A stretch of 64,000 bases of DNA from Lytechinus pictus. Its lineage: Eukaryota. Positions 1 through 64,000 of the stretch are shown one piece after another. Made by a program: the position numbers and the translations under genes. Positions within the stretch are counted from its first letter, which is position 1. The number at the start of each line of letters is the position of its first letter. Below the pieces are notes generated by a model. That model saw nothing but the letters and a program-made list of their open reading frames with translations. It ran no database searches and was not told the origin of the DNA. The stretch covers positions 4,838,001 through 4,902,000 of the forward strand of contig NC_087250.1 of assembly GCF_037042905.1 (NCBI RefSeq). The letters run 5' to 3'.

Positions 1-410
1 ATCCACTCACTATTTCTTTTGTATTCTATCACATGAAATATAAAATATTCTAATTTTCTCCTCATTGTCAAGTGAAACAACGATTGATTCTTCCATGAAC
101 ATGTGGAACTAGCATTGCTGAAAACTATATGATTCAGTCAAGTTGGTCCCTATTGTCGAATGTGTAAAAAATGAAATATTGTATAATTCAAACAATAAAA
201 AAAACAAAAGAAATAGTGAGTGACGGACATCATTGACTGTCTCATTTGCATGTCACTGAGTTGTGCATCACTGTTTTGTGAAAAATAAGTGAAACTTTTA
301 AATGTCATAACTTTCTTATTTTACATCCGATTTTGATGACATTTTCAGCGTTAGTTTTTTATTTTTCTCTATTTATTCAAATTAACATTTTTCTGGGGTG
401 GACTTGTCCT
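1..410. mobile_element. TTAA-target (Kolobok/T2-like) MITE, right part
   Basis: Ends GGGGTGGACTTGTCCT-TAA; body homologous to 9183-9774. Confidence 0.8.
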
Positions 411-570
411 TAAGGGCTTTTGACAAAAGATTCTCAACGTCCCAGAAAGCGTCTGCGATAACTCATTGTTATTATAACTCATTGCTATTTTTTTAATATA
501 TAGATTAAAAGATAAAAACAAATTTATAAAATTATAAAACAAATTTGTTAAATTTTGCGAAGGCTTTATA

Positions 571-810
571 CACTGCAAAAACTCCGGTGTTGATTTAACA
601 CAAGCATGGAAACTATATATGTCCACACCAGAGAAGTGTTAAACAACACCAGTTTCGTCTTGGTCTAACACCAGATAGGTGTTTATACAACACCAATTAG
701 TATTAAAACAGCATCGGTTTGATTCCAAACTGGTATTGTTTCATACTTCTCTGTTGTGGACGTATATAGATTCCGGGCTGGTGTTAAATCAGCACCGGAG
801 TTTTGCAGTG
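571..810. mobile_element. TA-flanked MITE with CACTG termini and AACACC subrepeats
   Basis: TA|CACTGCAAAAACTCCGGTG...CACCGGAGTTTTGCAGTG|TA; paralog at 23392. Confidence 0.85.
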
Positions 811-2609
811 TAGGGGCAGGCCTACGTTTCCATTTGTTACACTTCTTCCGGTGGTACCCACGTCAATATTGAGTATGTGGGTGAAAAGTGGAATTATAAA
901 TGCATCACTTGACATTTTCGTACTAATCTTGCAGCCTAATTTGTGTTAAGCCCGTTTTCTTGTGGAAAACATGAAAAAAAATGAATAAGGAAAAGGGATG
1001 TGTTATCTCAATAGTGTAGGCGCTAACTTCATCGATAATTTCGCTTGAATTGAATAGGCCCACATTTGATTTACCTGATGTCATTTGCAAAAGAGAATAC
1101 AGTTTGGACGCAACGCAACGCAAAAACAAAATTAAAAACACAAATAAAAAGTAATCCCCGAATGAGTGCGTTTGATTGGTTGAAAATCAGGCTGAGTTGA
1201 TTTTAAGTGTTGCATTTGATTTCGACTCTTTTAGCAACCGGGGCCCGGGTATGTGTTAAGTGACTGATTGTTGTAACTTGCACTATTTTTTATTCATTCA
1301 TTTATTCTGTCTTATTCACCCTGAGGGCCGTTAAATAGGTTTATTTCCAATTTGTCGAATGCCAATTCGTCCAATTGCCAACTCGTCTACTACCATGTAG
1401 TCTACCATCGGCTCGTCCACTATCCACATGGTCTAATTGCCAATTCGTCAACTCACAATTACGTCTAATATCCAGTTGGTCCAAGAACCATTTTGTCCAT
1501 ATACCATTTGGTCTAATTAGACTAAGTTTATCATGAAAGGAATGTCAGACGTTTTATCCGACAAGTCCCGTTTCATCCGACAGTTACCATAGTAACAGTG
1601 CTTCTCAGCCAATCAGAATATAATATAATAATAATCATATTTACCCATGGAAGCCACTTCAGTTAGACTGAAAACTGTTCTCCCAGCGGGCCCTGAGAAA
1701 CTCTATTCTTACTGTATTTCTTTCAACATGGTGCAATCACCTAAATTCCTATCTTGTTGATTCTGATTAAGTGTCCAAATTCGATATGACACCATATTCA
1801 TGTATTTTTAGAATTATCTCTTTTTATTCTTATGTATTTAACTGTATCTATTTATATATTCTTATTATCAACTACTGGCCAATATCTATATCCAATGGTG
1901 TTTCAATAATTCAATATTTCAATTTTTCAATATTTCAATAGCATTTTCATTAATTGAAGTTTAAATCTCAGGGGGTTGTATTCAACATGTTAAGTGCAAT
2001 ATAATTAATAAAATTGAATAAATATATGCTGTATTTCTTGCCAAGATACTACAGTACTTTCAATTTTCAATTATTTATTGCAATTTATACAATCTCATAC
2101 CGAATCGCACGACAAAGCCAACCAAAGTTAATTTAGATAATTGGTCAGCATATTCCCTTTCTGTTATTCGATTTCTTACCTTTTAATGCAGTGTATTTAT
2201 TACCCTATTGTTTGTATGATTTTATGTTTTGATTATGAGTAATTGAACATTTTGTTATATCATGTAACTTTGAATGAAATTTTATGCTATGTTTTTTCGC
2301 ATGAAAATACTACAGTGGATACACCTGGATGGTGTATGGGTTAGGGCGGTCCGCGGACTATAGTTATTTGGTTAACTTTGCCCAATGCCTGGCAGCTCAT
2401 CCAGGTGAATCCAGTGTTTAATTTTTTGTGTGTTACTGTATTATTGTAACAATTATTTTTTATCATTGTATTTGACTTGCTTGATATTCTGCCGAATAAA
2501 ATAATAATAATAAAATAATAATCTGCTATTATTATAGAATCAAGGAAAGTTGTGCAGATCTGACAACTTGTCGGACGAATTAATGTCGTTGATACGCTTC
2601 TTCTGATGG

Positions 2610-3350
2610 TAAGTTAATAAGGGTGACTTTAAGAACGACTGGTGATCCTTCCTTGTGGTAAATGAGTTTCACTATTTAATGTTCATTGGTGATTATTAAG
2701 CGCGTAAGAAAGGTTCACCATTCGTTCTTAAAGTCGCTCTTAACTTACGAACAGCTTTATGAAACGGCCACCATACACGGTAAAGACGCTGTTTAAGATT
2801 TTATACAACGCTGTTTACTATATGAACCTTACAGTATTTGTTTAACCGTTTAAAAAATCATGTTTAATTTATTGAAAATCAGATATTGAAAATTAAACTT
2901 TGTTGCTTAAGATTTAAACACTTGTTTAAACTGTTTAAACAATTACTGTAAGGTTCATATAGTAAACAGCGTTGTATAATTTTTTTACTGTGTAACCTGG
3001 TGGGTGTTTCATAAAGCTGTTCGTAAGATAAGAGCGACTTTAAGAACGACTGGTGATCCTTTCTTTTCGTAAATGATATACACCCATAGGCGATGTTTTA
3101 GCGCGTAAGAACTGATCACCAGTCGTTCTTAAAGTTGCTCTTAACTTACGAACAGCTTTATGGAACAGCCCCCAGGGCTCCGTAACACAAACATGACAAA
3201 CATGACAAAGGTTAGCGATTTAATCGCTAAATGAACTGACCTATCAATACCTTCGTTGCATGCGCAATTTTCTCAATTGACTGACTAGGAACCAATCAGA
3301 ATCGTTCTTTCAAATTAGCAATTAATCGCTAATCTTTGTGTTACGGAACC
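2610..3350. mobile_element. Four abutting MITEs (Harbinger-like partial 2610-2772; TA-type 2776-2992; Harbinger-like 3000-3172 and 3176-3349)
   Basis: Each is a short inverted-repeat element; CTG/CAG trinucleotides at junctions; 2610-2772 and 3000-3172 share the TTTCATAAAGCTGTTCGTAAG TIR. Confidence 0.8.
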
Positions 3351-3432
3351 AGGTTAGTTCCTTCAGTTTACTACACTGCTAGAGCCATGTACAGTTATAC
3401 AATACATGGAGAATAATAAAATAGAACAACAT

Positions 3433-3848
3433 GAAGAGTTTGTTTGCAAAAGGGGTCAGATCTACTTTAGACCATTCCGAGAAAGTGATGTTTTTTACTC
3501 TCCCGTATTGCAATATTCTTATGCGAAACGTAATTGTCATGATACCCTAATAATTATGTGAATATAAAATTGGGTATAAGAGAAATCTGCCTGTTTTCAT
3601 ATTTTTTAGGTATTTTTTCTCTCCAAAAATTACCTTTGATGATCTAGCCCCTTTTGCAAGCAGATTGAAATGGATCTAATCCCTTTTGAAAAAAGGTCCT
3701 TTTTCTTTGCCATTTTGGTTCACTTTTAAATGGAAATTTCAAGTTTTCTTTGGTATCTTGTTGTAGAGCTAATACAAATTAATCCATTGAGACAAAAAAT
3801 AATCAGTTAATGAAAATTGATTATACCTCTTTTGCAATTGGGCTCTTC
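3433..3848. mobile_element. Sola-like MITE, 14076 family, uninterrupted
   Basis: GAAGAGTTTGTTTGCAAAAGGGG...TTTTGCAATTGGGCTCTTC; TSD not intact. Confidence 0.7.
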
Positions 3849-3971
3849 TATAGTAAACTATATAGCATTACAAAAATGTAAATAGTAGTAGAGGACAGTA
3901 GTAGCCTATTACACGTTACAATCCGCGAAGGATTAAAACACACAATGAACAGCTGCAATATGGTGTCATTG

Positions 3972-4428
3972 GTGAAAAGTTTGTTGTAGAAATAGCAGAA
4001 AAAATCATTTAAAAAAATACATATTGATGAATTAAGGTTTGAGAAAAATCAATTAGAGTTTTTTGTGACGTCATAAATGAGCAGATGCCTCAAATGTTAT
4101 TTGTATTATATATAAATTGCACAAATTTCCTTTTATTAATGGTTATTGATCACTCATTTTCTTATTTTATTTTCAGGAGCTGGTGTGAAATGATCAGCGT
4201 ATTGATACACTGAAGGTGTAATAAACACCAATTTCAATTTTCTGAGAAAAATGAAATTTCATTGATTTTTTTACCATACGATATGTAGGAAAGCTGCTCG
4301 CATATGACGTCACAAATGAAACAATTAACATTCTAATAATTTGTTTGTTCTTTGATGGATTCCTCTCAAACTGCAAATATTTGTTTATTATTTTTACAAT
4401 AAACGTTTTGTAAAGGCAAACCTCCCCT
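3972..4428. mobile_element. TTAA-target MITE, 46581 family, partial
   Basis: Shares the AAATAGCAGAAAAA...TTTGTGACGTCATA and GCTGCTCG...TGACGTCACAAA blocks; ends CCTCCCCT|TTAA. Confidence 0.7.
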
Positions 4429-4556
4429 TTAAGAACGAATCGAGGTCTTATCCTTATTTGTGTTAAGTTAAAGAAATAAAGTATACTAAAAAGAGCATAT
4501 AAATTGATACTGAAACATAGATAACACAATAATTTAAAATAATAACATAATTAAAA

Positions 4557-4685
4557 ATGATGGTAATGATTATGATGATGGTGGTGATGATGATGGTGAT
4601 GATGATGATGATGATGGTGGTGATGATGATGATGATGATGAAGAAGAAGATGATGATGATGATGACGCCTGCGATGATGACGATA
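4557..4685. repeat. (GAT)n microsatellite
   Basis: Directly visible. Confidence 0.95.
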
Positions 4686-4939
4686 AAGGTAGTAATACTG
4701 ATAGGCCTAATAATGAAGGTGAAGATAATATCAATCTTTCTTCTTTCTCTGTTTGAAATGATACAATGGACATATAGTGAACACCGTAGCCAAGTAGACT
4801 CAAACGATACGCCATCCATATTCTGGCAAAAAAAAACACCTTTTAGTTTGCTATAAAAAAAAAAGTCGTATGCATAAGTGAATAGCTCAAAACAATGAAA
4901 ATTCATAAAACTTAATTAGTCGATGAAATAACAACTTAC

Positions 4940-5245
4940 CTTATTTAAATTGACGATGATGCAGAAATCAACAAATAGTTCTACTAAAGTAGGAAAAGTG
5001 AGGAAAAGCACCGCAACTGACTTCCGCTAATACCCGAAGTGTCGAAACGTTACTTGAAATCAAATAAGGAAAAATACTATGCCTGTATATTCATTTCGGT
5101 GAATAAATGCTGTTTCGAGAGAAGTTGAGCTCATTTTAATTTTCAGTAGACAACACCCTTCAAATTGATCGACTGCGACATTCCAAGGGCTCCTTGGACG
5201 CGGGGTTGTGAACGGTTCCTCTCCCTCTCTCTTGCTTGTATCCCA
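4940..5245 (-). other. Candidate non-coding first exon of a minus-strand gene extending leftwards
   Basis: Perfect minus-strand donor AAG|GTAAGT (plus-strand ACTTAC 4934-4939); CpG-richer unique sequence at 5170-5330; TATAA-like element near 5270. No product identifiable. Confidence 0.35.
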
Positions 5246-5754
5246 AACGCGGGGCATCGATCGTCTGCTTATAAACGGCGCTTTTCTGCGCGGTGGGAAA
5301 GTTATCGTTGTACGCATGCGCATTAAACTGTCAATCAGAAACTCTTCAATTACTGCAATCACGTATGACTGTAATGCATGCCAAGTCACAACAACAACGC
5401 CGATGTCTTTTGTTTTGTAGTAATATTTGTTATTCATTCACTCCAAATAAAATTTATACATACATGATATAGAAAATATCATACAAAATAATATAACAAA
5501 TTATTTGCAGCTGTGAATACACAAATCAAATGACATTATAGACAATTGGAGAATAAACATATGAGATAAACTGTATCAGGAAAATCATACAAAAATAATA
5601 TTTCCAATTACTACTGAATGCAGCTCAAGCATTAAAAAAAAACTACGCAAACTGAATGAATGAATGTATTAATAATATGCATTCTCCCGCCCCAAGAATC
5701 CCCCCCCCCCCTACACAATCAGACACCGATGCTGAACACACTAACACACACACA

Positions 5755-6013
5755 GGTCGTGTGGTTCAGTGGTTAGAGCATTGGACTCATAATTGCAAGG
5801 TTGTGAGTTCGAATCCCTACTCTGCCATTGTCTCCACTTTGTAAAAAAGGCCCTAGAGTAATATATGTCTTCTATAAAGTCAGCCACTATGACTGATTAA
5901 CCAAGACGTAAAATGTTTCCTAGGTAATTTGTTATAAACCAGCTTGGCGTTTACCAGCAAAACGCTGTCCTGCCGAGTTCCTAACGGGAGTTACCATAAA
6001 CAGAAACAGAAAC
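5755..6013 (+). mobile_element. tRNA-derived SINE (CAT anticodon-like head)
   Basis: A box TGGTTCAGTGG, B box AGTTCGAATCC; stems pair poorly; ~190-bp body and (AAACAG)n tail. Confidence 0.75.
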
Positions 6014-6935
6014 TAACAACAACAACAAAACAGGAGAAATAGACAGGAAAAAAAAACGCGATATCGTTTTCGTTGGCGTTGCTGTAGCTAATTCACTATA
6101 ATAAGCCAGTTCACGGTTAGCTCATGATCAACTTTTCTCAAATGACCTTTGTGATTTTTCATTAGGATAAGCACTATCATTTTCAAATGTAGATGTTGCG
6201 TAAGCTTTACCGGTAGAGTATTCAAATTCTAAGAACAAAAGGCATTGTATAGACCAGGTGACTAGAATAGTACATCAGGGATAAAGTTTGGAAATCTGTT
6301 TTATTGTCTGCCTTTGGCACATTTGACTATATTGTTTAGGCTACTGTCAAATACCAGTGATTATGAAGGCTCTATTTATTACTCTTCAGCTTGGATGTGA
6401 TAAATATTTTGAAAGGAATGCATGAATAATCATCAAATCACAAATGCCTATGTCAGTGAATTTGAAAGCCACCTTCATGGTTGTCTCCAATGACCTTTTT
6501 CTGCTCGTGCGCAGTTTACAACCGTGAACAGGCTAATTCCATGCAGCTTGAAATGCCCAGGTCACACGAGATCCAGATCCGACCAAAGGTTTCATGTTAT
6601 TTCCAATGCAACATAATCAGTTGGTATGGAGTCGGAATCGTCTGTGTGACTTGGGCAGCATTGACAGAATTCTTTGGGAGTCGCCTTGTAACATTCAGAT
6701 GTTCGCTACTTAATTGCCTAGCCAATCAAAATCAAGGATTTGACGGTGAGGTTCAGATAATGGCAATGTATTTTGTCAGATTATAGTGATGCCGGCTTCG
6801 CGAAACGGCCGTGCCTAGATGTGTAATTGAAAATGTAATTTGTCACTAATATAAAATGCAAAACGTTTGAGAGACATCTAGTCGGCCTATGCAAAGGCAT
6901 ACATCTCTGCGATTTTCTTTCCGTTTATGCTTTAA

Positions 6936-7515
6936 AGGGATGGTCCGGGCTGAAAGTATTCATAGCTTAATAAATTTAGCAGAATTCACTGAGCAAAATG
7001 CCGAAAATGTCATCAAAATCGGATAACAAATAACAAAGTTATTGAATTTTAAAGTTTAGCCATATTTTGTGAAAACAGTCGTCATGAATATTCATTAGGT
7101 GGGCTGATGATGCCATATCTCCACTTGTTCTTTTGTATTCTATTAAGAAATTAGGTTCATTCAATTTTTTTCCAGAAAGAACTAGAAAAACTGGATTGAC
7201 AACTGAATAGTGCATTATATATTTATTGCTGCAACTTATTTCATTATAAGGGAGACATATTATTCACACAAGTATGAAATAATGAAATAATTATGATTTT
7301 ATGTAATAACATAAGAAAACGGAAAGTGGGGATGTGACATCATCAGCCCACCTAATGAATATTCATGACGACTCTTTTCATAAAATATTACCAAACTTTA
7401 AAGTTCAATAACTTTATTATTTGTTATCCGATTTTGATGAAATTTTCGGCATTTTGCTCAGTGAATTCTACTATATGCATTAAGATAATAAATATTTTCA
7501 GCCTGGACCATCCCT
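6936..7515. mobile_element. TTAA-target (Kolobok/T2-like) MITE, full length
   Basis: TTAA|AGGGATGGTCCGGGCTGAAA...TTTCAGCCTGGACCATCCCT|TTAA; arms of roughly 200 bp. Confidence 0.9.
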
Positions 7516-7711
7516 TTAAGCGCCATCTTATCCGGGGTCTTTTTTTTCCACGTTTATCAGTTTAAGACATTTCATGCATTTATAGGAAGTAGTTAAATCC
7601 GGCATTTTGTCGTTATACCTACTCGGATTGCATTTCTGTAGTGAAGCATCTTTTTGTATATCGCATGAATGTTGAGTGTCTCATATAATAATGACAAAGG
7701 AAGGATATTGA

Positions 7712-8012
<301 letters not shown>

Positions 8013-9182
8013 GACAGATAGACCGGTTCGTCTTCAGACTAGTTACCAAAAATGAAATAAAATAAATCTCTCCGTCAGTCCGTTTTGTCATCTTGCGCCC
8101 CCTCCATTTTTTCGAAGTCACCTTTCAAATAATAACCCTTCTATCAGCAGTGATTTTATCACGAAAATCATGTTCGAATGTCATTAAGCTTGGTCGATGA
8201 AGAAAATACTAATTCCTTTTAAGCTATTTAACCTAATTCCTGAGCCACTTACGCACCTTGACATATAGCCTTATCGATGGGATTATCGGTGAGCGGTGTT
8301 TCGATGTGGTAGGATGACTGGAACGCCGTGTGCGGCACTCTTCATATCTTAAGCTTTTTCGTAACATTTCATTAACTTTCGTTAGCAGAATCTTTGTCGT
8401 CACTAAATAACGCTCGTTTTTTATGTTGGCATTTTTCATTTTTTTGGGGGAAATGCATGGATACAACACTTAATGGTTTAACTTACATATCACTGACTTG
8501 AAATTAAAAAAGTTGAAACTGATTACAAAGAAAATACGGTTTTTTATTATATGTCACGTGATTGATGACGTTTTTTTATCCCTGTACCATAATACGTTCG
8601 GGGGAGCCACTTCCTTTCAAAGATGCATGTACAACATGATTGTCCAAGAAAACTCGTAAAGCCGGTTTAAGTTTCATCGTCGGGCGATATCTATGCGTAC
8701 AAAAGAATGGATATCAATAGCAACTAATTTATTATTCTTTATTTTCAATGAATACTCAGGCGTTGTTGTTTTTAATAGGTTTTCTCATAGTGTAAACAAC
8801 GTCCCCCGGGTACAGAGGTTTTGTTGCTCTCGGGTACTTTCCGATTTGAGAATTATCTTGTTCGTTTTGATCATCGTACACGTTTTTTATTCGGAAATAT
8901 TCGGAAAAGAAAACGCAGCTATATTTAGTGCATCACATATGTGCACACTGCATATCGCATATGTGGGTCATCATTGACATTGTTCGCCGTATTATTCAGG
9001 GTGATTGGTAAGTGAAAAGTCCGGTCGTGTGACCTTACTTCGCGTGTGACCATATTTCGTGGACGGTCGTATATCTCAGAAAGTACTTAATATCGTGAAA
9101 ATCTGATATCACTACCAGAAAAAGCGGTCAAAAATCATCCTGTAGTGAAAGTTTCTAGTTGATAAGATTGGAATTTGTTTAA

Positions 9183-9774
9183 AGGTCAAGTCCACCCCAG
9201 GAAAATGCTGACTTGAATAAAAAGAGAAAAATCAAACTAGCATAGTGCTGAAAATTTCATCAAAATCGGATGTAAAATAAGAAAGTTATGACATTTTAAA
9301 GTTTCGCTTATTTTTCACAAAACAGTGATATGCACAACTAGGTGAGTCAGTTGATGATGTCTATCACTCACTATTTCTTTTGTTTTTTATTGTTTGAATT
9401 ATACAATATTTCATTTTTTGTATAGATTTGACAATAAGTACCAACTTGACTGAACCATATAGTGTTAAACAATGCTAATTCCACAAGTTCAGGGAGGAAT
9501 TAATCGTTTTTCACTTGACAATGAGGAGATAATTAGAATATTTCATATTTCATATAATAAAATACAAAAGAAATAGTGAGTGGATGACATCATAGTCTCC
9601 TCATTTGCATACCAGCCAGGATGTGCATATAACTGTTTTGTTAAATTAAACGAAACTTTGAAATGTCATAACTTTCTTATTTTACATCCGATTTTGATGA
9701 AATTTTCAGTGTTATGCTTGTTTGATTTTTCTCTTTTTATTCAAATCAACTTTTTGTTGCGGTGGACTTGTCCT
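9183..9774. mobile_element. TTAA-target (Kolobok/T2-like) MITE, full length
   Basis: TTAA|AGGTCAAGTCCACC...GGTGGACTTGTCCT|TTAA; long imperfect TIRs. Confidence 0.9.
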
Positions 9775-11321
9775 TTAAGCTATGGCTAGGCGATTTTGCA
9801 GGCGCTCGCACCTGCCTCAGCCGATCCTTGCCCATGCGCCCTCCACTAACTTAGCACTTATAGCAGGCAGGGTAGGACTTTATCCTCAGCATCCTAACAT
9901 AGCTTCAAACCACTACCTCTCTCTAAAAAAACGCCCATTATCAACCACAATACAATCCATGAAATAAGCACAATTTCAACACAAAACAAAACCAAACAGC
10001 CTGTGTATCCATTGACATCTTTTATGATTGATAAGATATCGACGCATAAAGGATTTGGACATGTTCAAAACCACAACCCCCACCCCATGTGCGCCACAAA
10101 TTCTACACCCTACACATACTATAATAGCCCCCTTTCAGCTCACCAAACGCAACATATGTCATTCATATCTGGTTCCAAAATCCACTGGATCAAGAACTAT
10201 TAAAATACTCTTTGGCCCATGTTCTAGACTACGGTCAAACTCTGTGCTAAAATTATGGAAAGCCAAAAGTGTAAAGATTTCCTTATAATATGTTTCTCGT
10301 GTTTTACTGTGCTCTTTCCTAACTCTTGAATGGTGAAGAAAGCTATTTTATTTATCCCTCCGAAACAGTTAAGAAGGATTTGAGAGAAAAGTGAGCTGAT
10401 ACATTGAAATTATACTGTTAGAGATTTATGTTACTATTGGCTATCCATAGTTAACCCACAACTTTAAACCAGAGTTTGAATTAAACCCGGTTTCAGAATA
10501 CGGGCATTTGAATGGTATCCCTATTTATTTATTCATTTATTCATTTATTTTCTCATTCATTTAATGTTTCATCTTTTTATCTGCTTGATTTACATTTGTT
10601 TATTTTTCTTTCATTTATATATCCATTGTTCATTATACATGCAATTATGATTATGTATCCCGTGTAACAAAATTGCAGCAATGATCAACTTACACATTAC
10701 ATTTGGAGAGCTCAGTTACAAAAGGGGTTAGGTCCATTTTCCAACAAATCTTACTTTTTTTGTTTTTATCTCAGTGTATAGATTCTTAGTAGCTCTTTAA
10801 GATGATACCAAAGAAAAGTTTAAATTCCCATTGAAAGTGAAAAAAAATGGCAAAGAAAAATCACTTTTTTTCAAAAGGGGTTAGGTCTATTTCAGTTTGG
10901 TTGCAAAAGGGATTAGGTCTACAAATATTTTTTTTTTGGAAAAGAATATTTTAAAAAATATGAAGACACGTACATGTAGATTTCTTTTATACCCAGTGTT
11001 ATGTTCTCATGGTAGAGGGTATCATGAAATTTTAGTTTCGCATAAGAATATTGCAATATGGGAGAATAAAACAAATGATTTTCTTGGAGTGGACCTAGCC
11101 CCTTTTGCAACCAAACTCCTCTAAAAGAGCTTAATTGTCAAAAGGGGTTAGGTCCATTTTACATAGATTTTATTATTTTCTGTCTCAAAACCTATAGATT
11201 TTTTGCCGCTCTGATGATACCAAAGAAAATTTGAAATTCATCGGTATGTTAACATTGACATAAAAACTGTCATAATTATAGTCATCATCTTCATCATCAT
11301 CGTCATCATCATCATCATCGT

Positions 11322-12978
11322 CAGTGGCGTAAATACGGGGGGGGGGCATGGGGGTCACGTGCCCCCCCCCCCCCCCCCCATCGGCTGACAAAAAAAACGG
11401 GGAAAAGAGGGAGAAAGGAAGAGAAACATAGTGGGAAAGAAATTGTTATTCATTTTGTTATATTATATCATAATTATGTTATGTTATTTTACATAAGAAA
11501 CATTTTTATCATAACTTTATAAAACATAATTTGCTCAGGGCCTGTGTCTTCATTGTTCCTGGTGCTCGCATTGTCTGTTTAACGAGATGTATAATCCTGT
11601 TGTACTAAAACCCCCCCATTTTCGAATCAATATACACCAAATATATTTCCTTGCATTTCGAGTTATTATTGTTTAGTGACATATGCTTATTTTCCTTGAA
11701 GTGATTGTCCCATGTTAAGGTCTTAATATAAAACATTTCCTGTCCGTGATTACGTTCGCATTAGTGGATTGGTGAGATATGTGTGCTCTCCATGCCTTCC
11801 TAAAATCAGTCCTTAAAATGTCCCTTTTTCTGATCTAAATATCAAAAAATTTCAGCTCGTGCTTCGCGCTCGCAATATTTGATTAGTGAGATACGTATGT
11901 TTTTCTTGATTACAATCACTACAAGTGCTTCATGTGATTAGAAGTAATTCTTAAAAAAATCAGCAAGCGCTTGGCACTCGCATTAGTTGACTATGGTGAG
12001 ATATGTATACTAGTAATAATGACCTTAAAACCTCCGTTTGGGGTCAATATATCCAATAATTTCAGCTCGCGCTTCGCTCTCGCAATGTTGAGCGAGACAG
12101 GTACGTATCATGATTACAAAAATTTGATCATAATGCCCCTTTTTAGGTCTGAATATCAAAAAATTTCAGCTCACGCTTCGCGCTCGCAATATTTGATTAA
12201 TGAGATGCGTATGTTTTTCTCGATTACAATCACTACAAGTGCTTCATGTGTTTAGAATTAATTCTAAAAAAATCAGCAAGCGCTTGGCACTCGCATTAGA
12301 TAACTATGGTGAGATATGTATACTATTAATAATGACCTTAAAATCTCCGTTTGGGGTCAATATATACAATAATTTCAGCTCGCGCTTCGCTCTCGCAATG
12401 TTGAGCGAGACAGGTACGTATCATGATTACAAAAATTTGATCATAAATGCCCCTTTTTAGGTCTGAATATCAAAAATTTTCAGCTAGCGCTTCGCGCTCG
12501 CATTATTTGATTAGTGAGATGCGTATGTTATTCATGACTACAAGTGCTTCATGTGTTTAGATTTAGTTCTAACAAAGTCAGCAAGCGCTTGGCACTCGCA
12601 TTAGATGACTATGGTGAGATATGTATACTATTAATGGATTCCTAAAATATAGTCCTTAAAATCTCCCTGTTTGGGGTCAATATATACAATAATTTCGCAT
12701 TGTTTAGCGAGACAGGTACGTATCATAATTACAAAAATTTGATTATTATGTCCCATTTTAGGTCTGAATATATAAAATAAATTCAGCTCGAGCTTTGCGC
12801 TCGCATTATTTGATTAGTGAGATGCGTATGTATTGTTATTCATGATTATAATGACTCCTTGAAATGGTTCTATTAGGTCAGTATACCTGGCAAGTGAGCG
12901 CGCTTCGCACGCTCACTAAGAGACTAAAAACTTTTGCTGGTGCCCCCCCCCAATGCCGTGACCCACGGTACGCCACTG
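11322..12978. mobile_element. hAT-like non-autonomous element with internal tandem array
   Basis: TIR CAGTGGCGTA / TACGCCACTG; exact 8-bp TSD ATCATCGT; poly-G/poly-C subterminal tracts; internal ~315-bp tandem units. Confidence 0.85.
11830..12845. repeat. ~300-315 bp tandem repeat, about 3.3 copies
   Basis: Unit start GGTCTGAATATCAAAAAATTTCAGCTC recurs near 11831, 12146, 12460 and 12760; each unit has ~100-bp subunits sharing GCGCTTCGCGCTCGCA-like motifs. Confidence 0.9.
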
Positions 12979-13212
12979 ATCATCGTGGTGATGAAAAGGA
13001 GGTAGCTAGTGACGATGACGACGTCGATGAATGTCGGAGTCATGAAGTCTATCACGGATCATAACCATGCGTCGCCGTCTAACATAATAGACTCTTCGCT
13101 ATTTTCCTCATCCGTGCGTGTCAAATGACTCAATAATCGGATGAGACGATGTAAGATTAGACTATGTGGGACGAAATGGAAAAGACATTAGACAAATTAT
13201 ATCACATGTCTA

Positions 13213-13465
13213 CACTCTAAAAAAAAATCTCTTAACCAATATTTGGTAAAACGGGAACATGTGTGTTTGTTGGGTAAAAAGATACCAAATATTTTGTAAA
13301 TTTTACGCAATGTTGCGTTGAAAGTTACCCTTAAACCATGCATTTTACCCAATATATATATATATATATATTTTTTTTTTTTTGGGGGGGGGGGGTATCC
13401 AGCAAACATGCATGTTCCATTCCTACCCAATATTGGGCAATTTTTTACTCGATGTTTTTAGAGTG
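13213..13465. mobile_element. TA-flanked MITE (CACTCTAAAAA termini)
   Basis: TA|CACTCTAAAAA...TTTTTAGAGTG|TA; CCAATATT(T)GG subterminal palindromes. Confidence 0.75.
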
Positions 13466-13751
13466 TACTGCTTTGCTCCAACTAGGCCAGGACAATACCA
13501 ATCAAAAATATAAATCCAAAAAGAAACAAAAACGATACAAATTTATACATCTAATGAATATATAAACGAAAACATACATCGAAATATTTATTGTTGGTGG
13601 GAATTTATCTTGTTTGTGTTTTTTTAAGTGAAGGGCTTTAACTCGAATTTGTAGAAAAGATTACGGGACTATTTGAAAATGGAATATTAATCGCATGTGT
13701 ACCCACGCACGATTACCGGTTAAAGCATGCACTGTAAAATACAAACACTTT

Positions 13752-14062
13752 GGCCCGTATTCTGAAGTCAGGTTTAACTTAGACTCAGGTTTAAAGTTGT
13801 GGTTTAAGTATGGGAAGCCAAAAGTATCATTTTCTTTATTAGGTTGTGCGTTTCTTATGTTTACTGTGCTCTTTCCTGATTCATCGATGGTGAAGACAAT
13901 AATCTATACATACTTCCTAGACAATTATGAATGATATGAGAGCCAAATGAGCTGAAATATGATATCTCTACCGTTACTAATTTATGTAACAATTGGCTGT
14001 CCATACTTAAACCACAACTTTAAACCTGAGTTTAAGTTAAACCCGACTTCAGAATACGGGCC
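13752..14062. mobile_element. PIF/Harbinger-like MITE
   Basis: GGCCCGTATTCTGAAGTC...GACTTCAGAATACGGGCC with 3-bp TTT flanks; older copies at ~10214-10505 and ~60260-60590. Confidence 0.8.
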
Positions 14063-14075
14063 TTTGGAAAGAAAT

Positions 14076-14996
14076 GAAGAGTTTGTTTGCAAAAGAGGTT
14101 AGATCCACCTTAGACCATTCCGAGAATAATCGTTGGTTTTTTTTCTTCTCTCTCCCATATTGCAATATCCTATGAGGCGCCGATTGTACCAATATCATAT
14201 AGAACAATGATTTGTTATATAATCATTATTTATTAAATAATAACTATTATTTATATATAATTTACATTTTATTTGTAAAAAATTACTATTATATAAAATA
14301 ACATTTCTAATTATTTATATATAATTCCAAGTAATACTTCATTATTTGTAAATAATAATAGTTCGACATTCCATTATTTATAAATAATGATTGTTTGTCT
14401 TTCATTATTTATAAATAATGATTATTTGTTTTTCATTATTTATAAATAATGATTATTTGTGTTTCATTATTTATAAATAATGAAGTATTACTTGGAATTA
14501 TATATAAATAATTAGAAATTTTATTTTATATAGTAGTAATTTTTTACAAATAAAATGTAAATTATATATAAATAACAGTTATTATTTAATAAATAATGAT
14601 TATATAACAAATAATTGTTCTATATAATATTGGTACAATCGGCGCCTCATAATATCCTTATGCGGAACTAGATTGGCATGATAATATTATGAAAATATTG
14701 AAATATTGAAAAAATATGAAGACAGGTACATACAGGTTTATACTCAATTTTCTGTTTACATGGTAGGGCAGTAAATTCTATTACCCTACCATGTGAACAT
14801 AAAATTTGGTATAAACCTGTATGTACCTGTCTTCATATTTTTTCAATATTTTTTCCAAAAAACTGAAATAGATCTAACCCCGTTTAAAAAAGGGGATTTT
14901 TTTAATGGGAATTTCAACTTTTCTTTGGTATCCTCTTTTAGAGGATAATTAAATTGATGAAAAATTGATCTAACCCCTTTTGCAAATGAGCTCTTC
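14076..14996. mobile_element. Sola-like MITE carrying a nested palindromic insertion
   Basis: GAAGAG...CTCTTC termini with 4-bp TSD AAAT; uninterrupted relative at 3433-3848 and inverted relative at ~10706-11121. Confidence 0.7.
14172..14650. mobile_element. Near-perfect ~480-bp palindromic (foldback) element
   Basis: ATGAGGCGCCGATTGTACCAATAT...ATATTGGTACAATCGGCGCCTCAT; flanked by AATATCCT duplication; core of ~30-bp AT-rich tandem units. Confidence 0.85.
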
Positions 14997-16440
14997 AAAT
15001 ATAAGGCCAATTGTCAATTGCTTGCTTTTATCTCGAAAACATGACAAATAGGGCAAAATTGGGAGACCCCCCTTCCCCTCAACGTCGCGTGGAACATAAT
15101 GTTCCAATCAAATGCTTATTAATTCGTTCATCAACACTCGTGATTATGAAATATCGAATCCCCTCGGCATAGCTAAAACCTAATGTATGATGCAAAATAT
15201 TCATTATACTCATTAAACAGAAATTAATCATATTCCATGTTCTCTCCGGCTCTATTGTTGAACATGTTGACAACGCTCGTTACAAATCCCCAAAGTATAT
15301 CTTTTCAGCTGTTTTCGCTGTTTATCCCTAAGCTAATAACATCTACCGTATTAATGAATAGGAAACAAAACAATACCATGTGTTGTCTCAGTCTATGATT
15401 TGTTATGTGTTAGGTGCTGGAGCCTGGCGAGTACACATGTCATGAATATGAATGTGGAGGCATGCTCTTGCTGTTGTCTAGGGCATTCCTCCTTATTTCA
15501 TTGCTGCTTTTCAGGCTCTAGTACCTTACACAAATTAAAATTATTTTTGTTCTACATGTATGTTATGTTAAGCATTCACAAATTCTTTAGTCAGTCCGGC
15601 ATGGGTATTCAAATTCTTCCCAATACCGCTCTTTATTTTTTTTTTATCTTGCCTGGCGGTACAAACATGTTAATAATGTTTGTTGAATGTGTTTTATTTG
15701 AATTTTAATAATGTGTGATTTTATATACCGGAATGTGCAATACTCACTCAATGGTTTCAGTCTATGAGGGCTCGCATGCCTCTGGGCAATAGTATTGCAT
15801 TTTACTTTTGCGAGCCCTGGCCCATGGAAAAACCATTTTCTTACTCTTTTCTTCTTTGCTTTCATTTCTACAATTTTTGTATATGTTTTTTATGGCCAAA
15901 TAAATAATAATAAATAATAATAATAGTCATGAAAATCAATGTTTCTCCTCACATAATCATGGATAGATTATAGGCGCCGCTTATTCAACTTCTCATTGGT
16001 AGATTTATCAAATTATTTTGTTTGTAGTAATAACATTTCGCGAAAAATGTTATTTTCAGATTTAAATACTTTTTCAGATTTGTATTTTTAATATTTTATA
16101 AGCTTCAGAAAAAGACCGGAGTATCATGTATAATTTTTAGTATGGGGGTACAAAGGCATTGAGGGATCGATCGAGCTCTCATCATGCTCGTAGATTGCAT
16201 ACTTTTAGGAAAGAAAATTCTTTGTTTAAAAAAAAGATACGACGTTTATCTTTATAATATCACCACTTTATTTATTGATTGATTGAGTTAATTTATTAAA
16301 ATAATTTGTTTTATTTATTATTATTTATTTATTTATTTAGTTAGTTAGTTATTTATTTACTTATTTAATTTATTAATTTGTTGAAAATAATTAAACATCG
16401 ATACATTTCATAATTTAGAACAAAAACATCGGGGGTTGCT

Positions 16441-16666
16441 CAGTGGCGTACCCAGGATTTTCCAAAGGGGGACAAATTCGTCCGCCAAAAAATTTGACAA
16501 GCAAAAAAAAAAAAAATTTCTTCAACCACAAATAAAGGATTTCGTACCAGAAAAGTTAAAAAGAAGGGGCCACTTAGTGTGGCTCGTCAGGGATCAAATT
16601 TGACTCGTCAGGGGGTGTTGTGACTTGTCAGGGGGCAGTCTGCCCCCCCCCTTAGGTACGCTATTG
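16441..16666. mobile_element. hAT-like MITE
   Basis: CAGTGGCGTACC...GGTACGCTATTG termini; 8-bp TSD GGGTTGCT. Confidence 0.8.
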
Positions 16667-17129
16667 GGGTTGCTCATCCCTGCTATTGCAGATAATCTTC
16701 AAGCTCATTATCAGAATTTAATATTGTGAAATGACTTCACCGCGTTTGCAGATTACCTCCACAACGTTATACCACTTCAGCCGAAAGTTAGGCCTAAAAC
16801 GTGTAGAATTATCAAGGTAATCAAAACCGCGATAATATGCATTACTTGTGATGTTCCTAATATGCAGTCAATCCATTAGAAGGGGACAGCTGCTTCGAAT
16901 TGTCGAGTGCTTGATATCAAAACCCCAATAAATAAAACGTGTGAAAACTCAAATCCTGATGATAGATTACTATGAAAATGAATCATGCGTTTAAATAAAA
17001 CATAAAACTTTAGTATGATCACCACCATTAGTGACGTAATAAGGAATACACTTTGAGAGGCGAATGCGTGACATAATTATGGGGCAAAATTTCTAACCGC
17101 AGCGGGTGAGAGAAGCAAGAGAACAACCT

Positions 17130-17530
17130 CTGCGTACAGAAAATCACCTTAGTCTCCCAAAACCAAAGTCAAATAGCTGTAAACGGACATGTTTGTATAG
17201 GGGGCTACACTTTATAACAAATTACCAATTAATTTGTCGTCTAGTTCAACGATTCAGTCCTTTAAATCCAATATTCAATTGTATCTCGGTTTTCCATAAT
17301 CATTTTGCCTGTTGTTGCATTTTTTTTTTTAATGAGTGGGTAGGATGGGGTGATTTTTCTTTCTTGTCATGCATTTAATTAAGTTTTGTGTATATTTTTG
17401 TATATTTGTTTTATATGCATGTATTTATGTTTTAAAGGACCCCATGGAAGAACAGTGGTATTTTATTAATTCCGCTGAAATGGGCCATCGTCCATATGAT
17501 CTGTATGTTATGTTAAATTGAGCATGTATA
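17130..17530 (+). mobile_element. CR1/L2-clade LINE 3' remnant
   Basis: With one frameshift reads LPKPKSNSCKRTCLYRG/ATLYNKLP...IQSFK, resembling the usual ORF2 C-terminus, followed by a 3' UTR-like stretch. Confidence 0.7.
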
Positions 17531-17827
17531 TATCTTATTTTTAGGAAAGAAATACAAACAATACATCAAACAACCTAATTTTGTGATAGATTTGACATTA
17601 TTTTCAGAATATTTCACGATTTCCTTTCCTTTCGTTTCCTTTCCTTTTCTCTTTTTTGTTTTCTTGCTCGTGGAATTGACTGAAATCCATGCATGACATA
17701 GATACCAACTCAACCCCATCTTTATACCAGTGACATTCACTCTTCACCCATCAATATTAGAATCTTCTTCCTAAAACACTTTCGTTATGTTCATTATGTT
17801 TTAAACATAAATGCTGGCTTGACATGA

Positions 17828-20800
17828 TAGTCAAGTAGAACCCCAATATAACCGTCAAGTTGGGTATGACTGCATTTTTTTGCTGGAAGTTGTAGTATAT
17901 GGTGTCTACTCCAAGAATCCGACGGGTGCCACCTGGGCAGCCTTGGGCATTTTTTTATTGACGTCATAGGCCACGCCCACTTTTTGACATATCTCTTAAA
18001 TATGATTTTCATATTTTACGGAAATAACATGTCATGTTAGGTATCAAATTTAAGCTAATGAAAAATCAAATGCAAATATATGGATTAATGGGCATTTAAA
18101 TCACGGATAGGTCAGTAAAAGGTCGTTTAAGGTCATAAAAGGTCAAAATGCCTTACAAATATGAGTAAGACATGTAATGCGGAACATACCATGCTTTAAA
18201 TACAAACAAGTTAGGTATTATATGAGAATTATATAAGAATCAAATGGATGAGGAATTTCATTTTTCTGACGTCAGAAACCACACCAACTTTGAGTTACAT
18301 TCCTCTTAAATATGACTTTTCTATTTAGCGGAATAAGCATATGTTTGAAGTCACATTAAATAAAATTTAAGATAGAATCCATATAATACGTATCGCTACG
18401 CATTGAAAATGTATCCAGGGTAAGTAAAGGTCATTTAAGGTCATAAAAGGTCAAATTGGGTCACATGTAAGTAATGCAACAAATAATGTGTAATATAATA
18501 TGTTTGAACTACAAACAAGTTGGGCATTATTTATGTAGGTCTATTTTTGGCTGAAAGTTATGTTGAGGATGTGCAGATTAAGAGTCTGACAAAGGCTACT
18601 TTGGCAACCTTGGGCAACGTCATGTTCTGACGTTATAAACCACACCATCCTTTTCACATATAGGTCAACTTCTTAATTATGACTATAGTGTACAAAATAA
18701 ACATATCATGTTTCGTATCAAATTAAAGCTTATGGAACATGAAATGTACATTTAAAGGTTAGAAGAAAAAAATGAAGAACGTGTAAAGGTGGCCTTTAGG
18801 TCATTCACACGCATGAAAGGCTGATGATCGCTCGAGTTTCACAGGACTTTATATAAAAACCGTTTAATCTATCATTTTGTATCAAATCATTTCATGGGAT
18901 TCCAAATAATCTACACCAATTTAACATTTTACACCGTGCCCTGTTATATTCCTCTCACAACTACCATATGTACCATACCTCTTCGACCAGATGCTCGTCG
19001 GCGTAGGATTTCCCTTCACTAGCAATCTCAACTACATGCCTCTGCCAGATCAGTGTTTCTTCGATTCACACTTAATCCTTAAAAGTTATAGAACAGGGTG
19101 ACGCTGACTTGTATGGACAAGGAAGTTCTTTTAATTCCTTGGGAACAACCACTGTGTCACGAGTACGGGTAGGCTGAATGTCCCGTTCCATATACTATCA
19201 GCTATCTTCTGAAGATGTAATGGCAGTAGATGCATGTATTATTTTTCTCTGACGACACTAACATTTCTGTTCTACCAGTGTTCTCATTTTGGGTTTACAA
19301 GTCTTTTGCATACTGATGGAAAAGTAATTGACATGATAAACGTATGGCATTGAAGTTTGGAGAAAAATGATAGCTTTGCACAGATTCACTATCAGGTTGT
19401 GATACCATGTTGTGTCAATTTGGCAAAGGGAAAGGTTCTCCTCTAAACTTGATGCTCGAATAAGATCTTAATCTATAGTGTCTGATGCTGAAGAAGTCGA
19501 CTGGATCAAATAAAGGTGTACTAATATTTATACTTTTCATCTTTCTTAACTAATATAACCAATGTAATGGTCTCTCTAAAATTACTTAGCACTACTTCAC
19601 GTTACTTAGCAAGAAGACAGATGCTTGAAAGATCATGAGCCTGCCCCCAACTGACAAGTCAGCAAAATAGCATGACTATCGAAGGTGCTCTTCCTCAGGA
19701 GCTTGATCTGGAGAGCAACTGATCAGAATGACTCCCCTGCAGCTTGCCTCCCATGTATGGATGGGAAGTATAAGTTAGGAGGGCACTCCTGTACCTGTTC
19801 ATAGCACATTAGTTACTCCCAAGTAATAATTATCAGAACTTGTTCCATGTGGATTTAAATCGAGGCCACCATGCTCTAGGGTAAGCATTTGCCACTTATC
19901 GTGTATCGTTTGTAAATATTGTGTCATTCTAAATACAAGGAAACTGAATATGCAGTTGAGACTTAAGAGGGGGAAAGCAGTTTGGAAGATGAATGAGAGA
20001 ACAAAATGTAGTAGAGCTATAGGATGATGTAAAATGTCAAATTTGTCTAATTGGATACTTGTCTAAAATCTGAATTTTTGTTGTAAAAGTAAATTTCTTA
20101 GGTGGCTCAAACATGATTGATATTAAAACGGAAATTGTGTGTAATACATTATTTACTGTGTATGACTCTGTCCTTGATTATAGTTAATATGTTTTTACAG
20201 AAAACTAAAACAAATTAATAAAAAACTGTGCAGTTTTATTTCCTGTAGGAAAATGGGTGATATGATATCAAGTTTATGTTAAATGTTTTGATTAAAGTCT
20301 TGTTACATTGCCTGACATCACTTGACTAACCATTAACATTACTGCACTAAAGGTGATCTTGTCATGTATTTAATCTCTTGTAACTTTTAAAATTGCATTT
20401 TACTTGCCACAAGCTTAAATTAGTTACAAAACACGATAAGTTTATTCTATAAAGGATCACATTCTGTCAATCTGTCATAATTACTTATAGGCCATATGTG
20501 AAAAGTGGGCGTGTTTCGTGACGTCAGAAAATAGAAATTGCCAAAGGGTGAGCAGGTAGAACCCGTCACATCCTTAATGTGCACACCCTCAATCAAACAT
20601 GAGATATTCCACATTATTTGTTGTATTGATTACATCTGTGGCCCAGTTTATAATCTTAAAATGACCTTTAATTGTCCTGGAAAAGATTTAAATGCCTAGT
20701 GATTCATATATTTTGATTTTATTTTGAATTTGATTTGAATTTCTTCCTACCGGGTACCCATTTACCTTACATGGGTTGAGTGCAGCACAGTGTGGATCAA

Positions 20801-21836
20801 TTTCTTGCTGAAGGAAATTACGCCATGGCTGGGATTCGAACCTACGACACTCTGTTTCAAAGTCAGAAGACTAATCCACTGGACCACATCTTGAGGAATT
20901 TCATTTTTCTGACGTCATAAACCAAACCAACTTTCAGATACATTCCTCTTAAATATGACTTTTCTATTTAGCGGAATAAACATATAATGTTTGAAATCAT
21001 GTATCTCCTCATTTCCATATACGCTTAACTTGATACTATTTTATACAAGCTTTTAATATATCATTATGCTGAGGTAAAATTTATCTTGTACTCATACTTT
21101 GATTTGTATCTGTATTTGATTTATATTTGTCATGGAAATGAAAATAAACTTCTTGAATCTTGAATCTTGAAATCACATAAAATAAAATCCATATAATACG
21201 AATCGCTACGCATTAAAAACATGTCCAGGGTAATTTAAGGTCATAAAAGGTTATTATTAAATATGACTTTTCTATTCGATATCAAACATAATATGTTTAT
21301 TCCGCTAAATATTCAAGAGGAATGTGCTGGTGTGGTTTATGACGTCATATGAAATACAATTCCTCAAGATGCCAAAGTAGCAGCGGTCGGATTCTTGATG
21401 CACACCCTCAGCTTAACCTTTGCCAATAGATTCACATAATATGTTTGTATTTAAAACATGATATGTTCCACATTATATGTATTACGTACATTTGCAAGGC
21501 AATTTGACCTTTTATGAACTTAAATTACCTTGAACTGACATATGCGTGCTTTTAATGTCCAATGATCCATAAATTTACATTTGATTTTTCATTAGCTTTA
21601 ATTTGATACCAAACATGACATGTTTATTCCTTAAAATATGAAATACATATTTAAGAGGTATAATGAAAAAATGGGCGTGGCTCATGACGTCAATAACAAA
21701 AAATGCCCAAGGGTGCCCAAGTGGCATCCGTCGGATTCTTGAAGTAGACACCCCATACTACACTTTCCAGCAAGAAAATCGCAGTCATACCCAACTTGAC
21801 GGTCATGCAATATTTTTTATCATATCTACCCGACTA
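17828..21836. mobile_element. Academ (AcademX-type) DNA transposon relic with long TIRs
   Basis: Termini TAGTC...GACTA flanked by 3-bp TSD TGA/TGA; imperfect inverted repeats of several hundred bp (e.g. ACCGTCAAGTTGGGTATGACTGC / GCAGTCATACCCAACTTGACGGT); internal decayed XPG-like and Cys-finger coding remnants. Confidence 0.8.
19190..19930 (+). pseudogene. Decayed Academ transposase C-terminal part (XPG/FEN-like nuclease and Cys zinc finger)
   Basis: Frameshifted, stop-containing remnants in the expected order: SDDTNISVL (19248), LSGCDTMLCQFGKGK (19389-19433), SLPPT (~19640), LIWRA (19703), YGW (19756), CGFKSRPPCSR...LSC..C..C (19848 onward). Confidence 0.75.
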
Positions 21837-23391
21837 TGAAGAATATAAAATGGAAGAGAATCAATAGGCCCTAAATGTTTACTTGAATCATTTAATGTAT
21901 AGGCCTATAGTTTTACTCTGAGGATTATTGTCATTGGTGTTACTGTTGTTTTTTATGATGATGATGTTGCTGTTGATGGTGAGGGTGGTTTAGGTAGAGA
22001 CAAGCCTGGGAGGCGCTACCGGGGGGGGGGCATAGGCGGGGGCGCCTCCATTGTTTTGTTAAAGGGTCAATATATGAGAAAAGAGATTGGGTGAAGGAAC
22101 AAAAAACTATACAATGTACACCCTGCCCTCCAATTTCGACTTTTGTACACTGAGTGGCCCGTAGGAGAGGATAGTCTCGCACCCAGGCCCTCCCCCAACC
22201 AGGACCCTAACTTTCAAGTTCAAGTTCAAGTTCAAGTTCAAGTTTTATTTTCCATTTCCATTATCAACATTATAAGCAAATACAAATCAAACATACATTA
22301 TAAATATAAACAAATACAAATGAAATATGATAACAATGATTACAAATCAATTACAAGTTCCAAAACATTTGTAATATAGGTTTAACAGAATCTGATATGG
22401 AAATGAGGGGATCCACTAAAAAGCATTGCTTGTAGAGCGTAGATCCCCTAAGATAGTATATTAAACATTTGAAAAATGGGACTCATTCGCAAGTGTAAAT
22501 ACAATAAGTTAAAATAGAATATTGGAAATAATAATAAGATGGTGAGTAATAGCGAGAAATTATAAAAAGATGACAGAGATACGGGACGATACAAAAAACT
22601 AAAAAGAAAACAAAGACATGACGAAGAATATACGAGGGGAGAGAGACTTCCTGTCCATATTCATCACCATTGGTCGTCTGAATAGATTGCGATCTGTCAA
22701 TTCGTATTTATTTTAAATTTTAAGAGGAACAGGTGCTCGGCTTTTACTAACATGGTAATTTTCGGATAAAACAGGCTTTGTGGATAAAACATCCGACAAT
22801 TATTCATTTCGCGAAACGCCCCCAGAATTGAATACAGGTACCTAATTCTTAGGGGCAAATTGTTACTAATCAATCGCTTCCAACATTCCTATCACACCCG
22901 CATGGTATGTATAACGGGTTTTCTTTCTCTCTCTCTTTCGAGTGAAAATTCAGATTGACTAATCACGTGATCATCATTCCTATCATGTAACACTCAACTA
23001 TGGTAATCATAAAAGATCTAATTTTATCCAAGGTAGGGAATTATTAAGCTTTCAGCTCATTGGGTGATTTCATGTACAGGGTGGACCTTTTGGTGTTGGT
23101 GTTAGGTCATTTTTTACACGATTATAACACCAAACGTAAAATGAAGATGGTCCCGAAAAGTCACTCACTAATTGTTGAGATGTCAGTTATATGATCTGGA
23201 TCAGTTTTACAAACTCTGAATAAGTTTTGGAGCTAGGGGAAGCAATCCAAATTTCAACACCAACACCAAGGCCAACACCGGACTTGAAATCACCCAGTTT
23301 CCAGCGAGTCCTGCAGAACATTATGTTATCATGGTTATTATTACGTGTTACGAAGACAACACGCGTGATGTCCAGTTTTGAATTTTTGGTA

Positions 23392-23639
23392 CATTGCAAA
23401 AACACCGGCGTTAATTTAACACCAGCCTTGTATCTATATCGGTCCACACCGGAGAAACGTTGAATCAACACCATTTAAGAATTAAATCGATATTGGTTTA
23501 ACACTAATTGGTGTTGCTTAAATGCCAAATTGGTGTTAGCCTACGTCAAACCGGTGTTGATAAAACACCTCTCTGGTATTGTCCGATATATATATAGATA
23601 CCAGGCTGGTGTTAAATTAACACCAGAATTTTTGCAGTG
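23392..23639. mobile_element. TA-flanked MITE, 571 family
   Basis: Same TIRs and AACACC/GGTGTT subrepeats as 571. Confidence 0.8.
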
Positions 23640-25170
23640 TATGGCTCCTCTAGGGCTCGAACCCACGACCTCCCGTTCATGAGGTGGGCGTTCTTACCGC
23701 TCCACTATCATGACAATGATCCCACGTCCAATCAAAGTAGAAAAATTCCCCAAATACGTTGCGATAGTTGTCTTTATGTACTATCAATCCTTCAACATTA
23801 TTTATAAGAAATTAAATATGTTTTGTAGGCCTATAATGTAAAGTACACTCAATCTTGTTTGGTCATCTTGTTTTGTCATCACTCACTGGTCTGACTAGCT
23901 TTCTATGGGGGCTGGTGCCCTTGTTTTCTAGAGCTCCTTGTGAGTACTGAGCTGACCGGGCTTGCTCCTTAAATTGTAGGTGAACGGAGCAGCAAGCCGG
24001 GGGCCACCAGTCCCCACCAGGATGTAGCTAAGAATTCCAGTGGATGATGCAAAGCTGTACCTTTTCTCTTATTTTTTGTGGTAAATAATTGTATTTGTAG
24101 TAACTTAAGATCTCTTTGTTGACTTCGTTTACATTCATATTTGTAGAACTTATATCTATTTCAAAAGGAATTATTGCTGGACCAGAACCATGAGCGTCTT
24201 TGGACGGTGTGTGCGCACAATAAGACACCATTATTATTATTTGTGTTAAAATTTTCTTTCTATAAATAGGTATACCAGGGGTCTTATAGTGTTTACCCAC
24301 AGAGTGAGCGAATGTCCTACACTTTGATATTGAGTAAAAATGCTCCATGAGGGTAATTATGTCTCCAACCAACATTGGGCATTTCTTTTGGGCTTTCTTA
24401 ATTATCAAGTGTGGTGAAGATTTTGCCCATTCTAAAGTAATTGCTGCTTATTTTTTAACCTTACTGGACAATATGCTTCCCGCATTGGGTTAAATATTGC
24501 CCCTAAGTGGTTGGACACATAATTACCCTCGTGCTGGTTAAAATTTTACCCAATATTTTTTTCAGTGTAGTAACTAAAGAAAACTTTAGGTGCATGTTAA
24601 GAACAGATATGAATAATAATAATAATAATGATAATAATAATAATAATAATAATAAAGGTATATTTTCCCAAGGTAGCCACTTCAGTTCCGAAAAATGTTC
24701 TCCCAGCGGGCCCTGCTATTATTACCCGGCTAAGCTAGGCTACCTATTCGGTGAACACAGCTTTTTGAGGAATTACTTCCTGCCGGTACCCATTAATCTA
24801 ATCTAATCAATATATAATTATTGATTTTCAACCTAAACAGAATAATTTAAGATTTGTTATTTTTTTAATTGTCAAATTAACAGCTTTATATGTATACTGT
24901 ATACCGCTACATACATATGGAATAACCCAAAAGAAACGGACAATACACAACAAATAAATGTCTTTTTTTCTCAAAATCTATCCAAAAAATCAATTGGATT
25001 TTAACAAAAAAGAAAGCAAAAATTGCACAAAAATAAATGAAAATAAAACAGACTTATAATTCTTCAACCAAACAAGGAAGATATACTATAGGCAAACTCT
25101 CACGTGTTATAACTGTTTAACGTGGCATTGAAATTAATACATATTGATTTCTTTTCATGAGATATATATA

Positions 25171-26054
25171 CAGTGCGTATCAAAAAAAGGTTTACACTTT
25201 TAAAAAGCCCTGGGAATTAAAAAATATTCAACATGTGGGTAATTTTTTCACATATAATCTTGGGTTTGGGTCTCATTTATCCAATGAAATTAAAAGTTTT
25301 GACAAAATGTTACACTTGAGTGAGCACTGTCCATTTTTTGAAAGCTCGCAGAAATATGTTTGCGCAGAAATGCTCGTTTTTACGCTGTGTCAAGGGGAAA
25401 GGGCGAAATCAAACTTACCCTGCGAACCATTTCTCATACATTTTCCTTGCACTTTTAGTCAATTTAAATTAAACGGATACATTCATTCATTTTGTAACAA
25501 TTTTGCCACCCAAATTGAAATTTCAACACTTAGTAAACACAACCTTTCTTCACTAAATTTTTATCATTTAAAGTGGGTTTACATTTCATTTTGCATTCAA
25601 TACTAGTTTCTTTACACTTTTCCCAGGCTTGACAATGATTAACAAAAGTGTAGAGCAAATATCGTCACGGTCACGATGGCCTCGTCGGTGTGTGGTGGAG
25701 TGGGGTGGGGCGCAATTATGCACTCTTCGAAGTGTTTTTGGCAAGGAAACGGGTTAAAAAGGTAAAAGTTATCTTCAAATCAATCTTACTAGCTAAATTC
25801 CACGTGTTCTTTATAATTAAGGTCTAATTTTATTCGCATAACTATATCAAAGTTCTGCGCAAATCATGTTTCACTAACTTTTCAAAAGTAAGTGGTGCTC
25901 ACTCAAGCGGTAATATCATTCAACAGTTATATCGTCATTTGCTTAAATGGATCTGTACCAATACTAAAATGTGGAAAATCTTCAGGATATTGCAAATGTA
26001 TAATTTTACATGTTTTTTTTTCTAATTGTAAACCTTTTTTTGGTATACGCACTG
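25171..26054. mobile_element. Tc1/mariner-like non-autonomous element
   Basis: TA|CAGTGCGTATCAAAAAAAGGTTTACA...TGTAAACCTTTTTTTGGTATACGCACTG|TA. Confidence 0.85.
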
Positions 26055-26341
26055 TATTATATGGAAATGTATAATCTTCTTTAATTTGGAATATTTAATC
26101 CTGATTTAAAATCATTTCACCATTCTACCGTTTCTTTGATTGACAATGAGGTAATATCAAACGATCCCAAAGCCGGATCTACAAAATTCAAATTATGTTG
26201 ATATTTAAAATAAAATTACAATAAAATTAATTTCCGCTCTCCACCCTATACATTATTTTCTATGCCATGTTATATTTTCAATTCGGTATTTATCACCCGG
26301 TGCACATGTATGTTCGTGCCTCTGACGTTTTGTTAATTATA

Positions 26342-27134
26342 CAGTGCGTCCCACAAAAAACGACACCGAGATTTATCGATGATTTATCATAACTGAATCA
26401 CAAATACAATAGACAAATGACCTACCATTGTAAATCTTAGAATCTCCTCTTTCATCTGAAATTACTTAGATTATTTCTCATTCACGCATGAGTGAGCAAA
26501 AACAATTTGAAGAGGGGATACCAAAAAGTCATTTGGCGGGCTGTATCTGGGTTTCAAAAAGGAAACCACATTTTTAAAAAGTTCAATATCTGCTCTTTAA
26601 TTTGTTACCTCAATTACAGAAAATGGTCAAGAAATAACAAAGTTCTAGTTAAATAAGGCTTGAATTTCAATAATTTCATAAAATGAAGAGGTTTTACAGG
26701 CTAGCGTTCAAACTCACTCGACACTCCGTTTTGTTGACGATCAGCCATGCATTAAGTCTTTTGTTAACCATGCGATAGCTTCTGTGGGAAACCGGTGAAA
26801 ACACGTTTATTTAATGAAATTATGGAAATACAAGCATTGTTTCGAGGAAACATAACTTTTTTACTTCTTGACCATTTTTTGTGATTAAGGTATCAAATAA
26901 ATGAGCAGATATTGAACTTTTTAGGCATGTGATTTCTTTTTGAAATTCAGATACCCCCGCCAAATGAGTTTTTGGTATCCTTTCTTCAAATTGTTTTTGC
27001 TCACTCATGCGTGAATGAGGAATAATCTAAGTAATATCAGCTTTACAATGGTAGGTCATTTGTTTATTGTATTTGTGATTAAGTTATGATAAATCATCGC
27101 TTAATCTCGGTTTCGTTTTTTCTGGGACGCACTG
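26342..27134. mobile_element. Tc1/mariner-like foldback MITE, copy 1
   Basis: TA|CAGTGCGTCCCA...TGGGACGCACTG|TA; arms of about 300 bp; close paralog at 34275. Confidence 0.9.
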
Positions 27135-28884
27135 TATATATATCTATACCTATATCACTGAATATTTTTTCTCTAACCATGGTAAATATTGCATCTGAAT
27201 CTATTTCATTGATTTCCTTTATGTCTTTGTTATATTTGTTTTTTATGTCAACAGGATCGTGTTGAAAACGGTGTATATTATCTGCACAAGCCATCCTGTA
27301 CAAATGAATAAGTAGATAAGTAAATAAATAAAATGAATAGATATAGAAAATAAAAGATAAATAAACAAATAAATACATATAAATAAATAGATAAATCTTC
27401 AGCCGGTAAAAATAGTTTCAAAACTGTATAAATGTTTCTTTTCTATTGCAAAAGTCATTTATTCCTCTACTACGAATCGGTGTGATCCTTGCAAATACAT
27501 TACACTGCATACACTTTGCCAATCAGCTCAATCATATTACAAAAATGAGTTGGGTCGAATGAATACATTTGCCTCCTTGTTGTAATTAGGTGTGTGCGAC
27601 CTCAGCGTAACTCAAACACAGCTCTATTTCTACGAATAGCGACTTAGTTAAGAAGGACCATTATGCAGTCAAAACTGGGAATTAAAATGAGAGATATTAT
27701 TGGGTTGAGCCGAATGTCAATCATTAATTATGCCAGGTGTAACTAATTTTATAGGTCACATGTTTGATCAAGAATAGCTAGTACCATGGAACATGCTTCG
27801 AACTTAACACTATTTTCTTAAGGTTAAACTTAACATTTGGGCCGTCAGACTTGTTTTCCTCGTTCTGTTTATCCCCAAATACATTCCGTCGAAGGCTATC
27901 GATTTAAAGATTACATTAAAAAGGGAAATTATTTATATTGAATTGCAGTATCCTGTTTATCTTTTAATGTTTCTTTATCATTAAAATTAACCCCATTTCG
28001 CGAAAACTTGGGATTGAGCCGACTTATATTTGATATATTATGTGACAGTGCAAGGCAAGTTTAAAACTCTGAGTGTATTGTACAATTATGATTTTAATCG
28101 AAATTTTAGAAGAAATATCTTAAAGAAGGTGGAATCTCTTCTACGATTTCTAGTAAGCCCTATGCATCATTCATCTTTGAAATGATTTTGTTCTTTCTTT
28201 TGTGACTTGCATATACATTTTATAATTTATTAATCTAGATCCTGTATTTATGCGAAGCAATAATTCTCCATGAGATGGCTTCATTTCTTTCTTCACTGAA
28301 ATCCGAATATCCGTTCTTGCAAAGAGGCACTGAAAATTAAAATCTGAAAATCTAATAATGTATTCATGCTTATTTGGGTTCTTACGTGGCATGTCCAAAT
28401 TCGGCCTTGTCCTACTCGAGGTTTAAACGGACACGATAGTTTCAATCAAAGATTTGTAATGTAACACATAAAATCATTTTAGCGCCAAGGGCAGCAGGAG
28501 ATGCCAATGGGTTCTATTAACGAGATTTTAACTATATTATTCTTTTTTAAAATAATTGTAGGTCCATGGAAAATCATACTAACTGCGTTATACATTCGGG
28601 CGGGGAAAGTGTGTCTTTATATATAGGTGAATGGACCTAAAAATTACGCCATTTTTGTTCCTCGATTGAATAATAGCGGTACTATTGACCAGTCAAGAAT
28701 TTTCATGTCATTTTTTAATTGTCTTTCGTCCCCTTTATTCGGTTATCAAAAGGACGAAATTTCCTCTCTTTTTTTTGAAAACCTTTTTTCTTCTTATTTT
28801 TTGCTTTTCAATTTTTTTTCGTGGACGAAATGTTCTTATTTTTGGTTGAAAACCTTTTTTTTTGGCTTGTCAATCTTTTTGTTA

Positions 28885-29351
28885 TATGAAATATTTTAAT
28901 TTTCTTCTCATTGTCATGATTGTCAAGTGATGTATTCTCTCATTTCGTGGTTCAGTCAAGTTGGTAGTTGTCAAGTCCGTAAAATATGAAATATTTTATA
29001 ATTCAAACAATAAAAAACAAAATAAATAGTGAGTGAAGGACACGACCTCACTCTCTCATTCTCATCACTGATTTGTACATATAACTGTTTTTCAGAAAAA
29101 TAAGAGAAATGTCATAACTTTCTGATTTTATATCCGATTTCGATGAAATGCATGATAGTGAGTGAGGGACACCCTTTCTCTCATTTCCATCACTGAGTTA
29201 TACATAATTATTTATAACTTTTTTTGAGAAAAATAAGATAATGTCATAACTTCCTCGTTTCAGATCCGATTTCGATGAAATTTTCAGCGTAATGTTTGTT
29301 TGATTTTTCTCTATTCACTAAATCAACATTTGTCTGGGCTGGACTTGACCT
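28885..29351. mobile_element. TTAA-target MITE, partial, with internal duplication
   Basis: Same family as 9183; ends GGACTTGACCT|TTAA; ~130-bp segment duplicated (near 29027 and 29156). Confidence 0.75.
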
Positions 29352-29863
29352 TTAAGGACTAAGAATTTCACAAAACATGCAGTTACATACTTATTTTGGG
29401 AATATCCTGGATCCGCCCTATAATGCCACTGTATATAGAACTGTGTAAAAGCTGTTTTATATCCCATGAAATATGTGGAATGGAAGTTGATCTTATTGAC
29501 TTTGCGTGGTTTAACACAATACAGCAATGCTACCGGTCTATCGCGCCATCAATATGTCACAATGTTTTTTTTTTAAGTGCAGGCAGTAATACCTACAATG
29601 CTATATTCCATTATATACACCGGTAATCGAATCACATACGCGGGCATTTTATATTCGCCTATATGCATGCACACGTTCAAGTACAGGTTTTATGTGCTGA
29701 AGACAAAATGACAAACGGAATTTTGTCTAGTGAAAAGAAACAGGTGAATGGTTTTTAATCGCGATTGCGTTTTAAAAAACATTTTGTAAATCACTGACAA
29801 CGAGATATCAGGGCAATGGTAGAAAATATAGCCCGGCACTGATAAAGGATAATGACATCATGA

Positions 29864-30409
29864 CCCGGGGGGGGGGGGCACTCAGTATATAATGCATAGT
29901 GGGTATGTGCCGCGGAGGGGACCCCCATTTTTACACTCAAATTTCCGTTCCAAAGCATAGCATTTTTGTCTTTTTGAGAAAAAGAACAAAGAAAGCCGCT
30001 CCAAGGCATAGCATTTCCTTCTTATCGAGAAAAAAGAAGAAAGAAATCCGTTCCAAAGCTTTGCATATTTTTCGTTACGCCGTTCCGGTCGCATTGACTT
30101 GCTACAAGGAGCTGCAATTTGGTGAAAAGCGGCCGTAGAGCGCTTTTCGACCATCGCCTAAGCGAGAGCGCACCCGGCGGAGGCCGCGCTAGCTGCGTCA
30201 TGCACGATTGCCCGTTCCATAGGGATGCATACGCACTCACAGAGATACGGAGATCCGTTCCGAGGACCCCCGTTTTCACAAACATTTGTTGTTCCGAAGC
30301 CCGTTCCGAGGACCCTCCTTTTTACAATAAGCCCGCTCCAAGGCCCCCGTTTTTTGCCTCGCCCGCGGCACACCCCTACCACTTTTTTGGTCGAGTGCCC
30401 CCCCCCGGG
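29864..30409. mobile_element. MITE with CCCGGGGG termini and 8-bp TSD
   Basis: CCCG(G)nCACTC...GAGTG(C)nGGG; exact TSD CATCATGA; internal CCGTTCC/CCGCTCC subrepeats; GC-rich. Confidence 0.85.
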
Positions 30410-30992
30410 CATCATGAGAAGGCTACACTAACACGTGTGTGAATATATGGGACTGCATCTGTGTGAGGATATTATTTGACGCCTGATAAATGCATAGTAA
30501 ACTATTTTGATGAAAGACGATCGGTATCGCTTTGCGTGTGCCCCCCCCCCCCCCAAGAACAGCAGATATATCATTCCTTAACATAATTGTAGTGACTATA
30601 ATCTTGGCGAGCCGCTATTTTCCAAGTCATCGAAGTTTTCGTGGTATTCCAACCACCCGGATTTTCGGCTGATGACAGGATCAGATATCTGACTTCGATC
30701 CGACGGTCCAAAAAGATGTCTCATTCCAACGGTGTTGTCATGAGACTCTGATGCCCTTGAGCAGCTTCGCATTTCACAATAAATATCATATTTCGAAGAA
30801 TATTTGTCATACACATGCATCGTTGGATATGTTGGACTGCGGACGGTAGAAAGGAGGAGAGGTAGATCTGATCTCACAGACGATCAGACTTTTGCCACTG
30901 GCAAATCTTCGACAAAATAGATAAAATATGAATAGGAGCTGAATGTTTAATACCCAGAACTGTTCAAGTGTTTCTTCAATTGCAGATGAGCC

Positions 30993-31037
30993 ATGGATGA
31001 AGAAATAACCCTAATCAAACCAGTTGAACCTAAGGAG
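30993..31037 (+). CDS. Probable first coding exon (MDEEITLIKPVEPKE), likely of the Cys-rich small protein gene
   Basis: Acceptor TTTCTTCAATTGCAG ends 30985; GCCATGG Kozak context with an in-frame TGA just upstream; donor GAG|GTAAGC at 31038. It ends in phase 0 while the 39363 exon starts in phase 2, so a linking exon is needed and was not firmly identified. Confidence 0.5.
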
Positions 31038-31071
31038 GTAAGCAGAAGTCGCTCCCGGCCTATACGATTAA

Positions 31072-31484
31072 GGCCACGGGGCCACCGCACCGCACACCTC
31101 GATTACGATTGGTCTGCGATCAATAGAATTTGACGCTCATACTGAAGCATGGAATATCTTACTGTGTAATGTTCTAAATCATCGTACGAAAACCTATGTT
31201 CAAATCTGTGACTATCCTATCATCCTTATTATAATAAAATCGAATTTAATAGCAAGTCGTAATGACGTCATAGCAATCATACGATTGGCTTAAGTGAAAC
31301 TAATTTGCCCTTTACTAAAAAAAAAATGGCTTGCAATCATCCAAAATTGTTATATTAGTATTATTTAAGTTAATTTCATACCTCAAATAAAAAGATACTT
31401 TTCATTCACATTTTCAGAAAATAAGCAAAATGGAATTTGTTCCAAAATCGGATGGTGGACCAGTCGTAAGGTGTGCGGTGACCT
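31072..31484. mobile_element. Harbinger-like MITE
   Basis: GGCCACCGCAC...ACGATTGGTC / GACCAGTCGTAAGGTGTGCGGTGACC inverted ends; left end locally duplicated. Confidence 0.6.
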
Positions 31485-31814
31485 ATATCATGTTTATACG
31501 TATATGCTTTTATATAAATCAGTAGAAAAAAGTGGCCGGCTGTACTTGTGCAGCAGTACGTATAGCGCCGAGCTGCAGGGGTGCTAATAGTTTAATACTA
31601 AATGGTGATTCCATTCAATTTACTTCAATGTCGACTAATTGTATGCATGCAATAGTCCGGAAATTGATAATGAAAAATGTACAAAAAATGATTGGCATTC
31701 ATAGATTTTACCTGACATTAATATAAAAAAGATATATAGTTGACTTGAAACATTGATGATCAAGATTTCAGTATTAAGATCTGTACTAGTAGTAGTATAG
31801 TAGTAGTATAGTAG

Positions 31815-33125
31815 TGAAAGGGTTCGCGCCGACGACCACACAACACAGACACGAGGGCTGAGGCTTCTTGAGTTCTTTTATTGATCAAAGAAAAACAGCC
31901 TCTGTATAACAAAATATAAACAAGCACATGATTAATATAATTACCACACATTACATAATAGCGGTATGAATTACATAATAGCGGTATGAAAAGTAGTACA
32001 GTTCTAAACATACAAATACAGATTTACATTATCAATCAAGGCAATAAACTACATTTTCTTCAGTGACTATTAAAGACAAAGTAAGTCAAGAAGTATATCT
32101 CTTTCATTATTAGATATAAAATCGTATCGACAATATTTTTGTATTCAGAAAACCATAATTTGCATCTATATGATATAAGTTAAACAACTCTACCTAGACC
32201 ATGCACTCACCGGTCAGAACACTAATTCTGCATTTGTTTTCAACATTTCCAGCCTAAGTACATGAAGGGAAGTCCTTGCAGAAGACCTACGGGTATAACA
32301 TAAACATTGATGTATGTCACTTACATTATACACAACCATATTAAGCAATACATAACTATGGGAACATTAGATTTAGTATTTGGTCTATCGACACTGACTT
32401 TTTATTCGTTTCTTTTACTTAAGGCTGTGCAAGAATCTTCCTATCAAAATGAACATTATACATGTAGCAATTGGTAATGCAATGTAAATATAGAATATAA
32501 CAGTCAAAGTGAACTCAGGCACATATCAGATCACTATCAGGTGAGCTTTCTGTCCAATCAAATATCATTCCAAAATTGAGTAATTATAATAACATGCATA
32601 CATATACATATATCACAGTAATAGTATAACATATCAATGAAATAAACATTCAATTTACTAAAATAAGAGTATATATATACATCAACTTACTTATATACTG
32701 CAAAATTAAACTTTCTTCTGCAGGAACAAGTATCCTCATCAACAACAAACAGTAGGAATGCCCTTGCTACTGCCAGTGTCATGAGTCACTGGACTCTCTC
32801 CCTAGCTAACAATAAGAGTGCAATGGTGCACATCAAAGTACAAAAGCATCCCTAAAGGGTGTACATGAATTGGCATTACTGCTACTCCTAAAAAGGCGGG
32901 AAAGAATTAGCCAATGAGCAGAGAGGGAAGGATTAAGGCAAAGTTGGTATAACTTCAGAGAGGGAGAAAGAGTACTAAAGATAAAGTTGGCAGATATAAT
33001 GTGAAATATAGATTTATTATATACATTATATTCAAATGCTACATGTCCTTGAAATGAAATAATAAAATATAGTATCCTTTTAACTAGATTTTTAAATTAA
33101 TAAAAGGAAAACCCAATTTACAACA
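31815..33125 (-). mobile_element. Probable solo LTR (Gypsy-like) inserted in an (AGT)n microsatellite
   Basis: Minus strand reads TGTTG...TTTCA with AATAAA about 60 nt before the 3' end and a GT-rich U5-like stretch; 4-bp flanks GTAG/GTAG (weak evidence because they lie in a microsatellite); AGT repeats on both sides. Confidence 0.6.
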
Positions 33126-33131
33126 GTAGTA

Positions 33132-33164
<33 letters not shown>

Positions 33165-33244
33165 AAGTAGTAGTAGTAGCAGCAGCAGCAGCAACATATA
33201 TCCGTAGTTGTAATAGCAGTAGTAGTAATATAGTAGTAGTAGTA

Positions 33245-33288
<44 letters not shown>

Positions 33289-33412
33289 AAGTAGTACAAG
33301 AAGAAGTAGTAGTAGTAGTAGTAGCAGCAGTAGTAGTAGTAGTAGCAGTAGCAGCAGCAGCAACATACATCAGGAGTTGTAATAGCAGTAGTAGTAATAT
33401 AGTAGTAGTAGT

Positions 33413-33463
<51 letters not shown>

Positions 33464-33501
33464 TAGTAGTATAGTAGTAGTAGTAAAGTAGTACAAGAAG
33501 A

Positions 33502-33536
<35 letters not shown>

Positions 33537-33647
33537 CAGCAGTAGTAGTAGTAGCAGTAGAAGTATTATTATTATTAGTAGTAGTAGTAGTAGTAGTAGT
33601 AGCAGCAGTAGTAGTAGTAGCAGTAGAAGTAGTAGTATTATTATTAT

Positions 33648-33680
<33 letters not shown>

Positions 33681-33728
33681 CAGCAGTAGTAGTAGTAGCA
33701 GTAGAAGTAGTAGTATTATTATTATTAT

Positions 33729-33761
<33 letters not shown>

Positions 33762-33896
33762 CAGCAGTAGTAGTAGTAGCAGTAGAAGTAGTAGTATTAT
33801 TATTATTATTATTAGTAGTAGTAGTAGTAGTAGTAGTAGTAGCAGCAGTAGTAGTAGTAGCAGTAGAAGTAGTAGTATTATTATTATTATTATTAT

Positions 33897-33929
<33 letters not shown>

Positions 33930-34057
33930 CAGCAGTAGTAGTAGTAGCAGTAGAAGTAGTAGTATTATTATTATTAGTTGAAGTAGTAGTAGTAGTAGTA
34001 GTAGTAGCAGCAGTAGTAGTAGTAGCAGTAGAAGTAGTAGTATTATTATTATTAGTT

Positions 34058-34102
<45 letters not shown>

Positions 34103-34120
34103 TTATTATTATTATTAGTT

Positions 34121-34154
<34 letters not shown>

Positions 34155-34235
34155 CAGCAGTAGTAGTAGTAGCAGTAGTAGTAGTAGTATTATTATTATT
34201 AGTTGTAGTAGTAGTAGTAGTAGTAGTAGTAGTAT
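33126..34235. repeat. 1.1-kb compound (AGT)n/(AGC)/(ATT) microsatellite with higher-order ~60-bp period
   Basis: Directly visible: (AGT)n-AGCAGC-(AGT)4-AGCAGTAGA-(AGT)n-(ATT)n repeated about ten times. Confidence 0.95.
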
Positions 34236-34274
34236 AGCAGTATGGCATTTTTATATTGCCATTGTCATCAAATA

Positions 34275-35082
34275 CAGTGCGTCCCACAAAAAACGAAACC
34301 AAGATTTATCGATGATTTATCATAACTTAATCACAAATATAACAGACAAATGACCCACCATTGTAAAGCATAGAATCTCCTCTTTCATCTGAAATTACTT
34401 AAATTATTTCTCATTTACGCATGAGTGAGCAAAAACAATTTGAATAGGGTATACCAAAAAGTCATTTGGCGGGCTGTATCTGGGTTTCAAAACGAAAAAC
34501 CACATTTTTAAAAAGTTCAATATCTGTTCTCAATTACAGAAAATGGTCAAGAAATAACACAGTTCTGGTTATTTGAAATAAGTCTTGAATTCCAATAATT
34601 TCATAAAATGGAGAGGTTTTACAGGCTAGCGTTCAAACTCACTCGACACTCCGTTTTGTTGACGATCAGCCATGCATTAAGTCTTTTTTTAACCGTGCGA
34701 TAACTTCTGTAGGAAACCGGTGAAAACACGTTCATTTAATAAAATTATGGAAATACAAGCATTGTTTCGAGGGAGCATAACTTTTTTACTTCTGGACCAT
34801 TTTTTGTGATTAAGGTATCAAATGAAACTAGCAGATATTGAACTTTTTTAAAATGTGATTTTCTTTTTGAAATTCAGATACCCCCCGCCAAATGAGTTTT
34901 TGGTATCCTTTCTTCAAATTGTTTTTGCTCACTCATGCGTGAATGAGGAATAATCTAAGTAATATCAGATGAAAGAGGAGATTCTAAGCTTTACATTGAT
35001 AGGTCATTTGTCTATTGTATTTATGATTAAGTTATGATAAATCATCGCTAAATCTCGGTTTCGTTTTTTGTGGGACGCACTG
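34275..35082. mobile_element. Tc1/mariner-like foldback MITE, copy 2
   Basis: Same termini, TA TSD and core as 26342, same orientation. Confidence 0.9.
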
Positions 35083-35220
35083 TATATTGGTATTTCTTAA
35101 TTCATAATTGCCATTTTTATCCCCTTCATCATCTGATAATATATTTTTTCTCATCATCATTGTTATTTTCAATTTTATCACCAAACAGTTTTCATTACGA
35201 TTCTCATACTTTGACGTCCG

Positions 35221-37201
35221 GGGGCGGTATTCTGAAAACGTTCTTATCTTAATTTTGTTCTTATCTACGTCACGTTCTCAAATTGGTATTCTGAAAACGT
35301 TCTTATCTTTTTCTTATCTTTTGTTCTTATCTTTTTCTTATCTTGCTTTCCATCGATGCTGAGCGCGTAAATTTATAATTCGCGCATATGATACAAAAGC
35401 GCGCTAAAAGATAAGAACAAAATAAAGATAAGTGGTATTCTGAAAACGTTCTTATCTTTTTTCTTTCTTATCTATTTACGAAATTTATGATAATATTTAA
35501 GATAGCTAGAGGGTTATTACATCTTACGCTGTCCGCCTTCTTTCTTGCTAAAAATCGATGGCCACTGGTAGTAACAAGTATTCATCCCACCCTTTCTTTC
35601 ATTCACCCTTTATTTTGCCTGTCTCTTTTTTCTATCCCTTTTTTCTTTCTTTCTTTCTTTCGTCCTTCCTTTCGTTCTGTCTTTCTTTATTTCATTTAGG
35701 CCTATTTATTTTCTCTTTTTCTTCCTTTCTATCTGTTTGTCTTTTTTTCCTTTCTTTCATTCTTCTTTTTTTTCCCTTTTTTGAATCTTTTAACTTCTTC
35801 CTTATTTTTCTTTTGCGTTATTTTATTTATTCTTTCTTTTTCTTTTTTTAATTGAATTTATTTCCGTTAAAAACCAATAACATAAATACATATGAAATGA
35901 TACATGTGAATTGATAAATGAAAAACGGGAGGATGACCTAGCTCAGCAGCATCAATCATGGTGCTGCTGGTCTACCGGGGTCCTTCCTTTTTTATTTTCC
36001 CTTTTCGATTTTTTCCTTTTTTTCTTTACTAAGTTTTTTTTTCTTTCCCATTTTCTCTCTTTCTTTCTGTTTTTCTTTTCCTTTCTTCCTTCACTTTATT
36101 TATTTTTTGTAATCTTTTTATTTCTTCATTTTTTAGGGTAAATTATATTTCATTTTTTCTTTATTCTTTCCATTGATCTTTCTTCGTTTTTCTTCATTTT
36201 TCCTGCCTTGTTATTTTCCTTCTTTTTCTTTCCTTCTTTGAATTTACCTTTCTTTTTATCTTTATTTAGTTTTCAATTTTGCTTTACTTTTCCTTTCATC
36301 TTTTATCTTCCCTCTCTTATCTCTTTCTTTCTTTCTCTCCCTCTCTTTCTTTATTTCTTTGTTTCATTTTCCCTTTTTCTCTCTTCCGTCACTTTTTACA
36401 TATTTTTATTCCTTCCTTTTTTTTGCTTTCTTTCATTCGTTTTTTCTAACTTTTTTTTGTTCTTTATTCCTTCATTTTATCCTTTTTAATCTTTTTATTT
36501 TGTACTTTTTCGTTTTTTCCTATAAGTTTTTTTTCCTTTTCCTTCTTTATTTTTCCTTCAATGTTTTATTCCTCTTTTTATCATTGATTATCATTCTATC
36601 TATTCCTCCTTTTTCTTTCTTGTATTCTTTCCTTTTTTTATTTCTTTTCATTTTTTAAAATTTTCTTTTAATTTCCTTTTGCTTGCTTTCTTTCGTTTAC
36701 CTTTTCTTTCTTTCATTGTTTTCTGCATTTTGTTAAATTTCTGTTTCATTCTGACCCTTTTCTGTATTCTTACTTACCTACTTACTTTACTTCTTTCTTC
36801 CTGTTTTATTCTTATTCGTAACTGCTTCCTTTACCTTTTTTTCTTTAATTTCTTTCTTTCTTTATTTTGTGCACATGTCTCGAAATAATAATCACTCATT
36901 GCGTATAAAATGCCTATTTCGCGCAGTGCGCAAGAAACAGTGCACGCGCAGCGCCCATGATATTCTCTTCACATAAGGAACGCTTTTATTGGTTAAACTG
37001 CCAATATAAAGCGCATTTTGATTGGTAATATCTTAAAAATGGGCGTGTTGAAGATAAGAAGGAGGCAGTCCTTACAGAGATAAGAACGCGTTAAGAAGAT
37101 TTTCAGAATACCGATTTGCAATGATTTTAGCGTCTTCTTATCTCATTGAGATAAGAACAAAGATAAGAACAAAGATAAGAGCGTTTTCAGAATACCACCC
37201 C
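35221..37201. mobile_element. Harbinger-like MITE split by a long pyrimidine tract
   Basis: GGGGCGGTATTCTGAAAACG...CGTTTTCAGAATACCACCCC TIRs; many TTCTTATCT/AGATAAGAA subterminal repeats. Confidence 0.75.
35580..36870. repeat. ~1.3-kb T/C-rich low-complexity tract
   Basis: Extreme pyrimidine skew with decayed (TTTC)n; interrupted at ~35850-35985. Confidence 0.9.
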
Positions 37202-37369
37202 AGGTGAGCATGTTGTTAAATACAGAGTTTTCATACAGCTACGCAGAACACTTTCAAGAACATAGAAAATTCATTTTCAAATGCCCTCCATGACAATAAG
37301 CAACCAAGAGGTCTTTGTCGAAAATTGGTGATCATAACGGCAGTGTCGTCCTGGATTCTTGACAAACGA

Positions 37370-37580
37370 TATATTTCGGCGAAGTACATCTGTCGAATCA
37401 TTTAAAAGACATCTGAAAACATACTTATTTTTGTTGTAAGTGTAATTGTAACACATGGAGAGTAATTTATGTAAAGCGCATGGAACAGTTTTAATTGATT
37501 ATGCGCTGAATAAGCACTAATTTATTATCATTTTTTAATTATTATTATTATTGTTGTTATTATTATCATCATTGTTATTA

Positions 37581-37616
<36 letters not shown>
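37370..37616 (+). mobile_element. L2-clade LINE 3' remnant with (ATT)n tail
   Basis: STSVESFKRHLKTYLF peptide, AGCGCAT...ATGCGCT terminal stem, then ATT repeats. Confidence 0.7.
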
Positions 37617-37618
<2 letters not shown>

Positions 37619-38859
37619 CCTCCTAGCAGTTCAGTGTCTTTTGACGGGCATTTTCAATACATCGACGGTGTTTTTTGATACGCACCTGAACGCGGAACTG
37701 TTTTGAAACCTGGCACTATTGCCTTCATAGGGCTGATCACCGAAAGCAGCGGAGGGAGAAAACCAGGAAGGAAGGGGGGTTGGGGCGGTGATGAAAATGC
37801 ATAAGATATTTTTTTATAGTTATTTCCACATATTTTGTACCCTTTTTTTACTGAAAAAGATGCCCTTACAGGTTTCACGACCCCTATTAAATACACTCAT
37901 GGGAAGGTTCCATTCGAGATTGAGAATTCGACTTTAATAATCATTGAAATAAACATTCACAAAAATGCACGCGCGCACCTAATATCTACTTGTCATGTCC
38001 GCTCCAAGTTGACAGCAAGTTTATATGAATACATTGAGAAAAATCAAAGAGGCATATATGCAACACTGAAAATAATCAAAATAGGATTCCAATAAAGAAA
38101 TTAGACGTCATCACTTTTTTTACATCCAATTTTAATTGAATTTTCAGTCTTGCTCTTGTTTAATCTTTCTTAGTCTATTCTATAAACTTGGTTTAGGGTT
38201 AGGGTTGATCGACCTTTTAAAGGTTGTTCGAAACTAAACTTATACATCATGTTTCAAAAGCATTTTTTAGTTCTCAATACATCAGGAATTATTGAATGAC
38301 GATTCGGTTCCGACAATATGACAGACTTTTCGCATTTTGAAAAGACTGTTTTCTGCTTGAGTTTGCTTCCTTTGCCTATATTTATTCTGTTTATCACAAA
38401 TTCAAGCAGAGATGAGCAGGATGATGTTCTTAAAATTAATCGGATATTATCATAAAACTGTCAAAGATATTCTCTAATAAAATTACGCCTACTTCCACAC
38501 AAACAAGCTGAATATTATCGAGCATGTCGAGGTGGATATAATCCTTTTTTTTCCTTTTTTTTTCTAGCCTTTATGTTATGCTTATTCATTTTATTAGCAG
38601 ACTTAGTTATGAACCCACAAAAATGTAAACGTTAATCCATAAGATGACAAAATTTTATTGGTGACATTTTAGTACAAAAACAAAAACAAGAGGTGGTTTT
38701 AGACCAGGGAGAATACCAGGAATACTATTTTTGTCATTACCACTTCTGTTTTTTAACTAACTTTCGAACGACTGACAAGAAACATTAAAAAGTTTCGATC
38801 GAAAGATTGGTTTGTTCATCACCAAATCTTTGAAGTGTATAACAGCAATCATTGTAAGA

Positions 38860-39360
38860 TGCATTATTTTTCACTATATCACCTCTCCAAAGCAACCTTA
38901 GTAACAGTCATTATTTGTCACTAAATCACGTCTCGGACGCAACCATAGTATCACCTCTCATAAACAACCATACTAACGGTCATTATTTTTCACTATTTAT
39001 CACATCTGAAGCAACCATAGTAACAGTCGTTTTTTTTTTTCACCTCTCCGAAGGAACCATAGCAACAGTCATTTTCACTCTCTCACCTCTCGAAAACAAT
39101 CATAGTAGCTGTCAATATTTTTTTTTTTACTATTTCACCTGTCCGAAGCAACCATTACGTTGTGCAAACCCTTCACTATAGTAAAGGGTATGAGTGTGCC
39201 CTGTGCAGCCTATAATGTTTCGTGTATACAAGAGGCCCTCTATATGTGCTAGTCTTTGCCTGGAGACCCACTTGTTGATCAAAGTTTCAATCCGGGTCTG
39301 TGTCTGCAGACTACATAGTAACGGTAGTTATTTTTCACTATTCCACTCCTCCGAATGCAC
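38860..39360. repeat. Degenerate ~46-bp tandem repeat upstream of the Cys-rich exon
   Basis: Recurring TTATTTTTCACTA..CACCTCTCCGAAGCAACCATAGTAACAGTCA units. Confidence 0.8.
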
Positions 39361-39362
39361 AG

Positions 39363-39501
39363 CACTCATAGGACGGATGACCGATGTGCAAATTGGGATT
39401 GCCATGGTGATGGTGAATGCACGGAGGTTCTCTTCGGATGTCTTCTGTGCCATTGTCTGTTCGGAGGCGACTCGAACGACTCCTGCAACGATTGTTGCCC
39501 G
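39363..39501 (+). CDS. Cys/Asp-rich small protein, internal exon (THRTDDRCANWDCHGDGECTEVLFGCLLCHCLFGGDSNDSCNDCCP)
   Basis: CAG acceptor ends 39362; open frame with 9 Cys in 46 codons; strong donor CCG|GTAAGA at 39502 (phase 0) matches the next exon; elevated GC. An in-frame ATG at 39355 is an alternative start. Confidence 0.7.
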
Positions 39502-39794
39502 GTAAGACTGTGCTAATGCCCGAATTATTTAACTTAAGTCTTAGACAATGATCTGACATTGTGCTAAAATTATGAGAAGCCGTATAAATATATTATTTTC
39601 AATGTCTTATATTTAATTTGCCCTTCCCGCTTGCTTTAAATGGTCACGGAAAATATTTAAGTTATCACCAGACAACTGTGAATGATTTGAATGTCACCTG
39701 CACTGTTAGATATCTGTGTGTCACGATTAGCTATCCATAGGTAGTATACCAAAGCCCTAGTTCAGTACATAAGGGTTAGTTTAATTATTTAGAG

Positions 39795-40090
39795 GAATCT
39801 CCCTACTGTCAGTGACGTCACATCGGGGACTGCTTCGCCTGATCGAATCTCGTGCACTTTCGGTGACGTCACTTTGGGGACGTACTGTTTGCCTAATGGG
39901 ATGGCCCTGTCGGTAACACCATACCCATGATACCAGGATCTGCTTCGCCTGATTAGATCTCACTGTCAGTGACGTCATATCAGGGACAGCTTCTCTTGAT
40001 GGGATCTTACTGTCAGTGACGTCACATCAGAGATTGCCTTATCTAATGGGATCTTACTGTCAGTGACGTCACATCAGGGACTGCTTCCTA
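39795..40090. repeat. ~47-51 bp tandem repeat (six units) containing CRE palindromes
   Basis: TGACGTCA at 39813, 39864, 39970, 40017 and 40064; one degenerate unit near 39910. Confidence 0.9.
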
Positions 40091-40419
40091 GTATGTTTTA
40101 CAAACCATTCACTCCAGTTAAGTGTCCTGAATGCGCATACTACAATAACTTGTGTACAGATAAGGCACTCTCGCTAGTTTTATATTTGCGAGTATTTATG
40201 TTTCAGTATCATACAAAATGCTAGTCATGTTTATGAACATTATCGCTCTAAACTTTAAAAAGATTTTTTTTTTTAAATAAGAAGAAAAAAAAAACGGGTC
40301 AGGTAAACGATGAAACTGGATCTGTTGGAGACACACACTATTCCGGGTATGAAATAACCAGGATAACTTTTTGTGTGACTTACTGTGGTTTCTTTTTTGT
40401 CTTTGATCGATTCATCCAG

Positions 40420-40506
40420 GCATGCGACTGCAAGGACTGTGGCGACTGCGACTGTGGGAATTGCGATTGTGGAGACTGCGGGAATTGCGACTGTAACTTC
40501 AGCTAG
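40420..40506 (+). CDS. Cys/Asp-rich small protein, last coding exon (ACDCKDCGDCDCGNCDCGDCGNCDCNFS*)
   Basis: T-rich tract and CCAG acceptor end 40419 (phase 0); 10 Cys in 28 aa; repeat units vary at synonymous positions (TGC/TGT, GAC/GAT, GGC/GGG/GGA); TAG stop at 40504-40506. Confidence 0.75.
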   Translation, partial: ACDCKDCGDCDCGNCDCGDCGNCDCNFS

Positions 40507-40843
40507 TCTTCGACACCAGCTGCCTGGGCAGGTCGTGAAAGGTGCTAGATGAATGATATAAACGACAGCTATCCAGGATCAGGACTGGCGAGAAGGACAA
40601 AGAAACTGTTTTTCGACAAAGACCTCCTAGGTTTTCATTTTGCCTGCTAGGGTTGATTCCGCGTAGTTGAGCGAAAACACGCTATTATCATGATTATATG
40701 GACAACAGCTCGAATGACCACATGGACCACAGCCGAGAAGAAAATATGCTGATCACCACAGATCACACCAGTTTGATCTGCTTCGAGTTTGAGCAGAAGA
40801 TATAGATCAATAAACGTAGAGGGCGCGCGTCATGAATGACCTG

Positions 40844-40988
40844 GGGCCCGTTGCAGAAAGAGTTGCGTTTAAACGCAAGCCAAAAAATCAATCGCAAGTC
40901 CCAAATGCACGCTGTTGATTGGTTGAATATCAAGTTGCGCGTGATTTTTAGAGTTGCGATTGATTGCAACTCTTTCTGCAACGGGCCC
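40844..40988. mobile_element. Harbinger-like short MITE in the putative 3' UTR of the Cys-rich gene
   Basis: GGGCCCGTTGCAGAAAGAGTTGC...GCAACTCTTTCTGCAACGGGCCC with CWG flanks. Confidence 0.8.
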
Positions 40989-42009
40989 CAGACCAGTGGG
41001 GCATACAAATGCGACTTATTTTGCCTACATGTATATCGAAATTTTATTCATGGCCAGCGATAGCCGATGATAATAATTTCCAATCGATGCACCTCACTGA
41101 TTTATCAAACAAAATTCATGATACACACTCTTTTCAGTTTGGTTCTGAAGAGTATACAGCTGTATCGCATATTGCATCTTCAAGTCTTTTGCTCCATATA
41201 GAAGCTGCAAATCGATAGCAAAAATAAATAAATAGATAATGTTCTCAATAATTAGACCTCACTGTTTATATGTTACGAAGTTTATTGCAAATGTTACTTT
41301 GAGTAATTATGCAATGTGAAGTTCAGAGAACTATCAAGTAATTTAATAGGCCATTGGGCTGTTGGTATGAAACAAATACCCCTCCCCCTTTTTGTGTACG
41401 TTAGGGATGCTGAATTAAATGAAACGTTTATTAATATATTCGTGTTTGTAACAAAAGTAATTCTATTTTTATATCACCTGTACAATAATGTTCGGAAATA
41501 TTACTAAGTATGAGGCTATATTGCATTATTATAAACAATTTTTTTTTACCTGAAAGCTGAAAATACACTTTTATCAACAGGCCTATATAATATATTTATG
41601 TTTGCATGAAAATACTATGTTGTTCTATTTTTGCGAGCAGCTGTGTGAAATAAGTATGAAAGTAAATTATTATCATTGCAGTTTAATTTAGTTTTAAGGG
41701 GCATCCAGTTGCCTTTGCCTCAAGAATTTGTGTGTCTTGAAATATTGGTGTATTATATTAGCAATATATATATTTCATTTTTTGTATCATACCAGTTTTG
41801 TCTGTATAAAATATCAAACGATACACTGTGTTGAAATTCACTTCCAAAATTTATGATATAAATGAGATCTGTAAAATCAGCTGGTAGAAAATGACACCGT
41901 TCAGATCATTTTCATGGCACTTACATAACAAGCGTCGAGATTTGATAAACAAAACCAACCCCAACCTTAGGTACAAAAATGTTTTTCTTCATCTAAAGCT
42001 AGTATTGTA

Positions 42010-42243
42010 CACAGCAAAAACTGTGGTGTTAAACGGTGTACATAGAGGACAACACCAGTTATTTTACACCGGTGTTAAATTGGTGGTGTTAGTTTTACAC
42101 CTGTAGGTGTTATTACAACACCTATGGTTGTTACGTTTACACTCTGGTGTTATGTTCAATCTCTAGGGTGTTATTTTAACACCTCAGGGTGTGGTCCTCT
42201 AACACCAATTGGTGTCAGTTTTAACACCACAGTTTTTACAGTG
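42010..42243. mobile_element. TA-flanked MITE (CAC termini)
   Basis: TA|CACAGCAAAAACTGTGGTGTTAAA...TTTAACACCACAGTTTTTACAGTG|TA. Confidence 0.8.
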
Positions 42244-42301
42244 TATTGGGAAATAAGCCATAAAACTCATCCCTTTTATATATACCTTCTTTTCTTTTCA
42301 A

Positions 42302-42430
42302 AAATCAAAATGCAAGTGAAAGAAAAAATCCGTACAAGATATATATATATATATATATTGTGGTACCCATGCACTGTATATATATATATATATCTTGAAC
42401 GGATTTTTTCTTTCATTTGCATTTTGATTT
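42302..42430. repeat. Inverted repeat (hairpin) with (TA)n inner arms
   Basis: AAATCAAAATGCAAGTGAAAGAAAAAATCCGTACAAG(AT)n / (AT)nCTTGAACGGATTTTTTCTTTCATTTGCATTTTGATTT; two mismatches in the unique arm. Confidence 0.85.
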
Positions 42431-43229
42431 ATCGTTTTTTTATACAAATATTACGACAATTTCATTGAATATTGTCTTGTACATATTCTACCTGTGTGTC
42501 ATATACTGTGTTAATTGTTCAATTATGTATTGTTTGAAAATATGTATTATAGTGATTTCAATAAAGAAACCCTGTGGAAGGGTTAAAAAATAGAGAAAAA
42601 AAATTAGATGTCATAACTTTCTTATTTGTTTTGATGATTTTCTCTATTCAATCAATTTTTCTGGGGTTGACATATGACCTTCAGCTAATTGTCACAGTTG
42701 TTTGGTTTTGAGCTTTTTGATCGAAAATACTTCTTTCGCCATTTAATTGATATTAATATGAATACAATGAAATGGGTTCTGTTGTATATGAAATATATAT
42801 ATGTTTGAAATAATATTGTAGGCCTATACTATCGGGTGAAATGTTTGACTTATCGAAGCGTCTGTCAATTTTGAGTCAATATAGATATGATTCATAATTA
42901 TTTCCGAAGGAATACATGACTTTGTGAGAGACATGAGAGACTGTGAAACTTTTCTCTTCTCTTCAATTATCTTCTCTACTCTTCCCGTCTGTTCCTCTAA
43001 TTTTCTCTTTGCTTTGCTTCTCCTCTCTTTCCTCTATTCTCTTCTCTTCCTTCTCTTCTCTTCCCATCCCTTAATTGCTTTGCCTTGTCTTGACTTCTTT
43101 TCTCTCTTTTATGTTCATACTACAATGCTTGACGCATGTTTCATAATCATGCAGGTAATTATCGCAGGTCTATTTATTAATTTCATAATACATTTTTTAT
43201 TTGCTGCAATTTTCGTATTATGCCCACTT

Positions 43230-44277
43230 CAGAGACCAAGGAACTGGGATGGGGGCGCTGGGGGCATCACCCCGCTCTGATTGGCCTGGTCAGCCCCCCA
43301 TCATCGTCTCAGCCCCCCCCCCCCCCCACCACTTGAAAACCGTTCCTCGGGCCTTAATTGCGTTACCTGTTTTTGTTGTCTTGTTATAATGCATTTTTAG
43401 ATTAATCCGTTTGTTAATTCGTAAATTTCTTATTTTCTATTTTACATTAAGGTGCATGTGTACTGCATGCGTGCATCGATCTGCGTTGCTATTCATGCCA
43501 AATCAAGGATGACGACGACTAGCTGCACTGCCGTATCTGATGGGCGGGGGGGGGGGGGGGGGGGGGGGAGTGCTTGGGTGCCGGACTTCCCAAACCCCCA
43601 CTCCAAATAAAAAAAAGTTCCACGACCTGAAAAGGGAGAGAGAGAATCAAAGAATCATTCGATCGTTGTATTTTGTAAATGTTTTTGTTGTTATATTTTT
43701 TTCTTATCTTCACCATGTCAAAATGTGATTTTGTGAATGTATTTATACGTTTTTAGTGGCCTGCTTTTAATTGTCTGTATACTTTAGTGAGTGAATATTT
43801 GTATACAGATTACAGACCTCGGGAACATTTCTTTTACGACTGAAATTTGTAAATCATAATGTTTGTACACCGTATAGGGCTATGGAATGCAATTGTAATT
43901 ATTTTGTGTTCTAGATTTCTTTTGTTGTAAAAAATGAATGATTAAATGTCAAGAGCACCCTCTACGTTTTGAAATGAGAACTTTTTTGGAGTCGTTATTT
44001 TGGTCATTTTGTGACAATAATGAAAATAGTGATAGATCAATAGATATTGTAATAAGATAAGGAACTGAAGGGCAGGGAATTTTCCAGGGAGGGGGGGGGG
44101 GGGACATTTTCCATAGGGAAATTCGACAAGCAAAAAAAAAAAAAAATACACAAACAAACAATAAAAGAACAAAAAAAACCAAAACGACGCATATTTATTG
44201 ATTAGGGCTCTCAAGGGGGGGGGGGGGGGGGGGCACGAGCCGGATGTGCCCCCCCCCCCCTTGGATCCGCGTCACTG
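43230..44277. mobile_element. Cluster of degenerate poly-G/poly-C hAT-like MITE pieces
   Basis: Long G/C runs, TTGGATCCGCGTCACTG terminus and GACAAGCAAAAAA motif shared with the 16441 element; boundaries uncertain. Confidence 0.5.
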
Positions 44278-44284
44278 TGCTTTA

Positions 44285-44762
44285 AGGGATGTCCGGGCTG
44301 AAAATATTTATATCTGAATAAATAGAGTAAAATTCACAAAGCAAAATGCTGAAAATTTCATCAAAATCGGAAGTTATTGCATTTTAAAGTTTATCAATAT
44401 TTTGTGAAAACAGTTTAGGTGGGCTGATGTTGTCACATCTCCACTTTCCTCTTTCTTATGTTATTACATGAAATCATAAATGTTTCATGTTTTCATACAT
44501 GTTTAAATGATGTGTCTCCATTATGATGAAATAAGATGCGGCACAAAATAACTGATGCACTTAATCAATTATCAATCCAGTATTGGTAGAATTTTTTTTT
44601 GAATAAACATAATTTCATATAATAAACTACAAAAGAACAAGTGGGGATATGACATCATCAGCCTACCTAATGAATATTCATAAATACATGCCTATAGAAC
44701 TGTTTCACCGGAATAATGCAAATTTGTAAAATTTAATAACTTTGTTATTTGTTATCCGATTT
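44285..44762. mobile_element. TTAA-target MITE, 6936 family, right end truncated
   Basis: Starts TTAAGGGATGTCCGGGCTGAAA; shares GGTGGGCTGATG / CATCAGCC motifs with 6936; lies about 500 bp upstream of the CPTP start codon. Confidence 0.8.
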
Positions 44763-45277
44763 TCTTCTTCTTTTTCTTCTGCATTCGACTTTAATTGACC
44801 ATATAGAAGGACCAACACCATTTTTTATTACCCCCATATCATCAATATACCGAAACCAACAATTCAAACTAATAAACAATATTAATAAACAACAACACTA
44901 CGCAGTATATAGCTACGTCACAATGCATGCAACAAGTGGTCAGGGATTAACACACATTTGTTACATAAGGTCAAATCAAAACAACACAATCAAGATGTAG
45001 CCAGGGTGAGGTATATAAAGTTAATATGTACATAATTCAATCAACAACCGTTTCTCATTAGTCGAAGGTTAACCAAGTAAACAAGCTGGAAAGATGAAAA
45101 CTCTAAATTCTTAGAATAAACAAATCCATTTCGTCATCAGCGAGTCAAGGAAACCCCTTGTTCATGGATGAATCATGCAGCTATTTGCATATCGCATCAT
45201 CGATCGCATGGATATGCATACCAATATTATGACAACGTCTTACTCTTAGTATTCGAAACGAAAACCGTTGAAGAAAC

Positions 45278-45393
45278 ATGGCACCAAACGGGTTCGATTT
45301 GGAGAAAATTCGAAGAGAATTCACGGCAGCCCTTCACGAAGATGGTACAATAGATCTGGACCACTATTTATGCGGGCATTGTGAGATAACAAG
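45278..45393 (+). CDS. CPTP: Ceramide-1-phosphate transfer protein (GLTP domain), coding exon 1
   Basis: AAACATGG start reads MAPNGFDLEKIRREFTAALHEDGTIDLDHYLCGHCEIT plus AG, then donor GTGAGA at 45394 (phase 2). Resembles the vertebrate CPTP N-terminus as recalled (GFxL...L..Y). Splices in frame to the exon at 48842. Confidence 0.9.
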
Positions 45394-46580
45394 GTGAGAT
45401 TTAGAGAATATATTTGTCATTAAAAAATCATGCTTCACGCGATTTCGATTCATCGCAGATTCGCAAGCACAGACATACCGGTAATGTGCACTAGCATACT
45501 AGCTAGCTGGCTGCCGCCCTGCCTTGACTGCACCGGCCGATTTCAGGAAGTGGGTGACTGTAGTGTAAACTCATGCGTTTAAATTGCGTAGTCCCACGGT
45601 CGACTATTGGTGTGTGTGTGTGTGTGTGTGTGGGTTGACAACACTGTCTGTGATGTAAGCTCAAAAGAGAAGAAAACAAAAGTGAAAGAAGGAGGAGGAG
45701 AAAATAAGAAGTTCAAAGAGAGGGAAATGAAGAAAGATTGAGGAGATTTATAAAAATGTAAAATCAATGGGCGTAATTCATTACCGTAATGTCGTTAAAG
45801 AAATTCAGACTGACGTAAAAAAAAAAAAGGGGGCAAGAGATAAATGGAAATGAATAAACCACCAAGCCAGATTTTAAATAAAGACGAGTCTTGGGAGAAG
45901 AAGCTTGGCCTGGCCTAGACCAAAAGCTTCGGTCTCAGTTATGTTGGTTGTTCAGCTGAACTCCGTTGGCTTCACTCACCAAATACAGAGACCGAAGTTC
46001 TAGCGCGATCTGTACAGGGGACTCAATGGCCATATGTTTATGTGTATTAAGTTTGGATAAAACAGGGCAGTGAAGTTGCGCGACAGCCGAGGTAAGTCAC
46101 TGTTTTTGTTCCTTTTAACTTGATTATCCCCGTTTTTTGGCAATTAATGCCAAGAGGGAATGTTAATTTGCATTTCAGTTGCGTTAATTTTCAAAAGTTT
46201 GATTCATTAAAGACGAAAATTGAAGAGCCCCGACGGGGGGATTTTGCATTGTAAGTCCCCTAATGGTGGTTGCACGATAGCGAGCCGTCTGTGTATGAGG
46301 AGAAATTTAAAAAACAAAAAAATGTTTAAAAACTCCTCGAAACAGACGGCTGCCAGCTGTCTAGGCCTGGCCTTGTGGGAGGGGGGGGGGGGTGGAGAGA
46401 AAGTTTGTCTTGTCTTTCTGTAGAACCTCGTAGACCAAATGTTGATTGAAATTGAGTTCATGGCAAAGTTGAAAAGAAAAGGTAGATTTCCTTTTATTCA
46501 AAGTTTTAATGGGGAAGGATGTTGAAAATGAAAGGAGAAACAAGGGGGGGTGCAGAAAGTTTAAGAAAAAGTTGCTTTAA

Positions 46581-46985
46581 AGGGGAAGTTAACCCTGACA
46601 AACAGTTTATTGTAAAAATTGCAGAAAAAATCTGTAAAAATATTGCCAAAGGTTTTAGAAAAATATCAAAGAATAAAAAAGTTATTAGAGTTTTAATCAT
46701 TTGATTTGTGACTTCATAAATATGCGAGCAGCTTTCCTACAAATCGAATGGTAAAAAATCAAAGAAATGTCATTTTCTCAAAATATTGAAAATGGATTTT
46801 ACTGTACTGTCCCTTCAGTGCATTTATTTTAATAGCAAATGGGGCAGCCGCTCGTTTTAATATGACGTCGCAAATCCCAAACTTAAATTTCTAGTAACTG
46901 GATTTTCCTCAAACCTCCACTAATATTTTATTATTATTTTTCTGCTATTTTTTCAACAAACTTTTCTTCAGGGTGAACTTCCCCC
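46581..46985. mobile_element. TTAA-target MITE in CPTP intron
   Basis: TTAA|AGGGGAAGTTAACCCTGA...TCAGGGTGAACTTCCCC; related partial copy at ~3972-4428. Confidence 0.8.
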
Positions 46986-47434
46986 TAGTCCACGTCCTGG
47001 ACGATTTTTATTGATTGGGCAAACCAAAGGGGCAAACCCTATCGGACCGTACCGATGCCAGTGCGCGCACACATAACCAACACACACACGCCCTCCACTG
47101 ATTCACTTACCCCCAGTGATTCGCCTAACCCAGTGATTCACCTAACCCACTGATTCATTTTCCCCGAATTCAGGGGGTGTGTGTATGCGTGTTCTCGGGA
47201 TGTAGTGTGTTATGTGTTTGGTAGTCGTATCGTACCAAATAACAACAGTCCAGGAGGTGGACTAACTTCCCCCTTAACGTGGGGCCATTATATACCCATC
47301 GTAAAGCATACAATGTTGATCCTGTGTTCATGTAGATCTATAGAAGAATGGCCAACTAAAAGTGCATTCAGTATTCATCAAAGAGAATATGGTTTTATTC
47401 GGTTTCAAGGTGATTCCTTTTGAGCTGTCTTTAA

Positions 47435-48022
47435 AGGAGAATGAAACCTTTGGAACAAGATAACGTGTGTGAAAACAGAAAAATCAAAGAAACAGATCAA
47501 TGAAAGTTTGAGAAAAATCTGACAAATAATGAGAAAGTTGTGAGCATTTGAATATTGCGATCACTAATGCTAAGGATATCCTCACATTGGCAATGCGACA
47601 AAGATGTGTGATGTCACTTGTGAACAACTCTCCCAATTACTTTAGTATATATTTCGCTTAAATTGCCTCTTTTATCATATCTATCAGTAGATCATGTGAT
47701 CTTTCTATAGGAGGGCATGTAATACAGATTTTCAAAGAATACATCATGGATAAAGAGTTTCTATCACCATAAGAAAAAGCAAAAAGAGACATTTTGGGGG
47801 TATTTTATAGTCCATCAAAGGGAAAGTTGTTCACATGTGACATCACACATCCTTGTCGCATTGCCAATGGGAGGATCTCCATGGCATTTATAGTGATTGC
47901 AATATTCAACTGCTCATAACTTTTTCATTATTTGTCCGATTTTTCTCAAACTTTCTTTGTTCTTATTCTTTGATTTTTCTGTTTCGACACAAGCTCACTT
48001 GTTCCAAGGGTTTCATTCCCCT
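47435..48022. mobile_element. TTAA-target MITE in CPTP intron
   Basis: TTAA|AGGAGAATGAAACC...GGTTTCATTCCCCT|TTAA; ~200-bp inverted arms. Confidence 0.9.
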
Positions 48023-48841
48023 TTAATGAGGGATGTTAATAATAACTGGAGACTTTTAATTCTATGGACACCCATGCATTCTTCCTTCAAAATGCAATAT
48101 TAGATTTAATGCGATTTATAATTTCAGTTACACTCAGAACTCCTTTATGTAATTAGATCGGTCATAAGGAAAATCTTGGTGTAATTTAATCTATTAGTTC
48201 AGTTCAGTTCAGTTCAGTTCAACTTATTCAATTCCAATATTAAAAACATTTAATAACACATTGGATAAAAAATGCAATTCAAGATAAAATAAAGTAGTTC
48301 AATGGTATGTACATGCATATTGAATAGAAAAAGTATTGAAATTAGGTATAGCTGTAAAAAACCATAAAGGTCTTGTCAAGACAGCTCCCTTAATAACATA
48401 AGATTTGATCAATTAATAAAAGCGGAGAACAATTCAGTAAATATTCAGTAAATAAAAATGAATTGCGTCTTACACCAAGACAAACCCAGAACAAACATAC
48501 ATGTAAAGGGTAGAAGAGAATGAAAAGCAGAGGGGGGGGGGGGATTGAGAGTGAAAAGAAGACAAAAATCATTTAAAATTCAACGAGAGTCATGTTTGAT
48601 CAAATATAGCTTTACATTGTGCTTAAATCTGTTATAAAATGAAATTGAGGTTATACATGTAGGGAGTATTGAATGCATAAAAAAAATTATCTACTCTTTG
48701 TATAATATCTTTGTATGTTCATATTTTTTGTAAACGTGTATATTTCAGCGACTGGCTGCCAATCCTGTATTGCCAATAAACGATTACTATTCTATTATTC
48801 TATTCATACCATTCAATTTGTTTTCATTGCTTTCTCTGTAG

Positions 48842-49358
48842 ATTGCTATCACTCCTGGGTACAGTGTTTGGCTTTGTTGCATCTGACATGAAACACAAAT
48901 GCAACATCATCGACGGCCATCGAGAAGACCATCCTGAGGAATTCACCACCGTCCAGACTATGATCGATTACGAGATGCGGGAGAATCTCACGGCGCGGAA
49001 GGACGAGAAAGGGCGCGACAGCGGCTGCCGGACCTTCCTCCGACTTCACAGAGCGCTCGAGTTCTTCTGCGTCCTCCTCAAACGGCTGAAACCCGCCAAG
49101 GGGACGGACCCAACGTCGACTCTCACGTCGAAAACGTACGGGGAGACGCTGGGGAAGTACCACCCGTGGTTCGTGCGGCAGATGGCGTACCTCGCGATCA
49201 AGACATTGCCGAACAAGCAGCAGCTCATTCATCGTTATTGTTTGCAAGACGCGGAGGAAGCGCAGGCGTTGGTTATACTCTCGCTTCAAGCGATGGAGGT
49301 GGTCTACGACAAAACGCAGGATATCTTGGCGCACCACGATCTACTCAATTTACCATAA
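48842..49358 (+). CDS. CPTP: Ceramide-1-phosphate transfer protein (GLTP domain), coding exon 2
   Basis: Polypyrimidine tract and TAG acceptor ending 48841; phase matches exon 1 (AG+A=Arg). Contains LGTVFGFVASDMKHK, SGCRTFLRLHRAL, YHPW and C-terminal LLNLP, typical of CPTP/GLTPD1/ACD11. GC-rich coding composition against AT-rich flanks. Confidence 0.95.
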
Positions 49359-51486
49359 CCCTTTCTAATAGCCCCAAACCATATTTATATAATACACCTG
49401 TTTTAAAAGCAACTGAATGTTATTGTGGGGAATAAAATGTGTGTAAAATGTCAATGCCTAATGTCAATTTTCACAAGTCTTTTCCAGTGTTGATGCCCAC
49501 TTCTGCCAAAAAGATCTTGTACGAGTACTACTAATTGAATTGTATATATTTAGATTGCATATCTTTCACAAAATGTAATGTATATGTATGTTGTGGAAGG
49601 CCTTTTGCCCGTAGATGATAAAAAAGGGTTGCCGCAGTTTGACTTTGACCTTCGATTGGGGATGGGCAGTACGCAGAGACCGAACCCCTTGACCCTAGCA
49701 ATGGAAAGGGAAAATGATGTGCTATGGCAATGCAAGCTGAATTCTATTACGTAGGCTGGTATGACCAACTGCAACTTCTGCAAGTGCTATGAATTTTTTC
49801 TATCAATATCATGGGTGAGGGTCATTTCTTTCCTTCTTTTTCTTTCATTGTGCTTATTTTTCTCATTTATTTTGATGTACCATGAAGTATTGAGGCTTAT
49901 ACTAGTATCTTTCATTGTACCCTAGAACTTTTCAGAGTTTTGATGAAAATATTGTTGTATTTTTATTCTATTGAACGTTTATCAATGCCAACTACCACAT
50001 CTTAGAAGTATATGTGGATGTTTTTCCATGTTGCCCATAAAAACGAAAACTAAAAAACCTTTAAAAAAATATCATTTTTAGAGAGTATATGTATGTGTAG
50101 CCTCAAATTTTGCGATCTCTGTAATCGCCCTTAAGACGACAAGAACACACTTGTTGAAACGTCGAGATTGGGTGGTCCTTTTCAGGACCAACAATTGCCC
50201 AAGAAAGATTATGTACGGTGTACCGTGAAACCTACATGTACTACACTATTCTTCGTCACCATGGAAACCTTCAGAAGTTACAGAATGTACTTGTCACGTA
50301 GCAAAGAGAGGGAAAATGATGCTTCCTGTGTTTCAAACAAGAATATTAGCTGAGAATCTCTTTCTTTGGTTATTAAGAGCGTACTGCTTTGTAAACAACT
50401 GAAAATTATTGGCATGATTTATGCTTGTACACTTGCATAAAAGTCATTGGTTTTTAAAATGAGTCACATACGTGAACCCTATAGTGCAATTGTGAATAGA
50501 GGCTTTGAAGTCAAGTTATTTTTTTCTGTATCACTTTTTTGCATATATTTTAATCATTATTTTTATTATGAAACTATTGTATGGATTAAATTTTTGTCTA
50601 CTTTTACATGAGATATGGTGTGGAATGATTTTTAAAACTATTGTTTTATGAATTATTTGTAGGAGAGAAAGCCTTTTGAATCTGACCACTCATGCAATGT
50701 GAAAATATTAAAGGTCAAATTATATGCGTTATTGCGTACATACTAAATTTTGGTTGTACGGACCGTATTGAATTGGACTATCAAGCAAGAGACAATTGTT
50801 GCACATGTATACATGTATGGTCATATAGTGATCATGATGTAATGTTGAAAGCCTTTCAAATCCTTATTTATTTAATTTTTTTTAGAATTCCTATTTTAAT
50901 TGACATAGCTTGCACTGTACATTGTATTTCACTTCGACTGCACAATCATCTGTTTTAAATACTGTAGTTTAGCGTGGCCGCACAAACTAGGAGTTTGCAG
51001 TTAAAAAGAGAGAAAAAATCTTTTTAAGTACTGAAAAGGAGGCAAATGTTGACAGCTGTTGGAATTGATTATTTTTTTGCCCGTTAAATATTTGATGCGT
51101 TAACTGTCAAACAATTTTCCTTCCAGCATGGATGCTTGGAAAACTTTTGGAAAACCATCCCCCCCCCCTTCCAAAAAGGCAGGCCTACGTGTATATATAT
51201 GCTTGTATACAGGCTTGGACATGTAGGCCTACAGAATAATACAACTACATGTAAATTATGGGAAAACTGAATAGTTTAAGGAAGTATTTCGCCCAATCTG
51301 CCCTACAGATATGTTGAGAAAAGGAAGAAAGCGACAAGGGGTGTAACTTCCTGTATGTGTCAAAAGAGCATAAATGTGCCTGCCATTTGTGTGCACATGT
51401 GTGTGTTCTGTACACATTGACACCAATCCAATGCGTTAGCTTGGTTGAGCAGAGCTGCTCTACATATATTTCATTATCAGTATTAA

Positions 51487-51880
51487 AGCTAAATGAACGT
51501 AGTTGCAGTAAAACACTGATTTTGTGAGAAAGTCTGTAAAACCAAGGTAAAGTATTGATATATCATCGTGGATCTAGATCTGGTACAGTTACATAAACTG
51601 AACTTTGTGAAATCATAATATCTAGCTAAAAAACGATCACAGTGAAGATCGCCAACACAGATAGGCACACGTGGGACAGTGTATTATTATTGCTGGAATA
51701 AAGACCCGACGGAAGTGACCGAATCCGCGCTTATTTTGCTTATTTCTCAGCAATTACACAATTTCTTCCAGAATCCTTTGGCACATATTTTTTATTCATA
51801 CAAACAGACACTTGGGTGATCATTATATTAAATTCTGTAAAAAGTCATTTTGAGATCGTTCCCACAACTGGAATTTATCT
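51487..51880. mobile_element. TTAA-target MITE with short TIRs
   Basis: TTAA|AGCTAAATG..TAGTTGCAG...CAACTGGAATTTATCT|TTAA; GATCTAGATCTGGTACA motif. Confidence 0.75.
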
Positions 51881-52932
51881 TTAAACAGCATTTTCTATGA
51901 AATTTAACGTGGAAGAAAAAATCAGAGTTTAGAATGTGAACCCATTCAAAGTAAACAACGTCCTCTTTACGGTTTTTGATGATCTTTTGTTTTCTTTCTT
52001 ATCATAAGCAGAGCTGCATCGTCCTCTAAAGCCGCGCACTACATTATACTTTGTACACGAATGTATGTAGTTGCTTGCCAATACTTTCAACATTTTGCCA
52101 AGTTATATTATTTTTTTAACATTCATGCATTATTTGTTACATTAATTTGTGTAGAGTATTAACCTGGCGTACTTTGTGTCTTGTTCATGTAGCAATAATG
52201 TGGTTACATCTAATCATTTTCTCATTTTTAATTATAATGTGATGTGATGGAGATGTTCACCTTTTATGCACTTTATAATTGTATAAAGACGATATTGTAC
52301 CAGCAATTTCTTATGATTATTTATATAATTGTTTTATTGGTAAGTTACTGGTAGAGAGCGCTTTGAAAGGGTTTAGTATTTGATGATACCAGAATACCGA
52401 TCATTGATTATATATTTTGAAGATTTTTGCTATATTTATTGGCGAATTCCTTGTATGATTATTTCATTGGTATTAAAGTTACTTGTAGAGAGCACTTTGA
52501 AAGAGTTTAGTAATGATACTGGAATATCGATCATTGATTATATATTGAAAAAAAAAAATTGTGCTACATGTACATGTACATTAAAGGCAAATGACGGACC
52601 TGAATCCCAACCATGTGAATTTCAATCCTGATGCTTTTCAGTGTTTAAAAAAAAAAATCAAATTATGGGGGAAATCTCTTTTTGTTTCAAAGGGAACTGA
52701 AATTGATTGAACTTCAAGTACATGTATGTAAAAACACATAGTGAAATAAATCTTTCCATGGACTATGTGTACTGTACTACTGAATATCTCGATACAGATT
52801 GATGTTCGTAATGTTCATCAATCAGAAAGACACGCATATCATGGACAAAGTATGGTTTGAAATTGATTGATCTTCCTTGTAATACAAACCGATACAGAAT
52901 GTGCAAGGTGATTATGTTCATAAGAGTTGGAC

Positions 52933-53077
52933 TAGTCTACAAATGTAGACCCACATCTGCAGTGTGTGTATCACAGCTGATTCTATGCAGACTAGGTCAA
53001 ATGGCTCGCTTCGCTCGACCTTTCGCAAACTAGCAGATCCCACCTCACGAGCCATTCAGAGTCTGCATAGCAGACTA
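52933..53077. mobile_element. Short non-autonomous element, AcademH-like
   Basis: Termini TAGTCT...AGACTA; exact 9-bp TSD GAGTTGGAC on both sides; right end forms the hairpin AGTCTGCATAGCAGACT. Confidence 0.65.
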
Positions 53078-53750
53078 GAGTTGGACAGGGCCGTTTTCGG
53101 AAGCTGATCTGTAACTAACAATCAATCAATAAAATGAAAATACATGTATAAATCTGAATATTGAATATATTAGATAATGAATGAATAAACAAATGAAGTA
53201 AATAAATAAATTTATAAATAGATAAATAAATGAATACATATTTTCTAACAGCGCATGTGCATATATTGTGCATTGAATTCAGTACTCTACATTCAGCTGC
53301 CTTTAAACCAATTTTAAATCTGTTCCAAGTCATTGAACTTTAATACAGTTAATTCTTGAAAGAATGAAAAAAGGAAAAACAAACAAAAAACAAACCTCAC
53401 ACACACATTGCTAGGCTATGTATCGATTGTCATAGAAGGTTTGTTTATAGTGTCTTGATTTTTACACATGTATATTAATCATGTTTTTGTTTCTGAATGA
53501 TGTGTTTTATTTTGAGCCAAAGAGACCATTCATTCCTGACCATGAAGCCTATGATCAGGGCATTTACCTAATCATGGTCCATTATCTAACCCTGGATTAT
53601 TATCTCAGAGATCTACATGTATCTGTAACTCGGCTAATTTATTGATCCTTGAAATGTGTGGTACACAGATGCATGTATATACCAAAGGCCTTGTATATGA
53701 TTGAGTTTTTACAGACATGTATCAATCATGCACATGATATTTACATTTTA

Positions 53751-54020
53751 GAGGTGTTGTGGCTCAGTGGGCAAGCGTCTGGACTTTGAACGACAAGGTC
53801 AGGGGGTCACATCCCATCGCAGCACTCGCGTCCTTTGGCAAGGCGTTCATCTACATTTGCCTCTCTCCACCCAGGTGTACATGTAGTAAATGGGCACCCG
53901 GTTTGGAGGAATTCCTTGAATGCTTGAGCGTCCGATCAGGATAGCGAAGCTAAAGCCAGGGTTATAGTATGCAGCGCTTAGAAGCATTTGTATTAAGCGC
54001 TATATAAATGTTGCATAAAT
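53751..54020 (+). mobile_element. tRNA-derived SINE with L2-like 3' end
   Basis: A box TGGCTCAGTGG, decayed B box, core GGCAAGGC...CTCTCTCCACCCAGGTGTA...AAATGGG, tail AGCGCTTAGA...AGCGCTATATAAAT. Confidence 0.8.
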
Positions 54021-54122
54021 TACATCTGGGACCTTTCATGTCCAGAGCTTATTAGCCTCTAGACGAGGCTTATTTTTAGCTGTTATCTCCTTTCTCCTCT
54101 TCTTCTTCTGGAAACAGTACTG

Positions 54123-54382
54123 GGCCCTGTGGACGATTGATCCAGTCAATCGCAATTGTATGGAAATCCATCCATGCCGTAATTTTTTTCTACAAGAAAT
54201 TTATACAATCTCCCAAGTAAACAAAGAGAATCACTCTGATACTTCAAGAGATCAATAAATGTATGAATGTATAATATCTAGTAAATATTTTTGGAACAAA
54301 TTTGCATTTTAGATGTTGACACTGCTTTTCATCCATAGTTATGGTTAATCGGATCAATCGCAACTTTTTGTACGACGGGGCC
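54123..54382. mobile_element. Harbinger-like MITE (degenerate); inverted relative at 63076-63333
   Basis: GGGCCC termini with CWG flanks; shared TGGAAATCCAT / ATGGATTTCCA and GAAATTT..ACA motifs. Confidence 0.6.
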
Positions 54383-55336
54383 CAGGCCACAAAATACATG
54401 TATCATTAAAATGTGGCTGAATCCATTTCTTTGCCCAATCTAGCAAAACATAATAGTTCGTATTACAATGGCTGGAATACAATACAATTATATGAAACCG
54501 TTCAAACTTCCCCCTTTCATATCAGGGACTTTCCCTCGATGTATAATGATGTCATCTATTGAACTGCACTATACTACAAGTAGCTGAAAGTCCAATGAAT
54601 ATTGTTGAATTTATTGTACCTTTATTATGTGTGTTTATTATACATTATGTACATTTTATATGCTGCTTTATCTTGCATTCTATGATACAGTAAATATATT
54701 TAGAAATAAAAGAAGTACCGGTACAAACTTCATCACAATGTATAACCTTAATTGTGTGTACGTGTATTTACCTGTACTTTATACTGGTATTGTGAGTCAG
54801 TTTTACATGTATATGTTGCCAATTTGCATGGTGCTACTGATCTGTTTGATGAATGGAATGATGATGCACAGTCGATGGTGTAGTTATAACTTTCAAGGGG
54901 CTACGTGTGGGTATGAATCGATATTGTAATTGTTTGTAGGTGGGCAAAGAACCTTAGCACCCCCCCCCCGAAATTAAAAAGAATAAAATAAAATGAATGA
55001 CTGACAGAATAAATGATTGAATGAATAAATAACTGACAGACAGAATAAATGAATGGATTAATAAATTGATGGATGGTGGATGAATGAATGGATGAATAAA
55101 TAGAACTAAAAAAAACAAGTTTCTCAATATTTTACCAGCAATAGACCTGGAATTTATTTACATGTAGACAGGTCAAGCTGAATGGCAACTGAAAAGCGAT
55201 ACATTTTTTTTTTTTTTAAATGAATGACTTTTTGTGAACATACAGTTTAGAATATTAAACTGCAGAGGAACCGAGAGAGAGAGAGTGAAGAGATTGACAA
55301 TGAAGGAGAAGAGAGAGATAGAGCCGAGAAGCTATA

Positions 55337-55885
55337 CCGTGTTACTCCCCCCCCCCCCCACTTAAAATTTGGCACCTTAAAAATCCCTGATTTTGCGGGG
55401 AAAAAAATAAACACATAACTACTATAATAGTATGTTCTCCCAAATAATTTGATACCATATTTGTGTAGTACATGTATGTGTTAATGCTTCGATGACGGTG
55501 TTCTTTGCAGCGATGTTAGTTTTGACTTCCGCCAAATTAAGGCATGACTGCAATGAATGAATCCAGATGCCAATGATGTCTCAATCCTGCATGCGTTTTT
55601 CAATAGATTTTAATGCAACCCTTTTAGGATTATGACATCATTGACATCTGGATTCATTCATTGCAGTCATGCCTTACTTTGGCACACATCAAAATTTATA
55701 TCACTGCAAAGAATACCTCTTGTTCATCCAAGCGTTAACACATACATGTACCCCATAAATGTGGTATCATTTTATTTGGGAGAACATACTCTTTCAGGCC
55801 ATATATAATAATTATGCGTTCATGACATATTTTTTCTTAAAATTGGGGATTTGAGAGGTGTCAAGTTTTTTTTTAACCCACACGG
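55337..55885. mobile_element. TA-target foldback MITE (CCGTG termini)
   Basis: TA|CCGTG...CACGG|TA; internal inverted arms GCATGACTGCAATGAATGAATCCAGATG / CATCTGGATTCATTCATTGCAGTCATGC. Confidence 0.75.
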
Positions 55886-56062
55886 TAGTATAGGGAGAAA
55901 ACGAGATGGGGTAGGAAACAGTGATATTATGAATGCCTGACACAAATATGAAAAATCAAATCTTTAAAATCTTTGAAAAATAATAAAAACAACTAAGATG
56001 CTACATGAAGTTCATTTGCTGTGTTATACAGTTCCACCTTGTATTTCTACTCTGTGTATTAA

Positions 56063-56635
56063 AGGAGAATGAAACTCTTGGAGCAAGTTAGCTTTTGTGA
56101 AAGCAGAAAAATCAAAGAATAAGATCAACAAAAGTTTGAGTAAAATAGGACTAGCAATAGAAGAGTTATGAGCATTTGAATGTCGAGATCACTAATGCTA
56201 TGGAGATCCTCCCATTGGCAATGCGACCAAGATCTATGATGTCACAGATGAACAACTCTCCCCTTTTGGACACTGAAGATCGATATACCCCAAAACATCT
56301 CTTTTTGCTCATTCTAATCATATGACAAACGATTCATCAATGATATAATGTTGTGAAACCTCTGTACTTGTCCTCTGATAAAGAGAACACCTCACCTTGT
56401 GATAGACTCTATAAAAGTGAGAATATAAGTGAAATAAGTACTAAAGTAATTAGGGAGTTGTACGTGTGTGACATCGCAGATCTTGGTCGCATTGCCAATG
56501 GGAGGATCTACATGGCATTAGTGATCTCAATATTCAAATGCTCATAACTTTCTTATTATTCATTCAATCTTTGTTTCTTTGATTTTTCTTTTTGATATGG
56601 ATTCAGCTGGTTTCAAGGGTTTAATTCATTCTCCT
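56063..56635. mobile_element. TTAA-target MITE related to 47435
   Basis: TTAA|AGGAGAATGAAAC...TTCATTCTCCT|TTAA; shared CCTCCCATTGGCAATGCGAC arm motif but different core. Confidence 0.85.
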
Positions 56636-56880
56636 TTAAGCACAAAACCTCTTGCAAAATCTAAAACTTGGCGAAAATTTCACTTTAAATCATCTTCTGT
56701 TGTCACTCTATTTTTGCTAGACACCCCAACCCACTCATACTCTCACAAATTACTTTGTATTGGTTTATATTGTTCATAATTATGACAGGTTTATAATAGA
56801 TTCATATTATGTATATTGTGTTCTACATGTATATATGCTTTTAAAAAACTATACTCTACACATTTTCCAACATTTTGTTG

Positions 56881-57176
56881 CAGGCGCGGATCCAGGGGGG
56901 GGGGTGGCACAGGGGGCATTTTAATTTTTCTTCTCAAGAGGGGGGAGGGCACGTGCCCCCTCTTGAGAAGATTTTTTTTTTTAATCGGGTACGAAATATC
57001 CTGAATTTGTGGTTGAAAACCTTTTTTTTATATTTTTTTTGTTGCTTGTCAAATTTGTTCTGGTACGAAATATCCTTAATTTGTGGTTAAAAATCGTGTT
57101 TTTTGGGGCTTGTCAAAATTTTCCTCCGAAAAATTTGCCCCCCCCCCCCTTTTGGAAAATCCTGGATCCGCCCCTG
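56881..57176. mobile_element. hAT-like MITE
   Basis: CAGGCGCGGATCCAGG...CCTGGATCCGCCCCTG; exact 8-bp TSD TTTTGTTG. Confidence 0.85.
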
Positions 57177-60100
57177 TTTTGTTGCAATGGAAATCTCAGC
57201 AATCCTCTTGAACCCCTGACCTCATTTATTACATGGCAGATTTGGAATTTGATTTAATACTGGTACTCTACATGTACAAGTAGCTAAATGAGGGTTTTTT
57301 TAAATTTGCCTTCGGTTTCAGTTCAGGAGTGTGTACAGCTCAGCTTTGTACATGTAGCTCAATGCATATCATTGATTTTGTATTAGGTAGGCCTACAGAA
57401 TGTATAACACAAAGTCTGGCGACCTTGACAGACAAGAAATAGAAACAAATTACTAATGAATTTCCAGGATTAGGATCATTTTTTAAATTTCCTATTCAAT
57501 ACTTCTGAATTATTGAATAAGCTTTGCATTTTTTTTGTGTCAGCGCGGTTGCCAATAGTAATTTTACAATGTTTTGATTCCATGAAAATTGCCACTTTTG
57601 TCAATTTTTATTATGTTTCCATGGTTATAACAGGGTAGCAATCATCAGATTCATTTTAATAATGGAATTCAGAAGACGGTACATACCAAATTTCTAAGGT
57701 ATCACAACAAGGAAATAAATTGTGCACAATGAAATAGTGGTATAATAATGGGGTGAAAACAAATGCAATGGTTATTAGTGGGCAGAGAGGAAGCAAGTGA
57801 AGGTGAGAAAGAGTGATAGAAAGAAAGAGAGAGAGAAAGGAAGGAATGAAGAAAGAAAGAAAGAGAGAGAAAGAGAAAGTCAAAGAAAGAAAGAAAAGAA
57901 CAAATGAATGAACAAAAGAGAGAGAGAAAGAAAGGAAGAAAATTATATGAGAGAATGAGTGAGATAGACCGAAAGTTAGAAAAAGGAACGGGTAGATGGT
58001 TCCATAACATTTGCTCTGGCGACGATTGCTCTAGCTCTATGAATTTCACTCACTAATCAAATAACTAACTTTAGTTACTTACCCTACCCAAAACCCGAAC
58101 CCTAAACTTAGCTTGCAACCCTAGTAGAGTACTGAAGTCAATGCATTATTGGCCTTGTTCCTAACATTGAGAACCAGTCTAATTATACACTGACTTCAAT
58201 GGGGCTAATTATGTATTCATGAGGTCATATCTCAGGCCCCCATGGACCGATTCGCATCAAATTTTGGAAGTGCGGGTTTTTCATCATGCCTTACCAAAAC
58301 TTGGTATCAAAAACGCTAAAATGCTAAAAAAAAATTTGTGATGTCATCACTTTGGAACTCTATTGCAACCCTAATCCTACATCATCATGAATCAAAGCCT
58401 GGAGCAATTGTTGCAGGAACAAATTTCCCGTCACCAGGGAAGAAATATCAAAGCCATCGTAATCAAAATACAGAAGAGGACAAAAAAAACACAAAGATAA
58501 ATCAAATCTTGCAAGTTTGTATTTTTATTGATTTAAATCAACCTTCAATGAACACAAACAATGTTCTCTGTATTTAGTCCATTATCGTAAACATTACAAA
58601 AACACTAACAAAATAAGTTCTTTCAAAGCTAACATACGGAAGAATATTATTGAAGTCGCTATGATGAACATAGGATCTGCTTAAGTTACATGTATTTTCT
58701 TTGAAAACTCTAGCTTGAATCTCACATATTAATGTTTCTTTTCTTCAAATGCAAGTGCACAAAATATATACATGCTTTTTTTCCAATGCAAGTTGAACTT
58801 TACAAAACAAAGTGTTTACACTTATAAAACATAGCGTTTCTCGTCATGAAGTAACGCAACGTCGACATGATAACGTCAATCGGAAGTCAAAGAAAACAGG
58901 CGACTTCTGCCAATTACAATCATGAATACCTTACATCGAATGTGTTAAATGTTTTAGAAACATCATCAAAATTATCTCCTTTTTATGAATCCTCAAATGT
59001 TGAATACAATGCCCTTCTTTGAATAATACATTTGCAAGTCTGGCTCACGATTTTACTGCAAGAATAAACACTTTTCTTTATTAATGTTTTTTTTTTTTGT
59101 GGTGGAGTACATACATGTATTTCCAGATGGGTCACACACGTTCGCTTTGAATATTCAGCCCATAACGCAGACCTGCCAACCTTCTACAACAAAAAAAAGT
59201 ATTCTTAGAACGAAAAAAAAGTATCTATTGAAAAAAAAAATAGTATTTTTAAAAATTTGTCTCAATGTTACAATCGCCAGTCTGTTGTAGTGAGATCGGT
59301 GAAAAAAAAACATGTGAAATGACTCTACTTGAAAACCATTTTAAACATGTGCTCGTAGGCAAGAATTTACATGTTCTTTTCATGCAACAAGTTACTGGCC
59401 CGACAGTGATTTTTACTGGTCTGGGACTGTCGGACCGGCGCTAGTGTCACGCCCTTGTTACCGTGTGTAACACATACTCCATGATCGAAAATTAGAAAAA
59501 AAAAGCAACAAATCATACAAAACAAGTATTGGTGTATTCATAGCAAAAAAGAGGAACCAATACTCTATAAAGGGAACGGTTGGCATGTCTGATATGATGT
59601 GACATTTTTTCTTAAATTTCTTTGAATGATGCAGAGAGCCCCTAAGGTCATGACATAACGTGACATTCTTATCTGTAAGTCGTTCTCGTTCCTCAACCTA
59701 CTAACTTCTAACCTCAACCTTTCTCTCGCTCTCTCAACTTATAACTAGTTCCAGGACTTACTAGCTAGTTCCCTCTGCTTTCTAACCGGTGGATTAAAAA
59801 CCGATAAAGCAATCGGACACCTGAATGTACACAACAATAACAAACAATCTCTTTGTATGAACGCAGCAAGAAATATATAAAGAAGCAAAGACATTTCTAA
59901 TTGAAGTCATAAACACCTTCTGCTATACCTCTTTTAACATGTACATGAACTTATTTTTTGTCTTCTTATTTTACATTTTTTATGAATACAATTTGTGAAT
60001 AATAAATAGAAAATGGTGCGTGGCTGTACAGTTTAGGATTTCAAAACTTTTACAATAATCTACACAATATAGTACCTTATTCATTTAACTTCGATTCAAA

Positions 60101-61358
60101 TTCTATTTGGTTTATAATCAGTCCTTCTGGGGTAAATGACATTCATTTCCTTCCCTTTTCCTAGATTTCTGACATAATTCACGCCATAAATCACATATCT
60201 TCTGTGTATTACACATCACAATTTACACGTAAGGGCATTTATGCATACAATCCACATATGCCCATATTCTGTACTCTGGTTTAACGTAAACCATGGTCTG
60301 AAGACAAAAGTTAGGATTGTTACTACGGGAAGCCAAACGGGGGCATCAATACCTAGAATTAGGTGATCAATCTTTTATCATCATATTTGGCATTCAAATT
60401 ATTAACATAATTCTCGAAATGATAAATACAACAGTTTTCTTCCTCATTATTGGAAAGATACCAGTAAAGACAAGAAATTAAAATAATAAGAATTGCGGCG
60501 TTAACAATATCTTGAACCTCGTAGCTTCTCATAATCTTAGTAGAGATTTAGACCATGGCCTAAGTTAAACTGGACTTTAGAATACTATCTATTGGTAGTT
60601 AAAAGGCATTATCTACATATTAAGTAATTCATGTTACATACATGGCCAATGTCCTTCTACCTCCAATCATGTTTAGACGATACAATCTGTAGCATTTATC
60701 ACTAGCATTTATTAAATTGTACAAGTACTTTCAAATGGCAATACTTTTCCCTCAAACATCAATCGTTCAAGCACCCCCATCTATAACAATCGACCAGCCC
60801 CTCAATATGCAATATGCTGCTGTGCTTTGGGAAGTTCCATTCATTTCAAAAGGGGTGACTTTTACAAAGCTTTGTATGCACCCATGTGTATATGGATCTA
60901 TACATACATGTAGGCCCAAATGAATGAAAACTTAATTATGTACAGTACGGTTAATATAACATAAATTGCAAGTGTATATCAATGATGAACATTGACTTTG
61001 GGCAAACAGACTCAATGATGAAGACTAAAATGAGATGAAAAAACAACAAAATCTTCAAAAGCAACAAAATTCTAATGAATAAATAATCTCATAAAACATA
61101 CAGTGAAGGGATATAGAATAAAGAGAAATAGAAACAGAGAGAGGGAGAGAGATGTGATAAAATACTGTATATCACTCCAAATCTCAATTTTATTACAAAT
61201 ATATTTTTTTATATTTTCACAAAAACTTTGAATTTACTAGGAGAGCATATTTGTAACCTGAATACATAAAGTGAGCAATGCAAACAATCTTAGAAAATCA
61301 TCATTATCACTTTTGTCATCATTATCATTACCGGCACCATAATCATCATCATCATCAT

Positions 61359-61395
<37 letters not shown>

Positions 61396-61808
61396 ACAAG
61401 AACATACAAACTTAATGAATTTCTGACCAATTATTCTTTGTACAAGACCAAAATGTAAGGCATTTTCTCCACAAAAATATTTCCATCTTTTTTTCTAGTT
61501 GAACTTGACAAAAAAATGAAAAGAATATTTTCTTAAGCTTTGATCAACATAATGTACAATCCACATACACGTATCTTTGTTACTGTTGATGAAGACATGC
61601 ATGCATGCGGGTATTGTCACAATTCTTTCGTCCATTGCGATGAGGAGAAATTGAATAAAAAAGTTAGTAGATATATGTGTTTTTTCACGCATATATGACT
61701 TACAATTATGGTAACTTTGCTATCATGGTGACTACGATCGAAACCTTGATTGTCAGTGGCTGCTGAGCTCAGTTACCATGGTAATAGATATAATGACATT
61801 ATGGTTAA

Positions 61809-62219
61809 AGACGAATGCCAGTTTTGGTAACAACCTCAAATTGAGTTCGAATAGAATCCAATCAAATCGCCACCCAAGTGTTTGTATATACTGTATGTAT
61901 AAATAAAAATATGTGAATCTTGGAAAAAATGTGTAGTTGCTGAAAAATGAGCAATATAAACACACACTTCCATAAAATGTTAGGTCTTTTTTCAAGTGAT
62001 ATTAATACACTCTCCCACATATGCCTTTTTGTGTCAGTGATCATCAGAATTATCGGTTTTCGGCTCAAATTCCATGATTTCACAAAGATAAGGACAGTAA
62101 AATCAACGTTGATTTCAATGTACCAGATCTAGATCTATGATAATATGGTGGTAATTGACCTTGATTTTAAAAAGACGTTCTCGTGAACTAATTGTTGCTG
62201 CAACTACTCTCTTTTACCT
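61809..62219. mobile_element. TTAA-target MITE related to 51487, opposite orientation
   Basis: TTAA flanks; contains TGTACCAGATCTAGATC and CTGCAACTA, reverse complements of motifs in 51487. Confidence 0.65.
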
Positions 62220-63696
62220 TTAAGAAACCATAATTGTCTGTCCTTAATAAAACAGCAGGGAGGGTAGTCTAGGCTTGCAGTTCCAAGAAACAAGGCAACT
62301 GGAGATAACCTTCTCCTGTAGATTTTTTGAATGAGACTTGGTCCGAGGCCGAGGCAAGGGTCGGCAACATGCGGCCGCGACTACATCCCTACAAAAATAC
62401 CTCCCCTCAAATATATTTCTCTCTAAAAAAATCTTATATGATTGATAATCCCATAAAATGTAATTACAGGTCTAGCCATAGTAGGAGACTCCACATTACT
62501 GATCCCAAACCTAAAGTTCTTAAGAATTCTAAGTACAATTTTTTAAGCTGAATACATTTAACGTATGAATACAGATAAAAGATATGAATGATTGATTGAT
62601 TTGTGGCCTTTGAAAGCTGTCAATAAGAACTTGGCATTAATGTTAAAATTTATGGTGCACAACAAAGTGAGATATCATTTTGTAAATGCACTCAACATGG
62701 AAACGAACAAGAATTAAAAAAGATACAAATTTGTATATTCACTAAAAAGGAAGTACATATTTTTTATGGAAAGTTAATTCAAGGGTGTTACACCTTAACT
62801 CTTTACAAAGGAAGTCTTCAAATTATTTGAATTACATTTCATTATTTTTAGAGAATGGAAGTATAATAATGAATGAAAACGATTTAAAACCTACTGTTTC
62901 TATGAGAGTGCAAATTGCAAAAGTGTATGATTTTAGGAAGAAATTAATGAAAAATATTGTGCTACTGGTATTGGTAATGAAATAATCTGCGAACAAATAT
63001 CTTTCATTTTCTACAAGTCTGAAAGCAATTTTTCACAACCTTTTTCATTTAAGCTTGTCAAGCAAGGTAACATGAGGGTCCCGTATTACAAAGAGTTGAG
63101 ATTGATCCCATCAAACAAAACTATGGAAAGCCAGCAATCTCAACATAAAAAAGTCATGTTTTATGAATATTCATACATTCATTGTTTTTTTCATAATTCA
63201 GTATGTCCCCCTTTGTTCACAAAAGGACAATGTAAAAAATTTCCTGTAGGAAAAATTATGACAATGATGGATTTCCATATACATGTAGTTGAGGTTGAAC
63301 CGATCATTCAGAACTCTTTATAAGATGGGGGCCCAGTTCGACAAAAAACAGCTTCGAACTAAGACAATGGGAAACATTCAGTTCTGAAAAGCGTTGATGT
63401 CTTTTTTCCTTCGTCACCACTATTCTTAACACTCCATAATGATCATATACGGTAATTTTGTATCGGTGATCTAAATACTGAAAAAGTTTGATGTCAGAGT
63501 CAAAACTTTGATGCGACAGATCAGGACAGGCAACAGTATATTGATAATTATTCTATGCCTAAACTTCATTTTGCGATTTTGATTTGAAGAGGGAAAATTA
63601 ATGGTAGTATATTTTCATGATGTTATAACGGGTATCTCACAAAGGGAATACTCCCAGTGGTGAAATTTTCAAAAAAATTAAAAATAGTAAATTATT

Positions 63697-63991
63697 ATAA
63701 TAATAATAATAATAATACAGGTATATTTACCCAGGGAAGCCGCTTCAGTTCCGAAAACTGTTCTCCCAGCGGGCCCTGCTATTATTATTACCCCGGCTTT
63801 AGCTGGGCTGCCTAGGCGCTCAAAGCATTCAAGGAATTTCTTCCTACCGGGTACCCATTCATCTCACCTGGGTTGAGTGCAGCACAGTGTGGATAAATTT
63901 CTTGCTGAAAGAAATTACGCCATGGCTGGGATTCGAACCCACGACCCTCTGTTTCAAAGTCCGAAGACTAATCCACTGGGCCACAACGCTC
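63697..63991 (-). mobile_element. tRNA-derived SINE, apparently full length
   Basis: Minus strand has A box TGGCCCAGTGG, B box GGTTCGAATCC, central ACCCAGGTG..AATGGGTACC core and (ATT)n tail; fragments at ~1620-1695, 20738-20888 and 24610-24795. Confidence 0.9.
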
Positions 63992-64000
63992 CAGTGTTCT

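Follow-up and report, generated by a model that had tools for sequence, protein, structure and literature searches.

The stretch of DNA considered here, a window of 64,000 nucleotides from the sea urchin Lytechinus pictus, raises the question of whether it harbors a spliced gene for a small protein rich in cysteine and aspartate, and to what kind of protein such a gene would belong. The original prediction had described two exons of a gene hidden from annotation. Our analysis indicates that with these two exons ends, in all probability, the coding region of a member of a small, uncharacterized, and apparently sea-urchin-restricted gene family, and that the copy in the window is without the second exon. 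The gene itself is not new, and the description "hidden" does not hold, as the protein already exists in public annotation in the form of RefSeq predictions in three sea-urchin species.

Both exons possess the GT/AG splice signals and the matching phase that had been claimed for them, and translation reproduced the predicted peptides exactly. The penultimate coding exon, which corresponds to exon 3 of the relatives (39363..39501 on the forward (+) strand, as are all features below; family profile E 7.5e-28), opens with an acceptor (...GAATGCACAG/C at 39362/39363) and closes with a donor (CCG/GTAAGA at 39501/39502). Base 39363 finishes a split Ser codon and is followed by 46 codons (39364-39501) for the peptide THRTDDRCANWDC...SCNDCCP, inside which lies the Cys-rich hydrophobic stretch EVLFGCLLCHCLF. 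Because exon 3 contains 46 whole codons, its junction with exon 4 is in phase 0. The coding part of exon 4, the last exon (40420..40506, family profile E 1.7e-10), follows an acceptor (...ATTCATCCAG/G at 40419/40420) and consists of 28 codons for the acidic CxC/CxxC tail ACDCKDCGDCDCGNCDCGDCGNCDCNFS and a TAG stop. When joined, exons 3 and 4 yield 74 residues including 19 Cys, in agreement with the earlier count. It is plausible that the ORF track should have missed them, as the stop-to-stop frames in which they lie measure 62 and 84 aa and have no ATG of their own. A reading of the sequence further suggests a presumed 3'UTR (40507..40814) up to a candidate AATAAA at 40809-40814, on which the RNA runs described below placed no supporting reads. 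Exon 4 also contains a tandem repeat (period 15, 3.1 copies, 40435-40480 by TRF), whose synonymous variation had been taken as a sign of protein-level selection. Such variation is weakly borne out by the three 15-nt units, which differ pairwise by 5 nt that are synonymous versus 4 nt in D/N codons; the variable sites are too few, and the argument for selection is therefore not carried.

A first coding exon was located upstream by tblastn and family-profile matches (exon 1, 30986..31037). Its start codon at 30993, in the context GCCATGG, begins 15 residues, 14 of which are identical to residues 1-15 of the L. pictus model XP_054756943.1 (143 aa), and its donor GAG/GTAAGC is in phase 0. The acceptor TTGCAG before exon 1 implies a putative 5'UTR exon further upstream. 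A 1.1-kb (AGT)n array (33125-34242) is present between exon 1 and exon 3.

The product of exons 3 and 4 is identical to the C-terminus of XP_054756943.1 at 74/74 residues, and to the other three Lytechinus models at 72/74 (one model) and 71/74 (two models). These identities place the exons beyond chance. With exon 1 included, 88/89 residues are identical to XP_054756943.1. The relatives comprise six RefSeq models, two each from L. pictus (XP_054756943.1 and XP_054757411.1, from LOC129263530 and an "outer dense fiber protein 1-like" locus), L. variegatus (XP_041467121.1 and XP_041467067.1, from LOC121417467 and LOC121417425), and S. purpuratus (XP_030848567.1 and XP_030848568.1, with loci LOC105447170, LOC105447166, and LOC105447167). 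All are named either "uncharacterized protein" or, as is XP_054756943.1 through automatic naming, "outer dense fiber protein 1-like", and all contain residues 16-69, which are encoded by exon 2. The models of L. pictus and L. variegatus are near-identical, those of S. purpuratus are 64-68% identical, and protein length among the relatives ranges from 119 to 143 aa; all of the relatives are gene models obtained by computation, no protein or transcript having been seen. The conserved reading frame that had been asked for in related genomes is kept in both the Lytechinus and Strongylocentrotus models.

A phmmer search with XP_054756943.1 against 1.84 billion representatives of all lengths retrieved three proteins (clusters) at E<=0.001, and a six-member profile run against 5.8 billion, which covered lengths of 65-251 aa, retained three at E<=1 out of 518 candidates. 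On the basis of these sequence searches, the family so far is apparently known only from camarodont sea urchins. A literature search for the family LOC ids, the XP accessions, and Lytechinus "outer dense fiber protein" found nothing, and the papers listed on I-mfa or MDFI proteins in sea urchins and other invertebrates were unrelated. Moreover, in agreement with the earlier view that the protein could not be assigned to a known family, Pfam returned nothing above noise for 8/8 family proteins and both exon peptides. The family is apparently lineage-restricted, and neither a Pfam family, a solved relative, nor a paper was found for it. A Pfam match to CopC (E 0.077; its 14.5 bits fall short of the required 23.3), obtained with XP_054756943.1 as the only one of four Lytechinus proteins, was rejected as noise. 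Two PDB matches, to Gelation factor (E 2.7) and, for exon 3, to the L-selectin EGF domain (E 0.38), were not significant and were set aside for a protein without a signal peptide.

Judged by its C-terminal half, the window locus belongs to this family, as exons 3 and 4 align to its members. The exon 2 motif, which is present in 8/8 database members, is lacking here, and the window locus is thus an incomplete member. In the relatives, exon 2 (~161 nt, residues 16-69) would be expected between 31037 and 39363, an interval of 8.3 kb in the window (31038..39362), and its absence had gone unnoticed in the original prediction. No trace of it was found anywhere in the 64-kb window by tblastn with three family proteins (E<=10), a 4-mer scan of the six reading frames returned scattered single words only, and hmmsearch --max on 4397 six-frame segments gave meaningful scores only at profile positions 1-17, 68-116, and 110-143. 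The window sequence is free of N. Exons 1, 3, and 4 are intact and exon 2 is lacking at this locus, and splicing exon 1 straight to exon 3 causes a frame shift with a stop at codon 18. We infer that the locus represents a truncated copy of very recent origin, a deletion allele, or a loss during assembly, and that in its present form it cannot make the protein of the family. It could be that the missing exon 2 is an assembly fault. The lack of exon 2 makes the locus either a pitfall of annotation or assembly or a naturally truncated copy. The undamaged state of exons 1, 3, and 4 fits a working gene and a very young pseudogene equally.

One contig run and three raw RNA runs were aligned to 37650-41700 at 92% likeness, with ~6 in 100 reads sampled from two of the raw runs and ~25 in 100 from the third. 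At this partial sampling, depth on exons 3 and 4 was none in two RNA runs and about one read in the third, and usable depth in the aligned region was confined to two dispersed repeats (~39243-39313 and 40840-40992). The predicted junction 39501^40420 was looked for in the three raw RNA runs and was absent among the 12 joints listed. The partly sampled runs show neither expression nor silence of this copy.

The near-absence of RNA reads on the exons in the three raw runs would suit the notion of open frames that arose by chance, with no gene at all, and we regard this as extremely improbable, since it is contradicted by the 74/74 identity to an independent gene model and by a frame that two other species retain, at 64-97% identity. 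It may also be asked whether the window copy works as a gene by means of another middle exon, for instance a 53-nt segment at 31418..31470. This phase-compatible open AG..GT segment has a pyrimidine-rich acceptor and a donor (AAG/GTGTGC) and restores the frame, and exons 1, 3, and 4 with all their splice signals are intact; the resulting product of ~107 aa would share the Cys-rich end and carry no conserved motif. However, 156 such segments occur in the 8.3 kb, three of which pass a crude splice-signal filter, so that one is expected by chance, and the candidate is probably of this kind. It shows no similarity to the family profile, no such ~107-aa protein exists in the collections searched, and the substitution would lose the one part that is strongly conserved across the family. 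We consider a working gene of this form very unlikely.

The proteins of the relatives are tripartite. Their N-terminal half is acidic, with no hydrophobic leader (Kyte-Doolittle mean of -0.93 for residues 1-25) and no confident predicted structure, and within it lies QPIPEDPSE...KKRSNMVGRGEY..TTKVTSTSTHR.DDRCA, a stretch that is invariant. Next comes LF.CLLCHC.FGG, a short segment that is hydrophobic and Cys-rich, and the proteins end in an acidic CxC/CxxC tail that differs in length among species and paralogs. Positions 88-102 form the sole hydrophobic stretch (mean 1.81 in Lytechinus, 2.24 in S. purpuratus); it is ~15 residues long and is followed by 41 further residues in Lytechinus. AlphaFold, run on a 6-row alignment, predicts only one long helix (86-102) and none of appreciable length at the distal end, at a mean pLDDT of 35.

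The original prediction had put its weight on the Cys/Asp tail, and conservation points elsewhere. Between L. pictus and S. purpuratus, 40/54 residues are identical in exon 2 and 28/46 in exon 3, versus 15/28 with 9 gaps in exon 4, which is the least conserved. Across 8 sequences there are 34 invariant columns, nearly all within exon 2. Ten Cys are invariant among 6 members (C77, 82, 88, 95, 98, 100, 110, 113, and 117, plus the position numbered 114 in XP_054756943.1). The Cys tail is shortened in one S. purpuratus protein (P0010) and nearly all absent in a paralog (P0011), and it cannot, therefore, be essential to the family. As far as these alignments indicate, the strongest constraint is on the short non-Cys motif of exon 2 and not on the Cys/Asp tail, and functional work would best begin at this motif. 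The extreme C-terminus is likewise variable. Substrates for CaaX prenylation have a Cys at position -4, then a pair of residues that are mostly aliphatic, and a final residue of a suitable type, an arrangement that should be conserved among orthologs. The CaaX-like end CNFS that had been singled out is shared by 4/4 Lytechinus proteins, yet it reads CDFN in P0010 and ELLS in P0011; this unconserved end and the N or D at position -3 speak against a prenylation substrate.

For the intact family members, we tentatively propose a cytosolic protein that may be tethered at the inner membrane face via multiple S-acylation of its Cys-rich hydrophobic helix (86-102). The conserved N-terminal motif would be the partner-binding part, and the variable acidic Cys tail might add either acylation sites or metal-thiolate sites. 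This possible mechanism is drawn from composition, from the one low-confidence helix, and from analogy, not homology, to MDFI-type proteins. In these proteins, according to two reports (PMC13080014, PMC12626003), Cys-rich helices are palmitoylated and located at the inner membrane face, and a palmitoylated, Cys-bearing alpha-helix at the distal C-terminus binds PIEZO; the former names the PIEZO1-MDFIC structure (PDB 8IMZ).

The same layout, in which a Cys-rich hydrophobic stretch is followed by acidic Cys clusters and a C-x-F-S end, along with the reported action of MDFI-type proteins through a palmitoylated Cys-rich C-terminal helix, might instead mean that an I-mfa domain (MDFI/MDFIC/MDFIC2) has diverged greatly to form the Cys-rich end; the protein would then be palmitoylated and regulate transcription factors or channels, PIEZO for example. 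The MDFI model of Pfam-A (PF15316) found no match at E<=10 in 8/8 family proteins and both exon peptides, although HMMER filters may hide very weak matches, and no MDFIC chain was found among PDB sequences at E<=10 with the family profile, XP_054756943.1, or either exon peptide. Moreover, the distal tail here consists of Gly/Asp-rich CxC repeats and not a hydrophobic helix, and it is nearly all missing from one paralog. We thus consider true I-mfa descent distinctly improbable. The broader proposal that the family is a sea-urchin-specific I-mfa/MDFI counterpart by deep divergence or convergence, as a cytosolic adaptor that several palmitoyl groups on its Cys-rich helix keep at the membrane, in which the invariant KKRSNMVGRGEY motif docks a channel or transcription factor and of which the window locus is a natural anchor-only variant, is a long shot. 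The density of Cys in the 74 residues, with CxC and CxxC motifs set between Asp, could also be read as a metallothionein-like metal-thiolate module that buffers Zn, Cu, or Cd. Classical metallothioneins, however, have a very high Cys content and few or no aromatic or His residues, whereas XP_054756943.1 contains W, F, and Y, 3 His, and Cys at only 20/143 positions. No metallothionein family of Pfam was matched, the tail is short or nearly absent in the S. purpuratus proteins, and selection has kept the non-Cys exon 2, all of which make metal buffering unlikely as the function.

The resemblances to MDFI, CYSTM, and metallothionein that had been suggested for the locus are unsupported by Pfam or PDB sequence searches. 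With metallothioneins the family shares dense CxC/CxxC motifs, and it differs in its long acidic non-Cys N-terminal half and in a tail that is variable and dispensable. ODF1 combines a small-heat-shock (alpha-crystallin) domain with C-terminal Cys-Gly-Pro repeats. The copy that bears its name in NCBI is similar only in a Cys/Gly-rich repetitive C-terminus, and no small-heat-shock or other Pfam domain was detected in XP_054756943.1; the name looks to be driven by composition. An ESM Atlas search among named proteins with residues 70-143 returned nothing, and its feature matches to a viral hypothetical protein (0.84) and CYSTM (0.76) were both under the noise level of the tool. CYSTM proteins are likewise small, lack a signal peptide, and have a Cys-rich hydrophobic segment near the C-terminus, which in their case is transmembrane and sits at the extreme end. 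In Lytechinus, however, the ~15-residue stretch is succeeded by the 41 acidic residues and is therefore not a tail anchor. The I-mfa proteins MDFI, MDFIC, and MDFIC2 differ from the family in that no sequence relationship is detectable, that the helix here is internal rather than distal, and that the distal tail consists of an acidic CxC repeat, with which one paralog can dispense. They are nevertheless alike in their small size, in a C-terminal region that is rich in Cys, and in a hydrophobic helix that bears Cys, and if the idea of a palmitoyl anchor is true, the sea-urchin family would extend to an invertebrate the Cys-rich lipidated adaptors that are now known among the MDFI proteins of vertebrates.

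The cysteine-rich gene in this window is real, already predicted and uncharacterised, and it belongs to a lineage-restricted family. Translation of 39364-39501 and 40420-40506 (+ strand) exactly reproduced the two peptides of the original prediction, which had presented them as a hidden spliced gene. The spliced gene is confirmed, but it is not hidden, as Lytechinus protein models already exist. In a word-indexed search, the exon 3 peptide matched a single cluster, "uncharacterized protein LOC129263530 [Lytechinus pictus]" (143 aa, 98% identical). Its four members are P0004 (XP_054757411.1, uncharacterized protein LOC129263530) and P0007 (XP_054756943.1, outer dense fiber protein 1-like) from L. 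pictus, and P0005 (XP_041467121.1, uncharacterized protein LOC121417467) and P0006 (XP_041467067.1, uncharacterized protein LOC121417425) from L. variegatus. The spliced product of exons 3 and 4 has 74 residues, 19 of them Cys, and is identical to the C-terminal end of P0007 at 74/74 positions, to P0004 at 72/74 and to each L. variegatus protein at 71/74.

The window is AT-rich (GC 0.30-0.41) and contains no N. Exon 3 (39363-39501) has the acceptor context ...GAATGCACAG^C and the donor context CCG^GTAAGA, while the acceptor of the last exon (40420-40506) reads ...ATTCATCCAG^G. With its 46 whole codons, exon 3 leaves junction 39501^40420 in phase 0. The upstream exon proposed at 30986-31037 (ATG at 30993, donor GAG^GTAAGC) was also borne out, being identical to P0007 residues 1-15 at 14 of 15 positions; the copy in the window carries a variant of its own, Ile-8. 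Taken together, these identities place the window in a Lytechinus-like sea urchin closest to L. pictus. The main start codon at 30993 is overlapped by a four-codon mini-ORF (ATG AGC CAT GGA TGA, 30986-31000), which begins at an out-of-frame ATG at 30986. The same strand carries a neighbouring gene about 8 kb further downstream, a 192-aa open frame (48780-49355, +) with a Pfam hit to the glycolipid transfer protein domain (GLTP; E 6.7e-38, covering positions 13-146 of the 147 in the profile).

The family has a narrow reach. When P0007 was searched by phmmer, with no word index and at all lengths, against 1.84 billion representatives, three proteins were recovered at E<=0.001. Two of them stand for clusters, the Lytechinus one already described and another from Strongylocentrotus purpuratus, and the third is a 78-aa fragment encoded on an ENA contig. 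When 5.8 billion proteins in the 65-251 aa range were searched with a profile built from the six good family members (A2), three of the 518 candidates again reached E<=1. In S. purpuratus the family comprises LOC105447170, LOC105447166 and LOC105447167, and the protein models from this species include P0010 (132 aa) and P0011 (119 aa). An older S. purpuratus model of the same gene, P0008 (XP_011683223.1), has a different end: within the hydrophobic stretch it departs from the frame shared by the family, and it finishes in an unrelated basic tail, explained either by mis-prediction or by an alternative 3' end. No known family claims any of these proteins. Pfam-A at E<=10 returned nothing for all eight family proteins and both exon peptides save a sub-threshold CopC line, and PDB sequences searched with the family profile, P0007 and both exon peptides yielded only noise. 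Atlas look-ups all scored under their noise level, and no publication was found for six family LOC ids or six XP accessions, nor any linking 'outer dense fiber protein' to Lytechinus.

The locus in the window is an incomplete copy of the family gene. Residues 16-69, encoded between exons 1 and 3, are present in all relatives, and this exon 2 was not found in the window by tblastn with three family proteins (E<=10, word size 2), the credible matches being exons 1, 3 and 4 only. A 4-mer scan of the window's six frames for exon 2 gave only scattered single words. Similarly, searching all 4397 six-frame segments of the whole window with the family profile (hmmsearch --max) did not recover exon 2, the matches being confined to profile positions 1-17, 68-116 and 110-143 and all others lying at E>1. 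The donor of exon 1 is in phase 0 and the first base of exon 3 completes a split codon; a direct join of the two exons produces a stop at codon 18. The 8.3-kb interval between them holds 156 AG..GT segments that are open and phase-compatible, three of which, including 31418-31470, pass a crude signal filter; since none resembles the family, these three are regarded as probable chance occurrences. The same interval contains an (AGT)n microsatellite (33125-34242, 1.1 kb, ~376 copies, 86% matches) followed by a CT-rich low-complexity stretch (~35300-36900). Since exons 1, 3 and 4 are intact and almost identical to P0007, the absence of exon 2 reflects either a very recent loss, as a truncated duplicate or deletion allele, or an assembly fault.

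RNA was examined over 37650-41700 in one contig run and three raw RNA-seq runs (X21, X22 and X24, sampled at 6, 6 and 25 in 100). The bins for exon 3 (39418-39553) and exon 4 (40370-40505) contained no reads in X21 or X22, and X24 had about one read there at most; junction 39501^40420 is absent from the 12 joints listed. No expression is shown by this null result over exons 3 and 4, yet it is not proof of silence. RNA depth in the region is confined to two multi-copy elements, ~39243-39313 and ~40840-40992, each showing numerous variant letters and, at either side, loose ends. All four runs cover the former, which lies shortly before exon 3 and has its loose ends at positions 39243, 39266 and 39313; its depth ends ~50 bases short of the exon. 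The latter, a short element, has inverted ends GGGCCCGTTGCAGAAAGAGTTGCG ... CGCAACTCTTTCTGCAACGGGCCCC, lies directly past the candidate poly(A) signal and is very deep in all four runs; its deep coverage, variant letters and loose ends suggest a high-copy MITE-like repeat transcribed elsewhere. The window holds 14 copies of a CRE-like palindrome, TGACGTCA, where 0.52 would be expected, and 0 of 100 shuffles reached that count. The palindrome is found at 39805-40101 in the last intron, where a 47-bp minisatellite carries five copies, and at 4066, 4305, 17959, 18267, 20519-21685 and 31263; this clustered distribution suggests that the site is carried by a dispersed repeat family.

Conservation is concentrated towards the N-terminal half of the protein. 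Almost all invariant columns of the eight-sequence alignment fall within residues 20-66, including QPIPEDPSE and KKRSNMVGRGEY, and TTKVTSTSTHR.DDRCA is invariant among the six good members. Between P0007 and P0010, identity is 5/15 in exon 1, 40/54 in exon 2, 28/46 in exon 3 and 15/28 (nine gaps) in exon 4, and P0011, with 3/28 identities and 22 gaps in exon 4, lacks nearly all of that exon's tail. The most variable part of the protein is thus the (CDCG[DN])n tail. According to the alignment summary, nine Cys are invariant in 6/6 members (77, 82, 88, 95, 98, 100, 110, 113 and 117), and the per-column print adds one more, Cys 114 in P0007 numbering; several lie inside or flank the hydrophobic LF.CLLCHC.FGG stretch. 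The CaaX-like end is not supported as a conserved prenylation box, since the Lytechinus proteins terminate in CNFS, P0010 in CDFN and P0011 in ELLS. Synonymous variation in the repeat had been taken as a sign of selection, but three 15-nt units with five synonymous-codon differences against four in D/N codons, counted pairwise, are too little to weigh.

The protein is strongly acidic (32 D+E against 11 K+R), and its N-terminus is not hydrophobic (Kyte-Doolittle mean -0.93 over the first 25 residues). AlphaFold confidence is very low throughout (mean pLDDT 35), and the one long helix in that model, 86-102, is the sole hydrophobic stretch. A short Cys-studded hydrophobic helix of a cytosolic protein is a typical substrate for multiple S-acylation. 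It is possible that such acylation of helix 86-102 would tether this protein to a membrane, while the conserved N-terminal motif would bind a partner and the acidic CxC tail might offer additional acylation or metal sites. The main alternative is that the tail acts like a metallothionein; this is improbable, weakened both by the variability of the tail and by the presence of aromatic and His residues. The likeness to the I-mfa domain noted in the original prediction did not extend to homology in Pfam-A and PDB sequence searches. We tentatively favour a membrane-tethered adaptor, a possible rather than probable role modelled by analogy, because the predicted Cys-studded hydrophobic helix has a precedent in the I-mfa domain proteins MDFI, MDFIC and MDFIC2, for which two reports describe a palmitoylated Cys-rich helix at the inner membrane face (PMC13080014, PMC12626003).

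Follow-up and report, generated by a model that had tools for sequence, protein, structure and literature searches.

Classical metallothioneins contain about 30% cysteine in CxC and CxxC motifs, interspersed with many Asp, Gly and Asn residues, and they lack aromatic or hydrophobic residues of the kind found in the sea urchin protein described here. In the I-mfa proteins MDFI, MDFIC and MDFIC2, a palmitoylated cysteine-rich C-terminal helix is located at the bilayer interface (PMC13080014), and the same source reports the deposition of PIEZO1-MDFIC as 8IMZ. CYSTM/CYSPD proteins such as yeast Cpp1-3 and plant CDT1 and PCC1 are small (60-150 residues) and carry a non-cysteine N-terminal part followed by a short hydrophobic, cysteine-rich stretch near the C-terminus; palmitoylation, not a transmembrane helix, attaches the yeast members to the membrane, and relatives have been linked to metal tolerance (PMC10840359; PMC2804304). 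The urchin protein seems to be lineage-restricted and resembles the lipidated cysteine-rich tails of CYSPD and MDFI proteins as well as metal-thiolate domains, yet it was not recovered as a member of these groups in the searches carried out. If it were S-acylated or bound metals, it would provide an independent animal example of this design, and would do so in a model organism that is routinely tested by knock-down and metal exposure.

The exons of the corresponding gene are located in a stretch of 64,000 nucleotides of the Lytechinus pictus genome (contig NC_087250.1, positions 4,838,001 to 4,902,000, forward strand), which we refer to as the window and whose features are listed in Table 1. 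A preliminary description had proposed two spliced exons, here termed A and B, and our analysis has reproduced their coordinates, frames and translations, with canonical splice signals at both junctions. Exon A is preceded by a pyrimidine tract and the acceptor cacAG^C (where ^ marks the splice site) and ends in the donor CCG^GTAAGA in phase 0, and the acceptor of exon B reads ...TTCATCCAG^GCATGC. The start of exon A falls at 39363/39364, with base 39363 completing a Ser codon begun in an exon that is missing here and 46 full codons following from 39364. An upstream exon suggested by the start of the described span proved to be real, since 14 of the 15 residues of exon 1, which ends in the donor GAG^GTAAGC, match the N-terminus of L. 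pictus models. A candidate acceptor at 30985^30986, where that span begins, would imply a possible non-coding exon further upstream. Exons 1 and A are each present in one copy in the assembly. That the gene had escaped the track of open reading frames is plausible, as its stop-to-stop frames comprise only 62 and 84 amino acids and extend little upstream of the exons.

Table 1. Features of the locus, in window coordinates.
Feature	Position	Strand	Remarks
Exon 1 (first coding)	30993..31037	+	15 residues, Met at 30993; tblastn of P0005 matches window 30993-31040
Interval between exon 1 and exon A	31038..39362	+	8.3 kb; expected place of the conserved second coding exon
Exon A (penultimate coding)	39363..39501	+	equals residues 70-115 of P0011
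Intron between exons A and B	39502..40419	+	918 nt, GT...AG
Exon B, coding part	40420..40506	+	28 residues, 11 Cys, then TAG; equals residues 116-143 of P0011
3' UTR, inferred	40507..40830	+	probable; first AATAAA at 40809 in a scan for poly(A) signals

Joined in frame, exons A and B encode 74 residues (19 Cys, 14 Asp, 9 Gly and 6 Asn, with 16 acidic Asp or Glu compared to 3 Lys or Arg), which are identical at all positions to residues 70-143 of the 143-residue RefSeq model XP_054756943.1 of L. pictus (P0011) and differ from P0005 at two (72/74) and from P0009 and P0010 at three positions (71/74). The 74 residues thus constitute only its C-terminal half. A homologue from Strongylocentrotus purpuratus (P0012) shares 68% of its residues overall, and the junction 39501^40420 is common to RefSeq models of three sea urchins, namely L. 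pictus (XP_054756943.1 and XP_054757411.1, LOC129263530), L. variegatus (XP_041467121.1, XP_041467067.1) and S. purpuratus (XP_030848567.1, XP_030848568.1, XP_011683223.1). Similarity and exon junction both place the locus in the echinoid family LOC129263530 / LOC121417467 / LOC105447170, whose LOC numbers are not mentioned in the literature searched. Its existence was therefore already known from predictions of the RefSeq eukaryotic annotation in these three species and, contrary to the earlier proposal, the gene is not hidden, although the models, which range from 132 to 143 residues, are labeled 'uncharacterized protein', except for XP_054756943.1, which was automatically named 'outer dense fiber protein 1-like'.

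Conservation within the family was assessed in an alignment of five sequences (A2), from which the truncated S. purpuratus models were excluded, and in a second one comprising seven sequences. Invariant positions in A2 include C77, C82, C88, C95, C98, C100, C110, C113, C117, C119, C122, C135, C138, C140 and F142. Neutral DNA would not be expected to hold a protein identity of 68% between Lytechinus and Strongylocentrotus, and 14 cysteines, the reading frame and the exon junction are all kept between these genera.

The possibility that the exon frames are open by chance and do not belong to a gene has to be weighed against transcript data. In the sampled parts of three raw RNA runs (6%, 6% and 25% of the respective run), we found no reads joining 39501^40420, a check that had been proposed at the outset, and this result follows from a coverage of exons A and B that is essentially nil. 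The same lack of depth would be expected of a chance frame, and the tail of the protein is indeed encoded by low-complexity DNA with a 15-nucleotide repeat. Conversely, the complete identity of the joined exons to a predicted protein, the canonical signals at both junctions and the conservation of frame, junction and 14 cysteines from Lytechinus to Strongylocentrotus in practice already refute a chance origin, whose likelihood we regard as negligible. Additionally, a 219-nucleotide contig from run X1, which is presumed to be RNA, aligns to 40419-40627, following exon B and the 3' UTR; with nine unplaced letters preceding 40419 that were left unread, the contig fits the use of the exon B acceptor. 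We are nearly certain that the locus is a real, conserved and spliced coding gene, as originally suggested.

In an exhaustive search of 1.84 billion representative sequences with exon A by phmmer, four matches were obtained at E<=0.001, two of which are relatives (E 2e-22 for P0005 and 1.2e-4 for P0007 with exon A alone). The other two, P0006 and P0008, were rejected as kin, being long unrelated proteins in which 14-25 residues are matched. A profile search returned three matches among 509 candidates, all of them urchin-like, and none of 4130 candidates from a search of longer proteins scored at E<=1. By these comparisons, the gene family seems restricted to sea urchins. Collectively, we consider it quite probable that the coding part of this RefSeq-predicted, sea-urchin-restricted gene closes with exons A and B, that its product carries the cysteine-rich module discussed below, and that the copy in this assembly is devoid of its second coding exon.

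Despite the features shared with described families, none of them claims the protein, in line with the initial statement that it could not be assigned to a known one. When five full-length orthologues were compared to Pfam at E<=10, there was no match to the I-mfa family PF15316 (cut-off 27 bits), to CYSTM or to any metallothionein. The sole Pfam match at this threshold, between the N-terminal half of P0011 and CopC (E 0.077), was discarded as a chance match, with 14.5 bits compared to a cut-off of 23.3. Similarly, no Pfam domain reaches its cut-off on P0011 that would support the name 'outer dense fiber protein 1-like'. The eponymous protein contains a domain of the small heat-shock or alpha-crystallin type, and the name of the urchin model probably reflects its cysteine-rich composition only.

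The likeness to I-mfa proteins, which had been noted in the preliminary description together with that to CYSTM tails, concerns the cysteine-rich C-terminal region with its hydrophobic, cysteine-bearing stretch, the acidic CxDC motifs after it and an end in which a small polar residue follows a cysteine at a distance of three positions. It is thus a likeness of style, and the urchin module is shorter than its counterpart and its tail a simple repeat. I-mfa proteins bind partners (PIEZO, MyoD family) by way of the palmitoylated helix, where the urchin protein has a weakly predicted helix at 88-102. A very distant but true homologue of MDFI, MDFIC and MDFIC2 might regulate a partner, for instance a PIEZO channel, via a C-terminus that is palmitoylated and rich in cysteine. 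However, PF15316 did not match the separate peptides of the exons any more than the five orthologues, its six-frame search of the genome retrieved nothing in the window, and the lone match elsewhere (18.7 bits, E 0.63) contains a stop and was judged spurious. Moreover, residues 70-143 gave no usable match to named Atlas clusters, and the A2 profile detected none among all PDB chains at E<=10, although an MDFI-family chain is contained in 8IMZ (PMC13080014). Homology to the I-mfa family hence appears highly improbable. In case of CYSTM, an Atlas cluster of this name came up as second feature match (0.76), which is only a lead. Unlike in CYSTM/CYSPD proteins, the hydrophobic stretch of the urchin protein is not placed at the very C-terminus but is followed by 40 acidic, cysteine-rich residues, and neither resemblance gains support from profiles.

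The 143-residue protein is composed of an acidic N-terminal half with no signal peptide obvious by eye, which contains an invariant KKRSNMVGRGEY block, and a C-terminal cysteine-rich module, where a hydrophobic, cysteine-bearing stretch precedes an acidic CxC/CxxC tail. This stretch, VLFGCLLCHCLFG, comprises 13 invariant residues (91-103), not enough to cross a bilayer, and has a mean hydropathy of 2.19, which decreases to 1.18 over the best 19 residues. AlphaFold did not yield a fold for the protein (mean pLDDT 34.8, pTM 0.18), and the sole sizeable element of the unusable model is a helix at 88-102 of low confidence. As a presumed function, the tail would be S-acylated, metal-binding or both. 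An S-acylated association of the protein with membranes would have slightly less than an even chance, and binding of metals by thiolates of the tail, to which we assign a somewhat lower rank, is a tentative proposal. In such a mechanism, the acidic cysteine tail would bind soft metal ions or undergo further acylation.

Alternatively, the module could form a soluble, metallothionein-like metal-thiolate domain, which would buffer or detoxify Zn, Cu or Cd without a lipid anchor. Such a role would be reflected in its cysteine content of 26% in the 74 residues and 39% in the last 28, where 11 cysteines form dense CxC and CxxC motifs separated by Asp, Gly and Asn as in metallothioneins, and in the apparent cytosolic location of the protein, where free thiols would need a ligand. 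In contrast to classical metallothioneins, whose Pfam families gave no match at E<=10, the aromatic and hydrophobic residues W80, F93, F102 and F142 as well as those of the LLC.C.F block are either invariant or retained among the urchin proteins, and the N-terminal 69 residues, which are free of cysteine clusters, have no counterpart in these proteins. We thus regard a purely soluble metal-thiolate domain as rather unlikely.

The tail itself appears to carry little specific information. Exon B contains the 15-nucleotide repeat at 40435-40480 (period 15, 3.1 copies and 77% matches in TRF), whose three DCG[DN]C units vary at four sites, three of which are silent third positions and one a change from D to N. 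Synonymous variation of the repeat, as claimed initially, is thus borne out in direction but weak, with variation at 3/5 third positions compared to 1/10 others corresponding to p ~0.08 in a one-sided Fisher test calculated by hand. The tail also differs in length between species, being nine residues shorter in P0012 of S. purpuratus and replaced by 'ELLS' in P0013, and it may thus be dispensable. Repeats of the CDCGNCDCG type are found in unrelated proteins from metagenome contigs, with 67-84% identity over 20-28 residues. Among these, the bacterial L010/L011 protein combines a signal peptide with a tail resembling PEP-CTERM by eye, the L012 protein contains PLAC8 and an XYPPX-repeat, and both are unrelated to the urchin protein outside the repeat. 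Since it is shared by otherwise unrelated proteins, the repeat has arisen more than once and does not constitute evidence of kinship. At the level of sequence, the CDCG tail is thus best described as recurrent low complexity, which is also present in unrelated bacterial and protist proteins.

The last four residues, CNFS in four Lytechinus models, had been considered as a CaaX-like prenylation signal. According to the CaaX rule, a cysteine at -4 is followed by two aliphatic residues (-3 and -2) and by a final residue with a specifying role. In the urchin proteins, only Cys at -4 and Phe at -2 are kept between CNFS and the CDFN of P0012, with Asn or Asp at -3, and P0013 ends in ELLS, so the signal is not maintained among orthologues and prenylation at this site is very unlikely.

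An unexpected feature that distinguishes this copy from its relatives concerns the part between exon 1 and exon A, where the 143-residue proteins carry about 54 further residues (16-69) including the KKRSNMVGRGEY block, which in another urchin are encoded by one continuous exon, as seen in the ENA fragment P0014. This exon was detected neither by tblastn in the window at E<=10 and between 30001 and 40600 at E<=2000, nor by a 4-mer scan of the + strand between 31040 and 39361, nor by a six-frame search of the 811.7-Mb assembly. Two fully degenerate patterns with 1-2 mismatches allowed equally found no site in the assembly, while a comparable pattern for exon A, used as positive control, recovered its single one. 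The copy in this assembly thus seems to be devoid of one conserved coding exon and, as assembled, it cannot make the 143-residue protein. When exon 1 is spliced directly to exon A, the sequence reads CAC TCA TAG and stops after two codons, and the locus may thus be either a null allele or a misassembly.

Whether due to a deletion allele or to faulty assembly, the removal of exon 2 would leave the cysteine-rich exons as intact-looking remnants of a broken copy that no longer yields a full protein, a scenario towards which we lean slightly and which would also agree with the missing RNA depth on exon A. It is opposed by the intact state of exons 1, A and B, which are nearly identical to L. pictus models and have preserved their splice sites, implying that exon 2, if lost, was lost very recently or is absent as a polymorphism or an artefact. 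No N occurs in the window, which thus shows no visible gap, and an in-frame ATG at 39355, directly upstream of the exon A acceptor, could theoretically serve as the start codon for a product of 77 residues. Annotators and users of the assembly should thus be aware of either an error at this locus or a structural null allele in the sequenced animal.

Beyond the preferred assignment to a conserved urchin gene with a cysteine-rich module, the protein could represent a sea-urchin-specific founder class of membrane-surface proteins, in which the invariant LLC.C.F segment would be multiply S-acylated in the manner of the CYSPD and I-mfa helices and the acidic CxC tail would hold metal ions at the membrane, with the genome carrying a natural allele without the KKRSNMVGRGEY exon, the most conserved one. 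We consider this extended proposal improbable. If true, the exon-less allele would amount to a knockout that already segregates in an urchin species used in the laboratory.

The non-coding parts of the locus contain several repetitive elements. Between exons 1 and A, an (AGT)n array identified by TRF extends over 1.1 kb (33125-34242), and a CT-rich region of low complexity over about 1.6 kb (35300-36900). In the intron between exons A and B, a 47-bp tandem repeat occupies 39940-40087, and five TGACGTCA sites are located between 39813 and 40064.

The Cys-rich reading frame proposed for this locus belongs to a gene that is real, that is already annotated and that falls into no known family. In the preliminary description it had been delineated as a spliced frame of two exons, which is borne out by our analysis, as the splice signals are present, the translations agree, and the joining of exons A and B by script yields 74 residues including 19 Cys and 14 Asp. 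A further coding exon, termed exon 1, is located where the preliminary description had placed the start of the gene. Exon A and exon 1 are each found in a single copy, and no paralogue of either was detected in the assembly. The coordinates of these exons and of other features of the region are listed in the table.

Coding exons and other features of the locus (window coordinates)
Feature	Position	Strand	Boundaries and remarks
Exon 1	30993-31037	+	donor GAG|GTAAGC
Exon A	39363-39501	+	acceptor 39362|39363; donor CCG|GTAAGA
Exon B	40420-40506	+	good pyrimidine tract with CAG before 40420; TAG 40504-40506
Imperfect (AGT)n microsatellite	33125-34242		1.1 kb, about 376 copies, ATT runs interspersed
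CT-rich low complexity	35300-36900		about 1.6 kb
Tandem repeat of about 47 bp	39790-40090		intron A-B; five TGACGTCA sites
Paired TGACGTCA sites	4066/4305, 17959/18267, 20519/20910, 21340/21685
Regions of high RNA-seq depth	39243-39313, 40841-40991	both	flank exons A and B
Open frame with PF08718 domain	48780-49358	+	192 aa, E 6.7e-38

The identity of the gene is defined by its relatives. A phmmer search with exon A against 1.84 billion representative proteins returned four matches at E<=0.001, two of which are true relatives, a L. pictus protein of 143 amino acids (P0005, 98% identical, E 2e-22) and a Strongylocentrotus purpuratus protein of 122 amino acids (P0007, 65%, E 1.2e-4). The remaining two, proteins of 1028 (P0006) and 3052 residues (P0008), were rejected, as only 14-25 residues matched and both proteins proved unrelated on inspection. 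Exact-sequence look-up assigned the family to two clusters, the first consisting of four 143-residue RefSeq models, from L. pictus (XP_054757411.1, 'uncharacterized protein LOC129263530', and XP_054756943.1, 'outer dense fiber protein 1-like') and L. variegatus (LOC121417467 and LOC121417425), and the second of three S. purpuratus models (LOC105447170, LOC105447166 and LOC105447167). The gene, which had been regarded as hidden, is thus already predicted by standard eukaryotic annotation, and the 74-residue peptide, although genuine coding sequence, represents only the C-terminal half of the roughly 143-residue product. It is identical in all 74 positions to residues 70-143 of XP_054756943.1 (P0011), in 72 of 74 to P0005, and in 71 of 74 to each of the two L. 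variegatus models. The S. purpuratus protein P0012 (132 aa) is 68% identical overall, shares the exon junction and retains 14 of the Cys, a degree of conservation that neutral sequence would not retain between genera. Judged mainly by this conservation across Lytechinus and Strongylocentrotus, the gene is a real and constrained coding sequence.

Within the reach of the searches run, the family looks restricted to sea urchins, because no other relatives were found in these protein searches. A profile search of a 5.8-billion set recovered, among 509 candidates, a fragment from ENA (P0014) of another urchin as the only new member, and no longer form of the urchin protein scored among 4130 candidates. 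Literature searches found no publication naming any of six LOC numbers of the gene family and nothing relevant linking I-mfa with sea urchins. For each of the two Lytechinus species, RefSeq lists two loci for the protein, whose paired models differ by few residues and which may be recent duplicates or two haplotypes retained in those assemblies.

While the gene itself had been predicted before, what is new, although of modest interest, is that the assembly lacks its most conserved exon. In its relatives, about 54 residues (16-69), including the invariant blocks QPIPEDPSE and KKRSNMVGRGEY, are located between exon 1 and exon A, and in the ENA fragment these residues are encoded by one continuous exon. 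A tblastn search of the window with P0005 and P0007 at E<=10 recovered exons 1, A and B only, whereas residues 16-69 gave nothing but noise in the interval 30001-40600 at E<=2000, no plus-strand match between 31040 and 39361 in a six-frame scan for words of four residues, and no match in a six-frame search of the whole assembly at E<=10. Fully degenerate patterns for both invariant blocks, allowing one and two mismatches, were equally without match in the whole assembly. Since a similar pattern for exon A recovered exactly its single site, the method can be considered to work. As exon 1 terminates in phase 0, while two upstream bases are required by exon A, their direct joining would create a stop (CAC TCA TAG). 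With exon 2 absent and the direct join stopping, the locus as assembled cannot make the 143-residue protein. An in-frame ATG at 39355, in a context that by eye is poor, could in principle open a hypothetical product of 77 residues. The absence of exon 2 may reflect either a true deletion allele or a fault of the assembly. The 8.3-kb interval in which the exon is missing harbours the (AGT)n microsatellite and the CT-rich stretch.

The window lies on contig 6 of an assembly that totals 811.7 Mb in 368 contigs, and it is AT-rich (30-41% G+C) and abundant in microsatellites and dispersed repeats. In the A-B intron, the units of the tandem repeat bear the palindrome TGACGTCA, the core of the cAMP-response element, which occurs 14 times in the entire window compared to 0.66 expected from base composition. 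The pairing of the remaining sites suggests a dispersed element; a search of genomic DNA, by a method that skips common words, matched only the locus itself. A Pfam scan of window frames of at least 110 residues covered 14 of 27, the excluded 13 being of low complexity or overlapping others, and the frame containing the glycolipid transfer protein domain is probably an exon of a neighbouring gene.

Among the sequencing data sets listed as containing this stretch, none is recorded as RNA. Three raw RNA-seq runs (X21, X22 and X24) and a contig set (X1), aligned to the interval 37700-42000 at 90% likeness, did not contain the 39501^40420 joint, which is uninformative either way as both exons show essentially no depth (0-1.2 in the bin 39428-39571 of exon A and, for the bin of exon B, 0 in X21 and X22, 1 in X24 and 2.79 in X1). 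This last value stems from an X1 contig of 219 nucleotides, from a run only guessed to be RNA, which aligns to 40419-40627 with its first nine letters unplaced, as would be expected of a spliced transcript using the acceptor of exon B. The high depth in two regions flanking the exons, which could pass for expression of the gene, is found on both strands in all four runs, at 90-95% identity and with many loose ends and back-joints; given its occurrence on both strands and the loose ends, we attribute it to short dispersed repeats.

The protein had been described as not assignable to a known family, and this holds in Pfam, PDB profile and protein atlas searches, none of which provided a match at the level of a member. 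Neither the four exon peptides nor, in searches at E<=10, the five full-length orthologues reached the cut-off of any Pfam family, the sole listing among the orthologues being CopC (E 0.077, 14.5 bits compared to a cut-off of 23.3) in the N-terminal half of one protein. No PDB chain matched the family profile at E<=10; PMC13080014 names 8IMZ as the entry deposited for the complex of PIEZO1 and MDFIC. In the protein atlas, the whole protein retrieved, as leads only, a giant-virus hypothetical cluster of 85-residue proteins (0.84) and a CYSTM-named cluster (0.76), whereas residues 70-143 had no usable match among the named clusters. A weak six-frame genome match to MDFI (PF15316) on another contig contains a stop, is not gene-like and was dismissed as spurious. 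The loose likeness to I-mfa and CYSTM proteins noted previously is consequently supported by no search, whether with Pfam, with PF15316 on the genome or with the profile against the PDB, and true homology to I-mfa appears very unlikely. An AlphaFold prediction from the five-sequence alignment was unusable (mean pLDDT 34.8, all residues below 50), its only sizeable element being a helix comprising residues 88-102.

Within the Cys-rich half, constraint is strongest at residues 90-104. This part contains a hydrophobic stretch in which, by the family alignment, three invariant Cys are interspersed with Leu and Phe and which by its mean hydropathy (2.19 over 13 residues, 1.18 over 19) is too short for crossing a bilayer. 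The N-terminus is acidic and, by eye, devoid of a signal peptide, and for these reasons the protein is taken to be cytosolic. Precedents for such a hydrophobic, Cys-bearing layout are found in two groups of proteins. Yeast CYSTM proteins are described, in PMC10840359, as held at the plasma membrane by palmitoylation instead of a transmembrane helix, with relatives tied to metal tolerance, and MDFI, MDFIC and MDFIC2, in passages of PMC13080014, as containing a palmitoylated Cys-rich C-terminal helix at the bilayer interface. By analogy, the LLC.C.F-type stretch of the urchin protein would be multiply S-acylated and thereby serve as anchor on the membrane surface, a reading to which we assign a chance slightly short of even and which is favoured by its short Cys-bearing hydrophobic stretch and by these precedents. 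The acidic CxC/CxxC tail may serve to bind soft metals or may receive additional acyl groups, which we consider somewhat less probable. The main functional rival would be a purely soluble, metallothionein-like role.

The repeat tail varies within the family. The Lytechinus proteins have a tail of 28 residues and S. purpuratus P0012 one of 19, while P0013 carries a six-residue ending instead. A metagenome scan seeded with DCGNCDC and EVEVTT[DN]G gave 512 pattern matches and six loci passing tblastn, of which five (all but L009) were inspected, and in all five the likeness to the urchin protein is confined to the repeat tail. A single bacterial protein, which has a signal peptide and ends in what by eye resembles PEP-CTERM, is encoded at two of these loci, and a PLAC8 and XYPPX-repeat protein at another; BLASTP alignments to P0011 either comprise 20-28 repeat residues or contain gaps and owe their score to composition. 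Both its variable length and the occurrence of similar tails in unrelated metagenome proteins characterize the tail, at the level of sequence, as labile and recurrent low complexity. The proposal that the repeat varies synonymously is correct in direction, as three of four variable sites in three units are silent, but the signal is weak (one-sided Fisher p ~0.08, calculated by hand). The last four residues, for which a CaaX-like ending had been considered, read CNFS, CDFN or ELLS, with only Cys at position -4 and Phe at -2 kept, a variation at odds with conservation of a CaaX box. A 183-residue frame on a metagenome contig (L008:4542-5093) has the overall layout of the urchin protein, in that an N-terminal part rich in Ser and Thr is followed by a short, Cys-bearing hydrophobic stretch and a long CDCG-type tail; BLASTP aligns the tail only, and a Pfam search gave no match beyond noise. 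Convergence may have made small proteins of this kind widespread.
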